Virus record (IMG/VR): IMGVR_UViG_3300027861_000022
Coordinates: 1,581-65,580 of that record
Strand: one strand, 5' to 3'
DNA from: a virus
Length of the DNA stretch: 64,000 nucleotides
Every line of letters starts with the position of its first letter. Positions within the stretch are counted from its first letter, which is position 1. The notes beneath the pieces are model-generated. The model ran no database searches, was not told the DNA's origin, and was given only the letters and a program-made list of their open reading frames with translations. Position numbers and translations under genes: made by a program. Below, piece by piece: positions 1 through 64,000 of the stretch.

Positions 1-60
1 AACAGCTTCGGTCCTGATATATCGTATAAGGTCGCCGCGTTTAAAGTAGTGAGGTTCCAT
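1..60 (-). CDS. Partial small protein of the FKxGD(L/I) family, running off the window start
   Basis: Manual translation from ATG at 60: MEPHYFKRGDLIRYIRTEAV..., same N-terminal motif as neighbours. Confidence 0.55.
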   Translation of the reverse strand, partial: MEPHYFKRGDLIRYIRTEAV

Positions 61-97
61 CCTATAATAGATAGGTCTGAAAAACCCCTTTGTAACT

Positions 98-319
98 TCA
101 TTTTTTCAACTCCCAGACATCGGGGTTAAAGTTGCAAAACGTCTCAATTTTGTGTAGCTTAGAAAGCCACGACGAGTCGAAAGTTATAAATAGTTCTACA
201 TTATCAATGATTCCTGCTTTCCATGGGTTTGGCTCTTTCCTGATATTAACGATAATGCCCTGTATCTCTGGCTTATTGTTCATGCTGTAAGTGACAATAT
301 CTCCGGTTTTAAACTTCAT
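98..319 (-). CDS. Small early protein, MKFKxGD (KOW/SH3-like) family
   Basis: Starts MKFKTGDIVTY; overlaps upstream paralog. Confidence 0.75.
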   Translation of the reverse strand: MKFKTGDIVTYSMNNKPEIQGIIVNIRKEPNPWKAGIIDNVELFITFDSSWLSKLHKIETFCNFNPDVWELKK

Positions 320-542
320 TTTTTAAGCTCCAATGCTGGTCTTTGAAGCCGGTCATTGTGTCAATATCGCTAACTGCTGTCGGGTCATCCTCGTCGAAAG
401 TTATGAATAAATGCACATTATCAACGACATCTTTTGTCCAGTAATTCTCAGTTTGCCAGTGCTCCAGGATAATCGCTTCAACGAGCGAACCTAAACCCTG
501 CATCGGTTTATGAGCTATTAAATCTCCGACTTTAAATTTCAT
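309..542 (-). CDS. Small early protein, MKFKxGD family
   Basis: MKFKVGDLIAH; shares ...LFITFD with 98..319. Confidence 0.75.
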   Translation of the reverse strand: MKFKVGDLIAHKPMQGLGSLVEAIILEHWQTENYWTKDVVDNVHLFITFDEDDPTAVSDIDTMTGFKDQHWSLKNEV

Positions 543-775
543 GCTTTCCTCCAGTAATAATCGTCATCAGAAGACTCAACCACGGCATTCGTTAAAATCA
601 AGGTTTTCCCTGGTGAATGCCGGGGGTAATCCTGGGGCGGCGCCCACACTAGATAAAGGGTATAATCTGATAACCCAGGAACCACCGGATGATTCTCAAG
701 CTTTACCACAATGCATCGGGCATCGGCTTGACCGTCAACGACTTCTTCGATTAAATCTCCTGGTTCAAACTTCAT
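539..775 (-). CDS. Small early protein, MKFxxGD family
   Basis: MKFEPGDLIEE; ATGA coupling to the next gene. Confidence 0.75.
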   Translation of the reverse strand: MKFEPGDLIEEVVDGQADARCIVVKLENHPVVPGLSDYTLYLVWAPPQDYPRHSPGKTLILTNAVVESSDDDYYWRKA

Positions 776-1028
776 TTATCACCGTCCAATTATCATCGTG
801 GTCGCTTCCATCTTCTTCTTTACAGTACCAGGTATCGGCTAGCCCTACATGATTGCATTTACTTAGTCCAGGCTGGACACAAACAGCATCCAATTGCATC
901 CTGAAAACAGTCGGGCGCCTGCGTGGACCTTTTTTATTTATCTGGCGAGTTTCAATAACAATCCAGAGCCCGCCGTTTTTCTTATGCTTTAATAAATTTC
1001 CCGGCTTAAACTTCATGCCGACCTCCAT
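765..1028 (-). CDS. Small early protein, MKFKPGN family (true start likely 1016)
   Basis: MKFKPGNLLKH...AVCV..G....DTW; clear paralog of 7261..7521; GGAGG precedes ATG at 1016. Confidence 0.75.
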   Translation of the reverse strand: MEVGMKFKPGNLLKHKKNGGLWIVIETRQINKKGPRRRPTVFRMQLDAVCVQPGLSKCNHVGLADTWYCKEEDGSDHDDNWTVINEV

Positions 1029-1039
1029 CCTATATACAT

Positions 1040-1095
1040 ATTATACCAGATTTTAGAGGGAAAGTAAAGAAAAAGTTTGTCAAGAGAATGTCAAG
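1040..1095 (-). promoter_or_regulatory. Early promoter cassette 1
   Basis: TATAAT 1040-1045, TTTACT 1063-1068 (17-bp spacer), CTTGACATTCTCTTGACAA 1077-1095. Confidence 0.85.
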
Positions 1096-1333
1096 CAACC
1101 AACCTCCATTTCGTAGGGTCCAGGTCGATTATCTGAAAACTATATAAATCTCCTGGGTTCCACGCATGAGTTTCATCAAGTAATACATAAGTTTTAAACA
1201 GTCTTTTCGTGACCTCGTATATGACAAGTCTCGACCACTCGCCACGATGAATGCTGGGGATACAAATTATATCCCCAGCCTTTAAGGTTTCGACATCATC
1301 GATCTTGAGGTGACCTTCAGTCATTGATTGCAA
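1091..1333 (-). CDS. Small hypothetical protein (LKAGD motif)
   Basis: ORF coupled to the upstream vWA gene; LKAGDII resembles the FKxGD family. Confidence 0.6.
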   Translation of the reverse strand: MQSMTEGHLKIDDVETLKAGDIICIPSIHRGEWSRLVIYEVTKRLFKTYVLLDETHAWNPGDLYSFQIIDLDPTKWRLVA

Positions 1334-2726
1334 TCACTCGCTCATTGGTCTGGAAGTAAGGGCGTTCTGCGTGAGCCTTGGTTGTCATCCACATACGCTG
1401 ACACTTGCTAGGAACAGGCTTAGGAGCCTCCATATCGGTCAAGACAATGTGACCATCAAATTTATTCGCGTTTACCCACTTGGTTGGAGCATCAAAGCAG
1501 GTTCCACCATGCTTATAGCGAGTCTTCTCGTGGCGCTCGCCCTTCTTCCAGACATGAATATGCTCCTCTGCAACCTCGGTATCAAAAGGAACAATCGTAA
1601 AGTCGGCGATGGTTGCCAGCTTTTCAAGCTCGGAATAAAAAGCTGTAAGCATCTCATCGGAGACGCTGCCCGATTGGTCAATTGAAACCGCTATTTTCGC
1701 TTGACGCTTTGCCTTGCGACCAGGATGAATATAAGCATACCGGCGATTTAATCTCTTGATTGTTGAGGTTCTATCTGCTCTCTGGCTTGCCTTGACGAAC
1801 GAGCGCAGGATTGAACGCCAGTTGACTTTAGGAGTTATAACCTCCTTAATCGTGCGCTTCATGTTAGAGGACACCGAACCGAAGCCGCGAGACATTGCCT
1901 CGACATAAGCCTCTTTAATAGCTTCTTTTAAGCGCTCTTCTGCAATCTTCCTTTTCTCGTCGGTTCCATCGGAAGAACCCCAGTCAGAATGGTCATCAAA
2001 GCCATTTCCAGAGCCAGAGCCGGGCTTGCTGGTCGGCCCTTGCCCGCCCTTGCTCTCGTTATCGTCTTGCTCGCCCTCGGAACTATCATCGGGCGGTCCG
2101 TCTCCGTCGCCGTCTCCGTCCTCGCCATCGTTGTTATCGTCGCTCTCGGAGTCACCCTGGTCCGGTTCATCCTGGTCCTCATTCTCGGGTAACAAAGTCA
2201 TATATTCCTCGGCGGAAAGATGAGGAAGAAGGTCAACAAACGGGCCAACGGTTGGGATACAGGCCATATCCACCGGCAAAAGGGAACTTTCGACGGCGCA
2301 GCCGGTTGAAGTATCGGCATCGCGTGTAAACACAGTTAACTCGCTGTTAATCGCGAGGTCTGTGGCAATATTCCATTTCTTCGTCATCTTTCCAGATGGA
2401 AGGCGAGAAGTAACGTGCAAAAGCATGATATGATAGAATTCATGCAATAGTACGCCTTTAACGTACTTAATATCCTGATCAAGCATCTTTGCCATGAAGT
2501 CCGGGTTATAAAACAGTTCAAACCTGCATTTATCCTCATTAAAGCGGACGCCGGCGGTTGGAACCGACTTAGAAGCCACCTTTTCCATCCGTCGCGATAA
2601 AGCGGCGAAGAAAGGCTCATCTCGGAGGAGTCCGACGATGTGAGTGTTAAGGTCGAAAGGCGGCAATTGCTTTTCGCCGTCTTTTGTGAAGGAATTAGCT
2701 AAAGTAGTCATAGGGTAGTGCTCCAT
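1317..2726 (-). CDS. Metallopeptidase-like + vWA domain protein (DUF2201-type), partner of MoxR ATPase
   Basis: HEFYH (HExxH), WNIATDLAIN, acidic linker, vWA MIDAS DQSGS, GGT and LTD motifs. Confidence 0.85.
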   Translation of the reverse strand: MEHYPMTTLANSFTKDGEKQLPPFDLNTHIVGLLRDEPFFAALSRRMEKVASKSVPTAGVRFNEDKCRFELFYNPDFMAKMLDQDIKYVKGVLLHEFYHIMLLHVTSRLPSGKMTKKWNIATDLAINSELTVFTRDADTSTGCAVESSLLPVDMACIPTVGPFVDLLPHLSAEEYMTLLPENEDQDEPDQGDSESDDNNDGEDGDGDGDGPPDDSSEGEQDDNESKGGQGPTSKPGSGSGNGFDDHSDWGSSDGTDEKRKIAEERLKEAIKEAYVEAMSRGFGSVSSNMKRTIKEVITPKVNWRSILRSFVKASQRADRTSTIKRLNRRYAYIHPGRKAKRQAKIAVSIDQSGSVSDEMLTAFYSELEKLATIADFTIVPFDTEVAEEHIHVWKKGERHEKTRYKHGGTCFDAPTKWVNANKFDGHIVLTDMEAPKPVPSKCQRMWMTTKAHAERPYFQTNERVIAIND

Positions 2727-2737
2727 TCTATATACAT

Positions 2738-2793
2738 ATTATACCAGATTTTTCGGCATAAGTAAAGAGAAAGATTGTAAAGAAAATGTCAAG
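2738..2793 (-). promoter_or_regulatory. Early promoter cassette 2
   Basis: TATAAT 2738-2743, TTTACT 2761-2766, variant upstream motif 2775-2793. Confidence 0.8.
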
Positions 2794-2795
2794 AG

Positions 2796-2840
2796 AAAAA
2801 AGGGTGGTCGGAGGGAGGCTAACCAAAACCCCCCTCCAAC
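2796..2840 (-). terminator. Intrinsic terminator after the AAA ATPase gene
   Basis: GGTTGGAGGG...CCCTCCGACC hairpin followed by a T run on the minus strand. Confidence 0.65.
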
Positions 2841-2861
2841 CGGAGCTATCACACTCGCAAA

Positions 2862-4016
2862 TCACTTGCCTCCAAGCAACTTAATGAACTCCTCAACTTT
2901 TCCCTGGCGAGTCAACTCGCGGTGAAAGTTGGAGCCATTATCGGCAGATATTTGGTTGTTCGCCTTGGTCAAGGTTGTGAACAGTTTCATCCTCGCTTCG
3001 GCTGGAAGCGCGTCAAAGTACAGGACCAAATTGGACATTTTGGACTCTTCCATTTTGGAGTTGAAAACTTCACTTGCGTCCATCTTCTCGATGAGTGCAA
3101 CGTGGTCAACCAGGCCGAAATCCTTGGTTTTATCTATCTTTCCGTGAACCAGAATATCGTCGACGGTTACCTGACGTTCGTAATTCTCAACGAAGTCGCG
3201 AAGAGCAACAGCGGCTTCAAAGCCGACAAATCCGTGGGATAGGTTGAAAAGCAGCCCCAAATCTGGGCTTTCGTCGTCAAGCAGGTTAACCTTTCCGAGC
3301 GTATTGCTCAAACGGTGCCATGAACGGCGAGACGGATAAACAGTGCCAGGCTCAAATTCGCCCTTGTGCTCCAAGTGGTCATGATTTTGATTGATGAAGT
3401 CCCAAACAAGGCTATGAATCTCGCTTTTGCCCCAGTTGAGCCAATCTTCGATGGAAGGCTCAACGTCAAAGCAGACCCAGCGGTCAAGCTCGGCAGGGTC
3501 CATGTCCGCGACTTGGTATTGTGCAGCATGAACGCCGCCATTTACCGCGCCGAAAATGATGGTACCAGGATGGAGTTTCCAGCCGTTGATTTGGCGCGAG
3601 TCGCCAAGTTGGAAGAACCCCTGTCGAACCTCGGTTGTCGCTCGGTCAATTTCATCGAGGAAGAGGACAACGGGCTCGGTACAGGCCCGTACAAGCCAAG
3701 AGAAGGGCCGTAGAGACGCCGCATCTTGACCGTTGACCTTTACCATGGCGGGCGATGGAAGCCCCAGAAGGTCGCCTTCTGTCATCTGTGAGGCACGTTG
3801 TTCAACGACCGGTAGAGGAGTCTCACCCTGCTTAATCGGGCGAGTGGTTTTGGTCTTCGCATCCCAGGTTAAGCCGTTGGCGGTCTGGTAAGCAATCCAA
3901 GATTTGCCGATACCGTGACGGCCACGGATAAGGACGGAATAAAGGTTAGACTCATCACCCGATAGAAGGGTAGGAATCATGGAAAAAAGGTTAGAGAATG
4001 TGATAGCGATGGACAT
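2862..4016 (-). CDS. MoxR-like AAA+ ATPase
   Basis: Walker A GRHGIGKS, Walker B LFLDE, DPAELDR and PSRRSW motifs; adjacent to vWA gene. Confidence 0.88.
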   Translation of the reverse strand: MSIAITFSNLFSMIPTLLSGDESNLYSVLIRGRHGIGKSWIAYQTANGLTWDAKTKTTRPIKQGETPLPVVEQRASQMTEGDLLGLPSPAMVKVNGQDAASLRPFSWLVRACTEPVVLFLDEIDRATTEVRQGFFQLGDSRQINGWKLHPGTIIFGAVNGGVHAAQYQVADMDPAELDRWVCFDVEPSIEDWLNWGKSEIHSLVWDFINQNHDHLEHKGEFEPGTVYPSRRSWHRLSNTLGKVNLLDDESPDLGLLFNLSHGFVGFEAAVALRDFVENYERQVTVDDILVHGKIDKTKDFGLVDHVALIEKMDASEVFNSKMEESKMSNLVLYFDALPAEARMKLFTTLTKANNQISADNGSNFHRELTRQGKVEEFIKLLGGK

Positions 4017-4063
4017 ATTATGTCTCCTGGTTTAAGTAGGTAAGTTGTTTAGGTTATGTATAC

Positions 4064-4119
4064 ATTATACAGTGTTTTTGGGGTTTAGTCAATGGTTATA
4101 TTGTCAAGAGAATGTCAAG
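4064..4119 (-). promoter_or_regulatory. Early promoter cassette 3
   Basis: TATAAT 4064-4069, TTGACT 4087-4092, motif 4101-4119. Confidence 0.85.
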
Positions 4120-4132
4120 GGCGATAAAGGGC

Positions 4133-4930
4133 TTATATAGCCCCTTGCCAGTGCTTTCGTCGTTTATAAATCTCTTTAATTTTCTTGTCCTTGGAGCTAA
4201 ACCAACCTGCAGGCGGCGCAGATGGCGGAACTGGGGACTCAACAGTTAGAAAATGGTGTCCAATATGCTGGGCGCGCCAGTGCGAGCCATCTATTAGCTC
4301 TCCCAAAATGCGCTCGCTCAAAAACAGCTTCAAAAGCTCTTCATCGAATGGTAGCCCTAATGCATTCTTCCACCCGCGAGCACCCAGTAGGCCCATAGGA
4401 ACGGTGAAAAAAGGAGCGGGCTGGGCGCCGGTGTGTCCTTCGGTGGCGCTGTTAAAATACCAAACTTCTCGGTTCCATACATTGATTCCAAGCCAGTTTA
4501 CATCTGTTACAATCTGCGGAATTCGGTATGTGCCAGCCTGCTGATTATTCGCATCAATGTATTTTCTATTAGCATCACTCGAAACTATGGCGCCGATGCC
4601 GACTCCCAGGCGAATTAAGTGCCGATAAACACTTTTCCTGAATTCAGAGTTTTTACCTCTGGTTTCTTCCATGTTTTCTTTCAGGGTTGTGCAAGTTGCG
4701 CGGTTGTGTCCGCCTTCGTCGCAGTATGAACACTTGCGATTCTTGCCGCTAGCCTTCCGTCTTGCTTTCTTGAGGTCATGGGCGCGCACAGTGTAAAAAT
4801 CATCTCCATGTACGGCGCGTAGTTCCTCAATTCTTTCTCTCTTACTAGGACAAGAGGATTTATTGTGTCCTTTATCGTGACAGTATGAACAGTGAACGGT
4901 TCTTTTATGGGAGGGGTGCGAGTATGACAT
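4133..4930 (-). CDS. Protein with two CCHC zinc knuckles
   Basis: CSYCHDKGHNKSSC and CSYCDEGGHNRATC. Confidence 0.75.
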   Translation of the reverse strand: MSYSHPSHKRTVHCSYCHDKGHNKSSCPSKRERIEELRAVHGDDFYTVRAHDLKKARRKASGKNRKCSYCDEGGHNRATCTTLKENMEETRGKNSEFRKSVYRHLIRLGVGIGAIVSSDANRKYIDANNQQAGTYRIPQIVTDVNWLGINVWNREVWYFNSATEGHTGAQPAPFFTVPMGLLGARGWKNALGLPFDEELLKLFLSERILGELIDGSHWRAQHIGHHFLTVESPVPPSAPPAGWFSSKDKKIKEIYKRRKHWQGAI

Positions 4931-4977
4931 TGTGATAGCCTCAAAAGTTTGTGGGTGAATCTCTAACTTGTATATGT

Positions 4978-5033
4978 ATTATACCAAATTTTAGAGAGAA
5001 AGTAAAGGATTAAATTGTAAAGAGAATGTCAAG
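4978..5033 (-). promoter_or_regulatory. Early promoter cassette 4
   Basis: TATAAT 4978-4983, TTTACT 5001-5006, variant motif 5015-5033. Confidence 0.8.
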
Positions 5034-5049
5034 AGATTTATAAATAAGA

Positions 5050-5264
5050 TGACCGAGGAGGTCGCTGCCGTTTTGCTCGGATGTCCGGCGTCCTATCTAC
5101 ATAAATTGTTTGTTGGCACTACTTCGCGTGCCCCCCTGGTAATGGAGATAGAAAGCCCATAATGCATCGCGCTAAAGCGATGAGCAGCCTTCAACCCTTA
5201 GAATCAAGAGGCAGCCCTATATAGCAACGGGCTACGTTTAAAGATTATGTGACCTCCTCGGTCA
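5050..5264. ncRNA. Candidate structured ncRNA of unknown class
   Basis: Perfect 14-bp inverted repeat TGACCGAGGAGGTC (5050-5063 / 5251-5264) enclosing several hairpins; intergenic. Confidence 0.45.
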
Positions 5265-5287
5265 AATTCAAGTTTAAATCAAGGCTT

Positions 5288-5893
5288 TCATTTGACTTTC
5301 GGAGCTTTCTTGAGCCAGCGCTCTTGAATTTCAATTGTTCGAGATTCTCCAAATGGCAAAATTGTGTAGCCCTTGGCGCCTTTGGCAGCGGAGCGAATAG
5401 GTCCATCGGTTGAAACCACCATAGCAATTCGGTCGCGAAACGCATAAGCGTGTGACCGAGCGGTCTTGCGCACTTTTACCAGAGAGCCAGCGGGATAAAG
5501 CGCGTCCGCAGCCATGATTGTAAGCACCTTTTGGACGTACTTATTTTCAACCATCTTGCGATAAAGCTTTTCGCTTGGAATATAAGTTTCTTCCTCCATA
5601 ATTGTCTTGGCGGCATCGCCAAAATAGGGAGGATTCAAAAGATAATATTCTGCGGCGACTTTTAGCTTGCGCGCCTTTTCCTCGTTCCAGTCGTCCTTCC
5701 AGGCTTTTTGTGAAGCGATGACCGCCGGACTAAAACGAGCCTCCATCCTCTCAAACGCCGACCACTGTTTGTCGCTAAGGCGTCCCCATTTCTTGCAGCT
5801 TCCCTGCAAGCTTTCGGCGAACGAGCGAGAAGAGCCGTTCAAATCTTTGTTTTCAAGTAGTTTTTCAATTCGGGCGGTTTGTTGAGCAGACAT
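5288..5893 (-). CDS. Hypothetical phage protein with C-terminal KOW/SH3-like region
   Basis: 201-aa ORF with own promoter and GGAG RBS; F..SL.....G.LS.KQ motif and YPAGSLVKV. Confidence 0.75.
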   Translation of the reverse strand: MSAQQTARIEKLLENKDLNGSSRSFAESLQGSCKKWGRLSDKQWSAFERMEARFSPAVIASQKAWKDDWNEEKARKLKVAAEYYLLNPPYFGDAAKTIMEEETYIPSEKLYRKMVENKYVQKVLTIMAADALYPAGSLVKVRKTARSHAYAFRDRIAMVVSTDGPIRSAAKGAKGYTILPFGESRTIEIQERWLKKAPKVK

Positions 5894-5918
5894 GCTAACT
5901 CCATTAGGTTATGTATAC

Positions 5919-5974
5919 ATTATACAGGGTTTTTAGGCTTAAGTCAATGGTTATATTGTCAAGAGAATGTCAAG
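5919..5974 (-). promoter_or_regulatory. Early promoter cassette 5
   Basis: TATAAT 5919-5924, TTGACT 5942-5947, motif 5956-5974. Confidence 0.85.
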
Positions 5975-6212
5975 TCATCAAAAACACGGTGGCTCCTAGC
6001 ATATGGACACTTTTATCAAGATATAAAGTACACATCTCGCCTGCCTTTACATGGAGGGTTCGGGGCCAAGAGAGCAAAGTGAAACATTTATAAGACGCCT
6101 CGCCATCTGAATTTTTCCTCTTGCTAACTAAAATATGCCTTTGATTACTCCGGTCGCTAACTACGGCGAATTCATCACCGATTTTTAATTCTTTTGGCCT
6201 TATAACTTTCAT
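5970..6212 (-). CDS. Small hypothetical protein (LKIGD motif)
   Basis: MKVIRPKELKIGDEF; fits the operon. Confidence 0.65.
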   Translation of the reverse strand: MKVIRPKELKIGDEFAVVSDRSNQRHILVSKRKNSDGEASYKCFTLLSWPRTLHVKAGEMCTLYLDKSVHMLGATVFLMT

Positions 6213-6213
6213 T

Positions 6214-6579
6214 TTAGCGAAACCATCCCAGTGTTTTGTCGAAAGACGGGTTTAAAATTACTTTTTCGGGGCCTGGGTGTGGATTCCAGACCCAAAAGCG
6301 TTTTTTCTGCGTGCCAATCTGGTGAAGACCGTGCGGTGCTGGGCCTTCTAAGCCGCTTTTCCTCGCTTGTCCCTTTGACGGGAAAACACCGGCTTCAACG
6401 GCCATAAAAGCTAAATCGTCAGTTTCAACCCGGACAATCGCTTCACCGGTTGCGACTGGACCAAACACAAGTTCAATATCTCGGTCTGAAACCACATTTT
6501 CTTCTCTTTCAACTACAAAATGAAACAAGCAACCCCCAAACTGTATACACATTATACCAGATAATCGCGATATTGTCAA
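6214..6579 (-). CDS. Stand-alone S4-like RNA-binding domain protein (start likely downstream of the ORF-track start)
   Basis: LAFMAVEAGVFPSKGQARKSG resembles the TyrRS C-terminal S4 motif; the ORF-track start lies inside promoter cassette 6. Confidence 0.5.
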   Translation of the reverse strand: MTISRLSGIMCIQFGGCLFHFVVEREENVVSDRDIELVFGPVATGEAIVRVETDDLAFMAVEAGVFPSKGQARKSGLEGPAPHGLHQIGTQKKRFWVWNPHPGPEKVILNPSFDKTLGWFR

Positions 6580-6606
6580 CGATTATATTGTCAAGAGAAT
6601 GTCAAG
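6551..6606 (-). promoter_or_regulatory. Early promoter cassette 6
   Basis: Perfect TTGACA 6574-6579, N17, TATAAT 6551-6556; motif 6588-6606. Confidence 0.88.
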
Positions 6607-6627
6607 ACAAGTTAAATAGTCGCAGGT

Positions 6628-6870
6628 TTACTTTTCCCTCGGATGGACCTGATACCAGCCTGGTCCACACGATTGCGTGCGAACAAGCAGGATAGTTTCC
6701 TTTCCATACGATTTTAGAGTTTTTCGATGGAATTCATCGTATCCGTCGCGACTTCGCAAAAGGTCAGCGGCGCAAACCGAAAACCAAGTTCCGACCGGAC
6801 CAAAATACAGGTCTTGGCCATTGTGGAATTCAAAAGCCTGATTTTCGTTAATGTGAATCGCCTCATTCAT
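6628..6870 (-). CDS. Hypothetical protein
   Basis: 80-aa ORF coupled in the operon. Confidence 0.6.
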   Translation of the reverse strand: MNEAIHINENQAFEFHNGQDLYFGPVGTWFSVCAADLLRSRDGYDEFHRKTLKSYGKETILLVRTQSCGPGWYQVHPREK

Positions 6871-7081
6871 TTTCTTTTCCTCTGTTGACGATTTTCCACT
6901 CGTCTCCGTGGTTGTTTACCCATAGAGTTGTTCCGTTTAAACGCCGGTTAACCGGCGCATAAGTACAATGAATGACCACTTTATGATAAAATTTGTTGAA
7001 TTCGCTAGTTTTAAAGCCGACAACTATTCCCTCCAATTTGTTTGATTTGTGACGGATGAAATCGCCCTTTTTAAGTTCCAT
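6863..7081 (-). CDS. Small KOW-like protein (LKKGD)
   Basis: MELKKGDFIRHK..EGIVVG. Confidence 0.7.
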   Translation of the reverse strand: MELKKGDFIRHKSNKLEGIVVGFKTSEFNKFYHKVVIHCTYAPVNRRLNGTTLWVNNHGDEWKIVNRGKENE

Positions 7082-7307
7082 ATTGGCCGCCTTTAAACAA
7101 TTTGCAAGCCTTGTGCATGAGCACAGTGGGCCTGTAAAATTTTCTATGAAGTGACCAGGTGGACGCTTCAGAGTAAAACAGATAGTAAGTATAACCGGCG
7201 CCGTGTTTCTCGATAATTATGCTCCTGCTTCCATAGCTGTCGACGACAATTTGTCCTATCTCAAACAACAGTTTCAACGCGCCAAATCTTGTCAAGAGGG
7301 TCGACAT
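7071..7307 (-). CDS. Small KOW-like protein
   Basis: FEIGQIVVD motif; true start probably near 7268. Confidence 0.55.
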   Translation of the reverse strand: MSTLLTRFGALKLLFEIGQIVVDSYGSRSIIIEKHGAGYTYYLFYSEASTWSLHRKFYRPTVLMHKACKLFKGGQYGT

Positions 7308-7521
7308 CCTCCTTGGTTAATAGCCAAGTATCCACAAGTCCCGGTTCCCAATAACTATTACCGCGCCCCTTATCGTCACCGGCATATACACAAAATGCTT
7401 CTACCTCGCTCGACCAGCGATATGACCCCTTGTGGACGGGTTTGTGAGGAGTCGCCTCAACAATTATCCAAACGGAGTTTGTTGGTACGTGAGTTACTAA
7501 ATTTCCAGGCTTAAACTTCAT
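7261..7521 (-). CDS. Small early protein, MKFKPGN family
   Basis: Paralog of 765..1028. Confidence 0.75.
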   Translation of the reverse strand: MKFKPGNLVTHVPTNSVWIIVEATPHKPVHKGSYRWSSEVEAFCVYAGDDKGRGNSYWEPGLVDTWLLTKEDVDPLDKIWRVETVV

Positions 7522-7690
7522 GATTTAAAATATCTTCGTCAAGCTGTTCCTGTATCCATTCTGGACATTCTTCGTCAGCATCCATCGGCATCGGGTCATA
7601 AGAACCGCCGAAATCATACGATTCTTCATAGAATTCCTCTGAAGATATGGTCATAAGGTCGTTTATCGCGGGGTCGTTTGAGTATGGCAT
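7511..7690 (-). CDS. Small acidic protein (59 aa, below ORF-track cutoff)
   Basis: Manual translation MPYSNDPAINDLMTISSEEF...; GGAG RBS; overlaps the next start. Confidence 0.6.
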   Translation of the reverse strand: MPYSNDPAINDLMTISSEEFYEESYDFGGSYDPMPMDADEECPEWIQEQLDEDILNHEV

Positions 7691-7727
7691 TTCTGCTCCT
7701 GTTTGGTTTGGTTTGATTGGTAAGATA

Positions 7728-7816
7728 AAATAGGGCGAGCGTGCTACCTAGCAACACTTCACAACTGGTCCCTTGGTCGTGACAGGATTTGAACCCGCGC
7801 CCCTCGCCCTATTTGT
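7728..7816 (-). ncRNA. Circularly permuted tRNA-like RNA (YrlA-like topology)
   Basis: 12-bp terminal stem, T arm GCGGG-TTCAAAT-CCTGT, loop-closed acceptor-like stem, D arm GTGT-TGCTAGGTA-GCAC; promoter directly upstream. Confidence 0.75.
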
Positions 7817-7822
7817 ATATAC

Positions 7823-7878
7823 ATTATACCAGAATTTTCCGGTTAGGTCAAGGATTAAATTGTCAAGAGAGTGTCAAC
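7823..7878 (-). promoter_or_regulatory. Early promoter cassette 7, driving the tRNA-like RNA
   Basis: TATAAT 7823-7828, TTGACC 7846-7851, variant motif 7860-7878. Confidence 0.82.
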
Positions 7879-7883
7879 AACTT

Positions 7884-8138
7884 TTAAAAGTAATCTTTCA
7901 GAGTTTTAATCTCGCCGTACTCTTTCTGAAAGTTAGCTCGGTCTTCTTCATCCTCGAATCGGATGACTGAAACGTCTTCGCCGAGTGAGCCGGTTACGCC
8001 AAAGTGCTTGGGTGGGGAGTTATCCCCGCCCCGATCTTCTACGCAGTCTGGACACTCATTGATATATCCTCCGACGAGGCGCTTTTGGCGCGAGTTAACA
8101 TTGAATTCTATTTCACAGTGTTTACAAGTTTTAATCAT
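7884..8138 (-). CDS. Small zinc-ribbon protein
   Basis: CKHC...ECPDC. Confidence 0.7.
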   Translation of the reverse strand: MIKTCKHCEIEFNVNSRQKRLVGGYINECPDCVEDRGGDNSPPKHFGVTGSLGEDVSVIRFEDEEDRANFQKEYGEIKTLKDYF

Positions 8139-8165
8139 GATTTACCTTTATGGTTCTGGGTTAAA

Positions 8166-8241
8166 TGGTACGCTAGGGTGGATTTGAACCACCGACCAAT
8201 CGCATATAAGACGACTGCTCTCACCCCTGAGCTACTAGCGT
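8166..8241 (-). tRNA. tRNA-Ile(UAU)
   Basis: Full cloverleaf ACGCTAG/CTAGCGT, anticodon loop CT-TAT-AT, T loop TTCAAAT, encoded CCA. Confidence 0.9.
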
Positions 8242-8244
8242 GTA

Positions 8245-8296
8245 TGGTACTCGGAGAGGGATTTGAACCCTCAATCCCATCGGGCGACAGATTTTA
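8245..8296 (-). pseudogene. 3' half of tRNA-Leu(UAA); 5' half absent
   Basis: TAAAA-TCTGT, long variable arm, GAGGG-TTCAAAT-CCCTC, TCCGAGT-A-CCA; no matching 5' strand or D arm upstream. Confidence 0.7.
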
Positions 8297-8371
8297 CTTT
8301 GTAACAAACTATCCTCACTTGGTTCTTTCTGGATGGTTACCTTTTGTATCTTTATTCATTCTTCGCTCTCC

Positions 8372-8743
8372 TTAAATCGCCTTCATTTCTGAAAGAAGGT
8401 CTTCATAGTTCTCAATGTATCCTCCATTGGTTCTGCCATCCAGTCGGTTTAGTAGATTGATCGAGGATTCACCCGCCCACAAATCATCATCTTTCCATCC
8501 GAGAAACTCTTTCACTCCTGGGAATTCCTTGGTGATTTTGATAATGGTATCATCCAGATCACGGATCTCTTCTGCACTTCGCCTACACAGAGATTTCAGT
8601 CTGATTACCTCTTTTTGCAGATCTCGCTTTTGTTTTCGGAGTTTATCGATTTGAATGAATACGGTTTCGTCACTCATTTTCTTCTCCTTTCCCCCAACTT
8701 CCAAACTCTTCAATATATTCTCTTTGAAGTTCAGAGGGGTCAA
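8372..8743 (-). CDS. Hypothetical coiled-coil protein (true start likely 8677, MSDETV)
   Basis: GGAG RBS before the internal ATG; heptad-rich. Confidence 0.65.
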   Translation of the reverse strand: MTPLNFKENILKSLEVGGKEKKMSDETVFIQIDKLRKQKRDLQKEVIRLKSLCRRSAEEIRDLDDTIIKITKEFPGVKEFLGWKDDDLWAGESSINLLNRLDGRTNGGYIENYEDLLSEMKAI

Positions 8744-8900
8744 AATATGAAAGTTGGTCCTTGAACCACCGATATCGTTTATAAACCTCTTTCATCTTGT
8801 CAAAAGCAGGATAAGCAACATTTTCGTCCAAGCAACCTTCGTTAAAGGCAGCCCGCAACCCTTGTCTAATAGCATCAAATTCTTGTTCAGTGATTTTCAT
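8670..8900 (-). CDS. Hypothetical protein
   Basis: 76-aa ORF coupled to the next gene. Confidence 0.65.
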   Translation of the reverse strand: MKITEQEFDAIRQGLRAAFNEGCLDENVAYPAFDKMKEVYKRYRWFKDQLSYFDPSELQREYIEEFGSWGKGEENE

Positions 8901-8974
8901 TTTCTTCTACCTGCAACACAATAAACGTGGCGCGCTTCAGTTTATAGCAACCGCCTGTCTTTAGGTCTTCAAGT

Positions 8975-9193
8975 TCAAGCTTCATGTTTCACCAAATCGC
9001 AGGTGCGTAATCCAGTCCTATCGCCAGCGGTCCATGATTCATGAGAGGAGAAGACGATATACGAATTCCAGATTCGATGCTTGACAACGAGATAGTCAGT
9101 GTCCAGTCCAACCCCAAGGAGGATGACCGTACTTCCCTCAAGTCCGCCACGAAGAACGGTTCTTAATTGTCCTGCTTTAAGCTCGTCTTTCAT
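8975..9193 (-). CDS. Small KOW-like protein
   Basis: LKAGQLRTVLRGGLEG. Confidence 0.6.
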   Translation of the reverse strand: MKDELKAGQLRTVLRGGLEGSTVILLGVGLDTDYLVVKHRIWNSYIVFSSHESWTAGDRTGLRTCDLVKHEA

Positions 9194-9462
9194 ACCACCT
9201 CCAATGCGAAATCCTGAATGCTCTTTAAATTAAAAACGAATTCGACCGGTCGGTTTTGTCCAAAGCGCTGCAGTGCATTGTGGCTATCATATATTTGATA
9301 CATCTTAAACGCTCGGGCGCCCTGCCATCTTGCCGAGCACGATTCGGCGCCGGGCATTTCCTCCAACAATATCCACAAAGATTCAACGCGCTCCTGCGTT
9401 GAATACAATTTTACGGAATATCTTAACATTTGCCCTGGCTTTAAGCTATTGATATCTAGCAT
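9190..9462 (-). CDS. Hypothetical protein, paralog of 9552..9830
   Basis: MLDINSLKPGQMLRY...ESLWILLEE. Confidence 0.75.
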   Translation of the reverse strand: MLDINSLKPGQMLRYSVKLYSTQERVESLWILLEEMPGAESCSARWQGARAFKMYQIYDSHNALQRFGQNRPVEFVFNLKSIQDFALEVV

Positions 9463-9488
9463 GGCACAACTCTCTTTTGTATACCTAC

Positions 9489-9544
9489 ATTATACACGCT
9501 TTTAGAGAGAAAGTAAAGAACTAAATTGTCAAGAGAATGTCAAG
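9489..9544 (-). promoter_or_regulatory. Early promoter cassette 8
   Basis: TATAAT 9489-9494, TTTACT 9512-9517, motif 9526-9544. Confidence 0.85.
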
Positions 9545-9551
9545 TCGTCTT

Positions 9552-9830
9552 TCATTTGACCTCCAGCGTGAAGCTGCTGGAATTATGCGGACCAAAACAA
9601 TAACTGACATTACAGTTGGTGTCGATGGAGTTTCTGCTATCGTATAGATGATATAGTTTAAACGTTCGGCGTTCGCCAGATTCGATTTGCTGCTGATGGA
9701 GCAGAACATCGCCGGCTGGGTGTTCCTCTTCCTCCAGCAATATCCATAAAGATTCTATCTTAGGTTCATTGTTGAATCCGGCAGAATATTTAATTATCTG
9801 TCCGGGTTTGAGATTTTTAACGTCTAGCAT
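9552..9830 (-). CDS. Hypothetical protein, paralog of 9190..9462
   Basis: MLDVKNLKPGQIIKY...ESLWILLEE. Confidence 0.75.
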   Translation of the reverse strand: MLDVKNLKPGQIIKYSAGFNNEPKIESLWILLEEEEHPAGDVLLHQQQIESGERRTFKLYHLYDSRNSIDTNCNVSYCFGPHNSSSFTLEVK

Positions 9831-9856
9831 GATACAGTCCTCTTTTCTATACCTAT

Positions 9857-9912
9857 ATTATACAGTATTTTCAGGTCTGTGTCAATGATTAAATTGTCAA
9901 GAGAATGTCAAG
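9857..9912 (-). promoter_or_regulatory. Early promoter cassette 9
   Basis: TATAAT 9857-9862, TTGACA 9880-9885, motif 9894-9912. Confidence 0.88.
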
Positions 9913-10072
9913 AACTTTTATTTATAATTTGATGATGCTTGTTCAGAAAAATAATAAAATCAACCAGAGCATCACTAACCTCTTTCTTATAAAAAAGAGT
10001 CGCTATATGGTCTGCCCTCCTCTTTTCTTCCCTTAGAAGCTGGAGAATCAAGGCTTGCGTTTCATATTGCAT
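9908..10072 (-). CDS. Small hypothetical protein (54 aa, below ORF-track cutoff)
   Basis: Manual translation MQYETQALILQLLREEKRR...; fills the gap and overlaps the upstream stop. Confidence 0.45.
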   Translation of the reverse strand: MQYETQALILQLLREEKRRADHIATLFYKKEVSDALVDFIIFLNKHHQIINKSS

Positions 10073-10457
10073 AAATTACCCCATGAGGTGTGAAGTAATC
10101 CATAGAATATTCGTCAGTTATATAGCCTCGAATGGCGCTCATCGTTCGCGTCTCTGGTTGCCTCCAGGTGGCTGGGCGAAAGACAGCGCCGTCTTTTCGG
10201 CGTATAAACGCATAAACCGTCGACGAGGCACCTCCCCAATCATTTCTATTTTCAAGAATAAGTTTAAAATAAACTCGGCCTTTCGAAAATGTCACGACCG
10301 GAGGGCGCAATTCTGTCAAAAAAGACTTTCCAACTATTTTCACATGAGCGGTCGGATAATATTTTTCGTAATTTAAATCAACCCTTTCCTGAATTTTCAG
10401 CAGCAGAGCCGCAAGGGCATGCTCGATTTCAAGCTCGGAATAATTTGTGTCTTCCAT
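10062..10457 (-). CDS. Conserved T4-like phage hypothetical protein
   Basis: KGRVYFKL...VYAFI...GAVFRPATW..P motif; TTGACA-N17-TATTAT promoter at 10497-10525. Confidence 0.7.
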   Translation of the reverse strand: MEDTNYSELEIEHALAALLLKIQERVDLNYEKYYPTAHVKIVGKSFLTELRPPVVTFSKGRVYFKLILENRNDWGGASSTVYAFIRRKDGAVFRPATWRQPETRTMSAIRGYITDEYSMDYFTPHGVIYAI

Positions 10458-10533
10458 TGTACAAACTCCTTGAACAAATTTATTATATTATACTATATAA
10501 TATCACTTTTTTACCCATTTGTCAAGTAATTTC

Positions 10534-10830
10534 TTAAATTTCTGCTGGCTCCGTGACGCGAACAAGCTCGGGAAATACCGGCACGTCCGAGGCAGATTGA
10601 CGAATAACAACCACCTTTTGAGCGTAAAATGAGAATAAAGTAATTTTCCTTGTCACAAAAGTAGCGTAATCGAGTCCAGTCAAATCGTCATACGAGCAAT
10701 AGGGATAATCCATATAACCTATTTGCGCAAATTCCTCACACTCAATAACGAGTCCATAATAATATTCCACATCAGCTACGAACGCTTTCCACCTTACAAT
10801 ATCTCCGCGTTTGAAAGATGGGGCTGACAT
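10534..10830 (-). CDS. Small FKxGD-family protein
   Basis: FKRGDIVRW..GLVIE. Confidence 0.65.
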   Translation of the reverse strand: MSAPSFKRGDIVRWKAFVADVEYYYGLVIECEEFAQIGYMDYPYCSYDDLTGLDYATFVTRKITLFSFYAQKVVVIRQSASDVPVFPELVRVTEPAEI

Positions 10831-10831
10831 T

Positions 10832-11788
10832 TCATCGTTTTTTCCTTGTGGCCTCGTTTATCGACATCATTTCATCGTAAGCTTCCCTCTTGAGGTCGGA
10901 CATCTTCTCAAGCTCGCCGCCGTTTCTCAAGGCTTTGAAAACTAAGTTCTCAACTGAAAATTCACCGCCTGTCTCTAATCCCGACTGTCTATAATTTCTT
11001 ATCTTTGCTTTTAATCTGTCAGTGTCTCCGTAGACTTCCTCATACTTTTGTTCTTTCTGAAGTTTCTCAATCATCTTTATCGTGTCTTGGATTGATTTAT
11101 ACTTTTGCTTTATCGCGTCTTCACTTACTTCGAACTCTGCTGGCTCTGGACGGATTAGCCAATCGCTGTCCATAATGGAGTAAACACCAGTTGAATGGTG
11201 AGGTTCGTTAATATTCTGGACATAAAGCTCAACTTCGTGACCTGCGATGATGATCTCGTGGTTGCGATTCCAATTTGTTTTCGCTTCGGCTAAATACTTT
11301 TCCACAAGCTCTACGTTTTCATCTACTGCTGAATAATCTATCACGATATGCGCGTCTAAATCTGATTTCTCGGTCCAATTATAGTTTGCCATGGAGCCGG
11401 TCAAGGTAATATTTAGAACTGGTGCCGGTAAATCCAGCTTTTTATAAAAGTCTTCGGCAATTCTTAATAGTTTTTCAGCGATCTCTGGTTTTAGTTTGTC
11501 ATCCTTTCCCCAGATTTCTCTGTTCAAATCTTCTTTAATCTCTGGAACTAAATCTGTTGACTCTTCCATCGCACCTAGACCGGATTTACCCAGCGGTGGG
11601 GCCGCGTTTGTATATGGAGCCGTATTTGGTTGGCCCCCTTTGGACGACATCGCCAAACCTTTCTTCCATTGTTTCCTGTATTTTCCCTGCACTGTCTGTG
11701 TAGTTTTCATTTCTTTTAAGATGCTCTGGTATTCTTCCCATTCTTCAAGCATTGTTGATTTCCTCAAGGTCCGCCAGTGGGCCGACAA
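10832..11788 (-). CDS. DNA polymerase beta-superfamily nucleotidyltransferase (start likely 11752)
   Basis: LTGSMANYNW...SDLDAH (GS..DxD) and ELYVQ third acidic residue. Confidence 0.8.
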   Translation of the reverse strand: MSAHWRTLRKSTMLEEWEEYQSILKEMKTTQTVQGKYRKQWKKGLAMSSKGGQPNTAPYTNAAPPLGKSGLGAMEESTDLVPEIKEDLNREIWGKDDKLKPEIAEKLLRIAEDFYKKLDLPAPVLNITLTGSMANYNWTEKSDLDAHIVIDYSAVDENVELVEKYLAEAKTNWNRNHEIIIAGHEVELYVQNINEPHHSTGVYSIMDSDWLIRPEPAEFEVSEDAIKQKYKSIQDTIKMIEKLQKEQKYEEVYGDTDRLKAKIRNYRQSGLETGGEFSVENLVFKALRNGGELEKMSDLKREAYDEMMSINEATRKKR

Positions 11789-12062
11789 CTGTGTCGCCGC
11801 CTACGTCAATTTCGCTCGGCTTTACTTTTAGCATGCTTTCCAGTTTTGCGACTCTTGTCATCAGCTTTTCCATCTTGAACATCAGGTCTTGAATATTCGG
11901 ATCTGCCCGTTGAGGTTCGGGCTCAACTTCCGCAGCGGGAGTTGGCACTGTCTGTGAGTGTCGCAGAAGCGGCATAGGGCTAAGACCACTATCGTCGTCC
12001 TCCGTCATTTTTCTCATCTCTTCTTTGATAATCTGAATTATCCTAGATTTCTTAATATTCAT
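11745..12062 (-). CDS. Hypothetical late protein
   Basis: MNIKKSRIIQIIKEE N-terminus; ACTAATTA motif upstream. Confidence 0.7.
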   Translation of the reverse strand: MNIKKSRIIQIIKEEMRKMTEDDDSGLSPMPLLRHSQTVPTPAAEVEPEPQRADPNIQDLMFKMEKLMTRVAKLESMLKVKPSEIDVGGDTVVGPLADLEEINNA

Positions 12063-12082
12063 AGCATTTTCTCCACTTATAA

Positions 12083-12418
12083 TTAGTTTCCATAATGGTC
12101 TTGTTCCCCATCTTGATAAGTTATAATTGTTTTATTACCTGGGTGCGGTTCGATATGAACTTTGATAAAGTCTGTCATAGAATCAAAGATGGCGATACCT
12201 CCCCTTGGTGGCGGGTAAAGCCAGTGGACTATACATTGGCCCGTGCCGAGGACTACCCCCTCAATGATAACTCCCTCGCCAGAAACTCCCGTTTCGTCGA
12301 GTTGCCGACAAACAGTAAAGGATCTGATTCCTCGTGGTGCCAGCTTGGATGGCGGTTTTGGCTTGAGGTCTTCCGTGTCTTCATCTTCACCAGAAAAAAT
12401 TTCTTCTAAATCATCCAA
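12083..12418 (-). CDS. Conserved phage hypothetical protein
   Basis: DETGVSGEGVIIEGV...HW motif. Confidence 0.7.
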   Translation of the reverse strand: MDDLEEIFSGEDEDTEDLKPKPPSKLAPRGIRSFTVCRQLDETGVSGEGVIIEGVVLGTGQCIVHWLYPPPRGGIAIFDSMTDFIKVHIEPHPGNKTIITYQDGEQDHYGN

Positions 12419-13139
12419 ATGTCTTTCTCCTCAAATAATCGCTAATAATATCTTGTGTTTGAAGATAATCAGTTACAGAATGAACATTATCACTTTTATT
12501 TAGTGAAATTACCACGCTGTAATCATTACCGTCCTCGCCAGTCTTGTCCCCAAAGAAACAAATTTTGCCGGTGGGGTGCCGCTCTCTTAAATAGCCTACT
12601 GACTGCCGCTTATCGCAGCCATCTGGATAAATATCAATGGAAATTTCACCACCTATCTTCGCGTCAATCCCTGGAAAGTGAGCCATTAAAGTAACGACGA
12701 GTTTTTTCCTTTCGAGGCTGTATTGATCCCACTTGTAATATTCTTCTCGTTCTTCCTGGGATGCGTTGCGACCTACGACGCTAAAGTTAATCATGCCTGG
12801 GCGATGCTCCAGATGATTTCCAGTCTTTATCCTGTAATCAGATTTTTCAAGAAAACGTTTTAAGAATACCATTAATTCTTCTGGAACCTCCAACTCATTT
12901 TTATAAATAAGCTCATCGCCTATATCAAGCTGGTTTGCGGAACTGCTAAAAACGCCGTGGCAATCACTCAAAATATCTTGTGGCACCTGTTCTTTAAGTT
13001 TTGCTAGGTCGCTTCCCGAGACTAGATAAACAGTGTGATTTCTAACGAGATACCTAAAGAGGTCAGCAAAGTCTTTTTTCATCGGTTGTCTTGGTTCGGT
13101 AAGGGTGCCGTCGACATCGAACAAATATATGTTTTCCAT
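12411..13139 (-). CDS. Eukaryotic-type phosphomannomutase (HAD superfamily)
   Basis: FDVDGTLT, SGSDL, RPGMINFS..GRNAS.EER, GGEISIDI, FFGDK...GNDY. Confidence 0.88.
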   Translation of the reverse strand: MENIYLFDVDGTLTEPRQPMKKDFADLFRYLVRNHTVYLVSGSDLAKLKEQVPQDILSDCHGVFSSSANQLDIGDELIYKNELEVPEELMVFLKRFLEKSDYRIKTGNHLEHRPGMINFSVVGRNASQEEREEYYKWDQYSLERKKLVVTLMAHFPGIDAKIGGEISIDIYPDGCDKRQSVGYLRERHPTGKICFFGDKTGEDGNDYSVVISLNKSDNVHSVTDYLQTQDIISDYLRRKTFG

Positions 13140-13147
13140 TGAAATTC

Positions 13148-13438
13148 CTATGCTTCGCCGATCGGCTTAAAGTCTTTCATCATTTCATCGGCGAGAGTCT
13201 CTTGTAATTCTTCCATCAAAAGTCTCATTGTGCTTGCATGCTCGGATATATCAGACTTCTTAATTTCGTCTAGCATATCCCACAGAGAGGCGTTCTCGTC
13301 TTTTAGCTCTTCGTTTTCTTTCGCGGTTTTATCGAGCTGCTGTTCCAGAAGTAAGATTTCCTGAATCAGGAGCTTTTCTCTATACCTCGGGACATATCCA
13401 AAAAATTTCAAAATGAAATCAAAAGTTTTGTGTAACAT
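13148..13438 (-). CDS. Coiled-coil hypothetical protein
   Basis: 96-aa ORF; ACTATTTA motif and TTGACA-N17-TATAAT (13474-13502) upstream. Confidence 0.7.
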   Translation of the reverse strand: MLHKTFDFILKFFGYVPRYREKLLIQEILLLEQQLDKTAKENEELKDENASLWDMLDEIKKSDISEHASTMRLLMEELQETLADEMMKDFKPIGEA

Positions 13439-13498
13439 AGTTAATCCTGTTTATAATAAATAGTTCTTATATTATTATAACTCATGATTATTACTTTG

Positions 13499-14518
13499 TC
13501 AAGGGCTTGCTGAAGAATTATTTACGCCTAGTTCAACTGTGTGATTTTTTATATAAGAATACTCTTTTACCTCGTAGCCAATCTCAACGTGGACTCCCTC
13601 ATCTGGGAGAATATCAAAGTATACTTTATTGCTTGCTTCATCAAAATGCCAATCGCTGTATATGCTTCCATCAGCGAAGACAACTACAGTATCCGTATAA
13701 GGAATATGTGTGAGTCTGTAATCTTCATATGGTTCAATTTCGTTGGTTGCTTCCTCAACTGCGGTTGCCCAATCGTCCTCGCAGATGTCGATGACGTTTC
13801 CAGAGAAATAATCTGTCGCCTCCATGTACCTTACGCCGATGTTGCTCACATATGGTGGCGATGCACAAACTGAATCAGCCGCGTTTACGTTGACAATCGA
13901 TGCCACGTAAACACTTTGTCTGCGGTTCTCATACCAAGTCGTAAATTCGCTTACTGTCATCGTCGACTGTTCCTCTTCGTCGGAGACGAATACTATCAGC
14001 ATTGAGGCATCTGGTCGCATCCAAGTTTGCGCGTATGCGTCGGTTGAAACGTAGTTCTTGGCCGCATCAAATCCCTTTTCGTAACCATCAGCAGGGAGCG
14101 CGTTTAACATATCAAGTGCGTCGGTGGCGGTGTCGCCTCTGGTCAGAGGAAACGTGGTGGGTTGAACTATATAAGAACTGCCGCCGGCTGTGATCATCTT
14201 CAAGCGCCAATTGACATCCGTTGGAAGAACGCTCATCATGGCCTGAACGCCGTCAATCAAGCTATCATTGTGAACGCTCATTGAACAAGACTTGTCAATG
14301 ACCCACAGAATGTCTATTTCATCGAAGGCACCCACTTGATCAAAAGAGTCAATCCAAATCTCGGCGTCGGGTTCAACTTCAACTTCAATATATTCTATGA
14401 TCGTTTCTTTCTCTCCTTCTCCTCCGCCGTGTATAACATAATCAATGTTCGTCGTGCAGGAAGACATCATCAGCGCGCCGCAAACGGCGATAATGGATTT
14501 AAATTTAAAAGCCCACAT
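13499..14518 (-). CDS. vWA-domain lipoprotein
   Basis: Lipobox-like ALMMSSC; DILWVIDKSCSM MIDAS, IVFVSDEEEQS. Confidence 0.78.
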   Translation of the reverse strand: MWAFKFKSIIAVCGALMMSSCTTNIDYVIHGGGEGEKETIIEYIEVEVEPDAEIWIDSFDQVGAFDEIDILWVIDKSCSMSVHNDSLIDGVQAMMSVLPTDVNWRLKMITAGGSSYIVQPTTFPLTRGDTATDALDMLNALPADGYEKGFDAAKNYVSTDAYAQTWMRPDASMLIVFVSDEEEQSTMTVSEFTTWYENRRQSVYVASIVNVNAADSVCASPPYVSNIGVRYMEATDYFSGNVIDICEDDWATAVEEATNEIEPYEDYRLTHIPYTDTVVVFADGSIYSDWHFDEASNKVYFDILPDEGVHVEIGYEVKEYSYIKNHTVELGVNNSSASP

Positions 14519-15356
14519 TGGTTGTTCCCTCCAGTTTGTCTAAGTTTTGCCTCAAGTAAACAGTGTCAATCAAATTGGCTGGCGCCACATAAACGACGGC
14601 CCCTATCAATTGCCCCCCTGCGGGGCTTGGCCCAATCATAATGGAAACCAGGACTCCGACGAACCTGCCGTCAGTATCGAAGACGCCAGACCCGCTGGAG
14701 CCTCCCCAAGCGAAAGAGTACATGGCGAGGTCGGCACCAAATCCTGATCCGCTTATCTTGCCCGGAATAGTTAATAAGCTATTCGCACCGGGGAAGCCTG
14801 AATATACAACTTCGCAGCCAACCTCGTAGGATGGCGTTCGTTTGAATTTTGCTGGTGTGCGGCTGTCTAGTGTCGGCACTTTAAAGACTGCAATGTCTGT
14901 TATTCTGTCAATATAAACCAGAGTTCCAATTACTTTCTCACGAGGAGTGATAATCATAGCCTCGCTTATAAGAGGGGTTGCGGGACCAAGCGCGTATAAG
15001 TGCGCGGCGGTCACCACAATCGTGTGGCCCTTAAATTTGAAGTAAGTTCCAGTACCTCGAATGGAACCCTCTGGGTATCTTATCCTAATCTGAACTGCCG
15101 AGTTACGCGAGATGCGTTCTGCATAACTCTTCGCCGACTGGGAGTTTACTTTGTAAGATAGATAGCTGTAATCTACCTCGTTTCCTGCTGATAATGCGAT
15201 CTCTGACGAGCGCGCTGCGTCTCCCGGTAGCGTAAGCATCGCCGCGAAACACATAAAAATTACTAACTTATTTAACACCTTCCTTGCTTTTTTCATTGCT
15301 TTAGTTTCCCCGTAGATCAAGACATCTACATAAGTAACTATCAGTGTTGCGAGCAA
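14505..15356 (-). CDS. Secreted trypsin-like serine protease (start likely 15296)
   Basis: Signal peptide; TAAH, DIAV, GGSSGSG catalytic triad motifs. Confidence 0.85.
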   Translation of the reverse strand: MLATLIVTYVDVLIYGETKAMKKARKVLNKLVIFMCFAAMLTLPGDAARSSEIALSAGNEVDYSYLSYKVNSQSAKSYAERISRNSAVQIRIRYPEGSIRGTGTYFKFKGHTIVVTAAHLYALGPATPLISEAMIITPREKVIGTLVYIDRITDIAVFKVPTLDSRTPAKFKRTPSYEVGCEVVYSGFPGANSLLTIPGKISGSGFGADLAMYSFAWGGSSGSGVFDTDGRFVGVLVSIMIGPSPAGGQLIGAVVYVAPANLIDTVYLRQNLDKLEGTTNVGF

Positions 15357-15497
15357 AAGAAGTATTATTTTATATTTCTGGAAGTCCCTCTATTTCTTCT
15401 TCCGATAGGATTTCTGGTCTTACTTTTATCTGGTCTTCTACTTTCTTTTTTGTACAAGCCGGCAAACATAGCGCCAAAATTAATATAGCTGTCTTAA

Positions 15498-15866
15498 TCA
15501 TCCCCCTACCTGCTCTGGTTTAGATATTATTCTGATAACGGTGCAGCCGGGGATCTCTTTGCTCCTAATAACTGGAAGAAGATGATCTCCAATGAAGGTT
15601 TTTGGACCCGTTAAATCTGACTGTGGGTGGAACTTAATTCGGATACGACTTAGATAGGAAGAGGTATTTTTTCTATACAAAGAGTCAAGAGCGGTTACGA
15701 CAGTTACGCCGCCGACAGAACGAATGTCCTGTAATGTCTCCTCAACCCCGAACTCTGCTTGAATCTTTAAGAGAAGCTCCACTTGGAATATTCTTAATTT
15801 ATATTTCTCTTCGTGAAGAAGATCTAATTTCTCCTCGATGGCACGATCTATTTTTGTGAAAGTCAT
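15498..15866 (-). CDS. Hypothetical late protein
   Basis: GAGG RBS; ACTATTTA motif at 15882-15889. Confidence 0.7.
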   Translation of the reverse strand: MTFTKIDRAIEEKLDLLHEEKYKLRIFQVELLLKIQAEFGVEETLQDIRSVGGVTVVTALDSLYRKNTSSYLSRIRIKFHPQSDLTGPKTFIGDHLLPVIRSKEIPGCTVIRIISKPEQVGG

Positions 15867-15894
15867 TTGTTTTCCTCACAATAAATAGTTCTTT

Positions 15895-16242
15895 TTATTT
15901 CCAAAATACCTGAATACCAACGATAGCGAAGGATAAAATTACACATATTAAAGTTTTAGGAGCCAGTATGCTCTCGCCAAAGTAATAGTAAGTTAAAAAA
16001 GGGAAAACCAAGTAAGAAAGTCCGAAACCTAAGAGGCGCGGACCCCATGCTTCACCCATTTCTTCTACTGCAAACTTCATTCCAAATATAAATAAGTAAC
16101 TTGTAGGGACAGCGAATATCAGGGGAATAAAAATGATGTTATCTTTGCACCATACCCAAATAAACTGGGAGTATGTAGCATACCACGCGACGACGTGGCC
16201 GATTAAGATCAAGGAGCAAGCAAGATAGAGCTTAGGAGTCAT
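15895..16242 (-). CDS. Small multi-pass membrane protein (DMT/SMR-like)
   Basis: Four hydrophobic segments in 115 aa. Confidence 0.65.
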   Translation of the reverse strand: MTPKLYLACSLILIGHVVAWYATYSQFIWVWCKDNIIFIPLIFAVPTSYLFIFGMKFAVEEMGEAWGPRLLGFGLSYLVFPFLTYYYFGESILAPKTLICVILSFAIVGIQVFWK

Positions 16243-16580
16243 TATTCTCTCCTGTAATCATCTTCCAGCCTAACAACATCATCGAGATGGTTGGTACTGA
16301 CCTCAATCAATTCAACATTTGATTCCATAGCTGCAAATCTGTGAATCTGTCCCGGCTTAACGTGGAAAGATTCTCCCGGTACGAGTCTCTGAACTTTACC
16401 GTCTTTATCATAGTTATAAAGAACACCACTTAAAACATAAATGGTTTCCTCTTTTATATTATGATATTGTCGCGATAACCTATTGCCGGAAGTTATGTGC
16501 AATAGTTTGCCAACATAGTCATCGGTTTGCGCCCAGATTATTTCGTGACCCCATGGTTTATTAATTTTCTTCTGATTCAC
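16242..16580 (-). CDS. Cupin, similar to the type II mannose-6-phosphate isomerase C-terminal domain
   Basis: KPWG..., LSRQYH..KEET, H.KPGQIHRF, EVST..DDVVRLED. Confidence 0.8.
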   Translation of the reverse strand: MNQKKINKPWGHEIIWAQTDDYVGKLLHITSGNRLSRQYHNIKEETIYVLSGVLYNYDKDGKVQRLVPGESFHVKPGQIHRFAAMESNVELIEVSTNHLDDVVRLEDDYRRE

Positions 16581-16980
16581 TTAGCACCCACTTAACATAT
16601 TTTAAAAGGCTGGAACAATAATTCTCTTCCCAGACTTCTTCTTTTATTTTAATTCCCAATTGTTTTGAGAGATGGCGAGCTTCGTGCCAAGCCATCATCT
16701 CTTCATGCATTATATCCATCTTCCCCTCTATCGATTCTCTATCAACTTGGGCTGGAAATTTATTGTACTTCTGTCGAAAGATGACGTGGCCGGCCTCGTG
16801 AAGCAAAATTATCAACTGCATCAGTGGAGTATTTTCACTATTGATCGAAACAAGCCCTGGATCTTGCGGATCATCTGGATCAAACCAATATTCGTCGGTG
16901 CCAGACTCATCAAAATCCACACACACGTCATATTCTTCCATCAAAAATGCTTCAACACAGCAGATTTTTTGATCTATCAC
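16561..16980 (-). CDS. HExxH metallopeptidase-like (ImmA/IrrE-like) protein
   Basis: LLHEAGH, E..AW. Confidence 0.65.
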   Translation of the reverse strand: MIDQKICCVEAFLMEEYDVCVDFDESGTDEYWFDPDDPQDPGLVSINSENTPLMQLIILLHEAGHVIFRQKYNKFPAQVDRESIEGKMDIMHEEMMAWHEARHLSKQLGIKIKEEVWEENYCSSLLKYVKWVLSESEEN

Positions 16981-17420
16981 TTTCTTTTTGTCCCCTTCAG
17001 CGCGCGACCACGAGTGGAGTAGTTTTTGTTCATACTCTTTTTGTCGCTGCCTCTTCCCCAGAAGTATTTACTATTCTTTTGATTTATGACAAGCGAAACG
17101 CTAATCTTATCCTCGAGAAGATAATGCTTATTATATGTCAGCTTGCCGTACTTTGGCTTTCGCGATCGCTTGGTTGGGGGCTGATTCAAAAACTCAACAC
17201 ACCCCTCAACAATCTGTTTCTCGGTTAACCCTTGCTCCAGATACTCTCCTATGGGCTCGTCTGGAATAATATATGCAAGGACAACCCAGTTTTTATGACC
17301 GTAACCCTCCACATTTAAATTGCCTCCGGAATACTTACCCAGCTTCCTTTTATCAGATTCAGCCGGCATTACGACGGGCTCTAATTCCCCAATCTCTTTA
17401 AATCTACATGAAATTTCCAC
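16977..17420 (-). CDS. Hypothetical basic protein
   Basis: 147-aa ORF in the operon. Confidence 0.65.
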   Translation of the reverse strand: MEISCRFKEIGELEPVVMPAESDKRKLGKYSGGNLNVEGYGHKNWVVLAYIIPDEPIGEYLEQGLTEKQIVEGCVEFLNQPPTKRSRKPKYGKLTYNKHYLLEDKISVSLVINQKNSKYFWGRGSDKKSMNKNYSTRGRALKGTKRK

Positions 17421-17422
17421 GA

Positions 17423-17740
17423 TTATCCCCTCAAAAGTTGTCTTTTTTCAATGTTTAGCTTCTTGTAAGTTTCCTCAATCGGTCCAACGACGATAATGTC
17501 CTGGCCGTAAGTGCCTTTGTTAATTGAGACGCAAGTAAATACCTGTCTCTCGTCCAGATCACCTGGAAGTTTTCCCTCTCTCAATAGATTGTTTGTATCA
17601 ATGTCCTCCCTCAAACAAACGACATAATCTGGGTTAATAAATACTGACCTGAGAGAGTAACTTCTACGGGTTGTCCCGACTCCACAGTCATAAACCTCTA
17701 CAAATTTAACACTCATTCTCTTCTCCTTTTTCATAAACAC
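17423..17740 (-). CDS. Hypothetical protein
   Basis: Operon-coupled ORF. Confidence 0.65.
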   Translation of the reverse strand: MFMKKEKRMSVKFVEVYDCGVGTTRRSYSLRSVFINPDYVVCLREDIDTNNLLREGKLPGDLDERQVFTCVSINKGTYGQDIIVVGPIEETYKKLNIEKRQLLRG

Positions 17741-18005
17741 TTTCTTTGTGAACTGTCCAAAGCTCGCCCTGATAAAATACCCGGCACCAGTCTCTATCTA
17801 TTCTTTCTAGAAACATTAAATGCTGCGGCTCTTCAGTTCTCGTGCTCTTTTTGAATGCATTTGTCCCGATGGGCCACACGCTTTGACCTTTATCATAAAG
17901 AAACATTACAACATTAGATGGAATATAAACGTATTCCCCCTGCTTAAAGTTCTTCGTCATCATTTGCCACCTCTTCGTGCGGATTAGCGGGGGGTTGCTG
18001 GCCAT
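17706..18005 (-). CDS. Hypothetical protein (FKQGE motif)
   Basis: Operon-coupled ORF. Confidence 0.6.
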   Translation of the reverse strand: MASNPPLIRTKRWQMMTKNFKQGEYVYIPSNVVMFLYDKGQSVWPIGTNAFKKSTRTEEPQHLMFLERIDRDWCRVFYQGELWTVHKESVYEKGEENEC

Positions 18006-18264
18006 GCTCCATTTCCGGCTTGGATGCTATGGCTCGAACATATCCCGACATTATGTGCATGGAGTCACCAAGCTCCAAATCTAATTTTGCCAGCTTTATT
18101 CTTAACTTATCTAAGTCGGCGATGACTTGAAGGGGGGATTGACCTATCGCCTGATTGAGAATACCATGAATATCCCTTAATTTTCCCTCGCATTCCTCTA
18201 GAATCCTGTCTACCTCTTTGGGGACATCTTCCAGTTCAATAGAATAACTTATATTAACTCTCAC
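17944..18264 (-). CDS. Coiled-coil hypothetical protein
   Basis: GAGG RBS; helical pattern. Confidence 0.65.
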   Translation of the reverse strand: MRVNISYSIELEDVPKEVDRILEECEGKLRDIHGILNQAIGQSPLQVIADLDKLRIKLAKLDLELGDSMHIMSGYVRAIASKPEMEHGQQPPANPHEEVANDDEEL

Positions 18265-18280
18265 TCACACCTCTCACCGC

Positions 18281-18583
18281 TTATTTAAAAAAAGTATGCC
18301 AGACTGTTGCGCTTGAAAGGCCGACAATGCTCGTCATGATCGCCCAAGTAATCTTGGAAGAAGATTCTTTCCATTGCTCAAGGTTCCGGAGGCGCGCATA
18401 GAGCCCTTCGTCTGGGTTGTAGACTGCTTCTTTGATCTTTCCGATGTCATCTGACATTCGATCCTGACATGATCTGATCCCTTCCATTCCGTCGACGATC
18501 CTTGACAATTTTCCATCTAACTCAATGATATCCACCTTACTAACTTCATCTTCCGACATGTCATCTAACCCTCCCAGGGCCAC
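18281..18583 (-). CDS. Coiled-coil protein with a C-terminal TM helix (possibly holin/spanin-like)
   Basis: GLYARLRNLEQW followed by a hydrophobic tail; ACTATTTA upstream. Confidence 0.55.
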   Translation of the reverse strand: MALGGLDDMSEDEVSKVDIIELDGKLSRIVDGMEGIRSCQDRMSDDIGKIKEAVYNPDEGLYARLRNLEQWKESSSKITWAIMTSIVGLSSATVWHTFFK

Positions 18584-18606
18584 TATTCCAACATTACTAA
18601 ATAGTT

Positions 18607-20175
18607 TTAGCTTTGGATAATGGCATAGTTTGTTGTAATTAAAGTGCCGGAAACAGAGGCAGCATTTTGCAATGCAGTCCTCGTAACTTTGACCGGATCA
18701 ATGATGCCAGCCTCGATCATATTGACGATCTTATCTGTCACAAAGTTATAGCCCTTCTCGTCTTCTTCCTTTAAAACGAGGTCGCAAATGATGTCTGGAG
18801 ACTTTCCAGCGTTTAGGGCCATCTGTCTGATCGGGGCTTTAACAGCCTCTTTAACTATCTCAACTCCAAGCAACTGATAATCATTATCTACTTCAACCTC
18901 CAGATTCTTTGTGGCGCGTAGTAGGGCCGTTCCGCCTCCAGCAATGATCCCTTCCATTTGTGCCGATCGGACTGCCTCCAATGCGTCTTCAATCCTGTGT
19001 TTCTTTTCAACCATCTCAATTTCAGTTGATGCTCCGACACGGATGATAGCGATGCCGCTAGCCAATCGTGCGATGCGGTCCTGAATCTTTTCACACTCGT
19101 GAAGGTTATCTTCCTCGATCAAGTCAGATTTTAAGTCGTCAATCTGTTGGTCAATGGAGTCGGAGTCTCCGTCTCCGCCAATGATTGTCGTTTGGGTTCT
19201 GGTGATGTCGATGCGGTTTGCAGTGCCAAGGTCGACTAATTTAATATCTTGGAGCCTCCGGCCATTTGAGCGACTGATGAATTCAGCACCCACAGAAAGA
19301 GCCAAGTCCTTGAGTATGTTTTGCCTTTCCACTCCGTAGCGAGGAACTTTAACCGCTGCGATTTTCAAGGTTCCTCGCATTGCGTTCATAATCATGGCAG
19401 CGAGGGCTTGACCTTCTATCTCACCCGCAATGAATACGAGTGGTCGTGCTTCCCGTGCTGCTAATTCTAGAACTGAGAAGATATCTTGAACATGTTCAAT
19501 CTTTTCGTCCGTGACCAATAACAGGGGATTGTCGTAGGTTACCGCTCGGCGTCTCTCATCGGTTATGAAGGCCGTTGCAGCATAGCCAGAGTCAATCCTA
19601 AACCCTTCAACAAGGTCTAGGCTGGTTTGAAGCGAGCGCGCCTCCTCGACGGTAATAGCGCCATCTTTTCCCGCTGCGCTGACTGCTTGTCCAATGAGGC
19701 TCCCGATTAGTTTATCGTTGTTGGCCGAAATAGTGGCAACGTGGCTTATGTCCTCCTCGCAGGTAATGGGGCGCGAGGCTTCCTTCAGGTTCTCGATGAT
19801 GACTGCGACTGCTTTTTCGATTCCCCTTTGAAGTTCAATGGGCGGGACACCGGAAGAGATATACTTCTGTGCTTTGTTCAGGATGGCCCGAGACAATACC
19901 GTAGCAGTTGTGGTTCCATCGCCAGCGTCAAGGTTCGTTTGTGCTGCAGCCTGCTTGATGATCTGAGCACCAGCGTTCTCAATGGGATCTTCAAGGTCCA
20001 CGAACTCTGCGACCGTGACGCCATCCTTTGTAATGATGGGTCGCTTGTTTTTCTCTTGTAAGATAACGTTCCGACCCCTTGGTCCAAGAGTGGAAGCTAC
20101 ATTGTCTGCTAGGATGTTGATTCCCTTGAGAATCTTTTGGTTCATGTCCGAACCAGAACCGTAATGTTTAGTCAA
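18607..20175 (-). CDS. groEL: Group I chaperonin GroEL
   Basis: TLGPRGRNV, ITKDGVTVA, AGDGTTTATVL, GIIDP.KVTRTALQNAAS; TTGACT-N17-TATAAT at 20206-20234. Confidence 0.95.
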   Translation of the reverse strand: MTKHYGSGSDMNQKILKGINILADNVASTLGPRGRNVILQEKNKRPIITKDGVTVAEFVDLEDPIENAGAQIIKQAAAQTNLDAGDGTTTATVLSRAILNKAQKYISSGVPPIELQRGIEKAVAVIIENLKEASRPITCEEDISHVATISANNDKLIGSLIGQAVSAAGKDGAITVEEARSLQTSLDLVEGFRIDSGYAATAFITDERRRAVTYDNPLLLVTDEKIEHVQDIFSVLELAAREARPLVFIAGEIEGQALAAMIMNAMRGTLKIAAVKVPRYGVERQNILKDLALSVGAEFISRSNGRRLQDIKLVDLGTANRIDITRTQTTIIGGDGDSDSIDQQIDDLKSDLIEEDNLHECEKIQDRIARLASGIAIIRVGASTEIEMVEKKHRIEDALEAVRSAQMEGIIAGGGTALLRATKNLEVEVDNDYQLLGVEIVKEAVKAPIRQMALNAGKSPDIICDLVLKEEDEKGYNFVTDKIVNMIEAGIIDPVKVTRTALQNAASVSGTLITTNYAIIQS

Positions 20176-20253
20176 TTAACACCTCGTATGTTTAACTACT
20201 ATTATATTATAACCATTTTTGAACCAAAAGTCAAGGATTATTTTATTAATCTT

Positions 20254-21486
20254 TCAACATTGATTAGAGATTAATTTCTCTGGCTCAAATTGCGCCGCCT
20301 TTTCTAAATCTTCTTTGATCTTCAAAAGTACTTCGTAATCAGGATCGGTAGCAAATTTTAATACGGCATTAGAAAAAATTGAATAAAAGTTTGTCAGTGC
20401 CTCAATTGTCTCAATTATTTTAGCGATGTTCTCTTCGTCTGCCGAGGCGATCTCTGGCAATATCATTTTGATATTTTCTTCCGCGACGGCCAAATTAGAA
20501 ATCCCAGGCTGGCGATCGCTAATCAGTCTTTTGAAGTCTTGATCCAACACTCCTGTGATATAAGACATTGTTGCTTTCTCCGGCTTGCGATTGAACACAA
20601 AAGTTCCATCCTCATCGATGCTATTGCTTTGATCCTTCATTTTCTCAATGATCTTTTCTCTATCGACTCTGAAACTTGTTATTCTGTGTGTGTCAGTTGT
20701 CTTGCTAAAGAGAAGGTAATACAAACCTATTTTGTGTACGGGCGTATCATTTGTGTTAGAATAGACCTTGCTGCCGAATTTGAGGCGAAATTTAATGCCC
20801 AGAGTCTTCATCAAATTTGTAAATGATCCAGACAGTTTACCGGCTTCTGCCGCTGTTTTTAAAGAAACCCCATAGGCCCCACCTCCTAATTGAAAATCTG
20901 CTATTGATGTATGCCCACCCTCAATGGAAACTGTTTGTCCGCCCACAAGACCAGCAACAAAATTTTCGTTGGCGAAACCGGCAGATTGTGCGTTGTATTC
21001 TTTAAAGATGCCCAAGTATGCGTCCAGAATAACATGCTTAGTCATCATCGCACCGATACCGACACACGGTTGTTCTAGAATGTCTGCTGGTGGAGAGAAA
21101 TAATAATTCAAAGCCTCGACGAGTTTCGCTGGGAACTCCTCCATGCCCGAACTGGGCAAGCTTTCGATATACGGGTTTGTCTTTCTTAAAGTCTCGAATG
21201 CCTCCTCGACATCTGGAAGTCTAGCTGATGATTCAGTTCCCCTGATCAGCTTTCTGGAGATTACAGAAACGTCTAACAGTTTTTTCCCGCCGGTATCTCC
21301 GTCGACAGAAGACAGCTTTCCAGGGTCATCAGCGGCCGAGAGTTCGGGTGTTCCAAGGTTGGTTTTTTCTAGAATCTCAACATCTTGCATAGTTTTCTCA
21401 ACCATTTCAAGGAGAGTCTCCATAGAAAATGTTTCTTTCTTTCTCTTTTGGTAATGTTTCTCAATTAATAAATCTAATTCATCCAT
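20254..21486 (-). CDS. Late protein with a putative PD-(D/E)xK nuclease-like domain
   Basis: GFANENF...IADF...VSLKT. Confidence 0.5.
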   Translation of the reverse strand: MDELDLLIEKHYQKRKKETFSMETLLEMVEKTMQDVEILEKTNLGTPELSAADDPGKLSSVDGDTGGKKLLDVSVISRKLIRGTESSARLPDVEEAFETLRKTNPYIESLPSSGMEEFPAKLVEALNYYFSPPADILEQPCVGIGAMMTKHVILDAYLGIFKEYNAQSAGFANENFVAGLVGGQTVSIEGGHTSIADFQLGGGAYGVSLKTAAEAGKLSGSFTNLMKTLGIKFRLKFGSKVYSNTNDTPVHKIGLYYLLFSKTTDTHRITSFRVDREKIIEKMKDQSNSIDEDGTFVFNRKPEKATMSYITGVLDQDFKRLISDRQPGISNLAVAEENIKMILPEIASADEENIAKIIETIEALTNFYSIFSNAVLKFATDPDYEVLLKIKEDLEKAAQFEPEKLISNQC

Positions 21487-21518
21487 ATCAATAAATAGTT
21501 CCTAAATTACTATTAAGC

Positions 21519-22199
21519 CTAAACAATAATATCTGCAATGCCATATTTAACCGCTTCCTCTGCGCAGAGATACACATTCACATTCTTTGAGATCATTCTC
21601 TTTAATTGTGCTTTTGTTAAACTTGTCTCGGCAACAATTGCTTCAATATAAAGTTCCTGCATTCTCTTGATCTCTGCCATTTCTGTTGTCAAATTGGAGA
21701 TGTTGCCCTGTGTTCCAGATGCTACTCCGTGAAGCATTACCCGACAATAGCGTCCGATACGTCTGTGACCCTTGGTGCCGCTAGCTAGCAAGAGAACTCC
21801 TGCCGACATTACCTTGCCAAGACCAAAGGTTTTTATATCCATATCATCTCTCAAGTATCGGACAGTATCGTATATGGCAAACATATCAGTTGCGTCACCG
21901 CCGACTGTAGAGATTAAGAAGTCCACGGGCTGAGGTTCTTCTTTGAACCCTTTGGCGATGTCCTCGTAATCCACGGGAGTCTTCTTTGTTCTCGTCATAT
22001 GCGCGGCATGAAGGCTGAAAATAACTTCTTCAGACCTCGTTTCGTTGACTTCTCCGAATAAACCAATGGTCCGAAGCTTTTCTTCTTCATCGAATTGCAT
22101 ATGCAACAGAGAAGTGTCGAGTTCTTCTTCGGGGATTTCCCCCTCTTCTGGGGCGGCTGCCTCCTCTTCTTCGGGAATTTCTTCTTTTGTATCAGGCAC
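21519..22199 (-). CDS. clpP: ClpP-like serine protease
   Basis: STVGG, GKVMSAGVLLLASG, VMLH, AEEAVKYGIADII. Confidence 0.88.
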   Translation of the reverse strand: MPDTKEEIPEEEEAAAPEEGEIPEEELDTSLLHMQFDEEEKLRTIGLFGEVNETRSEEVIFSLHAAHMTRTKKTPVDYEDIAKGFKEEPQPVDFLISTVGGDATDMFAIYDTVRYLRDDMDIKTFGLGKVMSAGVLLLASGTKGHRRIGRYCRVMLHGVASGTQGNISNLTTEMAEIKRMQELYIEAIVAETSLTKAQLKRMISKNVNVYLCAEEAVKYGIADIIV

Positions 22200-22533
22200 G
22201 TTTTCTCCGGCGGTCGATGTATGCTCGTCCTAGTTTGTATGGTTTATTCTTGGAAGATTTTGATCCAATCTCAATAAGTTGGTAAGGAAACTGTCTCCCC
22301 CACTTCAGCCATTCCTTTTCGCTCTCAAAGGACTTCTTGAAAATATACATAGTTTCTTTTGTCTTGGCATTGTATCCGTTTCCACAGACATCCCACTCCT
22401 TCATCTCTTTCAAGATTTTATTTTCTAATCTCTTGCCCTTTATTTTATCAATCTGCACCATGTAGATAACGTTAGTGTTATCTATTTTGCTTTGCTTCCA
22501 TCCAGTTGCACTCATTACTTCCTCCTGTTTCAT
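22192..22533 (-). CDS. Hypothetical protein
   Basis: TTGCAA-N17-TATAAT promoter at 22536-22564. Confidence 0.65.
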   Translation of the reverse strand: MKQEEVMSATGWKQSKIDNTNVIYMVQIDKIKGKRLENKILKEMKEWDVCGNGYNAKTKETMYIFKKSFESEKEWLKWGRQFPYQLIEIGSKSSKNKPYKLGRAYIDRRRKRA

Positions 22534-22548
22534 CTATTATAACACCTT

Positions 22549-22941
22549 TTAATCTAAATTGCAAATCTTTTTTCTCTGATCCTCAAAGTATTTCATTGCT
22601 CCTGTCCAGTCTCTATATTGGATGGTCTTCCTATAATTAGGTGGATATCTTTTAATTAGCCTCTGGATAGCCTCGCTTTTCCATCTGTCCAAACTATGTC
22701 GATCTTCATTTCTGGTAAATTTTATGATATTATCCGAATAATTACCCTTATCAATTATTATCTGCTTCGTGGTCTTGATGTTGGATGCGTCTTCGAGAGA
22801 GAGTGCGAGCAATTGCAAGCACATATATTCTGCTTGCCTGAAGATAAGAACTCCATTGCCTGCGCTCAACAGAATAATGAGGCCTCGATAGATGGAGATC
22901 CCGCATATCGCGCCCATTCCAAAAATTAACACATTCTCCAC
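22549..22941 (-). CDS. Hypothetical membrane-anchored protein
   Basis: N-terminal TM; GGAG RBS. Confidence 0.65.
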   Translation of the reverse strand: MENVLIFGMGAICGISIYRGLIILLSAGNGVLIFRQAEYMCLQLLALSLEDASNIKTTKQIIIDKGNYSDNIIKFTRNEDRHSLDRWKSEAIQRLIKRYPPNYRKTIQYRDWTGAMKYFEDQRKKICNLD

Positions 22942-22959
22942 TTACTCTCCAAATACAGA

Positions 22960-22996
22960 AATACCCTGGCACTCCTTGCGGAAGTACTAGGGTATT
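22960..22996 (-). terminator. Hairpin with GCAA tetraloop, probable terminator
   Basis: AATACCCT...AGGGTATT outer stem, TCC-GCAA-GGA tip. Confidence 0.5.
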
Positions 22997-23014
22997 AAAT
23001 TATAAATCTTATTA

Positions 23015-23803
23015 TTAGCTACGGCGCTTTTGCGCTTTTGCGATTCGTGCGAGGCGATTTTTAACTCTCTTTGTAACTTCTTTGATAACTTTTTCGTCAC
23101 TGAGTACTTCAACTTTAACTCCACGGCTCTTTGCGCGCTTGGTTTGTTTTGCTTGCTTTACTCTTGCCGGTTTGGTTCGTCGGCGAGATTCGTTCTTTTG
23201 CCAAGGTTTGCTGGATTCTTCAATATCTTCTTCTTCCTTCAACTCTTCGTCGTCTTCGGAGAGAATAGAATTAATCATCTCTTCTAGGCCGGCGTCTTCC
23301 ATGTCTAGCTCACCTTCCATGTCTAGCTCACCTTCCATGTCGTCAGCAACTTCAAGGTCACCGAGGTCTTCCATATCGTCAGCAACTTCAAGGTCGCCAC
23401 CCATATCGTCAAGGCCGTCAAGATCAGCGTCAGCGTCTTCGCCGCCGGCGAGGTCCACGACTACATTGTGCTCACGGGCCCAGTCTTGAATTTGGGTGAG
23501 GAGACTCATTACAAGCTCTTCTTCGCCTCCGGTTGGTGGCGCCGCGATTACTTCTTCTTCGTCCTCGATTTCAAACTCTTCGACTCCGGGCTCTTCGACT
23601 CCGGGCTCTTCGATTTCAAGTTCATCCTCGACTCCGAATTCCTCTTCTTCCTCTGCGTCGCGGGCATATGGCGCTTGATCTTCCATTTCACTAAGGAAAT
23701 TGAAGGTGCTGATCGGTTTAATTCCAGCAAGACCACCAAAGCGGCGGATAGTTGATTCTTTTAAAAGCTTTTTGCTCATTGTGTTTCTCCTAATTTTCCA
23801 CAA
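23015..23803 (-). CDS. Very acidic late protein with internal repeats (scaffold/internal-head-like; start likely 23779)
   Basis: MSKKLLKESTIRRF..LAGI; D/E-rich; ACTATTTA at 23824-23831. Confidence 0.7.
   Translation of the reverse strand: MWKIRRNTMSKKLLKESTIRRFGGLAGIKPISTFNFLSEMEDQAPYARDAEEEEEFGVEDELEIEEPGVEEPGVEEFEIEDEEEVIAAPPTGGEEELVMSLLTQIQDWAREHNVVVDLAGGEDADADLDGLDDMGGDLEVADDMEDLGDLEVADDMEGELDMEGELDMEDAGLEEMINSILSEDDEELKEEEDIEESSKPWQKNESRRRTKPARVKQAKQTKRAKSRGVKVEVLSDEKVIKEVTKRVKNRLARIAKAQKRRS
23296..23400. repeat. In-frame tandem repeats (18-bp and 36-bp units)
   Basis: CTTCCATGTCTAGCTCAC x2.5; CTTCCATRTCGTCAGCAACTTCAAGGTC x2. Confidence 0.85.
23576..23613. repeat. In-frame 15-bp tandem repeat (EEPGV)
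   Basis: CTCTTCGACTCCGGG x2.5. Confidence 0.85.
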
Positions 23804-23859
23804 GAATGGTCAATTTTCACTTATAAATAGTCACTGGGTTTACAAAAACACCTTCAATT

Positions 23860-24189
23860 TTATAAATCAGGAAGCTCTTTTTCTAATATATCAAAAATGT
23901 TTTCTATTTCCTTGTCATCTAGGCCAAATTTTCTTTTATTTTCCTGTCCTTTTTCTTCCGCATCTTTAACAATCTTTGATTGCTTCTTGCTTTGAAGACC
24001 CGAGGACTCTTTCACCCTCTCAACGAAATCAACAATTGTATGATCTCTCTCTAAATATCCGGTGAGCAACTCCCTAAAGAACTTTGTCTTAGTTAGTCCG
24101 TCGTGTTTTAAACGGATCATCAAATCTGCACTTCTCTTATCTGTATCCATAAAAGATATTCGCTTGTCTCTCTTTCCGTAGTCCTTCAT
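23860..24189 (-). CDS. Hypothetical, possible ribbon-helix-helix DNA-binding protein
   Basis: RISF.DT......L...L..DGLTKT.FFR pattern. Confidence 0.55.
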   Translation of the reverse strand: MKDYGKRDKRISFMDTDKRSADLMIRLKHDGLTKTKFFRELLTGYLERDHTIVDFVERVKESSGLQSKKQSKIVKDAEEKGQENKRKFGLDDKEIENIFDILEKELPDL

Positions 24190-25269
24190 TTATTTTCTCC
24201 CTAGAATGTGAGTGCCACTCTCGGACTGACCTGCAGGAGTCTGCATAAGAAACTCTGCGCGTGAGTGAAATTCTATAAGGTTCCTCGCTCCCGAATAAGA
24301 AAAGCCGCTACGGATTCCATTGTCTAAATCAATAAGTATCTCTTCCACGTCTCCGCGATATGGAACCGTCGTTGATATTCCTTCGTTTGAACTGTGTCTT
24401 CCACGCCAATCGTGCTGTGCTTCCTTGCTGGCCATACCTCTGTATGCTTTATATTTCTTTCCTGTCGGAGAACGAAGGGTTGGACCAGGAGTTTGCTCTG
24501 TCCCAGACAACACAGAACCGAGCATCGCAAAGTCCGCGCCGGCTGCTAAGGATTTGACGATGTCTCCGCTTGTGCGGATTCCCCCATCTGCAATTATTTT
24601 GACATCGCCGGCAAGCTCGGAGGAGGCACAGTCAAGAACAGACTGAAAGGTGGGAACCCCGTGACCTGTCTGGATTCTGGTGGAACAGATAGAGCCTCCG
24701 CCGATGCCGACCTTAACGGAGTTAGCGCCCCAGCGAGCCAAGTCTTCGAAAGCTTCCTTGGTTGCTACGTTCCCAGCCATAATATGAATGTAGGGGTATT
24801 TCTCTCTGATAGTTTCAATCGCCTCCTTCATCATGACGTGATGACCGTGGGCAATATCAAGGCAAAGTATGCTCGCCCCCTTAAGGACCAGCAATTCTGC
24901 CCTGTCAAGATAATCTCCTCCTACTCCAATTGCTGCGGCTGGGTGAGTGACTCCGCTCTCTTTACATTTCCACACAGACCACGCTTGTTCTTCCGGAGAG
25001 TTATACCTGTGAATTATCCCAAGGCCTCCGGCAGCAAACATAGCGATGGCCATCTCATCTTCAGTTACAGTATCCATCGGAGAAGATATAACCGGAAGAC
25101 CGAACCGGATTGCATCCCGTCCAACTGTGGTGTCTTGGTCATGCCACGGTTGGGTCCGATCATGCAGCGAGCTTCCAATATCTACTTCTGACCTTGACCG
25201 AATATCGGAATAGTGCGGAGACAACAGAACGTCGTCGTAGGATAGACTCTTCTTAATATTAATTTTCAC
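24190..25269 (-). CDS. IMP dehydrogenase / GMP reductase (no CBS domain)
   Basis: [43 protein letters not shown]. Confidence 0.9.
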
Positions 25270-25796
25270 AGTTTATCTCCAAGCTCCCATCCGGGCGGCA
25301 TACTGAAGGGGTCTACCACCTGCTGTGGAGGGTTGTTATCTGTTGAGCCGAGTGCTCCCGCTCCTCGGTCGCTCATCGTAATTGGATACCAGTTATAAAG
25401 GTTGTCCTGTGATGTCTCCAAGGCTCGGAAATGAACGACGGGGACCATTACGACTTGGGCGATCTTCATACCTCGCTCGATGAACTGGGTTTCTGTTCCA
25501 ACATTGTGAAGATTAACAAAGACTTCCCCATCGTATCCAGAGTCAACGACGCAGGCGCCGACGAGCAGGTTACGTTTCGAAGCGTTGCCACTTCTATTCT
25601 TAACTTCAAGCATATATCCGTGAGGAATTCCAAATTTCAAACCTGTTGAAAACAGCTTGCTCTCTCCCGGTTCAAGGTAAACCCCCTTTAGCTCTCCGTC
25701 ATCAGGGCTGAAGTGGACATCCAGTCCAGCGTCCGATGGGTTTGCTCGGCTTGGGGGAGTTGCGTCCCCCCGTGTTCTATAATATTCTAAGATCAT
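25266..25796 (-). CDS. dut: dUTPase
   Basis: DAGLD, RSG, GACVVDSGYDG, KIAQ, RGAGALGST. Confidence 0.93.
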   Translation of the reverse strand: MILEYYRTRGDATPPSRANPSDAGLDVHFSPDDGELKGVYLEPGESKLFSTGLKFGIPHGYMLEVKNRSGNASKRNLLVGACVVDSGYDGEVFVNLHNVGTETQFIERGMKIAQVVMVPVVHFRALETSQDNLYNWYPITMSDRGAGALGSTDNNPPQQVVDPFSMPPGWELGDKL

Positions 25797-26668
25797 TGTA
25801 CATCCTCTAGCATTTTATTTGCTATTTTAATAAAAGTTTCGTTAATTTCAAATCCCATACCTGCCATTCCCAACTCTTTCACCATTGCCAATTCGGAGCC
25901 GGAGCCAACAAACGGAACCACAACAATTCCACCCTCCGGGGGCTTGGCCGCAAGAAGCAGTCTCCTTGTAAGCTCAAAGGGTTTTTGTGTTGGGTGTTTT
26001 ATAATTTTGTGGCCTTTGTGTTTTTTCTTTTCTGAAGGTGAACAAGTGATATTGCAATCTTCACAATGAAAGTATCTCTCCTTTACGCCGGCTCCTCCAG
26101 CAAGGGCTGATACCTTTATTACATCTCTAGGTAATGCACCTCGATCATCCACTTTATATACCGTTTCCTTGTCTTCGCCAGCCTTGTTCTGGAACCTCCC
26201 CTTTGTTGGCGGTCGCGTACGTGGCGCTTTGCCATCTATGGCGGAGTATCCCTTCTTGAATGCTTCCGTGTAAGGCTCGCGAACATCGTCACGATTGAAG
26301 GTTCGATCCTTGGCGGACTTCCAACCAACAATGATTGACTCGTGACTACGTTGCCAAAACCTCGAAGAAGGCACCGTCTTGTTTGTGTAATGCCAAATAA
26401 GCCAGCGGTGTGGAATCTCCATGTTTACAGACAAGTGAGCCAAAATCTCGCTGAATCCATAAACATAGAGAGTCCCCGTGTCCTTCAAAATCCTAACGGA
26501 TTCGTCCATCCACTGCTTACACCAACTAACATACTCTTGCATTTCCATTTTATATTGGGAGTTTCCAAAGTCCTTCCCAATATTATAAGGAGGATCAACC
26601 AACACAATATCAACGCTGTTGTCGGGAATCTTTTTGAGCCCCTCAATAGCATCCATATTCAATATCAT
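25793..26668 (-). CDS. Beta-class N6A/N4C DNA methyltransferase
   Basis: DPPY motif IV, HPTQKP, PFVGSGS motif I; CxxC insert. Confidence 0.9.
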   Translation of the reverse strand: MILNMDAIEGLKKIPDNSVDIVLVDPPYNIGKDFGNSQYKMEMQEYVSWCKQWMDESVRILKDTGTLYVYGFSEILAHLSVNMEIPHRWLIWHYTNKTVPSSRFWQRSHESIIVGWKSAKDRTFNRDDVREPYTEAFKKGYSAIDGKAPRTRPPTKGRFQNKAGEDKETVYKVDDRGALPRDVIKVSALAGGAGVKERYFHCEDCNITCSPSEKKKHKGHKIIKHPTQKPFELTRRLLLAAKPPEGGIVVVPFVGSGSELAMVKELGMAGMGFEINETFIKIANKMLEDVQ

Positions 26669-27273
26669 AGAGTTTGGCCGGTGTATTCTTTAACGAAGGG
26701 AAGATTGAAAAGAGCTTGGCATGCAGTGTGACCAGCCACAATGTAATCATCATTGTTTGCTTTCTTTCCGCCCTGTTGGGCGCGAAAGGGGAATGTATTA
26801 CTCTTATTCATGTGCTTAGCAAAGTCCGCATGTTTCATCGTGTAAATTCGTTGAGAAGGCCATGACGACCCATCTTTAGGTGGCCGAATATTAGGGTTAT
26901 CCTTCTCGGGGTTGATGCCGACAAACCAGAAGACACCCCAATCTTTACCCACAGCAATGTGATTAAAGGTAAATGAATCTGGATCAATCAGTTTGCCATC
27001 TTTCAACTTGTTGGAACTGGCAACAGAGAACTTAATTTCTGCCGGGCTTCCGTCGATAATCCTATCGTGTCCAGTGCCATATGGCGGACTAACTTCATGG
27101 CCACCACTTTCAAGATAGGCTTGCATCGCAGCTTCTCCGAATCCGCCTTTCTGCTTTGGTCCCAGGAGGCAATACTGCTCCCAAGGGGTGCCTTCCCAGT
27201 TTGGTGCGTATGCTTCTCCGTAAAGAGAATCCATCAAATCTTTGTCTTCTTTCAGCATTTTTGTGATACACAT
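26665..27273 (-). CDS. Putative type II restriction endonuclease (PD-(D/E)xK)
   Basis: KGGFGE...HDRIIDG..AEIKFS; translationally coupled to the MTase. Confidence 0.65.
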   Translation of the reverse strand: MCITKMLKEDKDLMDSLYGEAYAPNWEGTPWEQYCLLGPKQKGGFGEAAMQAYLESGGHEVSPPYGTGHDRIIDGSPAEIKFSVASSNKLKDGKLIDPDSFTFNHIAVGKDWGVFWFVGINPEKDNPNIRPPKDGSSWPSQRIYTMKHADFAKHMNKSNTFPFRAQQGGKKANNDDYIVAGHTACQALFNLPFVKEYTGQTL

Positions 27274-27275
27274 TG

Positions 27276-27587
27276 TTATGCCCTCCCTGTAATCTTTGTT
27301 AGCGACTCGTAGATATTACTGAATTCGTCAAAGTCAAAGTCTTTTGTTTTCATCATTCGATAAGCTTTAACTGTCATCGAGATTTCATCCCCAGTAAGCC
27401 AGTCGGCCTCCTTGAAGTCCGTCTTCAATTGACGCTTCATTTCTTTTAAAGGTTCCATCTGATCTTCAATCTTTTGAAGCTCGCGAACATACTCAAGCAT
27501 CTTCTGCTCTTTCGTGCTTACGTTCTCGTCCTCCACTTCTGCATGAATCTCAACTACGTTTTCAAATATTTCCAAACCACTCGTCAT
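27276..27587 (-). CDS. T4 DsbA/GapR-like DNA-binding protein
   Basis: LQKIEDQ...LKE.KRQLK.DFK helical pattern; TTGACA-N17-TATAAT at 27620-27648. Confidence 0.5.
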   Translation of the reverse strand: MTSGLEIFENVVEIHAEVEDENVSTKEQKMLEYVRELQKIEDQMEPLKEMKRQLKTDFKEADWLTGDEISMTVKAYRMMKTKDFDFDEFSNIYESLTKITGRA

Positions 27588-27657
27588 ATGTACACACCTT
27601 TGTTGTTGTTTCTAATGTCATTATAGCATTAGTATTGTTAATTGTCAAGCATTATTT

Positions 27658-27876
27658 TTAAAATTTTGTGATTACCCAAGCTCCCTCATTGAACCACATT
27701 TCTTTGTGACACTCGAGATCGTGGCGGTCAACTATTTCTTTTATGAGATCTGAAAAACGGCGTGAATTACCACTTACAATTTTTACTGGAAGATCATCGA
27801 AGTTGTCTGTTACAAATTTCTCAATAAGAAATTCTGCATCTTCGTAATCTACTCCATGTAAGTCAAGGCATTCCAT
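27658..27876 (-). CDS. Stand-alone Smr domain protein
   Basis: LDLHG, IVSGNS, NEG. Confidence 0.75.
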   Translation of the reverse strand: MECLDLHGVDYEDAEFLIEKFVTDNFDDLPVKIVSGNSRRFSDLIKEIVDRHDLECHKEMWFNEGAWVITKF

Positions 27877-27891
27877 AATTATTATTCCGCG

Positions 27892-30800
27892 TTAAGATAA
27901 GATTCTGAAAGTTCTTCGTAGGCTGCGGGTTGAAAATCCCCACTTCTCATTATGTTCTAGCTTCGCCATGTATGGCTTGTTGACATGAATACGGTCATAA
28001 TCTTTCACACCCCAAACTCGGATACGAGTCAGAGTGTTTGTATCGTCGATGACCTCGATGACCCAAAACGTCTTGCCATTCTTTGTTTTCTTCGGTACAA
28101 CTTTGCGCGGGATGAACCAGACACACTCACAAAGTTCAGGGTCGTAGTTCGCGATCGGAGGGATGAAGGCTTCATTTAGTTGCGCATAGATCTCCGGCTT
28201 CATAACTCTGCTGAATGGGAATACTCCTGTCAGTTCGACGAGGTGACTGATCTTCTCTTCGTCTGTGAAGTCTCCTTCTGGGGCGAAGCTCGCAATGTTC
28301 TCAAGAAGGTTTTTCTCTTTCCTCGGCCGATCTATCGCAACCGCAGACCAGAAGTGTCTACCTCCTGTAAACCGGTCATCCATTAAGACATCCAAGGTGC
28401 CGGATAGGCACAAGACATCAAGACTCTTCTTGTTAAGTTTGGAGTAAGTTATGTTCTCATTGAATAAGAACTCCTCAATGTTTGCGAAAGGGCGGTGCGC
28501 CATTATCTGATCGATCGCTGCGTCTCCCAGCCCCTTGATTGAAGACAAGGGCTGGATCAACATCGTTCCATCCTCGGAGATCTCCCATACTCGTCCGGAG
28601 GAATTGATGTCAAGGCTCTTGATCCCAAGACCGAAAGACTTGGCGACGTTAATCGCTTTCTCTTTGCGAGTCTCTGGCTCTTTGTCCAAGAAGGCAGCGA
28701 GCCACTCAACCTGATAATAGTTCAGAAGCCAAGCGCATTGATAAGAAATCATGCAATATGAAACCGCGTGAGACTTGTTGAAGCCGTAGCCCGAGAAATA
28801 CTCGAATGTTTCCCACAGCTTTTCTCCGGTCTTCAGCGGCAATCCCCTTTCGGTGCAGCCCTCAACAAACTTATTGTGTAGAGCATCCTTGACTTGTGCT
28901 TCCTTGCCTGTTCCTTTCTTGGTCAACACCTTGCGAAGTGCGTTGCCATCGTCAAGAGAAATGTCTTTCCCAAGTCGGTGGGCCAATTCAGCAATCTGTT
29001 CCTGAAAGATAAGGAAGCCGAAAGTCTCTTCTGTCACCGAGCGGTGCTCATCGTTGATAAACTTAAGTCGGTGCGGGTTCTCCTTAGCCTCGACGTAATC
29101 GTTATGAACGTTCGCGCCCAGAGGTCCGGGTCGATAGATGCTTGTGATTGCTGCCAAGTCAATTAGATTTGTTGGCTTTGCTAATCGGCAAAAGTTCTGC
29201 GCTCCCGCTTCAGCGAACTGGAAGACACCTGCCCACTTCCCATCGTGGAAGATGTTGCTGTATACTTGCTGGTCATTGAAGTCCATCACGTCTGGATGAA
29301 GATGCTTGTTATAAAACTCTTTGATGTCTTTGAAGGTCGGGTTCTCAACCCCGTGGTGCCTACGAAGAATATGATAGATCGCGCCATCAATCATCTTTAA
29401 AGTCGAGAGACCAAGAACATCAAACTTAATGAAGCCCATCGGCTCAAGATGGCGGACGTTCATGCCCTCGGACCATGGAGTTTGTCGGACACCACCGGAA
29501 TTGATAAGAGGCATCCTGTTATTCAGCCCTTCGCCGACGACAATACCTCCCGCGTGACGTGAACAGGAGCGGACTTGGCCGTGTAAAGCCTCAACGTGAG
29601 TTTTAACATGGGGATATCGAGATAAGAAGGCTTTCAGTGTGTCGCTGAACTCCATTACTTCATCAAAGGTTGGCGCGTATATGCCAGTCTTAATGCCGTG
29701 CCTCATCTTTGCTGGACCCATAGCCTCGTAAAGCATAACGGAGGTCACATCATTGACTTCCTTGAATGGAATTTCATAATACTTTGAGATGTCTTTGACG
29801 AGACTCTTGAGTTGAAGGGTGTTCCAGTTAGAAATGGGGGCAACTTTATCTTCTCCCCACTCCTTAATGAGCATCTCTTTTAAGCCCATACTGTCCGCCA
29901 CATCGTAATCAATGTCGGGATAGTCTGTGGCATCAGCGCGCATAAAGCGAGAGAACTGAAGGCCATATTTAAGAGGATCAACCTGTGTAATATTCAAGGC
30001 GTAGGCAACGAGCGACCCAGCGGCAGAACCTCGGCCGGGCCCGGTGAGCATAACTTCATTGGCTTTCTGACTGATCTGATTCATAGTTAAAAAGTATTTA
30101 GAGAAGCCTCGGTCTGAAATAACCGAGAGTTCCATTCGCAAACGCTCGTTGTATTCTTCGTTTGTATGTAACCCAAGGCGCCGTAAACCCTCAATGCAAA
30201 ACTTTTCAAGCGCAGTGTCTGCTGTTTCTCCCCCTGGAATGACAAAGTCTGGAAGACGGACAGTATTGTCTGGCAAGAAGTCAGCGACTCGCTCGTGAGC
30301 GATACGATATGTATTTGTAATGGACTTCATCACCAAGTCGTCGTCGTACTCGACAGCGCAAAACTCTGAATACTTCTTGTATGCTTCCCACATTTGCTCG
30401 CCGTTACGAGGATAGAGTTCATAGCCAATTTCCTCAACGCCTTCGGGGAGCCCTGCGTTTTCATATCCGGGTCGGGGCTTGCCGAGCCACCCAAGCTTCT
30501 TATAGAGTTCGCGGTCCTTCCAAGCATCCGGGTTAGGATAGTGAGAGTCGGAAGTCGAAATCAGTTCAATACCGAACTCTTCGTGCATTTGAATGATATA
30601 TTTGTTGAGTGCGTGTTGCTCTGGAATGTTGTTCCATTGAAGCTCTCCATACCAGCGGTCACCGAAGATGTCAATCATCTGTTTGGTGGTCTCACGCATG
30701 GCGTTGAGGACCGCTAACTCGCCCTCCTCGCGGTTCTCCCAGTAATTACCGGCGTATACGCCACCGAGACAGGCGGACGCCCCTATGACGCCCTTAGAAT

Positions 30801-31311
30801 ACTTTTTTAGTGTTGTGTAATCAACACGGGGATAGCGATAATAGTTGTTTGGACCGAACGATTCGGAGATCATCGCAAAGAGATTACTCAAGCCTTCTTG
30901 GTCCTGCGCCAATAGAATGAGGTGTCGGCGCCGGTTAAGAACGTTTCGGACCTGCTTCTTGGAGGCGTCCTCGTCTTCAACTGTCGTCGCAGTGACATCT
31001 TTGCTTAGCGTCTTGCGCTTTTTCTTGTCTTCTTTCGCTGCTTCGTAGTCATCGCGCCACTCGTCGAGGGAAGGGATGAAGTAAGCCTCAATGCCAAAGA
31101 TAGGCTTGAAGTTCTTGCCGTCCTCTTTCATCTTCTTTGCGTGAAGAACTTGATGGGGCAACCCATTCATATTCCCGTGGTCGGTTAAAGCTAGGGCATC
31201 CATGCCGTTTTCAAAGGCAAAGTCCATATGTTCTTGCGGATAGCCGATGGCATCAAAAATGCTTCCAGCAACCGAGTGAGCGTGTAATCCGACAAACGGA
31301 ATCTTATTCAT
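27892..31311 (-). CDS. dnaE: DNA polymerase III alpha subunit (family C)
   Basis: PHP HAHS and TDHGN, GRGSAAGS, PDIDYD, KFDVLGL, YGFNKSHA, C-terminal OB fold; promoter at 31335-31363. Confidence 0.95.
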   Translation of the reverse strand: MNKIPFVGLHAHSVAGSIFDAIGYPQEHMDFAFENGMDALALTDHGNMNGLPHQVLHAKKMKEDGKNFKPIFGIEAYFIPSLDEWRDDYEAAKEDKKKRKTLSKDVTATTVEDEDASKKQVRNVLNRRRHLILLAQDQEGLSNLFAMISESFGPNNYYRYPRVDYTTLKKYSKGVIGASACLGGVYAGNYWENREEGELAVLNAMRETTKQMIDIFGDRWYGELQWNNIPEQHALNKYIIQMHEEFGIELISTSDSHYPNPDAWKDRELYKKLGWLGKPRPGYENAGLPEGVEEIGYELYPRNGEQMWEAYKKYSEFCAVEYDDDLVMKSITNTYRIAHERVADFLPDNTVRLPDFVIPGGETADTALEKFCIEGLRRLGLHTNEEYNERLRMELSVISDRGFSKYFLTMNQISQKANEVMLTGPGRGSAAGSLVAYALNITQVDPLKYGLQFSRFMRADATDYPDIDYDVADSMGLKEMLIKEWGEDKVAPISNWNTLQLKSLVKDISKYYEIPFKEVNDVTSVMLYEAMGPAKMRHGIKTGIYAPTFDEVMEFSDTLKAFLSRYPHVKTHVEALHGQVRSCSRHAGGIVVGEGLNNRMPLINSGGVRQTPWSEGMNVRHLEPMGFIKFDVLGLSTLKMIDGAIYHILRRHHGVENPTFKDIKEFYNKHLHPDVMDFNDQQVYSNIFHDGKWAGVFQFAEAGAQNFCRLAKPTNLIDLAAITSIYRPGPLGANVHNDYVEAKENPHRLKFINDEHRSVTEETFGFLIFQEQIAELAHRLGKDISLDDGNALRKVLTKKGTGKEAQVKDALHNKFVEGCTERGLPLKTGEKLWETFEYFSGYGFNKSHAVSYCMISYQCAWLLNYYQVEWLAAFLDKEPETRKEKAINVAKSFGLGIKSLDINSSGRVWEISEDGTMLIQPLSSIKGLGDAAIDQIMAHRPFANIEEFLFNENITYSKLNKKSLDVLCLSGTLDVLMDDRFTGGRHFWSAVAIDRPRKEKNLLENIASFAPEGDFTDEEKISHLVELTGVFPFSRVMKPEIYAQLNEAFIPPIANYDPELCECVWFIPRKVVPKKTKNGKTFWVIEVIDDTNTLTRIRVWGVKDYDRIHVNKPYMAKLEHNEKWGFSTRSLRRTFRILS

Positions 31312-31371
31312 ATATATTCTCCAAGTGTATAAGTATTATAGCACACGAGCTTCGTCGTGTCAATGATTATT

Positions 31372-31611
31372 TTATTTATTTAAATTTGCGGCGCTCATGG
31401 TCTCAAAGCCATAACTAAGGGCCGAGAGCCAGCGCGAGAAGCCATGTGCGTATACTTCAAATTCAAGATTGGCCATGCTTTTTGTGGGGCGAATGTCTAA
31501 AATCACACCACTCCATACAAAAGAATTTCTAAACTTCTTGTTTCCCGCGCCTCGGCCGAATATTTCAACAAAATCCCCAATCGTAGGCTCTGGTGTAATT
31601 AATTCACTCAC
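31372..31611 (-). CDS. Small SH3-like hypothetical protein
   Basis: IGDFV...GVILD. Confidence 0.55.
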   Translation of the reverse strand: MSELITPEPTIGDFVEIFGRGAGNKKFRNSFVWSGVILDIRPTKSMANLEFEVYAHGFSRWLSALSYGFETMSAANLNK

Positions 31612-31838
31612 GACTTGCCCCGGCTGGATGAACTCAATGTTTCAAACAGATAAAAACCGTCGTCATATGTCTTGGCGGTACCGTTGATAAAAACAGAAAT
31701 CATTTTTCTCCCAAAGGTATTGGGCAAGTCAAAGACTTCCAAAATGACCCCGGAGCCCTCGAAGCGCTGGCCAGGTTCATTGTGCTTGATTATCACAAAG
31801 TCCCCCTTTGTCATTATAGTGCTCCCGTTAACGCACAT
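31608..31838 (-). CDS. Small SH3-like hypothetical protein
   Basis: KGDFV...GVILE. Confidence 0.55.
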   Translation of the reverse strand: MCVNGSTIMTKGDFVIIKHNEPGQRFEGSGVILEVFDLPNTFGRKMISVFINGTAKTYDDGFYLFETLSSSSRGKS

Positions 31839-31907
31839 ACGAGAAAAGTTAAGAGCCCGATGGTGGGGAATACAATGAAGATTAGTATAAAGGGTATAAG
31901 TGGGTGT

Positions 31908-32483
31908 TTAAGATTCATCATCAACTCCTATTTCAAGTTTTTCTTTTGCTGCAAGAAGGCCATCGGGCGTACCGTCAAATTGAATACACAAGGGATTATT
32001 TTCAATGTAGGAAGAGGGAATCTTTGGATCATTAAGATGAATCTGTTTTATTAGAACGTCACGAAGTTCTGCATCAGAAGCCTCATCCAACAGATCCTTC
32101 AATCTTGTTGATTTGCCATTAAGGAGTTTATCTCGTTGAACTTCTTGCCAACCGTCCAACCATCGGGGTGCGCAATACCAGTGCTCATAAAACTCACCAT
32201 TCTTATCTTTATCGTAATAAGTCACCACCCAATGAATGTCGTCGGCATACGCATTATTTTGAAAACACGGCAAAGTATAATTGCGAGTAGTAGAAAACTG
32301 TCCGGCGCCGTGGTTGCCTGTTTTGAGGGTGCTCCGCTGACCCGTTTTTAGTTCTATAGATTCGCCTGTTGGAAATGTCGCGTCTGGAAGCCACTTAGAT
32401 CCCCTTCCCCCTTTCTCGGCAGCTATGAGATCATATTTTTCTATCTGGGAGGCCTCTCTTCTATTCTCTGCCTTCATCATCAA
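31908..32483 (-). CDS. PD-(D/E)xK endonuclease-like protein, probable mobile insertion
   Basis: PDATF..GESIELKT; bracketed by a 21-bp direct repeat. Confidence 0.65.
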   Translation of the reverse strand: MMMKAENRREASQIEKYDLIAAEKGGRGSKWLPDATFPTGESIELKTGQRSTLKTGNHGAGQFSTTRNYTLPCFQNNAYADDIHWVVTYYDKDKNGEFYEHWYCAPRWLDGWQEVQRDKLLNGKSTRLKDLLDEASDAELRDVLIKQIHLNDPKIPSSYIENNPLCIQFDGTPDGLLAAKEKLEIGVDDES

Positions 32484-32493
32484 CTCCTATTTC
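31914..32493. repeat. Exact 21-bp direct repeat TTCATCATCAACTCCTATTTC
   Basis: Copies at 31914-31934 and 32473-32493. Confidence 0.92.
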
Positions 32494-33351
32494 GTTCCAT
32501 TCGTGATATTTCATAAGTATTGGGTTAGGTCTTTCAACCTTTTTCCGTTCTTCGGATCCCAAATAATTGCAGTATTTATCCCAAGAGTCTATGTTGTAAT
32601 ACCATGGGACTTCAACCTTATTCTCTATATCTATTATAACAGGTTTGAAGATTTTGTCAAGTAAAAAATGGCGTGCTGACCACCTTTCTTCTTTTGGTAG
32701 TTTCTCTCTGGGATATAAGCCGTCCTCTAAAACCTCGGAATTGTACCGGCCGGTGCCTTCGCGGAGCATTCGACGACAAGCAACAAAGTCATCGCGACCA
32801 AACGTAAAAGCGAGATACTCGTTGTCCTTGACGGTCTTTCCGTTGTGGCTCAACATGAAGGGTCTTTCACTGGAGATGTCTTTTCTATGAGGCCTCAAAA
32901 TCTCCGGATCGTAGACGCCATAGGGGAAGGCTACATAGTATTTTTTTGGGACGACCCACTTGCTCAGCTTGACCGAGACCCTGAAAGCGCTGGTTGCTCC
33001 CCAAATAATACTCCAAGCGAGGCAGTCTCGTTTGCCTACATCCTTTGCGTGGACCGGAACATAGAATATGGGGATCTGTTTGCGGGCCTGCGATGGATAG
33101 ACCTCAAGGCGTCTGCCTACCCAAACAGGATCTTGAACCCATTCGCCGAGCCGGTGTCTGATCAGCGGCGTCATATCTTCATTACAGACGATCCAGATAG
33201 TCTCACACCCAGCCCAAGCGCACTCGGACACTGCGCGTTCAACTGCGAGATAGTCAGGCGCGATCGGCATCAGCGCGTCGTGCCAATCCATTTTGAAATC
33301 AAGTGGTTGCCCTGCTACAGGGATGATACCAGCCAGATGAAAACTACTCAT
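32461..33351 (-). CDS. Sugar-phosphate nucleotidyltransferase-like protein (GT-A fold, degenerate)
   Basis: GIIPVAG, LMPI, AG.ETIWIV; canonical GxGxRL is missing. Confidence 0.6.
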   Translation of the reverse strand: MSSFHLAGIIPVAGQPLDFKMDWHDALMPIAPDYLAVERAVSECAWAGCETIWIVCNEDMTPLIRHRLGEWVQDPVWVGRRLEVYPSQARKQIPIFYVPVHAKDVGKRDCLAWSIIWGATSAFRVSVKLSKWVVPKKYYVAFPYGVYDPEILRPHRKDISSERPFMLSHNGKTVKDNEYLAFTFGRDDFVACRRMLREGTGRYNSEVLEDGLYPREKLPKEERWSARHFLLDKIFKPVIIDIENKVEVPWYYNIDSWDKYCNYLGSEERKKVERPNPILMKYHEWNEIGVDDEGRE

Positions 33352-33360
33352 TTGCCCTCT

Positions 33361-33708
33361 CTATACTTTATATTTCCACCAAGCGTACAAACAGCGCGAA
33401 TCAAGATAGTCAAGATCATCATCGTTGTCGTATGCCTCTTGCTCAAATCTAATTCTGTAATATGCCTTTTGCGAATCTCGGTATTTTATAAGTCCGTGAA
33501 GAAAGTCGACAAAATAAAGAAGCAAGAAGCCGATGACCAGTAACTCGACGTATTGTCTGTGGTGGATAGTTTCGTGTCTCTTTGTGCCTTCATTGAGTTC
33601 TCCTCGGCAAAAAACAAAAGGAAAAAGAGTTATTGCCCATATTTCAATAACCCAGCTTAATAATATTGGTATCCTGCTGTTTTCAATGAAAATAGGTTCT
33701 TTTAGCAT
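33361..33708 (-). CDS. HExxH membrane-associated hypothetical protein
   Basis: AITLFPFVF, HETIH, FEQEAY. Confidence 0.7.
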   Translation of the reverse strand: MLKEPIFIENSRIPILLSWVIEIWAITLFPFVFCRGELNEGTKRHETIHHRQYVELLVIGFLLLYFVDFLHGLIKYRDSQKAYYRIRFEQEAYDNDDDLDYLDSRCLYAWWKYKV

Positions 33709-33711
33709 TAT

Positions 33712-36210
33712 CTATCCCTCAGACCATTTCTTCCAGTTTCTGTGAAGCCTCTCGTTCAAAGACTTCTCGGATTCAGATCCAGCCTCTTTTTCTAGAAAAA
33801 ACTCCGGGTTGTTCAGCGAGTTTTTCTCGCTTTTAAAGGGAAGCTCTTGTTGTCTCACACTATCTTTGTAGCTGGTTACGAACACGTTCGTGTTTTGTTG
33901 TATGAGAGCCTTATATGCTTCTTTGGCTACTTCTTCGACGTCTTTCTTTTTGATATGTTGAATCATACTCAACGCTGGAGCAATGACTCCCTCGGGATGT
34001 TCACTGGTGATTGTGAAAGAAAGACCAAGGCGCGCATGTCCTGCCCCATTGTTTCCTCGCCTCCCCACATACCTGCGTGTTAAATCAGGATACATAGATT
34101 CCTCATATACAAAACCAGGGACTTGATCGAAAAGCTTTTTCTTAAACATTGTTCCAAAATCTCTTGACATTCCGATGTCTTTGATTGCTTGATCTGTATA
34201 AAAAATATCCTCTAAACCCTTGATATCATCTATTTTAAACTCGACCGAGATATCAATATCGACTCGATCTTCGTCCATTATGACGTCAAAACTCCAATCG
34301 GTATCTTCAAAGTCCTCGAATTCTTCCTCTTCTGCCTGCTTCATAAACTCTTGGAACTTTGAGCTTTCAAGAATGCCCTCTCTCATGAGAGTTCTTTTCA
34401 TCATATTTTTTAACCACGGATCAACTTTCTCATCTATATCGGATTCAATAGCATCAGCAAATTGTTCAAATTCCTCTACGCCATATACATAGCTACTGCC
34501 AAGAGAATCCCCCGGTCTGAGATCTATGTTAAGCCTAACTTCGCCAGTCGCCTCCACATAATATGCGATTGCTCGATGATTTTCATCCCCATGGAAGTCT
34601 GCCCACATAAGTCCCCCGATATTATAAAAATCATTCGTAATCTCCACACCATAGACTTCCCTACCTTCGTTGAGGGTGTATATACCATCGGTTGTAATTT
34701 TCCCGTCCTGTCCACCCTCGTCGTCCAATTTTGGCTTGCCTACATCGAGATTCATCCACAATTCAGCATATGCGTCGATCACCGGTCCTTCACCGTAATC
34801 TTCAACATCAGCGTAGATAGTACAATAGTCATATCTATTATTATAAAATTCAACTAGCTCGGAAATCTCGTTTTCTACTTCCTCTGTCCTACCGTCTGGT
34901 ATATCAATCTCGTTTTCAGAGGAGTCCTTGTGCGGCGCGCCAACAACGCTGGGAGCGTAATCGCCAGATCTTTTGGCTTCTGGATCCAGCATTCGCGCCA
35001 GAATTTGTTGGAGAGGGTTGTCTTGATAAGTACCTCCGATCAGAGTCATTTTTCCAGCATCTATTTTTCCGATGTCATTCACCGTATACAGGTTACTGTC
35101 TACATCGTCCATATCGACCTTGGGGAGATGTTGGATCGTGCCCTCTTGGTTGTCGACTAGCCATGTTTTAAGCGTTTCATAAAAGTTTGAAGTGTCCGCG
35201 CCATATATTCGCGTATCAGGAACTCCGATGTAATATCGGTAGTCATAATCATCAAACCTCCCAACTCGGACTCTTACCCTGGATACAGGCTCTATATCTC
35301 CAATATCTCGCGCTGAGTCGCTTAACACTTCATCATCGGTGTCTTCTATCAATTGATCATTTTCTTCCTCCCAATCCTTTATCTCTTGAGTGGGGACAAC
35401 ATACGCGATTGCGCCGCCATCAATAGCCTCCGCATAAGCACATTTAACAAATGCTCCGCGCTCTCCTGACCTGGAAGCGAGTGTATGGCATGATTCAATA
35501 GCATCAAAATCAGACATTCTAAGAACGTCGGTTGGGTGCCTGCTTATTATAATAGAAAACCCAGCAAGAGCTTCTGGATCATTCTTAAAAAATCCAGCAT
35601 TCTCTTCCCAGGCTTTGATATAATAATTGACATCTGAAACATGGACACGCCGATCCATTCCCCTGAATGCTTTCTTCCCTATTTCTTTAAGTTTCTTCTT
35701 TTCTAAATCATAATCGGAATAAGCTTTATTAAAATCGTCGGTGAGCTTGTCGGAGTCCGCACCGGAGACTTTATATCGCTCAGTATGATATTTGGCTCGT
35801 TCCGCAGACAGTTTCTCGTCTGTGTCTCTCTCCTTTTCTTTATGTTTAAGAAGTCCGTTTAAAACTTTATTAATCTTGAGGGTTTTCTTGCCTTTATAAA
35901 CCTTTCCTTCATGCTCTCTTCTTGTCTCATATGAAACTGTGCCGTCTTTAAGATCAACAGTATATCCTGCTTCCTGAAACCTATTGACCATTTCGCCAAC
36001 TTTCCCGCCAACCGTTTCGAGGGGGATCACTTTTCGAAGTTTTCCACCGAAAGCTCCGTTCATCGGTAGTTCTGCGGGATCTAAATTTGAGAGAACATTG
36101 TGGAGAACCTCGATTTCTTCGGAGCTAGCCTCGTGAATAATTTTGTTTTCGTTGAGAACATCTTTTTTAACTGATGCTCTCCAATTTAAAATAAAGTTCT
36201 TCATATTCAT
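33712..36210 (-). CDS. Large acidic hypothetical protein (832 aa)
   Basis: Long ORF; no recognisable catalytic family. Confidence 0.8.
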   Translation of the reverse strand: MNMKNFILNWRASVKKDVLNENKIIHEASSEEIEVLHNVLSNLDPAELPMNGAFGGKLRKVIPLETVGGKVGEMVNRFQEAGYTVDLKDGTVSYETRREHEGKVYKGKKTLKINKVLNGLLKHKEKERDTDEKLSAERAKYHTERYKVSGADSDKLTDDFNKAYSDYDLEKKKLKEIGKKAFRGMDRRVHVSDVNYYIKAWEENAGFFKNDPEALAGFSIIISRHPTDVLRMSDFDAIESCHTLASRSGERGAFVKCAYAEAIDGGAIAYVVPTQEIKDWEEENDQLIEDTDDEVLSDSARDIGDIEPVSRVRVRVGRFDDYDYRYYIGVPDTRIYGADTSNFYETLKTWLVDNQEGTIQHLPKVDMDDVDSNLYTVNDIGKIDAGKMTLIGGTYQDNPLQQILARMLDPEAKRSGDYAPSVVGAPHKDSSENEIDIPDGRTEEVENEISELVEFYNNRYDYCTIYADVEDYGEGPVIDAYAELWMNLDVGKPKLDDEGGQDGKITTDGIYTLNEGREVYGVEITNDFYNIGGLMWADFHGDENHRAIAYYVEATGEVRLNIDLRPGDSLGSSYVYGVEEFEQFADAIESDIDEKVDPWLKNMMKRTLMREGILESSKFQEFMKQAEEEEFEDFEDTDWSFDVIMDEDRVDIDISVEFKIDDIKGLEDIFYTDQAIKDIGMSRDFGTMFKKKLFDQVPGFVYEESMYPDLTRRYVGRRGNNGAGHARLGLSFTITSEHPEGVIAPALSMIQHIKKKDVEEVAKEAYKALIQQNTNVFVTSYKDSVRQQELPFKSEKNSLNNPEFFLEKEAGSESEKSLNERLHRNWKKWSEG

Positions 36211-36404
36211 TTTCTATTCTCCGGCAGTTTTGATTCCAAAAATTCTACCAAGGACTCAATGTCAGATCCATATGGCGGGCAAAATTCTGGAACCACCGCG
36301 TGAAGCATCTGGGCCAAGGATGATAAAAGAAGGGTTGATCCCACCTCGAAGGCGTGGCGGAAATGTTCAAAGTATGTTTCATTAACGTCTTTTAAGTGGC
36401 CCAT
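36207..36404 (-). CDS. Small conserved phage membrane protein
   Basis: ETYFEH...A....HA..P motif; ACTAATTA upstream. Confidence 0.65.
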   Translation of the reverse strand: MGHLKDVNETYFEHFRHAFEVGSTLLLSSLAQMLHAVVPEFCPPYGSDIESLVEFLESKLPENRK

Positions 36405-36414
36405 CGTCTTATAA

Positions 36415-37356
36415 TTAGTTATTTTTATACAATAACTCCGTTATTTTAGAAGAATAAGAGCAAGGATTGCAAATATAATTTTCAATAATTTCTTCCGGCG
36501 TCTCATAACGAAACTCAAAGCGGTCATCGCCGTGGTAAAAATTCTTAACATTTCTCCTCACCTCCCTTTCCACTGCCTCCACCTTTGGAGAATAGTAGCG
36601 ATAGATGTTTGGGTTATACATATCTTTCCCGTTTCTGGCGCCTTTAATCCCGGCGTCCTTCATCATTTGAGTTATTTTAAACTTGGCCATCGTGTCTGAA
36701 TAATCAAAATCATTTAGTTGAGCCTCGTCAAGATGCGATATTGCCACAAGGTCTTTTCTAACTCTTCCCGATGTTTGATTTCCAAATCTGTCCGAGGGGT
36801 AAAAAATGACTTCTTCAATGAAATTGTCTTCGGTCTGCAATAAATCATGATCGTGCTCCATACCAGAGCGAACGTGAAACCAGTCAATAACTCTGCACTT
36901 TCCAATTTTCTGTTCTTTTATCCCAGGAAGGCCGCGAATATCAACGTCATTAAAAATGATCAACTTTTCAAACTCGAACCTTCCAAGTCTGGAATTTTTG
37001 GTGATGGCCTTCAACATGTTCTCTTGGATGCTGATAGATTGTGTTTTATCAGACATCGGCAGGAGTCCTCCGAGAGACAAGGAAGCAACAAGCCTTTGCC
37101 AGATAGTCAGTCTGTTTTGGTCATCGCTTGATCCGAGGAATGAGAAGTCGTATTTGTCATCAAATACATCAAACTCAAAGGGAACATCGGGCTTAGAAAA
37201 AATACAAGGGCAATTGTTATAATAAGAGTAGAGAAGGGCACTCAGTCCCCCACCGATGACAATTTCTTGATACTTATACTCGTGCTTATCAAGCTTTTCC
37301 ACTCTTCTTTTCTCGCATCTTCTCTCGAATGGTCTTTTTTGGCTTTGGAGACTCAA
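36415..37356 (-). CDS. Rossmann-fold FAD/NAD-binding protein (start likely GTG near 37302)
   Basis: IVIGGGLSAL. Confidence 0.6.
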   Translation of the reverse strand: MSLQSQKRPFERRCEKRRVEKLDKHEYKYQEIVIGGGLSALLYSYYNNCPCIFSKPDVPFEFDVFDDKYDFSFLGSSDDQNRLTIWQRLVASLSLGGLLPMSDKTQSISIQENMLKAITKNSRLGRFEFEKLIIFNDVDIRGLPGIKEQKIGKCRVIDWFHVRSGMEHDHDLLQTEDNFIEEVIFYPSDRFGNQTSGRVRKDLVAISHLDEAQLNDFDYSDTMAKFKITQMMKDAGIKGARNGKDMYNPNIYRYYSPKVEAVEREVRRNVKNFYHGDDRFEFRYETPEEIIENYICNPCSYSSKITELLYKNN

Positions 37357-37435
37357 GCAAGACTTCCTTTTTTGAAGCTACTTCCTTGACTAGATCCTCA
37401 AGCAAATTCATAAATTGTTTATCTGTTAGTTTCAT
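37289..37435 (-). CDS. Small basic protein (48 aa, below ORF-track cutoff)
   Basis: Manual translation MKLTDKQFMNLLEDLVKEV... Confidence 0.45.
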   Translation of the reverse strand: MKLTDKQFMNLLEDLVKEVASKKEVLLESPKPKKTIREKMREKKSGKA

Positions 37436-37441
37436 TTCTGT

Positions 37442-37711
37442 TTATTCCTTTAACACGCCTACGACGTGGTTTTCTAATACTAAATAGACTTTACCTTCTC
37501 CAAAATCTACTTCTTCAATCATGTGCGCCAAGACAACAACGTCGAGGCCTGCTTTTAGATATGGCTGGGCATCAGACGATACTGACAATACCTTTACTCT
37601 CTCGTGTTTTTCTTGTTTCTTAAAATTATCTGGAAGAGCAATCAAGCTCTCCTCTTCCGGTTTTACGCCTCGTTCAATTAGCAAATGCCTGTTGCAAGGT
37701 TCAAAAATCAT
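37442..37711 (-). CDS. GroES-like co-chaperonin
   Basis: FEPCNRHLLI, IALPD mobile-loop equivalent, VKVLSV, GLDVV, YLVLENHVVGVL; 89 aa. Confidence 0.65.
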   Translation of the reverse strand: MIFEPCNRHLLIERGVKPEEESLIALPDNFKKQEKHERVKVLSVSSDAQPYLKAGLDVVVLAHMIEEVDFGEGKVYLVLENHVVGVLKE

Positions 37712-39951
37712 ATTTCCTCCAAATTTTGTGTGGCTCTCAAAGCATCTAAATATTCTGTTGGCATTTCACAAGCACCTCCGGCGCAGGCCGATTCGGCTTC
37801 AAAATTTACGTTGTCTTCACCTTCTAGCATTAAAGTCCAATCAACATCCTGATATTCTTGGGCTAATTTTTCCCACAACTTTAAGTTATAGACGTCTTTA
37901 AGACAGTAAGTCATTTTTCTAGCACTTCCCTCAAAGTGGCTATCAGCGAATTTAATGGCTGCCTTTGCCCACTCCTGTTTCACTGGCGATGCCTCGTGTA
38001 ATGGATCTCCGATTCCCAAAAGACAATCGCAAGCGGCCCAAAGGTCACCTCCGAAAGAGCCTAGGCCTCTCTCAATCACCCCAGAAGCAAAAAAAGAACC
38101 TGCGCCGTACTCTCGAAGAATATCACTGGGATAAGGAACTGCGCAGAATGGGGCTTGAGGGTAGTCTTTGTCGCCAGAGTTTGGAATCAAAGATATTCCT
38201 GCAAAGTATTTTCTATTTTTATAAATATAGTCTGTAATCTCATCCCACTCGTTCTCTCGAACGTGAATTGTATTTGAAACATTGTGGCTTAGCCATGGCT
38301 GGACACAGAGTTCTTTATTCGCGCCATAGCGAACCCAGTTCTGTTGTGTTAGTTTGACGCTCTCCAATAGCGATTGAGCATCAATTTGGTTTTTTGTCTT
38401 TGCTCCGACTGGAACTTCACATAAGAAGGTGATAACTTCAGTTACCCCATTCGGATCCCAGACTGACTGCTCAACCGCGCGAGGGTTTACCTTCTTAAAG
38501 TGTTGGACTGGATTTTCTTGTGTGTTGGCCTGAACACGTCGGAAGTATCTCTTTGCATGGTGAGGGTGAATGCCCGAAGCCGTGCCGAGAATGCAACTTG
38601 TTGAACCTGCAGGCTTGACGCAGGTTGTTCGCGCGGCTTGATTGATCCCGATAATGGAGGCCACTTCTTTATTTATATCTTTAACTATCTTTGCGCCGTC
38701 GCGTTGGATCTGTGGATCAAATAGGACTTCTGGATTGTCCATCATTCCCGTGATTGATACACCGAGCAGGGCTTCGCGCCTTGTGATCTTCTCGGTTGTT
38801 TCCCCCAAATAGGGAAAATCCGCATATGCAGACTGAAGTGTTCCTATGATCGCGGCTGCTCTACAAGCATTGTGGAAATTCTCTGGAGTATTCGCTTTCT
38901 TGCCGTTAATCTCGGTTAAATTGCAGAACTGCCAACCAGACTTGCCAGTCTCGATGTCAACAGGGTAAAGGCCAATCTCAACACAGGGGTTAAATCCCAT
39001 TTCTTTGCTGTCTGCCCAGACAAATCCGGGTTCTCCGAACTCTCTAACCCAACCCATCAATTCATTGAAGGTCTCTTTGGATGTTTCATCTCTGACGAGG
39101 AGGGCGCTGTTGTTTGAGCGGCCTCGCTGGGGGTTCTCGACGAACCAATTGCCTGTCTTCGCTGTTGCCATGGCCTTATCGTCCGGAGAGAAGAGGGCGA
39201 TCGTCGCAGATCGCCTGACTCCGCCAGAGATGACAGCATCGGCAGCGTGCATAATAATATCGTAAATATCAACGGCGCGGAGACGAACTCTGTTATTGTC
39301 TCCAAGTTGGGTTTCAAATACTTCGCGAATCTTCTCAATGGAGCGTCGGAGGCCATCGGGACCAGGGGCTTTTGAGCCAGAGCTTAGAGGAGAGCCAGCT
39401 ACTCGGATTTCAGAATAATCAAAATTAACTTTGAAACCAATATATTCATCAAACTCTGGGTTGCCACCAAAATAACTTGTAACTAAAACTCCGATAGCAT
39501 CAGCCCAGCCTTCGATTGTATCGGGAACAACAAATGTTTTTGGTCCCAGAATTCTGCTCGGGCGTGCTGCCAGGGGAAGTTGCTCAACGTGGTGAGTCTG
39601 AACTGAAAAGCCAATGCCACAGCCGCACAGGAGGAGATACATTAGCTCTTGGAACGCTCTCACTCGACTGAAGTGTCCAAACCCGCAATTATATACGCGA
39701 GCGTTGTGCTTAAAAATAGGATCGCCGCCAAACTGTAAAATCCTTTGGGAGCCGAGTACTTCTTTCCTCTGGACGGCTAACTCTGCTTCCTCAATCAGTG
39801 CCATCACTTCATCGTTGCCCTCAAACTTCTTCCTATGCATATCAAAAACGCGAGTGACCTGCTCTTTCCAAGTTTCTCGGCGGTTTAAGTCCGGTAAATA
39901 CTTTGCGTATTTGGCTATTCTGGTATATTCTTGTAGTGTGCTAATTGACAT
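37708..39951 (-). CDS. nrdJ: Class II (AdoCbl) ribonucleotide reductase, monomeric RTPR type
   Basis: RVYNC, GGVRRSA, NPCVEI, FCNLTEIN, TCVKPAGSTS, C-terminal CAGGAC. Confidence 0.9.
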   Translation of the reverse strand: MSISTLQEYTRIAKYAKYLPDLNRRETWKEQVTRVFDMHRKKFEGNDEVMALIEEAELAVQRKEVLGSQRILQFGGDPIFKHNARVYNCGFGHFSRVRAFQELMYLLLCGCGIGFSVQTHHVEQLPLAARPSRILGPKTFVVPDTIEGWADAIGVLVTSYFGGNPEFDEYIGFKVNFDYSEIRVAGSPLSSGSKAPGPDGLRRSIEKIREVFETQLGDNNRVRLRAVDIYDIIMHAADAVISGGVRRSATIALFSPDDKAMATAKTGNWFVENPQRGRSNNSALLVRDETSKETFNELMGWVREFGEPGFVWADSKEMGFNPCVEIGLYPVDIETGKSGWQFCNLTEINGKKANTPENFHNACRAAAIIGTLQSAYADFPYLGETTEKITRREALLGVSITGMMDNPEVLFDPQIQRDGAKIVKDINKEVASIIGINQAARTTCVKPAGSTSCILGTASGIHPHHAKRYFRRVQANTQENPVQHFKKVNPRAVEQSVWDPNGVTEVITFLCEVPVGAKTKNQIDAQSLLESVKLTQQNWVRYGANKELCVQPWLSHNVSNTIHVRENEWDEITDYIYKNRKYFAGISLIPNSGDKDYPQAPFCAVPYPSDILREYGAGSFFASGVIERGLGSFGGDLWAACDCLLGIGDPLHEASPVKQEWAKAAIKFADSHFEGSARKMTYCLKDVYNLKLWEKLAQEYQDVDWTLMLEGEDNVNFEAESACAGGACEMPTEYLDALRATQNLEEI

Positions 39952-41312
39952 TAATTATTTCCTCCCTTTTTTACTTTTTTATACAGTGTAACTAGCTTCT
40001 GAGCTTGTCTCTTCTTCGCTGATTTCTCAACTTCGCCGATTGTCTCGCCTGTTGAAGAGTGAATTTTAATCGTCACATTCCGAGTGTCCATGTGTATTGG
40101 ATAAATTATTCCATCAGGGCCGTTTCGGTTCTTCGCGACGAAGATGCGTCCAGAGTTGGACAGCTTATCTTCTACGGTTCTAGATATTGAAAATATAAAA
40201 TCCGCAACAAAACATTTATTAAAAGCTTCCGAAATTGACTCCATTGTAATAACTTCGGCGTTCAATCCAGACCGGTTCGTCTGTGATGCGGTCCAAACAC
40301 AACATTCGTGTTCTTGCGCCATCGCTCGTAGCTGTTCATAAATAGTCTCCAACTCATGTCTTTTCTCTCTTAAAGTTGAGATTGGCCGTAATAAATCTCC
40401 ATAGTCTACTACGATCATGTCTGGCTTAAAATCTCTGCTTGCCATTTTTTCAACATGGTTCTTTAAGGTTTGGCAACTAGCTGATTTGGTCGGATACTCC
40501 TTGACTATTAGCTTCCCCGCAACCATTTGAACCTTTTCGTAGATCTCTTCCTTGAACGCAGGCAAGTCGTTAAGGGGGACGTTGGTTATGCAACTATCAA
40601 ACCGGCTACCGACTACTGTATCGGATAGCTCAAGTGTGTAATAGATCACATTCTTACCGGCCGTGATCGCTGCGGAAGCGATATGGACGAGAGCCATAGA
40701 TTTTCCGGCGCCGGTTGGAGCGATGACGACTCCAAGCTCGCCTTTTCCCAGACCTTGGTGGGTTATGGAATCAATCTCATCCCAGCCTGTGGAGATTGGG
40801 TACCGCGACTTGAATTCAAACCTTTGTTCAAAGTCTTTTAAATAGTCGTGTCCGAAATTAGAATCGGACCCCAGTTTAAGAGCTTCGTTAATGACCTGAG
40901 AGATCTCATCGAAAGAGGAGTTCTTGAGGAGCTTTACTGATTTCAGCATTGCTTCCTTGAGCTTCTGTTTGCGACAAAAATCAAGAGCCGTTGCCGTTAT
41001 ATACTTGGAATCTTCTATCCTTGTCTTCGAGATCCTCGCAAAGAAATTTCTAAGCTGCTGCTGAACCGCCTCCGGCTCATTGCCTATCTCGGTCCTCAGA
41101 ATGGAGGTCATTATTTTCTCTGTCGGATGGACAGAAAACCTCTCTCGGTAATTTATCACCAGCTTTACAAAGGTCTGGAGATACTTCAACTCAAGAAAAT
41201 TTATATTTATAACCTCGAACATTTGATCTGCGAATGGTCGGTCGACCAAAATCAAATGACACAAAGTTTCTTGAAAATCTTTGCCGTATTGGCTAAAATC
41301 TTCTCTTGACAT
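39951..41312 (-). CDS. dnaB: Replicative helicase (DnaB/gp41-like)
   Basis: APTGAGKS, YTLE, VDYGDLL, WTASQTNR, KNRNG. Confidence 0.88.
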   Translation of the reverse strand: MSREDFSQYGKDFQETLCHLILVDRPFADQMFEVININFLELKYLQTFVKLVINYRERFSVHPTEKIMTSILRTEIGNEPEAVQQQLRNFFARISKTRIEDSKYITATALDFCRKQKLKEAMLKSVKLLKNSSFDEISQVINEALKLGSDSNFGHDYLKDFEQRFEFKSRYPISTGWDEIDSITHQGLGKGELGVVIAPTGAGKSMALVHIASAAITAGKNVIYYTLELSDTVVGSRFDSCITNVPLNDLPAFKEEIYEKVQMVAGKLIVKEYPTKSASCQTLKNHVEKMASRDFKPDMIVVDYGDLLRPISTLREKRHELETIYEQLRAMAQEHECCVWTASQTNRSGLNAEVITMESISEAFNKCFVADFIFSISRTVEDKLSNSGRIFVAKNRNGPDGIIYPIHMDTRNVTIKIHSSTGETIGEVEKSAKKRQAQKLVTLYKKVKKGGNN

Positions 41313-41360
41313 TGAACCCCCCCCCTGCTATTACTAATTTAACACATAAAGCGCGCTGTG

Positions 41361-42317
41361 TCAAGCATTATTTATCATTCTCTTGAAGGTGGTAAACAAA
41401 TCCGAGGTATCCCAGTTTCCAAAGCCATCTTCGGCCATGCGTTTAATTACCTCTGTCTTATTAAATTCTGGGTCAAAATTATCAATTGCGTACTTTACCC
41501 TGCTTTTGTCGTCCAAAGACATAGATGGGGAGTAGAGTTGCATGATTTTATAGTTCTCTTCTATCACATCTCTAGCCTCGCAGATCGAAGTAAACGCTCT
41601 CAACCCTGTATTATCATTTTCACAGAATTCTATGAGTGCAGGGATGGTCACCGACTTCGAGTCAGCAAAGAAAGTGAGTCTCTTCGCGATTGTTCCGAGG
41701 CCGACGCCCCTGACGCCTGGAAGATTATCGGATGTATCTCCGGCCATGGCGCGAGCAAGAGCGAAATTGGTTGGGTGAATCTTAAATTCTTCCAAAAGGC
41801 GCGGCTTGTTCATGAATTTCTTCTGGATCGGTCGGTATAAAACCGTCTCGTCGTCGCACAACTGGAAGAAGTCTTTATCGCTGGAGATTATAACTTTCTC
41901 CCAGCCCTTGTAGTGCGGGGCTTGAGACACATAAGAGATCACGTCGTCGGCTTCGACAGCGTCAACTGTCAGTTGGATCACGGGCATGAAGTTAAGCATC
42001 TCCATAAGGCGGTATTGTTGCCAGACCTTGTTCTTCGTCTCCTCATCTTTCGTGAGAACCCTGATGTCGCGATTTAGCCTGATTGGTTTTCGGCCAACTT
42101 TATAATTAGAGTTGATTGCCCGTCTTTTTAAAGAGCCTCCTGCTCCATCCCAAGCTATAACGATTTCATCGGGCTTCATCTCTCGGCACAACTTCTGTAA
42201 GATCCCAATGAAGCCCTTGTATCCCCCGATGGGATGGCCGTTCTTGGAGAGGCTGGGGTTAACGATATACGCCCTGAAGTATGCGTTCAGGGCGTCAATA
42301 ATCATTACTCTTTTCAT
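41361..42317 (-). CDS. 5'-3' exonuclease / RNase H (Pol I N-terminal-like)
   Basis: IDALN, AWDG, VEADDVI, SSDKDF, GDTSDNLPGV.GVG. Confidence 0.9.
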   Translation of the reverse strand: MKRVMIIDALNAYFRAYIVNPSLSKNGHPIGGYKGFIGILQKLCREMKPDEIVIAWDGAGGSLKRRAINSNYKVGRKPIRLNRDIRVLTKDEETKNKVWQQYRLMEMLNFMPVIQLTVDAVEADDVISYVSQAPHYKGWEKVIISSDKDFFQLCDDETVLYRPIQKKFMNKPRLLEEFKIHPTNFALARAMAGDTSDNLPGVRGVGLGTIAKRLTFFADSKSVTIPALIEFCENDNTGLRAFTSICEARDVIEENYKIMQLYSPSMSLDDKSRVKYAIDNFDPEFNKTEVIKRMAEDGFGNWDTSDLFTTFKRMINNA

Positions 42318-42323
42318 CTTATC

Positions 42324-43433
42324 TTACCCTTCACCTGGTTCGTAAAAGTCTTCTGCCTTTCCTTGCCGATTGTGAAATTTATAAATTATTTCTTCATCAA
42401 TGATTTGATAAACTCTTTGTCGGAACTTATCAATTTGCATTTTCTCTGCCCACTTTGATGCTTGAAACTTCTCAGTTGAGCCGTCCTCAAAAACCATAGT
42501 GAACCATGCACCTGCTTGAAGAATATTGTCAGAACCCTTTACGGCTTCAAACAAAGATTCGTCGTCCTGAATGCTTACCTTGTCTCCTCCCCACAGGATT
42601 TGGAAGTTACAACGGCGGCCTTGCGTTCCAAAGCGGGACTTCTCAAGCTTCACTTTAACTTCGGAGCCAATGCGGAATCCGTTTTCATCCAGAACGAAAC
42701 TTGCTTTTGCCTTGCGGCCAGTGAGCCAAATGCGGAGCGAGTATGCGTAGATCATCGCTTTACCGCCAGGAGTCACATAGGGCGTCGTCATTGCCTCGCT
42801 TGGTGAGCGCGTGATGTTTGTCTTCAACTGGTTCAAGACCAAGAAAGTTGATTTAGTGTTCGCGATGGATAGCGTCAGTTTTGACATTCCCTTCGCCAGA
42901 ATACGAGCTTTGACAGCCATAGAGGACTGTGGATTGAAGTCTCCTTCAACATCGGAGATTGCCGGCGTTAAAGCCAGAGAGTCCCAGATGAAGAGGATTT
43001 GGTTTTCCGAGCCAAGAAGTTCTTCAATCGTCTCCAGAACGAACTCGACAGAGGTTGCTTGAATATAAAGCAACTTGTCGAGATCGCATCCGGTGTTCTC
43101 AAGGAAGGTTGGGTCGATGGCGGACTCGGAGTCAAAATAAACGACGTCCATACCCATCTTCTGGGCGTTTGCAGCGACTTGGGCGGCCATATAGGACTTA
43201 CCTGTTGCCTCTAAGCCTGCGATTTCCGTGACCTTTCCTACAGGGATGCCAGATAACTGTCCGCGACATATAATCGAGTCAAGCCAGCGGGAGCCGGTAG
43301 GTATCCATTGAGTGACCTCTGTTGGGTTTGCTTCCTTGAGATTGTGGGCGACATTCATGCCCGCCTTCTTGTTGATAAGTTTTCGCATCTCTTCCATAGA
43401 GAGCTTGCCTGTTGACATTGATTTCCTTGCCAT
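42324..43433 (-). CDS. recA: RecA/UvsX recombinase
   Basis: IPTGS, GLEATGKS, FDSE, WDS, NQLK, TPGGKA. Confidence 0.9.
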   Translation of the reverse strand: MARKSMSTGKLSMEEMRKLINKKAGMNVAHNLKEANPTEVTQWIPTGSRWLDSIICRGQLSGIPVGKVTEIAGLEATGKSYMAAQVAANAQKMGMDVVYFDSESAIDPTFLENTGCDLDKLLYIQATSVEFVLETIEELLGSENQILFIWDSLALTPAISDVEGDFNPQSSMAVKARILAKGMSKLTLSIANTKSTFLVLNQLKTNITRSPSEAMTTPYVTPGGKAMIYAYSLRIWLTGRKAKASFVLDENGFRIGSEVKVKLEKSRFGTQGRRCNFQILWGGDKVSIQDDESLFEAVKGSDNILQAGAWFTMVFEDGSTEKFQASKWAEKMQIDKFRQRVYQIIDEEIIYKFHNRQGKAEDFYEPGEG

Positions 43434-43640
43434 TTATTTCCCCCTTTCTTCGCGTGCTTTGCGCATGAGGCGCCGGATGACGGCGCGGTCAAGGTTCTCC
43501 TGATGTCTCTTCTGTTGCTTGAAAATTCTTGCAGCTTTTGATTTTAGTTTGCTTTTCGCTGTCTTGCGGTTCAGGCGGATTGCTCGGCGATTTTGGTATT
43601 CTTTTGACATAGATATCTCTTGATTGAAAAATGGGGGCAC
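43434..43640 (-). CDS. Small very basic protein
   Basis: K/R-rich 68 aa. Confidence 0.5.
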   Translation of the reverse strand: MPPFFNQEISMSKEYQNRRAIRLNRKTAKSKLKSKAARIFKQQKRHQENLDRAVIRRLMRKAREERGK

Positions 43641-43677
43641 TTATTTTAAACCGCGTGCCCCAAACGGTTGGGGATTA

Positions 43678-44457
43678 CTAGTTTCCGGTCAGTTCATTGA
43701 AAGCGCTGACTACATCAAGAGTCTTGCTTGTCTTTGGAGGAGCCGTATAAGCACTCGTCTCTTCTTCTCCATTGTTAGACAATGACTCGATAAACCCGTC
43801 CAGTGCCGTCTGGACTTCTTCCTGCGTCTTTTTGGGGAAGAGATTATCAATATCAGGAATATTATCCATCAATCGAGTACACTCCTCATCTCCACCAATC
43901 GCTTCATCACAAAGCGGAGAGGTACGACGACGCGGGGTTAGGGTTGTTTTTGGAAATGCTGCCCCAGGCGGCTTCCCGTAGGTGAGTGTGAGGTCGGTTC
44001 CGTCATCAACGTCAGTGATATCACCATACTCGGGATTTAATACCAAATTAAGTAGAGAGGTATAAGCCTCTTTTCCATAGCCCCAGATTCGAATACCCTC
44101 TGCTTCCTCACCACGCGCCATTACGGGTGAAAAGAAGCGTTGTCGAGGTGACAAATCTTTCGCCAACTTCATAGTGTCTGGATCTTGAGTACTGTTGTAA
44201 TCTTTCCAGAGTTGGTCTTTAAAATCACAGATTGGGCAATCTTCCCCGTGATTCTTTTTCGGACAAAGAAGTCCTCCTCGCTGATCTGGTCCCAAGTTAT
44301 AATGGAACCAATAATCTTTGAAGGGGTCTCCGTCAGCAGTCGGGACGATTCGGATGATTTGAGTACCATCTTTCGGTCGCCAGAAGCTTCCTCCTGCTTT
44401 TCCGTTGTTTTTTACGCCTTCGAGTCGTGCTCGAATTTTTGTGATGTCTAATGCCAT
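43678..44457 (-). CDS. T4 gp32-like single-stranded DNA-binding protein
   Basis: FWRP, IRIVP, CP...GEDCPIC, IWGYGK, DITD..DGTDL. Confidence 0.85.
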   Translation of the reverse strand: MALDITKIRARLEGVKNNGKAGGSFWRPKDGTQIIRIVPTADGDPFKDYWFHYNLGPDQRGGLLCPKKNHGEDCPICDFKDQLWKDYNSTQDPDTMKLAKDLSPRQRFFSPVMARGEEAEGIRIWGYGKEAYTSLLNLVLNPEYGDITDVDDGTDLTLTYGKPPGAAFPKTTLTPRRRTSPLCDEAIGGDEECTRLMDNIPDIDNLFPKKTQEEVQTALDGFIESLSNNGEEETSAYTAPPKTSKTLDVVSAFNELTGN

Positions 44458-44570
44458 GTTTTTATTTATCCTATATTGTTTTTAGTTGTGCCATGTTGGC
44501 TAAAGTAAAGACGACAAATCTCTCGCCTTTCTATATATAATATAACCTTTTTTTGAATGCTTGTCAAGTA

Positions 44571-44840
44571 TTATTTTGATTTTTCTTCAAAGTTCTCGAG
44601 ACTTTCAATATTGAAAGTTTCAAGCTCTCCAACAATTGTATTCTTGTTAAAAACACGAAATCCTTGTCTGTCCAAATCCCAAACAAGGTTGCTTCCCTCG
44701 GTAAGATTCAATTTCTTGCCGGTGCCCTTTGTTTGAGAGGTGAAAAATCCTTCCGGAAGGTCTTGCAGGGCGACAAATTTCATCGTCCTCAAGGTTCCGT
44801 CTTTCTTCTTAAATGTTCCTGTATTTGCTTTCAATTTCAA
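44571..44840 (-). CDS. Sm/WYL-like beta-barrel protein
   Basis: FKKKDGTLRTM...VWDLD..GFR.FN. Confidence 0.6.
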   Translation of the reverse strand: MKLKANTGTFKKKDGTLRTMKFVALQDLPEGFFTSQTKGTGKKLNLTEGSNLVWDLDRQGFRVFNKNTIVGELETFNIESLENFEEKSK

Positions 44841-45676
44841 TTTACTTCCTGTATTTGGATGTTGGGGGTTCTTTCAATTATATAACCGAGGTCATAATCA
44901 TATTTGGACGAATATACAGCATAAGTTATGTTTAGGTCTTCTTGTGCTTTCGACTTTACTTGATTTTTTAGTTTCTTGAACAGTTCTTTGTCTGTTCTTA
45001 ACTTGTCCTCGCTTATACTATAAATATAACATGATTCGCGAGCATTGTCAAGGGAAAAGAACATCTTTTCTTCATTTTTTTCGGCGTCGAACATGCCAAT
45101 CGTCATTATGCGGTGAGCTTCCTTGGGTTTCTCTATTTTGCCAATTATTGGCTTTGTATTCTGGAATACATTCAACATGTGGAAGGTTGTTGCGAAAATT
45201 TCATTGAGTTTCTCGTGATATCCGATGATTGGGGCGCCGCCGAGGATGGTGTCAAGGTGTTCGTTGGAAACAATACAAATGTCATCAAAAACTGCAGAGC
45301 GAGCGTACTCTTGGAGCACCCCAAAGACAATTCTGTCTTGCATTTTTTGAACTTTGTTTAGCAATTCGTGATCCGGCTTGATATAAATGATTGAAATTGG
45401 AAGATGTTTGATTTCTTCGAGAACTCTAAGAGAGGCGCAGGATATTTTCCCAGAACCTCCGACAATGAAAAATGTTTTTCCTTCAACTCCTTTAAAGAAC
45501 TCGTCCAGCTTTGGAAAGTTATGGTTCTCATACTCTTCCGCTGTTCCGAGCTTAATTACATTATAGCACTTATCGCCAGAGATGTCAACATCTATTTTAA
45601 ATATTTTATATTGAGAATATTTCGAGAGTGCGTCTGCTATTCCGCAGCCGGCAGAGCCTAGACCAACAACGTTCAT
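44837..45676 (-). CDS. Divergent tubulin/FtsZ-family GTPase (PhuZ/TubZ-like)
   Basis: VVGLGSAGCGIA, GGSGKIS in place of GGGTGSG, IVSNE. Confidence 0.65.
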   Translation of the reverse strand: MNVVGLGSAGCGIADALSKYSQYKIFKIDVDISGDKCYNVIKLGTAEEYENHNFPKLDEFFKGVEGKTFFIVGGSGKISCASLRVLEEIKHLPISIIYIKPDHELLNKVQKMQDRIVFGVLQEYARSAVFDDICIVSNEHLDTILGGAPIIGYHEKLNEIFATTFHMLNVFQNTKPIIGKIEKPKEAHRIMTIGMFDAEKNEEKMFFSLDNARESCYIYSISEDKLRTDKELFKKLKNQVKSKAQEDLNITYAVYSSKYDYDLGYIIERTPNIQIQEVN

Positions 45677-46857
45677 ACTGTTAACCTCTTCAAATTACCA
45701 AAATTTGTTCCAACACTGACATTGACCTTAAATTTTCCCAATGCCGTATTGGAAAAGATTTCTATGATTTCTGGCAGCTTTTCCCTTTCTTCTTCTGAGA
45801 GGTCCAGCACAATAGAATCATGGATCGGGAAAGCAACATATGATTTGCATCCTTTTAGATGATCGGATACTTTTATCATTTGCCGCAAAACACTTTCAGC
45901 GCATGTTGATTGAATGATATAATTTAGGGCTGTCCTTTTCTCAGAGGGAATCACCTTGTCCCAAAAGGTTATCACTTGGCCCTCAGTGAAGTACTTTTGT
46001 ACCACAGAATCTCTATCGTAAGCACGGCTGGCGAGGTAGTCGTCGCTTTCAGGATTGTACAGCCAAGCAAAAATTCTCTTCTTGGCCTCGTCTCTCGTTC
46101 CCAGTCCTCGGAAAACATTCTGGATATTCCAGTCGTGGAGATCCCCCTCCGGTTGGGGCTTTCCCTGTAGCGCAATGAGCGTCCTTAACTCCGCCGCATT
46201 GTAATCAAGCTCCACAAAATAATCGTTATGTGGCTCTATGACACAGCGAAGCTCTTTCTTCAAGGTTAAGATCGGGAAGCTCTTGGGCTCTGTTGTCAAT
46301 CTTCCTGTCTTGGTGCCATAGATGTTAAACTTGCATGAGTGTGTAATCTGTTTTAAAGTCTTAACAAATTTTCTATGATCGGGCTTGAACATGGAGAGGT
46401 TCTTTTGATTTATGTTCAGCTTCCGATATTTCATGTCCTCGATGATTTCAGACAGCGAGACAAGATAATCGTAGTTCTTGGGCTTCTCGCAATTTTCAAA
46501 AACATGCTCGCATATCTGGTTCTTGACTTGGCAGAACTCAATCAGGAACTTTTCAGGAACCAAATCAAAAAAACAGTTCTCATCAAGCGGTACGCAAGCC
46601 GTAGCAAACGATTTGATTAATGCCCTTAACTTATCGCTTGAACGCTCCCAGCGCTCCATTAAGGCCTCTGGACACGCCATATCCAAGGTTGCTCCTCCAC
46701 AATACAGCTTGGCATATTCGATGTCTCTGTTTCTGAGGAATCCTGAGTAAGACCAGGTATGAGTCAGGTCTTCTGAGAGGTCTTGGTTGAATGATAGCTC
46801 ATCGTTTAGATAAACTCCGACGCACTCTTTTTTGTCGTCCAGTGTTTGAAAAAGCAA
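45673..46857 (-). CDS. Minimal family-A DNA polymerase domain
   Basis: GTKTGRL, motif A DYNAAELR, motif B RDEAKKRIFAWLY, NYIIQS, motif C IHDS. Confidence 0.8.
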   Translation of the reverse strand: MLFQTLDDKKECVGVYLNDELSFNQDLSEDLTHTWSYSGFLRNRDIEYAKLYCGGATLDMACPEALMERWERSSDKLRALIKSFATACVPLDENCFFDLVPEKFLIEFCQVKNQICEHVFENCEKPKNYDYLVSLSEIIEDMKYRKLNINQKNLSMFKPDHRKFVKTLKQITHSCKFNIYGTKTGRLTTEPKSFPILTLKKELRCVIEPHNDYFVELDYNAAELRTLIALQGKPQPEGDLHDWNIQNVFRGLGTRDEAKKRIFAWLYNPESDDYLASRAYDRDSVVQKYFTEGQVITFWDKVIPSEKRTALNYIIQSTCAESVLRQMIKVSDHLKGCKSYVAFPIHDSIVLDLSEEEREKLPEIIEIFSNTALGKFKVNVSVGTNFGNLKRLTV

Positions 46858-46859
46858 TT

Positions 46860-48179
46860 TTACCCCAATTCTTTTCTGTAAGATTTAACTATTTCTTGAA
46901 TATATTTATCAAGGTCTTCAAATGGCAGAGGACTTTGATCTTTATAAAAGTTCTTGTTCAGGTTCCAATAATATGAGCCCTCGAGTGAAGGTATATCTTG
47001 GAATACACTACTAATATACCTCATTGCGCGATGAATGTCAACATATTTCTGATAATCTTGTGCATTTTTTTTGATTTTCGCCAATTCATGGCGATCATAG
47101 TTCAAATTCTTTTCCACATTTTTTAAATCAACGTAGAGATCAACCCAATAAGTTTCTGGGTAATCTTGATCAAACTGGTCTTTTTTAAATTTCTCGCGGG
47201 TCACTCGGGTCTGCACGGTGCAACCGCTAACTGGATTGACCTTTTGAGTTTTAAAGGAAGGGAACCTGCGAGCGTAATCTCTATATGTCGTGAACGCTAC
47301 ATTTTTTAATATTTCCAAATCGTTGTTTGATGCTTCGCTGTAATAATCATTGAAGAAGCTGTATAAGCCGAGCCAGCTTTCTCTTCCAGTTATAACCGGC
47401 GAAGCAAGATTAACAACGAGGCGCCATGGTGCGTTGTAGTCCACAAAGAACCCGTACTTTTCCGCTACTCCAACATAATATGAAAAACAAGGATCACTTG
47501 CAAAATCTATTTTATCAGAATCCTTTGAAAAGTCTAAATTTGCTATTTCGATGCAGAGGGCGCTATTGCGAATATTTGAATTACTGATCAAACAAAAAGA
47601 AGAAAAGGTTACAGCGTCAAGTTGATCAGCTATCATCATCAAATGTTCTTTGAAAACAACCATGAAGCTTTCAAAATCTATAATCTTTTCTTTTTTATTG
47701 AATTTTTTAACATATGCTGGAAAAGATCCTTTGACGACATCTTTTATCCATCTGTTATATTCTACATTTATGTCCTCGTAAGCATTATAAACTTTCATCT
47801 CCGAAATAAATGGAATATCGCTCGAAAGTTTTCCGCTTGCTATATCTCTTTGTATGTGGTTTTTCATTTTTTGAAAAGCTGACTCGATAAAGCTAAAAGA
47901 GAATTTGTTTTCATCGTCAACCGAGGTCAGAAGACTCTTGTTCGGAATAACTGCATTGAAATCAGTGTCAACTCTGCCATATAAAGAATTTTCAAATATT
48001 CGAAAATCTCTGATTGGCAGCAACTCTTCTCTTAATCCGCTTGCGGGTGCTGGCGTATATGCGATTTGTTTAAACAAAGATCTCTTATAAAAGATTTTGG
48101 TGCTCCCGAGGTTGTTTGTCGCATTCAGGGCCAATCTTTTGTTTAAATTTGCAATTTCTTTTTTAATGTCGAAAGCCAT
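46860..48179 (-). CDS. Hypothetical protein (439 aa) following the baseplate hub gene
   Basis: Long ORF; GGAG RBS. Confidence 0.75.
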   Translation of the reverse strand: MAFDIKKEIANLNKRLALNATNNLGSTKIFYKRSLFKQIAYTPAPASGLREELLPIRDFRIFENSLYGRVDTDFNAVIPNKSLLTSVDDENKFSFSFIESAFQKMKNHIQRDIASGKLSSDIPFISEMKVYNAYEDINVEYNRWIKDVVKGSFPAYVKKFNKKEKIIDFESFMVVFKEHLMMIADQLDAVTFSSFCLISNSNIRNSALCIEIANLDFSKDSDKIDFASDPCFSYYVGVAEKYGFFVDYNAPWRLVVNLASPVITGRESWLGLYSFFNDYYSEASNNDLEILKNVAFTTYRDYARRFPSFKTQKVNPVSGCTVQTRVTREKFKKDQFDQDYPETYWVDLYVDLKNVEKNLNYDRHELAKIKKNAQDYQKYVDIHRAMRYISSVFQDIPSLEGSYYWNLNKNFYKDQSPLPFEDLDKYIQEIVKSYRKELG

Positions 48180-48193
48180 TTATTCTCCTTTAT

Positions 48194-51100
48194 TTATGTA
48201 TGGTCACCAATGGATCTGGTGGCGGTTATATTATAAGCACGTCCCAAGTCAGCAAACCACAGAAAGAGAGGTCGAAGGAACCTAATAATCCTCGGTTTAC
48301 CCTCGATGTGGGCTGCGAACCGCTCTCCGTAAGCCAAGTATAATCTTCGATACCAATGCGGAGCCAGGTGGTCGAGGTAGACTCGCGCCTCTTCCCAGCG
48401 ATCCGGAATCACGACTCTCGCGACCCAACAGCGGGGGTTGCCCCTAGGGGTGGGCGTCGAAGAAACAGACGGTTGCCCTGCTGTATCCGGCGATCTCGGT
48501 GGTTGCGCAATATCTTTTGTGGCGGTTCCCGCAGAGGAGGCAATACTGCTGTTATTGCAGTTTGAAGTTGGAGTTGCCCCTGGTAAACTTGGGCAGCCAT
48601 CGCCGGAGAATTCGAAAAGAGCCTTGACTTCGGTTTCAAATTTGCCACTTTCTATAAAATTATTAACTTCTGTTATCAAATGATAACCTCCCAAGCCAAG
48701 CTGATTTGAAATCGAGCCAAACCCTTTGTTGCTCGATCGGTCGTCCGGCAGCCCAAGGCCGTTGCCGAAACCTATTGGATTAACAAAAATGTATTGCCCA
48801 GGCCAAAAAATTGTATTTCCAATTAATTTTAAATTAACATTGTAAGTTGCTGCCAACTGAGCCAACGGATTCAAAGATTCTTGCTGGATCCTAGCCTCTC
48901 GCAAATATTGTGCTGAAACTTTTGAAAAACTAACAGATTTTACAAGACCTCTATCGGCCCCCAGGTAGAGGTGATAGATGCCGTTTTTAAAATCTCTTTC
49001 TTCTCGAATCAGCGCGCCTGGGGCGGGCGGGCCAAGCCCGATATAACTATCCGAGTTCAAGAGATAAAAAACATTTAAATGATAAGAATTTTTTAGAGTC
49101 TGCGACTCACTGCTCGCTCTTTTAGATAAATTAAGTTCGCCGGCGTCGTACTTATCTGGATTTATAATAGCGCTCGCATATCCTGTTTCTGACCACTCTT
49201 TCACCTTTTCAAGTGGATTCCCTCCCAAACTATTTTTTCCTTGAGCAGCAGGATTTCCGTCGAGCTTCTCGCTTGGCAAGCTTATTGCCGTTGTTTTCAG
49301 AATAAGTCGGGATATTTCATATAAGGTCGCATCACCGGGGGTCCTAGCTTTCTTTATCGGCGAGTAAGAATCTTGCTCGAGCAACGGGCCCGTACTGGCG
49401 GCCTGCGCGTTGCTAAGCTTCGTGTTAAAATCCTCGGCATTGAACCACAACTGTCGGAATGCTGGACTATCATAACAATCTTTATTCAAGGTGCCTATAA
49501 CAGCGTCACTAATAAAATCTCTCAAAAACTCCAAAACAGGATAATTCCTTTTATTGGGGTTAATTACGTTTTCAAGGTACCATTGATTAAATAATTCCAG
49601 CGAAATTGGAACATCTGCCAGGTTTGCTTGAATTGTCTCAGTATCGCCTTTGTCGTTGACTTCTTTAATTGGGAAAGAGGAGAAGAGAAAAATAAAGTTT
49701 TCCAATTCAACAGAGGAAATGGCGCCTGGGGAGATGAGATCCGTAGAAATATTAACATCGAAGCAGCGCCTGATGACAGCGTTGGCTAGATCTCCAAAAT
49801 AAAACCATGGGATTAGAATTTCCTCTTCGGGCTCGCGTGCAAGATTAGAACGTTTCTGCCGGGGCGGAGGTTGATCAACAGAAAGAAATCCGCCGCTTTC
49901 CAATTCTGTTTTCTTTTTCTCCTTCTGTTCCGTTTTGTAGGCTGGTGACTCATTATCTAATGCTGTCGGCGTTACAAACCTCTTTTTTAGATCTTCTTTG
50001 ATTTCGGCGCGATAGGTTTCTTGCCTCGCGTTGATGCTATCGATGACGTCTTGTTTAAAAACTTTAAGACCGGTGATATTTCCAGCCGCTGATGTCGAAA
50101 AAGCTTCAAAAACTGGGCCGCTGAAAAAATCTTTTCTGAGAAGTTTCGTGAAATATATAACACATTGTAAGTCATCAATGAGGCTCTCAGTTAAAATGTC
50201 CCTCTGAGCTTCATCGATGGATTCAATGGCTTTCGTCTGTCTACCTATCAAGGTGTCAGTGCCGCAGGTCTTTTTTAAATCGTGAATCTTTATCAACCTC
50301 TCATTAATTTCTTCTTTTGATTTGGCGGTTGATAAAATATCCATTCTAGGATCATTCTCTATCGCTTCGAGGCGGGCACGATAAGTTATCGACAATTCAA
50401 ATGTTCCCTCTTGCGTGAATGAAAATTCATGATCGATCAAGGTGAGAAACATGGGTAATTTTTGAGACTTAATAGACTTTAAGAGATTTTTGCTCCGATC
50501 TTCATTCCCGGCATCTAAATTTGGAGGGGTGGCCCAACCTACCAACGCTTTTATTTCATAAAATTTTGGATCATAAACTATGTTGTTGTTCTCTGTGCAA
50601 TTCGGCATAGACTCGGGCGGAGCGGACGGCTGAGCATCGTCTTTGGGCTCAACCGAAGGCCTTAACAATAAGTCCTGGTATTGAAAATTACGGGGCTCTC
50701 CTGTTATGGTGCCTTCTCCTGCGAGGGGTCTTAAAAGTTCGTTAAAACTTTCAAAGAACAAAACGAGAGTTACTTCGATATCATTTCTAACTGTAGCTGG
50801 ATTTGTAGCATTCAACTTCCAATCAAAACTTTTTATTCCGACTCCGGATCTGGGTCCCAAAAGGGCATTGCCAAAGTTTATTTCCACTTCGTCGGCCAGT
50901 TTGCCTTCTTCGTAATAACTCTTGTATAAACGGATCATCGGAACCAGTTGAGAAATTTCGTGGGTCTTTATTCCAATAAAATGTTCTGAATTCTCACAAT
51001 AGGCGAGGCGATTGATTAAGGTTGTCCCATTTCCGTAAGACAGGTAGATCGATTTGTGATAGCGGGGTAATTTTGCAATCGGTGTCGTGGCCACATTGGC

Positions 51101-51913
51101 GCTGGTTATTTGGTGGGCCCTTACATAGTCGCCGATATTTAGCCTTAGTACACATTGAGCAGTCTCTAGCAACATTGTGGCTCTGGTATCCGGGTCTTTA
51201 AAAGCCTCGAGCACTGTGTGGGCCTCGTCCGAGAGGCGGCCGGCTGCTTGTTCTATCTTTGCGAACTTCAAAATGGGGGCTAGGTCCGGGTTGTCTCCAA
51301 CCGCTTCTTCGGCATCTTCTATTAACTTCTGAGTCTCGGCTCGGAGATCTTTGCGCGCGCTATCTTTTTTGTTGTATAGGTACAAAAGCACATCTTGCAT
51401 GTCTGTAATAAGAGGAGAGGCATGCCAGTCATCATAGTTGCCTGTTGTCCTGGCGGTATTATTCCAATCTACCTGGCCCAAGGTTTTTGCTGCTTCTGAC
51501 TGGCCAACGTTACTGGCTGGCAAAATATAAATATCTTGGGGTATGCCGAGCAGTTCTGCAACGAATCTGTTTAACTCTTTTACATATCCCTCATAACCGC
51601 TTCCGCCGCCTTCGTTGGATGTTATAACGAGGTCGTCATGTGTCGTAACCCACTTATCGTAAGCGCCGGGTTTGAGCTTCTCGGCGTCGTCTTTGGTGGG
51701 GGGCGCAGGCTTTGCTTGGTTTATCGTTTTCGCAAAGAAGGCGTCGTAATCTTTAAGAGCGAAGCCGCCTGGCGCTTTCGTAATCCCCAGCCATGGCTCA
51801 ATTGGGTTTTGTGAGTTATCAGCGAGGGTTTTCCAATCGCCTTCAAGCGCTGCCCTGAGTGCGTCATCGGCGCCGATAATGTCTTTTTGATTTTCTTCGT
51901 AATACTTTCCCAT
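48194..51913 (-). CDS. Baseplate hub-like tail protein with a C-terminal CFI-box-like domain
   Basis: GIKSFDW; IGN..FWPGQYI...GYHLITEV..F.T hub signature; terminal CWVAR...AP.WY..LY..YGERFA; position after LysM. Confidence 0.6.
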   Translation of the reverse strand: MGKYYEENQKDIIGADDALRAALEGDWKTLADNSQNPIEPWLGITKAPGGFALKDYDAFFAKTINQAKPAPPTKDDAEKLKPGAYDKWVTTHDDLVITSNEGGGSGYEGYVKELNRFVAELLGIPQDIYILPASNVGQSEAAKTLGQVDWNNTARTTGNYDDWHASPLITDMQDVLLYLYNKKDSARKDLRAETQKLIEDAEEAVGDNPDLAPILKFAKIEQAAGRLSDEAHTVLEAFKDPDTRATMLLETAQCVLRLNIGDYVRAHQITSANVATTPIAKLPRYHKSIYLSYGNGTTLINRLAYCENSEHFIGIKTHEISQLVPMIRLYKSYYEEGKLADEVEINFGNALLGPRSGVGIKSFDWKLNATNPATVRNDIEVTLVLFFESFNELLRPLAGEGTITGEPRNFQYQDLLLRPSVEPKDDAQPSAPPESMPNCTENNNIVYDPKFYEIKALVGWATPPNLDAGNEDRSKNLLKSIKSQKLPMFLTLIDHEFSFTQEGTFELSITYRARLEAIENDPRMDILSTAKSKEEINERLIKIHDLKKTCGTDTLIGRQTKAIESIDEAQRDILTESLIDDLQCVIYFTKLLRKDFFSGPVFEAFSTSAAGNITGLKVFKQDVIDSINARQETYRAEIKEDLKKRFVTPTALDNESPAYKTEQKEKKKTELESGGFLSVDQPPPRQKRSNLAREPEEEILIPWFYFGDLANAVIRRCFDVNISTDLISPGAISSVELENFIFLFSSFPIKEVNDKGDTETIQANLADVPISLELFNQWYLENVINPNKRNYPVLEFLRDFISDAVIGTLNKDCYDSPAFRQLWFNAEDFNTKLSNAQAASTGPLLEQDSYSPIKKARTPGDATLYEISRLILKTTAISLPSEKLDGNPAAQGKNSLGGNPLEKVKEWSETGYASAIINPDKYDAGELNLSKRASSESQTLKNSYHLNVFYLLNSDSYIGLGPPAPGALIREERDFKNGIYHLYLGADRGLVKSVSFSKVSAQYLREARIQQESLNPLAQLAATYNVNLKLIGNTIFWPGQYIFVNPIGFGNGLGLPDDRSSNKGFGSISNQLGLGGYHLITEVNNFIESGKFETEVKALFEFSGDGCPSLPGATPTSNCNNSSIASSAGTATKDIAQPPRSPDTAGQPSVSSTPTPRGNPRCWVARVVIPDRWEEARVYLDHLAPHWYRRLYLAYGERFAAHIEGKPRIIRFLRPLFLWFADLGRAYNITATRSIGDHT

Positions 51914-51929
51914 AGTTTAATGCAGCCCC

Positions 51930-52283
51930 TTATTGACTAAAATAAGTCAATGCCCTCTCGGAATCAACTGGGACCATGATTGTATCGCCGATGTTGACAT
52001 GGCTCTCCGTTGGAGTTTGATTGTACCAAGCAATAAGCCACCACAGTTCAGGATTCCCATAATATTCATATGCCAATTTATAAAATCTATCACCCAGTTT
52101 CCAAACATAATTATCATACTGAATTGATCTTCTTCTCGCGACTGTAAGCTGAGGGAAGCTGGGCGATGCGTATTGAACAACTTGTTTAATGTTCCTGTTA
52201 TCCAGGAATTCTTGATAAATTGATTCGGCGCCTTCGTCGGTTGGGTTATTAAGTAATTTTCTTCTTCCTGAGTATCTTGACAT
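51930..52283 (-). CDS. LysM-like baseplate protein (gp53/tail X-like)
   Basis: WKLGDRFYKLAYEYYGNPELWWLIAWYN. Confidence 0.82.
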   Translation of the reverse strand: MSRYSGRRKLLNNPTDEGAESIYQEFLDNRNIKQVVQYASPSFPQLTVARRRSIQYDNYVWKLGDRFYKLAYEYYGNPELWWLIAWYNQTPTESHVNIGDTIMVPVDSERALTYFSQ

Positions 52284-52317
52284 TTAATGTTTTTCCTTTT
52301 TAAAAATTCAGCGCCGA

Positions 52318-53400
52318 CTATCGCTGGAAGCGATAAAGTTTATCGCCGATGGCACGATAGTCTTCACTAGTCAACTCCATTCCTGCGGCCTGGCGGGCTT
52401 CTGCGATATTCGCTGATAGCTTTCTTGCGCGGAGTTGCTGTCTATCCGCCTTTTTCCGGGCGCGGTCGATTTGCCTGTCCGAAGTGATCATGTCCGCATC
52501 GGCCGCGTCCTGAATCGCTTTATCAAGGGCGGCATCGAACTGAGCTTCTTCTTCTGCTTCAAAATCTTCGCCACGTCGGGCTTCGTTGGCCGCTCCGAGC
52601 CGCGAGATAAAGCGAGAAAAAGGTAAATTTGGAAACCTCGAAAGCTCATACGGCCATCTGTTGTTGCCATTGTGTCCGATAGTTGTTTGATGTAAGACCG
52701 TCATGGTACAGGAAAATTTCAGTAGTTTAGGCACCAAGTTATCCCCTTTCATGAAACCAACCTCTCTGCCAGAAGTAGCTAGTGAGTCCTCGTTTGATTC
52801 AAACCAGCCGGCTTCTAGATCTGGCGCGAAAGTTATTCCGTCAAGTGTGACAAGCAACTCTGTGCCGTTCAATCCTCGAATCAGGTTTCGAAATCTGACT
52901 TTGATCATCGGCGACTTATTTATTGTAGAAACAGATCCCAGGGCGGAGTCGGAGCTTCGGCGTTGTTCATATGATGGGTATAACATTCTTGTTAATTCTG
53001 CGGCATTAAACATGTTGGTGGCCGCTTCTTTAAAAGAACCAGCAGGCGCGTCCCAGCCGATGCTTATTTTCCGCGTTGTATTTTTGAAAGTTTGGATTGG
53101 ATCGTTTCTTCCGTAGACCTGTTCGCTGTTCCATTCACTGCTAAATTGGTCTTCATATTGAGTGAGCATCGCTTTGAATTTGACGGATACTCCGCTTATA
53201 GTTGATGTAAGCCATATATAATTATCAAGAGCATTCGCATATTTGTCCGTCGGGTCAGACCAGAATGACCCCTGATCGTCGCCTAGATTACGACCGGAGT
53301 GAAATTGCGGATCTATCACTTGTGGATTTCTTCGTGCCTCTCTTGCTTCGAGTCTTTGGACCTTTCTCGTCGCCTTGTCTTTGCCTGTGTTTTTTGCCAT
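52318..53400 (-). CDS. Tail tube initiator/baseplate protein
   Basis: W.SEQVYGRNDPIQTFKNTTRKI; position after the tape measure. Confidence 0.65.
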   Translation of the reverse strand: MAKNTGKDKATRKVQRLEAREARRNPQVIDPQFHSGRNLGDDQGSFWSDPTDKYANALDNYIWLTSTISGVSVKFKAMLTQYEDQFSSEWNSEQVYGRNDPIQTFKNTTRKISIGWDAPAGSFKEAATNMFNAAELTRMLYPSYEQRRSSDSALGSVSTINKSPMIKVRFRNLIRGLNGTELLVTLDGITFAPDLEAGWFESNEDSLATSGREVGFMKGDNLVPKLLKFSCTMTVLHQTTIGHNGNNRWPYELSRFPNLPFSRFISRLGAANEARRGEDFEAEEEAQFDAALDKAIQDAADADMITSDRQIDRARKKADRQQLRARKLSANIAEARQAAGMELTSEDYRAIGDKLYRFQR

Positions 53401-53403
53401 TAT

Positions 53404-55569
53404 TTAGTTCCCATCCGTAACTGCGCTGAGGGCTTTATTAGCTGTGTCCTTAATTGTCCCCTTTAGATATCTATCGGCATGGTCGCCCCACTCCAATTTG
53501 ACGACTACTTCTTGCGCAGCCGCTGGGGCTGTTGTCAGGGTAGAAGAAGCTGCTGGTCGAGAAGAAGCAGTGTTCGCGGCTGCGAGGGCCGTTGTTCCCA
53601 CTCCAGCTTCGGCGCGAACTCTTGCTCGGGCAGACCTTGGGCGCTGGGCCTTAGCGAGAGCCTTCTCACTCCTTAGTGTGGAGATACTGATATCACTCGT
53701 ATTTTTGAGTGATTTGTTTAATTCATCGGAGGCGCTTTTTACTCCGTGCATTTCTTCTCCCAACTTGTGATTTGCTTTCCCAAACTTTCTGATGCCTTGA
53801 ATAAAATTTGACTCGCCAACGTCAGTAAAAAACATCATATTCATCAGCGCCGTGAGTGCTGCGAGGGCGGCGCCTACGGCGACGACGATTCCAAGTAAGG
53901 GCCACGTTAAGCCATACATCGCAACTGCGACGGCGCCGGTGGCTATTGAGAGACCCCAAAAGGCAGCCTCAAGAAACCCGAGTTGTTCATAAAGCGCCAT
54001 TGTGATTCCAATCGCGATGAGGACTGCCCCCAGAGGGAGGAGGACTGCCCCCCAGCCGAACGCTGCCGAGATTCCCATTGCGGTCCAGGCGGCGGAAAGA
54101 ACTAGGATCGTAGCAGCGAGCTTTACAATTGATGGTCGAATTTCTTCAAATGCTTTTTTCTGTTCCTGGATACTTTCGAGAAAATCTTTAAATTTCTTGA
54201 TCACTGGTCTCATTTGGACTGCGAACATTCTCATAATTTGAAGTAATTCTTCACCAATCTCATTGAACTCTTTTGTTTGCTCGGCCAATCTTTGAATCTC
54301 TGCTTGGCTTTTCTGGGCTCCGCCGGCGACTCCAGTAAAATTTCCGGCCATAACGAGAGCAAGTTCATTGACATCAGATAATCCTGCTGCTGCTGCGATT
54401 GATTTCTTTTCGTAATATGTTAGTTGATCAAAACTTTTCCCGGCCTTGTTTAATGCTCCGCTAAGCATTCTCATTCTTTCTGTCGGATCTGTCTGCATGA
54501 CCATTTCCATAGAATTCAAGAATGGTCCTCCGAGAAGAGCGTTTAGTTTTCCGACTGATGTTGCTGCGCCTTCGAATGTATCGAACTGTTCAACGATTCC
54601 GAGCATTTGCTGGACTTCCATGCCAGAAGCGCGAGCGGCTGTTGCCAATTTCTTGAAAACTCTTCCGGCGTCTTTTCCAAATGCTGCTAGCTTAGGTTGG
54701 GCGGATTTGAAGCCCTCGGCCATTTCTGCCGGTGGCATGCCTATTTGTTGTGCGAGGGCGAATAGCTCTATTTGGTATTTAGCAGATTCTTTAACGCTCA
54801 TGCCCAGGGCGCGGGTCATAAAATGAACATTCGCTCCTGTTGTATCAGCAGAAACTCCCAATTCTTGTAATATTGCAGTTGTTTCCATCAAATCCTTGCG
54901 GGCTAATGATGACATGGTTTTTAATCCGTGAACCGTTCGAACCAAGGCACCGCCAGCTTCGGCCGCGTCTGTCATATTGACACCGTGTGTGTATAAATTT
55001 TCTTCGAGGGCTGCTAGTTCATCTCCGTATAGCCTGGCCGCTCCGGTCTGCCTGTTGAAAGAGACGAGTGCGGCATCCTGTTCCCACATCAGTTGGGTGG
55101 TTGCTTGAGTAAATTTTAAAAGTACACTGTAGGCCATATTTTGGATAGAGAATGTCTTCATCATCGACCCGGCCCATTTCTTAAAAGCTTTGCCGCTTGT
55201 CAATGTGGCCGATATCGAACCGAGCATCGACGTCTCATAACTTTTGTTCATTCCAACAAGACCGCCAAGAGCATCGGTGAGAGCTTGCGTACTAGCTGTC
55301 TGCTCCTTGTCGAGTTCTTGTAGTTTCTTTAAGTTGGCGATCTTTTTCTCTTGACCGCCTCTGAGGATTTGTTCTGCCTGGGCCAGCTTAAGATCGATAG
55401 CGAGGGTTAACTCACCCTGTTTAACAGCATCCCTCTCGATGAGAAGGAGTTCTTCGAGGAGTTTCTTTTCTTCCTCAAGATCGGCTAATCGTTGTCGTTT
55501 GCGTTCTTCGCGCTCGGCAGCTATCTCTCCGGCCCGGCGATTTTTTGCTTCTTCTTCTGTTTCGGCCAT
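53404..55569 (-). CDS. Tape measure protein
   Basis: Ala-rich helical 721 aa with hydrophobic segments; syntenic. Confidence 0.8.
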   Translation of the reverse strand: MAETEEEAKNRRAGEIAAEREERKRQRLADLEEEKKLLEELLLIERDAVKQGELTLAIDLKLAQAEQILRGGQEKKIANLKKLQELDKEQTASTQALTDALGGLVGMNKSYETSMLGSISATLTSGKAFKKWAGSMMKTFSIQNMAYSVLLKFTQATTQLMWEQDAALVSFNRQTGAARLYGDELAALEENLYTHGVNMTDAAEAGGALVRTVHGLKTMSSLARKDLMETTAILQELGVSADTTGANVHFMTRALGMSVKESAKYQIELFALAQQIGMPPAEMAEGFKSAQPKLAAFGKDAGRVFKKLATAARASGMEVQQMLGIVEQFDTFEGAATSVGKLNALLGGPFLNSMEMVMQTDPTERMRMLSGALNKAGKSFDQLTYYEKKSIAAAAGLSDVNELALVMAGNFTGVAGGAQKSQAEIQRLAEQTKEFNEIGEELLQIMRMFAVQMRPVIKKFKDFLESIQEQKKAFEEIRPSIVKLAATILVLSAAWTAMGISAAFGWGAVLLPLGAVLIAIGITMALYEQLGFLEAAFWGLSIATGAVAVAMYGLTWPLLGIVVAVGAALAALTALMNMMFFTDVGESNFIQGIRKFGKANHKLGEEMHGVKSASDELNKSLKNTSDISISTLRSEKALAKAQRPRSARARVRAEAGVGTTALAAANTASSRPAASSTLTTAPAAAQEVVVKLEWGDHADRYLKGTIKDTANKALSAVTDGN

Positions 55570-55583
55570 TTCTTAAAGTTTTC

Positions 55584-55925
55584 CTATTTGAACGGCCATT
55601 TTATGCCCGTCTTTTTTTCGAATGCAGAGACCGCTCGATTGAGCCTTGATTTCTGTCTATATGTTGCTGGATCGTTTAAACCGTGCTGCTTTGCGGCTTC
55701 AATATATTTCTTCTCATTTCCAACGGCTCTCGCAAAAGCCTTAATATCCTCTGGCTTTCCCCTGATTCCTCCTGTGACAAAGGGCATTCCGAACATATGT
55801 TTGACAATATTCTCAACCCAAAATCCCATCATTCTCAAAAAGCTTTCGTTTAATTGATCATTCTTTTTTAGCTCTTCAAGATCGATGATAACCTTTACGA
55901 TCTCACCTTCATTTAAAGATTCCAT
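55584..55925 (-). CDS. Hypothetical late protein
   Basis: ACTATTTA at 55956-55963. Confidence 0.7.
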   Translation of the reverse strand: MESLNEGEIVKVIIDLEELKKNDQLNESFLRMMGFWVENIVKHMFGMPFVTGGIRGKPEDIKAFARAVGNEKKYIEAAKQHGLNDPATYRQKSRLNRAVSAFEKKTGIKWPFK

Positions 55926-55972
55926 ATATAAACCCTCTCATAGCATGCACTACAATAAATAGTAGCCCAAAT

Positions 55973-56000
55973 AAAAAGAAGCCGGTAATCCCGGCTTCTT
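55973..56000 (-). terminator. Intrinsic terminator
   Basis: AAGAAGCCGG-GATTA-CCGGCTTCTT followed by T run. Confidence 0.8.
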
Positions 56001-56213
56001 CATTTTTTACTTGAAAAGCGTGACTTCTTAGATGACTTTTCGGAGGCCTCTTTTTCTTTGTTCATTTGTTCAATCAACTTTTCCAAGAACCACCTTCGAA
56101 TACTTATTGGCAGGTTATAGGCCTCTGTAAAGGACCAGCCACCATAGTATTTTAGGACAAAAAACTCTTCGTAAACGCTTTCAATGTATTCATTGCTTAG
56201 GCCAAAAGAAGTC
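56000..56213 (-). CDS. Tail chaperone second frame (gp51/T-like), probably reached by frameshift
   Basis: EY...YEEFFVLKYYGGWSF.EAY.LP...R.WF; no suitable start codon of its own. Confidence 0.6.
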
Positions 56214-57050
56214 CGTCGTAAACGGCACCTCCATTTGATCCGTTTCGTAATCACATGTATCACATGTAAATTTTTGAGCTAGATCAATATTAGGCACGAT
56301 TCTTTCATATGCTTGTCTAAGATATCGAGCATCTTTGGCTGATACGTTGTCAATGAAAGATGTAATTGTCACATTGTCTGTTCTTTCATTGATTGAAACG
56401 ATCATTAGATGCAATTGGTCGGTTAAAGGGGATTCCGGAAGTTTGTTCTTCTTCTTTGTCTCGGCGATCTTCCCCAAGTATTTTTCGTCTCTTCCTGTAA
56501 ACAATCGGACTTCTACGTCAACTTTTGTAACAGGAGTCTTAATAATATATGTTTCATCTGTTTTCGGAGTGATATCAAAGTCTTCAAACTCTTCGCCGGA
56601 ATAAAGGTTATTCTCGTCAAGATTGAAAGAAAACTTATTTGTCGTTGCGCAAACTGGGCATGTAACCTGCGTATCATAGCTTGATCCATAGCCAGTAACT
56701 CTTGCTCCGACAAGAATTGCGTTTTTATCCCCAACATAAAGGGAATCCATATCAATACTCTTGTCGACAAGAATATTTCTCAAGAACCTGTCAAGAGCAA
56801 TCCCCTTTTTGAGAAGGGCCCTCGAAGTTAGAATATCCTCGTCTTTTGCCGTCATGTGACGAATTTCCACTACACTTTCATTGTGCAGCGGGTGTCCCTC
56901 TGGATAATACCGACCTTCTGTTGGAAGTTCAACGAACTCCGTTGGTGTCGAGAAATCAAGAGGAGCCATATTTGGGGACGGAGAACTAATTTTCTTCGCG
57001 CCCGGCTTCTCATCTTCGGCACCTGTGCGCCGAGAGTTGTTTCTAGCCAA
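56190..57050 (-). CDS. Baseplate hub assembly/tail chaperone (T4 gp26-like)
   Basis: VELPTEG, MTAKDEDIL, CPVC and CDTC, ends DFFWP. Confidence 0.75.
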   Translation of the reverse strand: MARNNSRRTGAEDEKPGAKKISSPSPNMAPLDFSTPTEFVELPTEGRYYPEGHPLHNESVVEIRHMTAKDEDILTSRALLKKGIALDRFLRNILVDKSIDMDSLYVGDKNAILVGARVTGYGSSYDTQVTCPVCATTNKFSFNLDENNLYSGEEFEDFDITPKTDETYIIKTPVTKVDVEVRLFTGRDEKYLGKIAETKKKNKLPESPLTDQLHLMIVSINERTDNVTITSFIDNVSAKDARYLRQAYERIVPNIDLAQKFTCDTCDYETDQMEVPFTTDFFWPKQ

Positions 57051-57076
57051 ATATCACCTCGCATTTTATTTTTAGC

Positions 57077-57667
57077 TTAATTGTTTTCCCCAGGATTAAA
57101 GAAAGTGCTGCTGTCCACGGGCTTTCCGTCAGGTCGTTTAGCGCCGGTCTCGGAAGACTCCTGAGTTTCAATAATGGCCCAATCATAACGAAGTGTCAAA
57201 GTGATCTCGGTCATATCATCAGAAGAATAATCAAGATCTCCGTAAGTAACGTTGGTAATGAACGGGTTCCACAGAGTCCATGTTTCAATTGCCTGACCCT
57301 CGGAATTGATCTGAGAGATTCTAACTGATCCCATTGCTGCCACTGCTGCCTGCTTAGAAATGGTGGCTGCATCGGTGACATTTTTGGGAGGATTATATCC
57401 ACTGGCTCGGATAAGCGCAGCAGTATTGATTGCTGCATCAGGGCTCACAGGATCAACCAAAGTAATGGTAACTTCAGACCACTCTGCTCGGCCGGGATAA
57501 TAAAATCTATGGTTCAAGAAGTTGTGTTCAATCGTAGAGATTGAGATCTCTGGTTTCTTGCAGCTTTTGGCGTACCAAGTAGCTCCATTAGGCATTCTGG
57601 CTATATCAACCAAGAATCTATATGATCTTTTCGGATCTTCAAATTGTGCATCGGTCCAAAACGCCAT
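57077..57667 (-). CDS. Tail tube protein (gp19-like)
   Basis: PKRSYRF, YYPGRAEW, W.L.NPF, GDLDY, LRYDWA. Confidence 0.88.
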   Translation of the reverse strand: MAFWTDAQFEDPKRSYRFLVDIARMPNGATWYAKSCKKPEISISTIEHNFLNHRFYYPGRAEWSEVTITLVDPVSPDAAINTAALIRASGYNPPKNVTDAATISKQAAVAAMGSVRISQINSEGQAIETWTLWNPFITNVTYGDLDYSSDDMTEITLTLRYDWAIIETQESSETGAKRPDGKPVDSSTFFNPGENN

Positions 57668-57743
57668 TTAATTATTTCTCCCTTGTGTTCTCTGTACTAG
57701 TAAATAGTCTTTCAATCTTTTATTCGTCTTTTTAATCATCACT

Positions 57744-60641
57744 TTAATCATCAAAAGATGCTCCTGTTCTTGTGATTACAAAATCAACTGCGATGAATTC
57801 GATTGCTCTTGCGGGCTTCAAAAAGATCTTGGCATACATGATGTTCTGATCAATCAAATCTGGAGTTGTTGTCGTATCGTCAAGGATGACTTTCCATTCG
57901 CTCAATCCAAGTCTGGACTGGACGCTTGCGAGGAAGGGTTGAACCTCTCCCAAGAACCGATTCCAGGTTACTTGAACATTTTGATCAAATAGAATTCCTG
58001 ATGAAATTCTTGAAACCTGCTTTTTGATGTAAATCAGCAAGCGGCGAACATTGATTCTGTCCATTGCGGATCTCGTAACCTGCAATGTCTTTTGCCCGAA
58101 GACCACGATTCCCTCTGATGGGAACGAAGCGATCGGATTAATGCTTGCCTCATATAAGTCATCTCTGTTTTTGGAAGTCAGCCTTCTTGTAACATTGAGA
58201 ACTGGCCATCCTGCGGCACCTTCTGTCAGACCGCCTCTGTTAAATCCAGCAGGAGCGAACCAAACTTCGGACTTTGCTTCCGATGAAGCCATAGTGCCCA
58301 AGGTGACAACCGAGGGCGGAACCCACAGAAGACTGTTTGAAATTGTATCCTGAATCTGAACCCATGGGTAATAAGTGCATGCGTAAGAGGAATTGATTCC
58401 TCTATCTCTAAGTGTGCTGACGCATTGACTAATAGTTGCGCTGTTTCTTTCCTCAAAGTTTTCGGTTGAGTCGGTGAAAGGTGTATAGACACTTGGCAAA
58501 TCAATAATCGCCAAAGCGTCCGCTCTGTCTTCGCACGTATCAATCAAATGTTGGGTCAAACTCGAGTTTGTGACACCGGGAACTGTCATGATGTTTGCCT
58601 CAACGAATTCTGGATCTTTGACTGTGTCAATTGCCCGTTTGATTGAGTTAAAAGCGTAGTTTGATGTATCCAAGTTTTGTGGTGAACCCAAACTAAGGTA
58701 ACCATTTCTAAATGGCTCCGCTTCTGTGATGTCAAGGCCGTCAAATCCTCCGTACATCGGCGCGGTGATTCTGTCATAGCCAAGTCCGAGAATCGCTGTC
58801 CAATTCGCAGAGCCAGAGGCTGTCTTTGAGAGTCCTAATGCCCTTGAGCCAGACTGCCAGTAAGCTATGCCGGTTGATCCAGACTGAACAACATCATCAA
58901 GGGACACTGCCCAGCTATATTCTACGAGAGGATCGCCACTGATTCCGGCGATGGTGTCTTCGTTCGGAGTCACGCTAGCTGGCATTCGCCACAAATAGTC
59001 TCCCCAACCCTGGTCAATTCTAGAAGAACGTGCCGTGGTGGTTGACATAGGACCAAAATAAGCGTCCGTCGGATCTGCAAGGCCACCGTCAGAGGCAGAA
59101 ACTCGCAACAATTGCTTTGGAAAGTCAAGCTGCAGCGATGTCAGAAGGACGGTGCTGTCCCCCATCCAAATCCCATTACCAGGGGCTACCTCGCCCGTGG
59201 GTGCAGTATTTCCCGGAGTGGATCCGCTGCCAAGAACCATGCCGGCGCCGAGCGGGGAGCCGGAAACTGCGGTTACTGATTTAAATCTTAGCGGGCCGGT
59301 GCATCCAAAAGGAAGGAATTTAGCATCGGGAGTCATGCCGTTATCGATAACTGGGTTAACATCAACTCGAATATATTTTGATTTATTGACATACTGCCCA
59401 TATTGTCTCAGAACTCGCTGAGTATAATCAAAGCTGTAATACGTGTCACCAATGACTCTTCCGATATAGTTTGCAGAATTGGGATTTAAGTTGAGATTTG
59501 TAAACTGCTCAACAACTTGAACAACGTTATCTCTATCCGATGCGGCGCGAACCAAAAGGTTGAATGAACCGTAAGGATCCGATGTGTTGGTAGAAGCTTT
59601 AATTGCGTTGATTGAAATTTTAAATTTATCTTGAACCCAGCGGCCGCCGTCGAGTGCGACGACGCGAAACAACTTTATCATGTCTGTGGCTTTGTAGCTT
59701 CCCGTGCTGTTTGTCATATCTTGCGAGAAGAAATATCCAGTCGAAGCGTACGAAAAATTCATTTTATAATCGTCTTTATCGTCGGAGCCAGTCGCGATGG
59801 GCAACAAAATAGCCCTTGATTCGCTGTTGAGGTCTCCAAGGGTTTCTTCGACATCGGACTCAAAACTCTCCCCAAGCCAATATGTATTTTCTGATTGTTT
59901 TAGAGAGGCTGTGGTGACAAAGGCTCCGTTTGTTAACTGAGGATTTGTGTTCAGAACATTTCTGATAAACTTATCGTCGTCCCTATTGAAGTTGAATGAG
60001 GTTGTATAGTTCGGTGTAGTTTGGGCGGCCGTGTTATAAATATTTAATTTAAATTGTGTGTTGGAACCTTCCGACTCCATTACGGCGCTGTTGCCAATAA
60101 AACCAGTTGCTCCGCCGGTACTGGTTGAAAGAGCAGTTCCCTCGAGGGCAATGGAACCCGAATTGATGTAAACGATTGCGCCAAGGGTTCCGGTTGCAGA
60201 AGCGACTGCTCCACTTGCGAAAACAAAAATTCCATAAGCTCCTCCGCCTTGGGTCACCGAGCGCTCTTCTTGACATTTCCAGCCCGCTTGAAATTCTCCG
60301 CCTGACTGGTCTTCGTTCTGTTCGCCAAGGAGACGGACCATAGTAATTGGTCCAACGCCAGCTTTTAGATAAGCCATAGCGGCGTATGCTGCGTATGTTG
60401 GGCCGGTTAAGTTACCGCGCCTCCACGTATCACCAGAAGCTCCTCCTGGGGGGACTGGGTTTCCAAAGACTTGAACGAATTCTGAGGGGGATTCGATGCT
60501 AACTGGGCGCATTGATGGCCCTGTTCTGGTTCTTCCGATAATAACTGGGCCAACCGCCTGGCGAGATGCCGGGAGTTGAGAATTGTCTACTTCACTCAGG
60601 AAAATACCCGGAGAGACAAATTTGAACTTCTTAACTGACAT
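57744..60641 (-). CDS. Contractile tail sheath protein (gp18-like)
   Basis: SPGIFLSEVDNS, YYPWV, WFAPAGFNRG, INPI, GQKTLQ, RINVRRL. Confidence 0.93.
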   Translation of the reverse strand: MSVKKFKFVSPGIFLSEVDNSQLPASRQAVGPVIIGRTRTGPSMRPVSIESPSEFVQVFGNPVPPGGASGDTWRRGNLTGPTYAAYAAMAYLKAGVGPITMVRLLGEQNEDQSGGEFQAGWKCQEERSVTQGGGAYGIFVFASGAVASATGTLGAIVYINSGSIALEGTALSTSTGGATGFIGNSAVMESEGSNTQFKLNIYNTAAQTTPNYTTSFNFNRDDDKFIRNVLNTNPQLTNGAFVTTASLKQSENTYWLGESFESDVEETLGDLNSESRAILLPIATGSDDKDDYKMNFSYASTGYFFSQDMTNSTGSYKATDMIKLFRVVALDGGRWVQDKFKISINAIKASTNTSDPYGSFNLLVRAASDRDNVVQVVEQFTNLNLNPNSANYIGRVIGDTYYSFDYTQRVLRQYGQYVNKSKYIRVDVNPVIDNGMTPDAKFLPFGCTGPLRFKSVTAVSGSPLGAGMVLGSGSTPGNTAPTGEVAPGNGIWMGDSTVLLTSLQLDFPKQLLRVSASDGGLADPTDAYFGPMSTTTARSSRIDQGWGDYLWRMPASVTPNEDTIAGISGDPLVEYSWAVSLDDVVQSGSTGIAYWQSGSRALGLSKTASGSANWTAILGLGYDRITAPMYGGFDGLDITEAEPFRNGYLSLGSPQNLDTSNYAFNSIKRAIDTVKDPEFVEANIMTVPGVTNSSLTQHLIDTCEDRADALAIIDLPSVYTPFTDSTENFEERNSATISQCVSTLRDRGINSSYACTYYPWVQIQDTISNSLLWVPPSVVTLGTMASSEAKSEVWFAPAGFNRGGLTEGAAGWPVLNVTRRLTSKNRDDLYEASINPIASFPSEGIVVFGQKTLQVTRSAMDRINVRRLLIYIKKQVSRISSGILFDQNVQVTWNRFLGEVQPFLASVQSRLGLSEWKVILDDTTTTPDLIDQNIMYAKIFLKPARAIEFIAVDFVITRTGASFDD

Positions 60642-60728
60642 GTAAAGATTCTCCTATCAAGCAATTTAGTTTTACTTTTACATCTATAAATAGTTCATCA
60701 AAGCCTCAAAACCTCATAAATTATGGTC

Positions 60729-61619
60729 CTATTTCTTTTCAGGAGGCTTTCCAAATTCTTTTAGGTCGCCCATAATGACATGCTCGCGAGGGGTTCTGAC
60801 TTCGACTGCGTTTTCTCGAACTGTAATTTTTGGTCTTTCTTCGTTTTTTGCGGCGCCTAGAAGATATCCGAGGATCTTAATATTGATTGTTGTCCTGTAT
60901 ATTCTCTCTTCATCTCCGAGGTTTGAAACGTTGTTATCGAGAGAAAATTCGTTCTGAATGAAACCCTCAAACTTGTGTCCGCTGTCTTTTATAAAAAAGT
61001 TGTTAATTTGTCCAGTTCTCACCATGAACGGGGTGAATATCTCGTTTAGCTGTTGCTGATATTCAGATTGAATGATGACGTCATAGTTTGCGACGACGTA
61101 AGTTGGAACCGGAGAGGTTATTGTGTTATAAACGATCTTCTTATTGGTCGTTGGAAAGTTCTTTTGCCCTCTGGTTTTTTTATTTGCATCTTTGTTCGCA
61201 AAATTTGAAGTTTTGTCCTGATTGATCCTTCTTGCCATAACAATCGCGCCGCCCCGAGCGTCGTTTTGAACTGGAATGTGGGCCCAGGCAACCCCCTTCA
61301 TGGCAGGGTCTTTTATCAATGACGTTCTATTGACGGTCATTATGGGAAGTTTCAGCCTTCCCTTGTCGTCTCTTAAATCTTTGTTGTTTTTAATCTGATA
61401 AGCTCGTTCAGAGGCAACCCAGATGACGGGCACCTTGTTCCATCCTTGATTTGAAGATGCGAAGATGTCAAGCTCTTCGTTGAGCCAACGAAAGAAGGCT
61501 GTATCAATCGTTTCGATCGTCGAGGGCATCAAGACCATCTCTTTTATTTTTTCATTGCCCTCCATCTTCTCTTTGAAATATGGGCGATAGCCTTTATATT
61601 TGTCTTCTTCACTGGGCAT
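60729..61619 (-). CDS. Tail terminator/neck protein (gp15-like)
   Basis: Position; TIETID.A, LP.MTV.RT, P.YV...Y. Confidence 0.6.
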   Translation of the reverse strand: MPSEEDKYKGYRPYFKEKMEGNEKIKEMVLMPSTIETIDTAFFRWLNEELDIFASSNQGWNKVPVIWVASERAYQIKNNKDLRDDKGRLKLPIMTVNRTSLIKDPAMKGVAWAHIPVQNDARGGAIVMARRINQDKTSNFANKDANKKTRGQKNFPTTNKKIVYNTITSPVPTYVVANYDVIIQSEYQQQLNEIFTPFMVRTGQINNFFIKDSGHKFEGFIQNEFSLDNNVSNLGDEERIYRTTINIKILGYLLGAAKNEERPKITVRENAVEVRTPREHVIMGDLKEFGKPPEKK

Positions 61620-62103
61620 CGAACAGCGTCTCCCTTGCCAATGAACATTCTGCTGTTATTTCAAATGAATAATCAATTTGGCCAAATAGCATTCTTGGCT
61701 CAATTAGCTTTGTTATTTCGTACAGACTCTCACCGTATTGGACAAAGTCGCCTTCTCGGACAAACATGTCTTGATCTTCTGTCAGTCTTCTTCTGTGGAA
61801 GTGCAAAACAATTTTCCAATCCTTGTCCAATCCGATGTTGTCGCTGTAAACCGTGGAGGAACCTTCCCAATCAACGAGAACATAGACTCTTACAGGGGGC
61901 AGGAAGGTCTTCTCTATAGCCTCACCGTAAAGGGGGTGATAGTTGGTTGCGGCGATGTCTATGGGGTAATATGCGATCTGTTGGCCTATAACTCGCTCCA
62001 TTAGCTCATCATTGACCTGCTTGACAAGATTACGCTCCGGCTCCCCTAAAAATAGAGGTGGCGGTGGTGCTGCCGGTTGTTCCCATTCGTTGTCATTTGC
62101 CAT
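61609..62103 (-). CDS. Head completion/neck protein (gp14-like)
   Basis: YHPLYGEA, VREGDFVQY...YEI. Confidence 0.7.
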   Translation of the reverse strand: MANDNEWEQPAAPPPPLFLGEPERNLVKQVNDELMERVIGQQIAYYPIDIAATNYHPLYGEAIEKTFLPPVRVYVLVDWEGSSTVYSDNIGLDKDWKIVLHFHRRRLTEDQDMFVREGDFVQYGESLYEITKLIEPRMLFGQIDYSFEITAECSLARETLFDAQ

Positions 62104-62111
62104 TCACGTTG

Positions 62112-63386
62112 TTATCCTTGAAAAATTAAATTTGGTATGCGTTTCTGAATCGTAAGAACGTTCTCCGACTTCTCGGCGTCAAGCTTTGCCATTTCAGAGT
62201 AAGTAACCTGATCGAGGATTTCCTTGAGTTCATCTCTAAGCGCTTGCTGCTCGGTTGCCGCTTGAGACAGGAGGGTGTCAGCATTCAAATTAACACTTTC
62301 TCCTGGAATTGGGATTGTTTGAAACTTGCCCCTTATTTGGCCAAGAGTTTCTTTTGATAAGGCGAGCGCGAACCTGCGGATCCACTGTTTTCCGATCGCG
62401 TTTATGCTTTCGTACGGTATATTATCAAAAGGAAGTGTATTCATATTGTTTATTCCGTTCACGCCGGCATCGTAATCCGGAGGGTTATCCCAACTATTTG
62501 GAATCACCGAGAATTCAACCCACATAAAACGATAAGTGCTTACCAGATCTGGTGCGGGGAATATTCTTAACTTGTTATTCTTAAGTTCGAAGGAATAGTG
62601 AGAAAGTCTTGTATATAAATGATCCTCAAAGGCTTTGGCCTGTAACTTATTTTGCCAAGCAGGAATAAGCTCAAAACTCGAATCGTCTGTGTATTGTCCA
62701 TAATTATTCATATTTCCGACAACGTTGAGTCCGCCGAAGTATCCAAAGAATCTCCACATGGCATTGGGGGTCTTAAAGAAGACTTTTTTGACTATGACTC
62801 TCTTGTCTTGAACGACGCCGTCAAAAGCAACCGTGCCACCGGTGGCAGGATCAATTCCAGTAGCAGAGGATCCTGAAATAATGGCTTGCAAATCGTAATC
62901 TTGCCGTCCCTGCGTGAGCGCAAAAGACGCTGAATAAATGGGGATTGTTCCTCCGACGCTGGCTTCAAAGGAGAATGCGTCGGCGACCCTGCGTGCATAT
63001 TCGAACATAACGCGAGGATACTTTAAATTTACATTTTCTGGACCGGTAACAATGTTTCCATCTTGATCAAAAGTGCCGGTTGCTTGGCCAAGAACATCCG
63101 AAAGCATGTTTTTTGATTGATGAAGGTTGACGAGATAACTGTATTCTAAAACGGATTCTTCGTAATTCGCGTAAACGTTGCTGGCTTTCAATTCAATATC
63201 TAGAATATTTCCGCCTATTTTGCTATAGGTATAAGCCACTTGATCTGCAGCGCCAGATAGAAAAGGTGCTGAAGCTGAATAAATGCCAAGAGGCAGCGTG
63301 GCTGCTACGTCTCCGGCTGTGCCTGTCGCGGGCAAAATAGATTTACTCATTTGACTGGCTGGTGATAATGTTGGCAATGCGGCCAT
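62112..63386 (-). CDS. Neck/head-tail adaptor protein (gp13-like)
   Basis: LDIEL, WIRRFALALSKETLGQIRGKF..IP. Confidence 0.72.
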   Translation of the reverse strand: MAALPTLSPASQMSKSILPATGTAGDVAATLPLGIYSASAPFLSGAADQVAYTYSKIGGNILDIELKASNVYANYEESVLEYSYLVNLHQSKNMLSDVLGQATGTFDQDGNIVTGPENVNLKYPRVMFEYARRVADAFSFEASVGGTIPIYSASFALTQGRQDYDLQAIISGSSATGIDPATGGTVAFDGVVQDKRVIVKKVFFKTPNAMWRFFGYFGGLNVVGNMNNYGQYTDDSSFELIPAWQNKLQAKAFEDHLYTRLSHYSFELKNNKLRIFPAPDLVSTYRFMWVEFSVIPNSWDNPPDYDAGVNGINNMNTLPFDNIPYESINAIGKQWIRRFALALSKETLGQIRGKFQTIPIPGESVNLNADTLLSQAATEQQALRDELKEILDQVTYSEMAKLDAEKSENVLTIQKRIPNLIFQG

Positions 63387-63416
63387 ATATAGTCCCTCCG
63401 CTATTAATTAGTTTAC

Positions 63417-63452
63417 AAACAAACAAACCCCCCTCCGAAAAACGAAGGGGGG
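63417..63452 (-). terminator. Intrinsic terminator after the capsid gene
   Basis: CCCCCCTTCG...CGGAGGGGGG hairpin followed by TTTGTTTG. Confidence 0.7.
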
Positions 63453-63477
63453 CAATTTATTTAACTAATCCGGTTTT

Positions 63478-64000
63478 TTAGACGAGATCTTGAATGATAA
63501 CGAGACCATACATATCAGGTCGAACCATCTTCTTAGCATAACGAGTCATGACGCCTTTGCGCGGCACGAAATCCTCTGTTCCGAAGATCGTCGGAGTCAT
63601 CTGGAGAGGTACATACGGTGCATATACATATCCGCTTTCGAGGAAAGAAGAACCTTTACGTCCTGCGAGAACAACGTTCCGTGGGAAATAAGGATCAACG
63701 TAAACGTCAAACTTCTTGCTCAAAGAGCCGACTTTAACAGCACCAACTTGACCACGATCATCATCATGAGTCACAGCGCCTCTAAATCCAGCGGTAAACT
63801 CAAGAAGGTTTGCAACTTCAGGTGAAACCACCACGAAGTTTGCGCCGCCTCTAAGGGTTTTGCGATGAATTTGAGCCGAGACATCATTGATGGTCTCAAT
63901 CAAGGTTTCGTACCATTCACTGACATTACCAGTGAAGTCTGGGAAAGCGCCTGCTCCAGCAGGATTAAGCGACTGACCCGTTGTTCTGTTGACGAACTTA
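63478..64000 (-). CDS. Major capsid protein (gp23-like), 5'-truncated by the window
   Basis: RGGANF.V.SP, DVYVDPYF, GY.YAPYVPL, GVMTRYA; frame open to 64000. Confidence 0.92.
   Translation of the reverse strand, partial: KFVNRTTGQSLNPAGAGAFPDFTGNVSEWYETLIETINDVSAQIHRKTLRGGANFVVVSPEVANLLEFTAGFRGAVTHDDDRGQVGAVKVGSLSKKFDVYVDPYFPRNVVLAGRKGSSFLESGYVYAPYVPLQMTPTIFGTEDFVPRKGVMTRYAKKMVRPDMYGLVIIQDLV

Follow-up and report, generated by a model that had tools for sequence, protein, structure and literature searches.

The Pho box of Escherichia coli consists of two CTGTCAT repeats separated by an A/T-rich spacer of 4 bp, giving an 18-bp consensus of CTGTCATAWAWCTGTCAY. It replaces the -35 element, lying around 10 bp upstream of the -10, and is read in the orientation of transcription. 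In T4 middle promoters it is the Mot box, at -30, that stands in place of the -35, and MotA and AsiA are encoded by the phage. The RNA polymerase alpha subunit's C-terminal domain (alpha-CTD) binds A/T-rich minor grooves.

In cyanobacteria the Pho-box consensus is PyTTAAPyPy(T/A) (PMC10976474), while the HLR1 element of RpaB comprises two (G/T)TTACA(T/A)(T/A) octamers with 2 nt between them, RpaB sites centred near -51 being activating (PMC6525291). Regulators of the OmpR/PhoB family sit head to tail on tandem direct repeats, making contact with sigma region 4, the beta flap and alpha-CTD (PMC11825685). In T4-type phages, the cassettes called PeSLs, for promoter-early stem-loops, are characterised by a stem-loop located just upstream of the promoter and by AT-rich sequence upstream of the -35 (PMC2839356, PMC4122927).

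The locus described here belongs to an uncultured seawater phage. The record of 66,152 bp is a fragment, about 36%, of a T4-like myovirus of some 190 kb; the sequencing runs in which its DNA occurs are seawater metagenomes, with no RNA runs among those listed. A near-identity search of GenBank phages gave no match. The nearest cultured relatives are Flavobacterium phage immuto (TerL 48%) and Microcystis phage Mel-JY01, the box being absent from both. Five complete relatives, 190-205 kb long, have median protein identities among themselves of 44-58%. The relatives were searched for psbA and none was found, so that they are not typical cyanophages.

Box promoters of the early region

In the window, i.e. 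the whole stretch of 64,000 nucleotides analysed, nine elements are host sigma-70-type promoters of an early, ORFan-rich gene block. All are on the minus strand and their -10 elements start at 1040, 2738, 4064, 4978, 5919, 6551, 7823, 9489 and 9857, just where the original prediction had placed them. Read on that strand the module is CTTGACATTCTCTTGACAA-N8-(-35)-N17-TATAAT, and the 66-kb record contains no others. The two spacings, predicted to be fixed, are the same in all nine cases, and the upstream box does have few substitutions as proposed, its 19 bp being identical in six promoters and one or two bases off in the remaining three. The repeat unit is an 8-bp C-TTGACA-W present in two direct copies with a period of 11 bp. 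Downstream of it the promoter core combines a 17-bp spacer with an extended -10 (TGnTATAAT) and a -35 that is often sub-optimal. With the conserved purine 7 nt past the -10 taken as +1, the two hexamers lie at -61 to -56 and -50 to -45, the pair is centred at -53 and the whole box extends from -44 to -62. With up to four mismatches allowed, the 66,152-bp record yields a single further site, which lies inside a gene and is a match by chance. TGTCA-N6-TGTCA, allowing up to one mismatch, occurs 13 times in the record, compared with 3.96 +/- 2.29 times in 100 shuffles, none of which reached 13.

The first promoter (1040-1095; box 1077-1095, -35 TTTACT 1063-1068, -10 TATAAT 1040-1045) has as its target four small paralogous ORFs at 765-1028, 539-775, 309-542 and 98-319. 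The second (2738-2793; box 2775-2793, -35 TTTACT 2761-2766, -10 2738-2743), with two substitutions in its box and a proximal hexamer of TTTACA, has a strong terminator hairpin (2806-2841) immediately upstream and serves a DUF2201 metallopeptidase/VWA gene (1317-2726). An AAA_5 ATPase gene (2862-4016) follows the third (4064-4119; box 4101-4119, -35 TTGACT 4087-4092, -10 4064-4069), upstream of which there is a hairpin. The fourth (4978-5033; box 5015-5033, again with proximal hexamer TTTACA, -35 TTTACT 5001-5006, -10 4978-4983) precedes a gene (4133-4930) whose 265-aa product contains two CCHC-type zinc-knuckle motifs by eye and matches zf-C2H2_10 and Zn_ribbon_6 in Pfam. The target of the fifth (5919-5974; box 5956-5974, -35 TTGACT 5942-5947, -10 5919-5924) is a clade-conserved early gene encoding 201 aa (5288-5893), and those of the sixth (6551-6606; box 6588-6606, -35 TTGACA 6574-6579, -10 6551-6556) are the ORFs 6214-6519 and 5970-6212. 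The seventh (7823-7878; box 7860-7878 with two substitutions, -35 TTGACC 7846-7851, -10 7823-7828) serves small ORFs from 7511-7690 down to 6628-6870, its predicted transcript opening with a tRNA-like structured RNA at about 7728-7816. Downstream of the eighth (9489-9544; box 9526-9544, -35 TTTACT 9512-9517, -10 9489-9494) come ORFs at 9190-9462, 8975-9193, 8670-8900 and 8372-8677, a tRNA-Ile(TAT) at 8166-8241 and a further ORF at 7884-8138; the tRNA is the only match in an Rfam search. The ninth (9857-9912; box 9894-9912, -35 TTGACA 9880-9885, -10 9857-9862) has a single target ORF, 9552-9830.

The phage has a second class of sigma-70 promoter. Five promoters cited beforehand as box-free, with -35 elements starting at 10525, 13502, 20234, 27648 and 31363, indeed have no box, and a stricter count of near-perfect sigma-70 promoters outside the early block of the window yields ten, none with a box. 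When the box-free promoters are pooled with those of three relatives, they prove to be A/T-rich at -44 to -40 and at -55 to -49. There is thus a box class, which is early, and a UP-like class.

Conservation across the clade

The boxes are under selection throughout the clade. The exact 18-mer was found in 66 IMG/VR stretches, where it is nearly always followed by N8, the -35, N17 and the -10. Each of the five complete relatives has 13-20 doublets (up to one mismatch), 13-17 of them on one strand in one block, compared with 0-1 per strand for a reversed control pattern. The original prediction had named loss of the spacing in related phages as a result that would count against it; even at around 44% protein identity the relatives preserve the 11-, 15- and 17-bp offsets.

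A logo built from 203 non-redundant sites gives C-TTGACA-W for both upstream boxes, the flanking C and the W being conserved too. ACA is essentially fixed in the boxes, at 174 of 175 and 165 of 167 sites (logo plus reciprocal ascertainment), whereas the true -35 of the same promoters is an exact TTGACA at just 20 of 138 sites (14%). The conserved part also differs: the -35 keeps TTG and varies at its last three positions, while the boxes keep ACA and vary at positions 1 and 3. Since the boxes are more conserved than the -35 of their own promoters, and in another pattern, they are under a constraint different from, and stronger than, that on the -35. The offset of 26 between box and -35 is retained even where the -35/-10 spacer is 16 or 18, and the pair is therefore anchored to the -35, independently of the -10. 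Neither box has a -10-like sequence 17 bp downstream. Several relatives additionally contain promoter-less arrays of 4-7 boxes in 11-bp doublets, with no promoter at a fixed distance, and one 187-kb record, not established as a clade member, has box arrays in both orientations.

Box-bearing genomes all fall within a single viral clade, so convergent adoption in unrelated phages, which would have suggested a host factor, is not seen. A degenerate box scan of IMG/VR returned mostly chance matches together with one different, single-copy architecture, and across 185,579 prokaryote genomes the exact box occurs at about chance frequency. A possible lead to the host is provided by a WOR-3 metagenome-assembled genome (MAG; CP070664.1), which has at least eight full box promoters at five loci, ahead of homologues of phage early genes. 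The box architecture was found in none of 271 other genomes of the same phylum. The loci in the MAG could be co-binned phage fragments, and the link to a host is only a lead.

The search for a reader of the boxes

A search of five phage genomes for Trans_reg_C domains gave no match. Pfam analysis of 53 core proteins revealed no clear HTH or winged-helix family among 25 of the 47 families matched, nor did that of 10 small window proteins reveal a clear DNA-binding family. MotCF and AsiA gave no match above cut-off in the phages, a weak negative as the control genomes were all cellular. A sigma-region-4-like, Cys-rich protein of 86 aa is present in two of the five complete relatives searched (G002 and G005) and absent both from the syntenic gap in the other three (G000, G001 and G004) and from the window record; this patchy presence rules it out as a universal reader. 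The clade-conserved early protein encoded at 5288-5893 has a confidently predicted fold (pLDDT 94) with a KOW/SH3-like C-terminus and a helical N-terminus lacking any match, and displays no feature that would mark it as the reader.

Interpretation

On balance, we think it probable that the repeat pair is a tandem site for a sequence-specific DNA-binding protein located at an activator position. Two copies of the protein would sit head to tail along the same helix face, and their action on RNA polymerase would come from a class-I-like position. The early class would thereby be set apart from the other sigma-70 promoters, which have an A/T-rich UP-like element there. Candidate readers would be a host regulator, given the OmpR/PhoB-like geometry, or a phage protein, either delivered or made early; the latter would agree with the alternative in the original prediction, a phage factor that recognises -35-like hexamers. 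We infer that a separate protein, not RNA polymerase, reads the boxes; it may either activate the promoters or shut them off. The proposal of an early regulon controlled by a host OmpR/PhoB-type regulator thus survives in part. The coordinated class, the selected direct repeat and a fitting geometry (8-bp repeats, 11-bp period, TGT/ACA core, centre at -53) all stand, but the connection to the Pho box, PhoB and phosphate is not supported.

The boxes match the sigma-70 -35 consensus including its usual flanks (cTTGACAt), and RNA polymerase therefore remains a candidate reader. In that case two perfect -35-like elements would stand in for the UP element, and sigma region 4 (from the same holoenzyme or another one) or alpha-CTD would land on them, so increasing polymerase capture at a sub-optimal -35. 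The boxes do occupy the UP-element position, A/T-rich in the phage's other promoters, their distance is anchored to the -35, and the Trans_reg_C search and the Pfam families inspected for the core proteins produced no phage regulator. Nevertheless, we regard polymerase as a rather unlikely reader: the real -35 of the same promoters conserves TTG and not ACA, a -10-like sequence at the appropriate distance is lacking for both boxes, the proximal box, at 15 bp or about 1.4 turns from the -35, faces more or less the other side of the helix, arrays exist without promoters, and alpha-CTD binds A/T-rich minor grooves. In an unlikely variant of the DNA-binding protein proposal, the doublet is an operator whose protein, a reader of perfect -35-like boxes, arrives with the phage or is its first product; from -53 this protein would turn the early class on or off independently of the UP-type promoters. 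The copies on phage-gene islands in the WOR-3 chromosome would in that case serve as infection-sensing cassettes, firing only on arrival of the factor.

A reversed host Pho box (PhoB site) that couples early expression to host phosphate status is a very doubtful explanation. The TGTCA-N6-TGTCA of the plus strand does have the core and period of the E. coli Pho box, and some cyanophage genes do have Pho boxes to which PhoB binds (PMC10976474). That reading, however, is on the strand opposite to transcription, and the reversed box, TTGTCAAGAGAATGTCAA, agrees with the E. coli consensus at 12 of 18 positions, with the core pentamers and period kept but the flanks different. Furthermore, its spacer, AGAGA, is not A/T-rich, and it sits at -44 to -62 upstream of an intact, separate -35 where a Pho box would take the place of that element. 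The lack of psbA in the relatives and the chance-level frequency of the box in prokaryote genomes also count against a Pho box, as does the WOR-3 MAG: it has no classical OmpR/PhoB regulator, just three weak matches in proteins of 663-1078 aa, and no 11-bp-periodic box was seen in the approximately 350 bp upstream of its pstS match. That the module is mainly a recombination substrate, its cassettes homogenised by exchange like T4-type PeSLs and its boxes having no reader of their own, appears extremely improbable. The cassettes do lie between ORFans where the genome is plastic, PeSL cassettes are agents of shuffling (PMC2839356, PMC4122927), and five places in one bacterial MAG have homologous early genes with the same promoter; part of the box uniformity within genomes could indeed come from recombination between cassettes. 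Exchange, though, would homogenise whole cassettes and not single positions, whereas genomes with 44% protein identity differ in spacer and flanks but have both octamers unchanged. Moreover, only two or three of the nine promoters have a clear example of the stem-loop by which PeSLs are defined (z -4.1 at 2738, z -1.9 at 4064 and a possible case at 4978), the other six being no different from shuffles.

Early promoters decide the phage takeover of the host. Here a clade of abundant, uncultured marine phages has, besides a UP-type class, a promoter design in which two extra boxes outdo the -35 in conservation; we found no published description of this three-box design, and a full-text literature search for the box string returned no paper. 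The 19-bp doublet offers a short, clean bait for a new regulator or a new mode of RNA polymerase recruitment, and the motif is a very specific marker of the phage clade and its early regions, possibly also of the host.

Comparison with known systems

Like PeSLs, the box promoters combine a repeated sigma-70-type early promoter with a Shine-Dalgarno sequence and start codon among small ORFans, in a plastic block of one orientation. They differ in that the AT-rich stretch, kept in the phage's other promoters, is exchanged in all nine for the double C-TTGACA-W box. UP elements, and the A/T-rich sequences upstream of T4 early promoters, likewise lie at -40 to -60 and serve as add-ons to a sigma-70 core. 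The phage box differs from them in not being A/T-rich: its direct repeat is sequence-specific and includes invariant G/C positions. Compared with the T4 middle (MotA/AsiA) promoter, those of the phage retain the -35 and have their boxes at -47 and -58.

The E. coli Pho box shares the 11-bp period and differs in orientation and consensus. The cyanobacterial Pho box differs at two positions, here near-invariant (G, sometimes T) and invariant (A). Actinobacterial PHO boxes (PMC11825685) are also tandem direct repeats, but their consensus is not that of the phage box. Set against the motifs of PMC6525291, PMC10976474 and PMC11825685, the 11-bp repeat period and fixed ACA fit a generic tandem site of the OmpR/PhoB family, which has direct repeats of 10-11-bp period and a conserved TGT/ACA core. 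RpaB HLR1 has a 10-bp period, a 2-nt gap and T at the third base, where the phage box has a 3-nt gap and, in 83-91% of sites, G; the activating position of HLR1, at about -51, is near the centre of the phage box at -53.

Nine early promoters with a double upstream box

Throughout the window's first 10 kb the genes all lie on the minus strand, and nine sites on that strand (1040, 2738, 4064, 4978, 5919, 6551, 7823, 9489 and 9857) share the arrangement CTTGACATTCTCTTGACAA, 8 nt, a -35 hexamer (TTGACA, TTGACT, TTGACC or TTTACT), 17 nt and TATAAT. These positions agree exactly with the original prediction, as do the constant 8-nt and 17-nt spacings and the scarcity of box substitutions: the layout is the same at all nine sites, six boxes are identical and the other three carry one or two substitutions. 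No further copy of the box is present in the whole 66,152-bp record. The core pattern matched 13 times, compared with 3.96 ± 2.29 in shuffled sequence, and none of 100 shuffles reached 13. Small early ORFs, many of them paralogous and starting MKFKPGD, are found in the region (window 98-1028, 6628-7521, 8975-9193 and others). The transcript of box promoter 7 opens straight into a tRNA-like structured RNA (7728-7816, minus strand; T-arm GGTTCAAATCC), recognised by neither ARAGORN nor Rfam.

With +1 assigned to the purine 7 nt after the -10, the two hexamers occupy -61 to -56 and -50 to -45, the pair being centred at -53. Both boxes lie on one helical face, the proximal one 15 bp, or about 1.4 turns, from the -35. 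The first box lies at a distance of 26 bp from the -35 in 226 sites; a further 21, mostly from a few related contigs, have 25 bp. At promoters with a -35/-10 spacer of 16 or 18, the distance of the boxes to the -35 is constant and that to the -10 is not.

Beyond the early block the window contains, by the stricter count, ten further near-perfect TTGACA-N17-TATAAT/TATATT promoters, all on the minus strand (-35 starts include 10525, 13502, 20234, 27648, 31363, 41364, 44567, 45051, 45588 and 47041; the first two span 10497-10525 and 13474-13502), located where the genome carries its replication and nucleotide-metabolism genes. The box is found at none of those listed, and its absence was verified at each promoter originally named as lacking it. 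When these promoters were pooled with those of three relatives, positions -44 to -40 and -55 to -49 proved A/T-rich and UP-element-like, so that the double box occupies the place of an AT-rich stretch.

Conservation among relatives

The phage DNA occurs in seawater metagenomes. The record, 36% complete by the CheckV estimate for this IMG/VR virus contig, encodes a DnaE-type polymerase, Cpn60 chaperonin, DnaB-like helicase, UvsX-like recombinase and tail sheath; gp32, a baseplate protein resembling gp25 and a prohead protease of T4 type were further identified in one complete relative. A near-identity search of GenBank phages found no near relative. By terminase and sheath comparison the nearest isolates, at 40-48% identity, are Flavobacterium phage immuto and Microcystis phage Mel-JY01, and the box is absent from both.

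The exact 18-mer was found in 66 IMG/VR stretches, nearly always followed by N8, -35, N17 and -10, and almost all the contigs concerned are genomes of 190-205 kb or pieces of such genomes. Five complete relatives each contain 13-20 doublets (box pairs), mostly (13-17) on one strand in a block of 12-20 kb, while the control pattern read backwards occurs 0-1 times per strand. Against the closest complete relative the median protein identity is 58%, and among more distant relatives it is 44%, so that neutral positions are saturated; boxes as well as offsets are nevertheless kept, the spacing as the original prediction required of related phages.

In a logo of 203 non-redundant sites both upstream boxes read C-TTGACA-W, the 3 nt separating them being variable and rich in T/C. 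The -10 is extended (TGn), and a purine 7 nt past it and a Shine-Dalgarno sequence also stand out. Sites were also picked by one element and the remaining elements then measured. The hexamer of box 2 is TTGACA in 74% and TTTACA in 21%, that of box 1 TTGACA in 78% and CTGACA in 12%, and ACA is invariant at 174 of 175 and 165 of 167 sites. The true -35 of the same promoters is exactly TTGACA in just 14%: TTG is kept and the last three positions vary, as is usual for sigma-70 -35 elements. The upstream hexamers are thus constrained differently from, and more strongly than, a -35 that sigma region 4 recognises within the holoenzyme.

Boxes without promoters and other box designs

Several relatives have arrays of 4-7 hexamers (TTGACA/TTTACA) in 11-bp doublets with no promoter at the customary distance (L012 4615-4666; L019 4631-4734; L035 7850-7916; L051 8245-8299 and 8985-9029; L054 6652-6703; L026 10306-10360, which is 180856-180910 of complete genome G001). 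A G/C tract often adjoins them, and in several contigs a GGGG..CCCCCCTCCCCCC tract comes after the array. The G001 array lies just upstream of what we take, by eye, to be a gp55-like late sigma gene. A 187-kb record (L059), whose membership of the clade is not assumed, has no three-box promoters. It carries doublets of either orientation within a single intergenic region of 480 bp (L059 5415-5900; contig near 175.5-175.8 kb), where one strand shows TGTCAA six times and the opposite strand the TTGACA doublets; AAAAACTTTACATAACT is present there at least five times. The region resembles an origin or a control region.

A distinct promoter-like design, CTTGACA-N4-CTTGACAA-N5/6-TAnnnT, in which the first box is the -35 and the second lies within the spacer, was seen in other phages (L136, L144, L149, L151, L153, L154, L157, L158, L169, L171, L175, L178, L180, L183, L186, L194 and L195). 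In the five records that were checked, the estimated full length is about 150-225 kb, with one to three doublets per record.

Candidate readers and a WOR-3 lead

No Trans_reg_C homologue is encoded by five phage genomes, and no phage match to MotA or AsiA passed a cut-off for which the control genomes were all cellular. Only two relatives (L093 1833-2093, plus strand; L094 1894-2154, minus strand) encode an 86-aa protein that combines a Cys cluster at the N-terminus with a sigma-70 region 4 HTH (Pfam E 1e-11); its gene is an insertion flanked by a gp33-like gene and one for an acidic protein. This genome and two others lack it at the corresponding syntenic site, and it was rejected as a general reader. 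For the early protein with the strongest conservation (5288-5893) the fold is predicted with confidence, and its sole match is KOW/SH3-like, at the C-terminus (Z 8.9 to a DSIF KOW domain). A clade-conserved 109-aa protein (23860-24189, minus strand) ending in IENIFDILEKELPDL has no Pfam match; from size, position and tail it may be a late co-activator of the T4 gp33 type whose C-terminus binds the clamp.

Across 185,579 prokaryote genomes the exact 19-mer gave 8 hits against roughly 4 expected, a chance frequency. The exception is MAG CP070664.1 ('candidate division WOR-3'), with at least eight full three-box promoters at five loci (near 8052, 594635-594992, 1263032-1263193, 2078510-2078705 and 2143226; L084-L090, L128 and L129). 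They precede homologues of the clade's early genes, mostly at 30-58% identity; some loci adjoin ordinary bacterial genes, and GC, 40-46%, is similar to that of the phage. The motif was found in no other genome of the MAG's phylum. We regard this MAG as a host lead, although its loci may instead be co-binned phage fragments.

Recognition of the box and comparison with known systems

Our favoured mechanism, held with modest confidence, is tandem binding of a putative regulator at -53. Its main rival, that RNA polymerase itself recognises the boxes, seems rather unlikely given that their constraint is unlike that of the -35 and that arrays occur without promoters; those arrays suit an independent protein-binding unit better than a contact that the polymerase itself makes with its promoter.

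The original prediction proposed either a host OmpR/PhoB-type reader or a phage factor recognising -35-like hexamers. Sites of the OmpR/PhoB family are direct repeats with a 10-11-bp period and a TGT/ACA core, centred near -50 (PMC11825685, PMC6525291, PMC10976474), and the box is likewise a direct repeat of 11-bp period with a TGT/ACA core, centred at -53, so the idea is reasonable at family level. The more specific comparison failed: the E. coli Pho box matches at 12 of 18 positions, in the opposite orientation, and the -35 is not replaced. MAG CP070664.1, moreover, contains no classical OmpR/PhoB regulator. Reading by Pho/PhoB itself is very improbable. The cyanobacterial Pho box differs at two positions that here are near-invariant (G, sometimes T) and invariant (A), and HLR1, the RpaB binding site, was rejected on its 10-bp period, that of the box being 11 bp.

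The box module is real, strongly selected and clade-wide, and adds a new form to the early promoter cassettes of phages. As a whole it resembles the promoter-early stem-loop (PeSL) cassettes of T4-type phages, although an upstream stem-loop is present at only 2-3 of the nine box promoters, and PeSL cassettes have an AT-rich stretch where the early promoters of this phage have the double box (PMC4122927).

What the first reader, a model, noticed from the sequence alone, without database searches (positions are those of the whole stretch)
5050..5264. About 215-nt intergenic structured RNA candidate closed by a perfect 14-bp stem
Seen: TGACCGAGGAGGTC ... GACCTCCTCGGTCA encloses (minus strand) TAGCCC/GGGCTG, CATCGC/GCGATG, GGCAC/GTGCC, TTCTATCT/AGATAGGA and CATAAT/ATTATG pairings, giving a multi-branch fold. 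Each terminal repeat is also a mini-hairpin with complementary loops (GAGGA/TCCTC). GGCTGC and GGGCT recur, allowing alternative pairings. There is no U-tract, so it is not a simple terminator. I could not assign it to a known class; motifs loosely echo RNase P RNA order (GAGGA.., CAGGG, AGTGCC.AC, GAGCAA) but no P4 pseudoknot is visible. Inference: an uncharacterised phage ncRNA, ribozyme or 3'-UTR switch.
Basis: partly seen in the sequence, partly recalled or inferred. Interest (0 to 1): 0.62.

Follow-up and report, generated by a model that had tools for sequence, protein, structure and literature searches.

The report
Uncatalogued folded RNA behind phage early gene
A 215-base stretch between two early genes of an uncultured marine phage encodes a real, selection-maintained, knotted RNA fold of a family absent from the RNA catalogue (Rfam); it sits where a transcript normally ends, and what it does is still unknown.

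Summary
Window 5050-5264 carries a perfect 14-bp closing stem, and on the gene-sense (minus) strand it folds far better than shuffles (z = -6.2).

It is a conserved RNA. I found 21 distinct homologues, all from marine viral or metagenome contigs. None came from 185,579 prokaryote genomes or from 50,697 deposited phage records. No Rfam family matches.

Comparative analysis supports five helices around a junction (P1-P5) plus a loop-to-linker pseudoknot. Of the cells, 93% are paired and 23 pairs changed on both sides. G-U pairs outnumber A-C 75:17, which fixes the strand.

There is one copy per complete genome. It always lies in the gene-sense orientation after an early gene, usually just before an early promoter and a gene for a two-zinc-knuckle protein. 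One relative lacks exactly this module, and another clade carries it about 1.1 kb away.

My best reading is the 3' trailer of an early transcript. The closing helix with its U-rich tail would end, attenuate or process the transcript, and a nuclease-protected compact RNA with invariant loops would remain. Its partner is unknown.

The RNase P echo is not supported. Ribozyme and switch readings are untested. This scan found the same family before, on another genome (e1-5817094).

The parts
5251..5264 (-). P1, 5' strand of the closing helix
   Evidence: Perfect 14-bp inverted repeat. Five P1 pairs changed on both sides among 20 sequences. One clade replaced P1 by a different, longer outer stem.
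5236..5250 (-). J1/2, A-rich linker, variable in sequence
   Evidence: Alignments A3 and A6.
5211..5235 (-). P2 hairpin: 7-bp stem and 11-nt loop L2 (5218-5228), invariant but for one R
   Evidence: 100% paired; the two outer pairs changed on both sides.
5203..5210 (-). P3, 5' strand of a long-range helix pairing with 5133-5140
   Evidence: Four of 8 pairs changed on both sides, 96.9% paired.
5141..5202 (-). Interior of the P3 arm: invariant 5x5 internal loop (5198-5202 / 5141-5145), conserved helix 5186-5197 / 5146-5157, variable tip hairpin 5158-5185
   Evidence: Inner helix 94.5% paired with one pair changed on both sides and four one-sided consistent changes. Three of 4 tip-hairpin pairs changed on both sides. 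Coordinates.
5133..5140 (-). P3, 3' strand
5115..5132 (-). P4 hairpin, variable sequence with a kept stem
   Evidence: Four of 5 pairs changed on both sides.
5090..5114 (-). J4/5 linker. 5097-5103 is the 3' strand of a 7-bp pseudoknot with L2 bases 5218-5224, followed by an invariant AUAG
   Evidence: 99.3% paired. One pair runs A-U / G-U / G-C across clades.
5067..5089 (-). P5 hairpin: 4-bp stem and a 15-nt loop with a conserved AUYCGAG.AA core
   Evidence: Two of 4 pairs changed on both sides, 96.3% paired.
5050..5063 (-). P1, 3' strand
5035..5049 (-). U-rich tail directly after P1
   Evidence: Sequence. The tail is U-rich in all homologues except the clade with the replaced outer stem. It is part of the block missing from the relative that lacks the element.
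4978..5034 (-). Early promoter cassette of the next gene: repeated upstream box, -35 at 5001-5006, TG-extended -10 at 4978-4983
   Evidence: Promoter scan, 10 of 12 with TG. The same about 70-nt cassette recurs several times in each related locus.
5288..5893 (-). Upstream early gene (201 aa, no family match), whose transcript the element would trail; its promoter is at 5919-5947
4133..4930 (-). Downstream gene: 265-aa protein with two CCHC-type zinc knuckles and a small beta-rich C-terminal domain
   Evidence: Pfam PF16588 E 4.6e-7. CX2CX4HX4C occurs twice and is invariant in 21 homologues. AF2 pLDDT 85 with no significant fold match.

Best explanation
The element is a discrete, accessory RNA module of an uncatalogued family. 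It is transcribed as the 3' trailer of an early phage mRNA.

The RNA folds into five helices around one junction:
- P1 closes the 5' and 3' ends.
- P2, P3 and P4 abut without linkers.
- P5 lies next to P1.
- A 7-bp pseudoknot ties the invariant P2 loop to the P4/P5 linker.

Proposed action (inferred): when the 3' strand of P1 emerges, the long GC-rich closing helix next to a U-rich tail stops or attenuates RNA polymerase, or offers a double-stranded processing site. This happens just ahead of the next early promoter. The core has both ends locked in P1 and so survives as a compact, exonuclease-protected RNA. Its invariant loops would be a binding surface for a partner that is not yet identified. 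The zinc-knuckle protein encoded next door is the obvious candidate.

Shown: the fold, the strand, selection on the sequence, single copy per genome, and cassette behaviour.
Inferred: termination or processing, stability, and the partner.
For: Real and conserved:
- 37 matching loci give 21 distinct sequences, from 5 IMG/VR records and 24 metagenome contigs.
- 84 invariant columns.
- Nucleotide identity to this copy is 69-86%. That equals the best-conserved neighbouring gene (76-84%) and exceeds the two flanking genes (62-77%).

Fold:
- 59 pairs, 93.1% of cells paired against 85.6% in shuffles and about 40% when partners are slid.
- 23 pairs changed on both sides; 0 of 500 shuffles reach this (also on an alignment not fitted to a model).

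Strand: 75 G-U cells against 17 A-C cells. The minus strand folds better.

Closure is selected:
- One clade lost most of P1 and closes the RNA with an unrelated 19-21-bp outer stem.
- Another clade extends P1 to about 24 bp.

Position:
- It lies 23 nt after a stop codon.
- Only a weak 9-of-12 promoter-like match lies at its 5' edge, overlapping the 5' strand of P1 (5244-5271).
- A U-rich tail follows, then an early promoter.
- The next gene has a plain 15-bp terminator in the equivalent slot.

Module behaviour:
- One full copy in each complete genome.
- A relative lacks exactly the element plus its tail, with the flanks contiguous.
- Another clade carries it about 1.1 kb upstream of the usual neighbour gene.

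A shorter RNA of similar layout sits after the ATPase gene of a sister clade and ends in a closing stem plus U7.
Against: - There are no expression data.
- The tail is interrupted (UCUUAUUUAU here), and a helix closing 187 nt is not a standard terminator; the terminator scan does not call it.
- In the clade with the replaced outer stem, the element is followed at once by a ribosome-binding site and an ORF, with no promoter and a poor U-tract. There it looks internal to an operon.
- A plain hairpin would suffice to terminate, so termination alone does not explain 84 invariant columns.
- The link to the zinc-knuckle gene is imperfect. One record keeps the gene without the RNA, and all carriers belong to one phage clade, so co-occurrence may simply be ancestry.
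- All 20 sequences are fairly close, so several 'changes on both sides' are single events.
Confidence: 0.5

Rival explanations
1. A cis-acting switch. The folded core senses a ligand or a phage or host protein and sets whether P1 forms. This would tune read-through from the upstream early unit into the zinc-knuckle gene.
For: - The fold is complex and pseudoknotted, with invariant unpaired bases.
- P1 directly precedes the U-rich tail.
- Two mutually exclusive pairings exist for the invariant stretch at 5146-5157: a local partner at 5186-5197 or a distal partner at 5090-5098. RNAfold picks one or the other in different homologues.
- The zinc-knuckle gene lies 108-400 nt downstream in most contexts.
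Against: - A strong promoter lies between the element and the downstream gene.
- In one clade the two are 1.6-2.1 kb apart.
- No gene of known metabolism is nearby to suggest a ligand.
- The distal alternative pairing has no change on both sides and is broken in 4 of 20 sequences at one pair.
Confidence: 0.15
2. A trans-acting RNA partner of the neighbouring zinc-knuckle protein (a small RNP), used in host takeover or counter-defence. Its position at a transcript end would be incidental.
For: - Every locus with enough flank that carries the RNA also carries a full-length orthologue of the 265-aa protein. In 14 of 17 distinct contexts that gene starts 108-400 nt downstream.
- The sister clades that lack the RNA at this site also lack the full-length orthologue there.
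- CCHC knuckles are typical single-strand nucleic-acid binders (established knowledge; Pfam hit; invariant Cys/His).
Against: - One record has the protein (63% identical) but no RNA in 114 kb, although the record is 63% complete.
- Carriers form one clade, so linkage may be ancestry.
- The protein diverges much faster than the RNA (40-45% amino-acid identity against 69-86% nucleotide identity).
- The protein has no known fold partner.
Confidence: 0.15
3. A self-cleaving or otherwise catalytic RNA that cuts early transcripts at the module.
For: Its size, multi-helix junction, pseudoknot and near-invariant unpaired nucleotides are in the range of small ribozymes.
Against: No match to any ribozyme model in Rfam, even at E 10. 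No conserved candidate cleavage site could be named. Nothing here tests catalysis.
Confidence: 0.07
4. A DNA-level element: a miniature inverted-repeat transposon, or a pair of palindromic protein-binding sites. The RNA fold would then be a by-product.
For: - Terminal inverted repeats of 14-24 bp.
- Clean presence/absence and a second location.
- Each arm is itself nearly palindromic in this copy.
Against: - One copy per complete genome.
- Always in the sense orientation.
- No target-site duplication at the filled and empty sites.
- Internal helices covary, not only the ends.
- G-U pairs exceed A-C 75:17, which DNA symmetry would not give.
- No copy in 185,579 prokaryote genomes.
Confidence: 0.04

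Closest known systems
PeSL (promoter-early stem-loop) cassettes of T4-type phages (Arbiol et al. 2010, PMC2839356)
   Same: - Repeated sigma-70-type early promoters with an AT-rich upstream part and a stem-loop that terminates upstream transcription.
- Dense in regions of small unknown genes.
- Recombination between cassettes inserts, deletes and moves modules.
Here the element lies in front of one of at least nine such repeated promoters, and it is present, absent or moved between relatives.
   Different: - The PeSL stem-loop is a short G/C hairpin. Here the 'loop' is a 187-nt conserved, pseudoknotted, five-helix RNA with invariant bases.
- Only one of the cassettes in the genome carries it.
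- The phage encodes DnaE, a minimal PolA and a tubulin-like protein according to an earlier, unchecked note. It has not been shown to be T4-type.
Intrinsic (factor-independent) terminators
   Same: A GC-rich helix immediately followed by a U-rich tract at the end of a transcription unit. The candidate sister form ends in an 8-bp stem plus U7.
   Different: - The helix closes 187 nt instead of a 3-8-nt loop.
- The tail is interrupted.
- One clade has no U-tract.
- The standard scan does not call it.
Processing stalks: RNase III sites between T7 early genes, and the stems flanking 16S/23S rRNA (own knowledge, not tested here)
   Same: Long duplexes formed by sequences flanking a structured RNA, or lying between cistrons of an early transcript. 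Closing stems here reach 19-24 bp in two clades.
   Different: No cleavage data exist. The stem is only 14-16 bp in most members. T7 sites are simple irregular hairpins without a conserved core.
Orphan ornate RNAs associated with phages (GOLLD, ROOL; Rfam; PMC12286853 abstract seen)
   Same: Complex conserved folds of unknown function, often phage-borne. Their conserved loops were later found to mediate assembly.
   Different: Those RNAs are about 3-4 times larger and are in Rfam. No model matches here.

Membership tests
Any Rfam 15 family (4227 models) | Covariance-model score at or near the family threshold | tested here: not met
   0 matches at E <= 10 on 4800-5500. Only a tRNA was found in the whole window at gathering thresholds. 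Eleven homologue or sister loci gave only two chance-level hits away from the element.
RNase P RNA | Match to the bacterial, archaeal or minimal RNase P models; P4 pseudoknot built from the conserved CR-I and CR-V blocks | tested here: not met
   No RNase P model scores at E <= 10. The one supported pseudoknot joins a hairpin loop to a linker, with unrelated sequence.
Intrinsic terminator | GC-rich stem with a short loop | tested here: not met
   The stem is 14 bp and GC-rich, but the enclosed 'loop' is 187 nt. The scan calls only the 5-bp mini-hairpin of the 5' arm.
Intrinsic terminator | Run of U directly after the stem | tested here: inconclusive
   7 U in the first 10 nt here, UUUU first in one clade, and none in the clade with the outer stem.
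PeSL cassette | Repeated sigma-70-like early promoter with an AT-rich upstream region, many copies among small unknown genes | tested here: met
   Promoters at 4978, 5919, 6551, 7823 and others with fixed 17-nt spacing. The cassette recurs 4-7 times per related locus.
PeSL cassette | Short simple stem-loop as the terminator part | tested here: not met
   A 215-nt multi-helix RNA occupies the slot. The neighbouring cassette at 2806-2841 does have a simple hairpin.
PeSL cassette | Cassette-bounded insertion, deletion and shuffling between relatives | tested here: met
   Exact absence of the element plus tail in a relative, directly in front of the conserved promoter box. A second location occurs in one clade.
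Miniature inverted-repeat transposable element | Terminal inverted repeats | tested here: met
   14-24 bp.
Miniature inverted-repeat transposable element | Many copies, both orientations, target-site duplication | tested here: not met
   One full copy per complete genome, all in the sense orientation, and no duplication at the filled versus empty site.
Retron msr-msd RNA | Flanking inverted repeats plus an adjacent reverse transcriptase gene | tested here: not met
   The ends pair, but the adjacent proteins show no RT domain in Pfam or PHROGs, and the downstream protein has no RT-like fold match.
Riboswitch | Aptamer in the 5' leader of the regulated gene, with no promoter in between | tested here: not met
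   A 10-of-12 TG-extended promoter lies between the element and the next gene.
Riboswitch | Ligand-dependent structural change | not testable with these tools
   Needs in-line probing or binding assays.
Y RNA / YrlA | Ro-binding bulged stem formed by the two ends, plus a tRNA-like module | tested here: not met
   No hit to the Rfam Y RNA or YrlA models. P1 is an unbulged perfect helix here. ARAGORN found no tRNA-like module in the element.

The most novel reading that the evidence does not exclude
The family is a new class of functional RNA with an activity of its own. It could be a small ribozyme or ligand- or protein-sensing fold that processes or gates early phage transcripts. It could instead be the RNA subunit of a phage RNP with the neighbouring CCHC zinc-knuckle protein, acting on the host. 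In either case it would be more than an elaborate terminator.
Probability: 0.2. Interest if true: 0.8.

Novelty: new variant of a known kind. Interest (0 to 1): 0.55.

Why it matters
Complex, pseudoknotted RNAs with many invariant unpaired bases are the class from which ribozymes, riboswitches and RNP scaffolds have repeatedly emerged.

This one is a clean candidate:
- It is about 215 nt, small enough for direct biochemistry.
- Its helices are supported by comparative evidence.
- It is restricted to a clade of about 170-190-kb marine phages with no cultured member.

It also shows that the terminator slot of early-promoter cassettes can house a full structured RNA that is gained, lost and moved as a unit. 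That would be a route by which phages trade non-coding functions.

If it is only a terminator or stabiliser, it is a modest addition to phage gene-expression lore.

Tried and rejected
- Rfam at permissive thresholds, on the element, the whole window and homologue loci: nothing.
- blastn of the intergenic region against 50,697 phage records: no match.
- Pattern scan of 185,579 prokaryote genomes: no match.
- A loose two-block pattern in IMG/VR returned 56 loci. Beyond the five known records, all were unrelated coding sequence.
- Idea that the P5 loop, which shares CCGAG or UUCGAG with the 5' strand of P1, competes for the 3' strand of P1: duplex energies are no better than shuffled loops. Rejected; the shared word stays unexplained.
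- AUCCGAG as a genome-wide signal: 12 hits against 8.6 expected. Not enriched.
- Homology of the shorter sister-clade RNA ('type B') to this family. The model built from this family hits three such loci in the same slot at only E 0.006, 0.1 and 5.9. A sequence-only profile of this family gives E about 1-20. My joint regex was designed after seeing both forms. I keep this as a lead, not a finding.
- Type B is itself confined to about 9 of 80 related phages at that site.
- The neighbouring protein gave no significant fold match (Foldseek E >= 0.086; best VIA Z 4.8, to small SH3/Tudor/KOW-like barrels) and has only 'hypothetical' relatives.
- The candidate promoter TTGAAT-16-CATAAT inside the 5' arm of P1 scores 9 of 12 here and is weaker in homologues. 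I rejected it as the RNA's own promoter because it would exclude a covarying strand.

Full report
WHAT IS THERE

Window 5050-5264 lies between two minus-strand genes. The upstream gene (5893-5288) encodes a 201-aa protein with no family match. The downstream gene (4930-4133) encodes a 265-aa protein.

The two 14-nt arms are perfectly complementary, 187 nt apart. Read in the direction of the genes, the RNA folds at -88.3 kcal/mol against -61.2 +/- 4.4 for shuffles (z -6.2). The other strand gives z -3.8.

No Rfam model matches, even at E 10. The window is most of a 66-kb IMG/VR virus record estimated 36% complete, and the element occurs once in it.

HOMOLOGUES

Neighbour-protein searches and three DNA patterns found the element in five IMG/VR records (87-193 kb) and 24 marine metagenome contigs. 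Together these give 21 distinct sequences.

Nothing was found in deposited phage genomes or in one genome each of 185,579 prokaryote species.

Each of the three complete or near-complete relatives has exactly one full copy.

Identity to this copy is 69-86%. That is as high as the best-conserved neighbouring gene (an AAA ATPase, 76-84% nt) and higher than the two flanking genes (62-77%). The differences are concentrated in three hairpins, and 84 columns are invariant.

FOLD

I counted pairs on a MAFFT alignment (A3) and on a model-guided alignment (A6). The supported model is:
- P1, the closing helix.
- P2, a 7-bp hairpin with an 11-nt loop that is invariant but for one purine.
- P3, an 8-bp long-range helix (5203-5210 with 5133-5140), with four pairs changed on both sides.
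- Inside P3, an arm with an invariant 5x5 internal loop, a conserved helix and a variable tip hairpin.
- P4, a variable hairpin with 4 of 5 pairs changed on both sides.
- P5, a 4-bp hairpin with a conserved 15-nt loop.
- A 7-bp pseudoknot between the P2 loop (5218-5224) and the P4/P5 linker (5097-5103). One of its pairs runs A-U, G-U, G-C across clades.

Overall there are 59 pairs and 93.1% of cells are paired, against 85.6% in shuffles and 38-44% when partners are slid. Twenty-three pairs changed on both sides, and 0 of 500 shuffles reach the observed values.

Two caveats apply. A6 was fitted to P1-P5, though not to the inner P3 helix or the pseudoknot. The sequences fall in a few clades, so some changes are single events.

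P2, P3 and P4 abut without linker bases. This suggests stacked helices around a five-way junction (inference).

It would cross P3, has no change on both sides, and is broken in 4 of 20 sequences at one pair. The local partner fits the substitutions better. A conformational alternative cannot be excluded, because RNAfold chooses either one in different homologues.

STRAND AND LEVEL OF SELECTION

In the modelled pairs, G-U cells number 75 and A-C cells 17. The constraint is therefore on an RNA of the gene-sense strand, not on double-stranded DNA.

Closure of the two ends is itself selected:
- One clade has lost most of P1 and closes the RNA with an unrelated 19-21-bp stem made from outer flanks.
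- Another clade extends P1 to about 24 bp.

CONTEXT

The element starts 23 nt after the upstream stop codon. Only a weak 9-of-12 promoter-like match lies at its 5' edge (5244-5271), and using it would cut off a covarying strand. The element is followed by a U-rich tail (5035-5049) and then by the cassette of the next gene (-35 at 5001-5006, -10 at 4978-4983). The next gene along, the ATPase, ends in a plain 15-bp terminator in the equivalent slot.

The element therefore occupies a terminator position. It resembles the promoter-early stem-loop (PeSL) cassettes of T4-type phages, whose stem-loops terminate and whose repeats drive modular shuffling (PMC2839356). That lead came from e1-5817094.

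Consistent with this, a relative (63% identical zinc-knuckle protein, same gene order) lacks exactly the element plus its tail. Its flanks are contiguous in front of the same promoter box. In one clade the element lies about 1.1 kb upstream of the 201-aa gene instead of after it. One homologue is a mosaic of two clades.

Against a simple terminator reading, the clade with the outer stem has a ribosome-binding site and an ORF directly after the element, with no promoter and no good U-tract.

NEIGHBOURING PROTEIN

The 265-aa product has two invariant CX2CX4HX4C zinc knuckles and a C-terminal beta-rich domain. It has no significant structural match; the best Z is 4.8, to small SH3-like barrels. 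All its relatives are 'hypothetical' viral proteins.

Every RNA-bearing locus with enough flank also has a full-length orthologue. In 14 of 17 distinct contexts that gene starts 108-400 nt downstream. Sister phages with neither feature at this site join the 201-aa gene directly to the ATPase gene.

The link is suggestive only. One record has the protein without the RNA, and all carriers are one clade.

A POSSIBLE SHORTER RELATIVE

In a sister clade, the slot after the ATPase gene holds a 130-165-nt RNA with these features:
- an 8-bp closing stem followed by U7;
- a hairpin whose loop can pair with the bases just 5' of an AUAG (CCUGU/ACAGG in most, CUUGU/ACAAG in one);
- a P5-like hairpin with compensatory changes.
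These are seen.

The model of this family hits three such loci in that slot, but only at E 0.006, 0.1 and 5.9. Sequence-only profiles are not significant. I treat this as a lead.

VERDICT

The thing is a genuine, uncatalogued, structured RNA module.

My best mechanism (confidence about 0.5) is a 3' trailer whose closing helix and tail end, attenuate or process the early transcript. This would leave a protected compact RNA whose invariant loops bind an unknown partner.

The switch, RNP and ribozyme readings remain open, and a DNA transposon reading is unlikely. Nothing supports RNase P.

The same family was reported earlier in this scan on another genome (e1-5817094), with a similar reading. 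My structure, strand test, empty-site comparison and copy counts were made independently here.

Noticed in passing
window 8245-8300 (minus strand): Just upstream of the tRNA-Ile gene (8166-8241) lies a T-arm-like hairpin followed by an acceptor-like 3' strand and ACCA. ARAGORN and Rfam call no tRNA there. It may be a tRNA fragment or a tRNA-like piece.
   Followed up: no
window 6623-6651 (minus strand): A 5-bp hairpin has a 19-nt loop containing the same AUCCGAG..AAAA core as the P5 loop of the element. It overlaps the stop codon of ORF 6628-6870 and sits directly before an early promoter box. The 7-mer is not enriched in the window (12 hits against 8.6 expected), so this may be chance.
   Followed up: partly
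L160:300-375 (record G010, about 42.1 kb; also G007, about 189.8 kb): A solitary hairpin with a P5-like stem and loop is preceded by a small G/C hairpin and followed by a U-tract. It lies far from the main element in two related genomes (model hit E about 1e-3).
   Followed up: partly
L010-L017 and L161-L168, 80-250 nt after the ATPase gene: A 130-165-nt RNA is closed by an 8-bp stem plus U7, with a loop-to-linker pairing and a P5-like hairpin. It is found in about 9 of 80 related phages at that site and may be a shorter relative of the element.
   Followed up: partly
window 2806-2841 (minus strand): A canonical 15-bp terminator hairpin with a U6 tail follows the ATPase gene and abuts the next early promoter cassette. 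This shows what the ordinary occupant of this slot looks like.
   Followed up: yes
62 IMG/VR loci, L098-L158: Proteins that share only the N-terminal double CCHC zinc-knuckle module are widespread in large marine phages, with varied C-terminal parts. No function is known for any of them.
   Followed up: partly
L077 (metagenome contig): The element here is a mosaic. Its ends and 3' domain are of one clade and its P3-arm tip is of another, which indicates recombination within the RNA gene.
   Followed up: no
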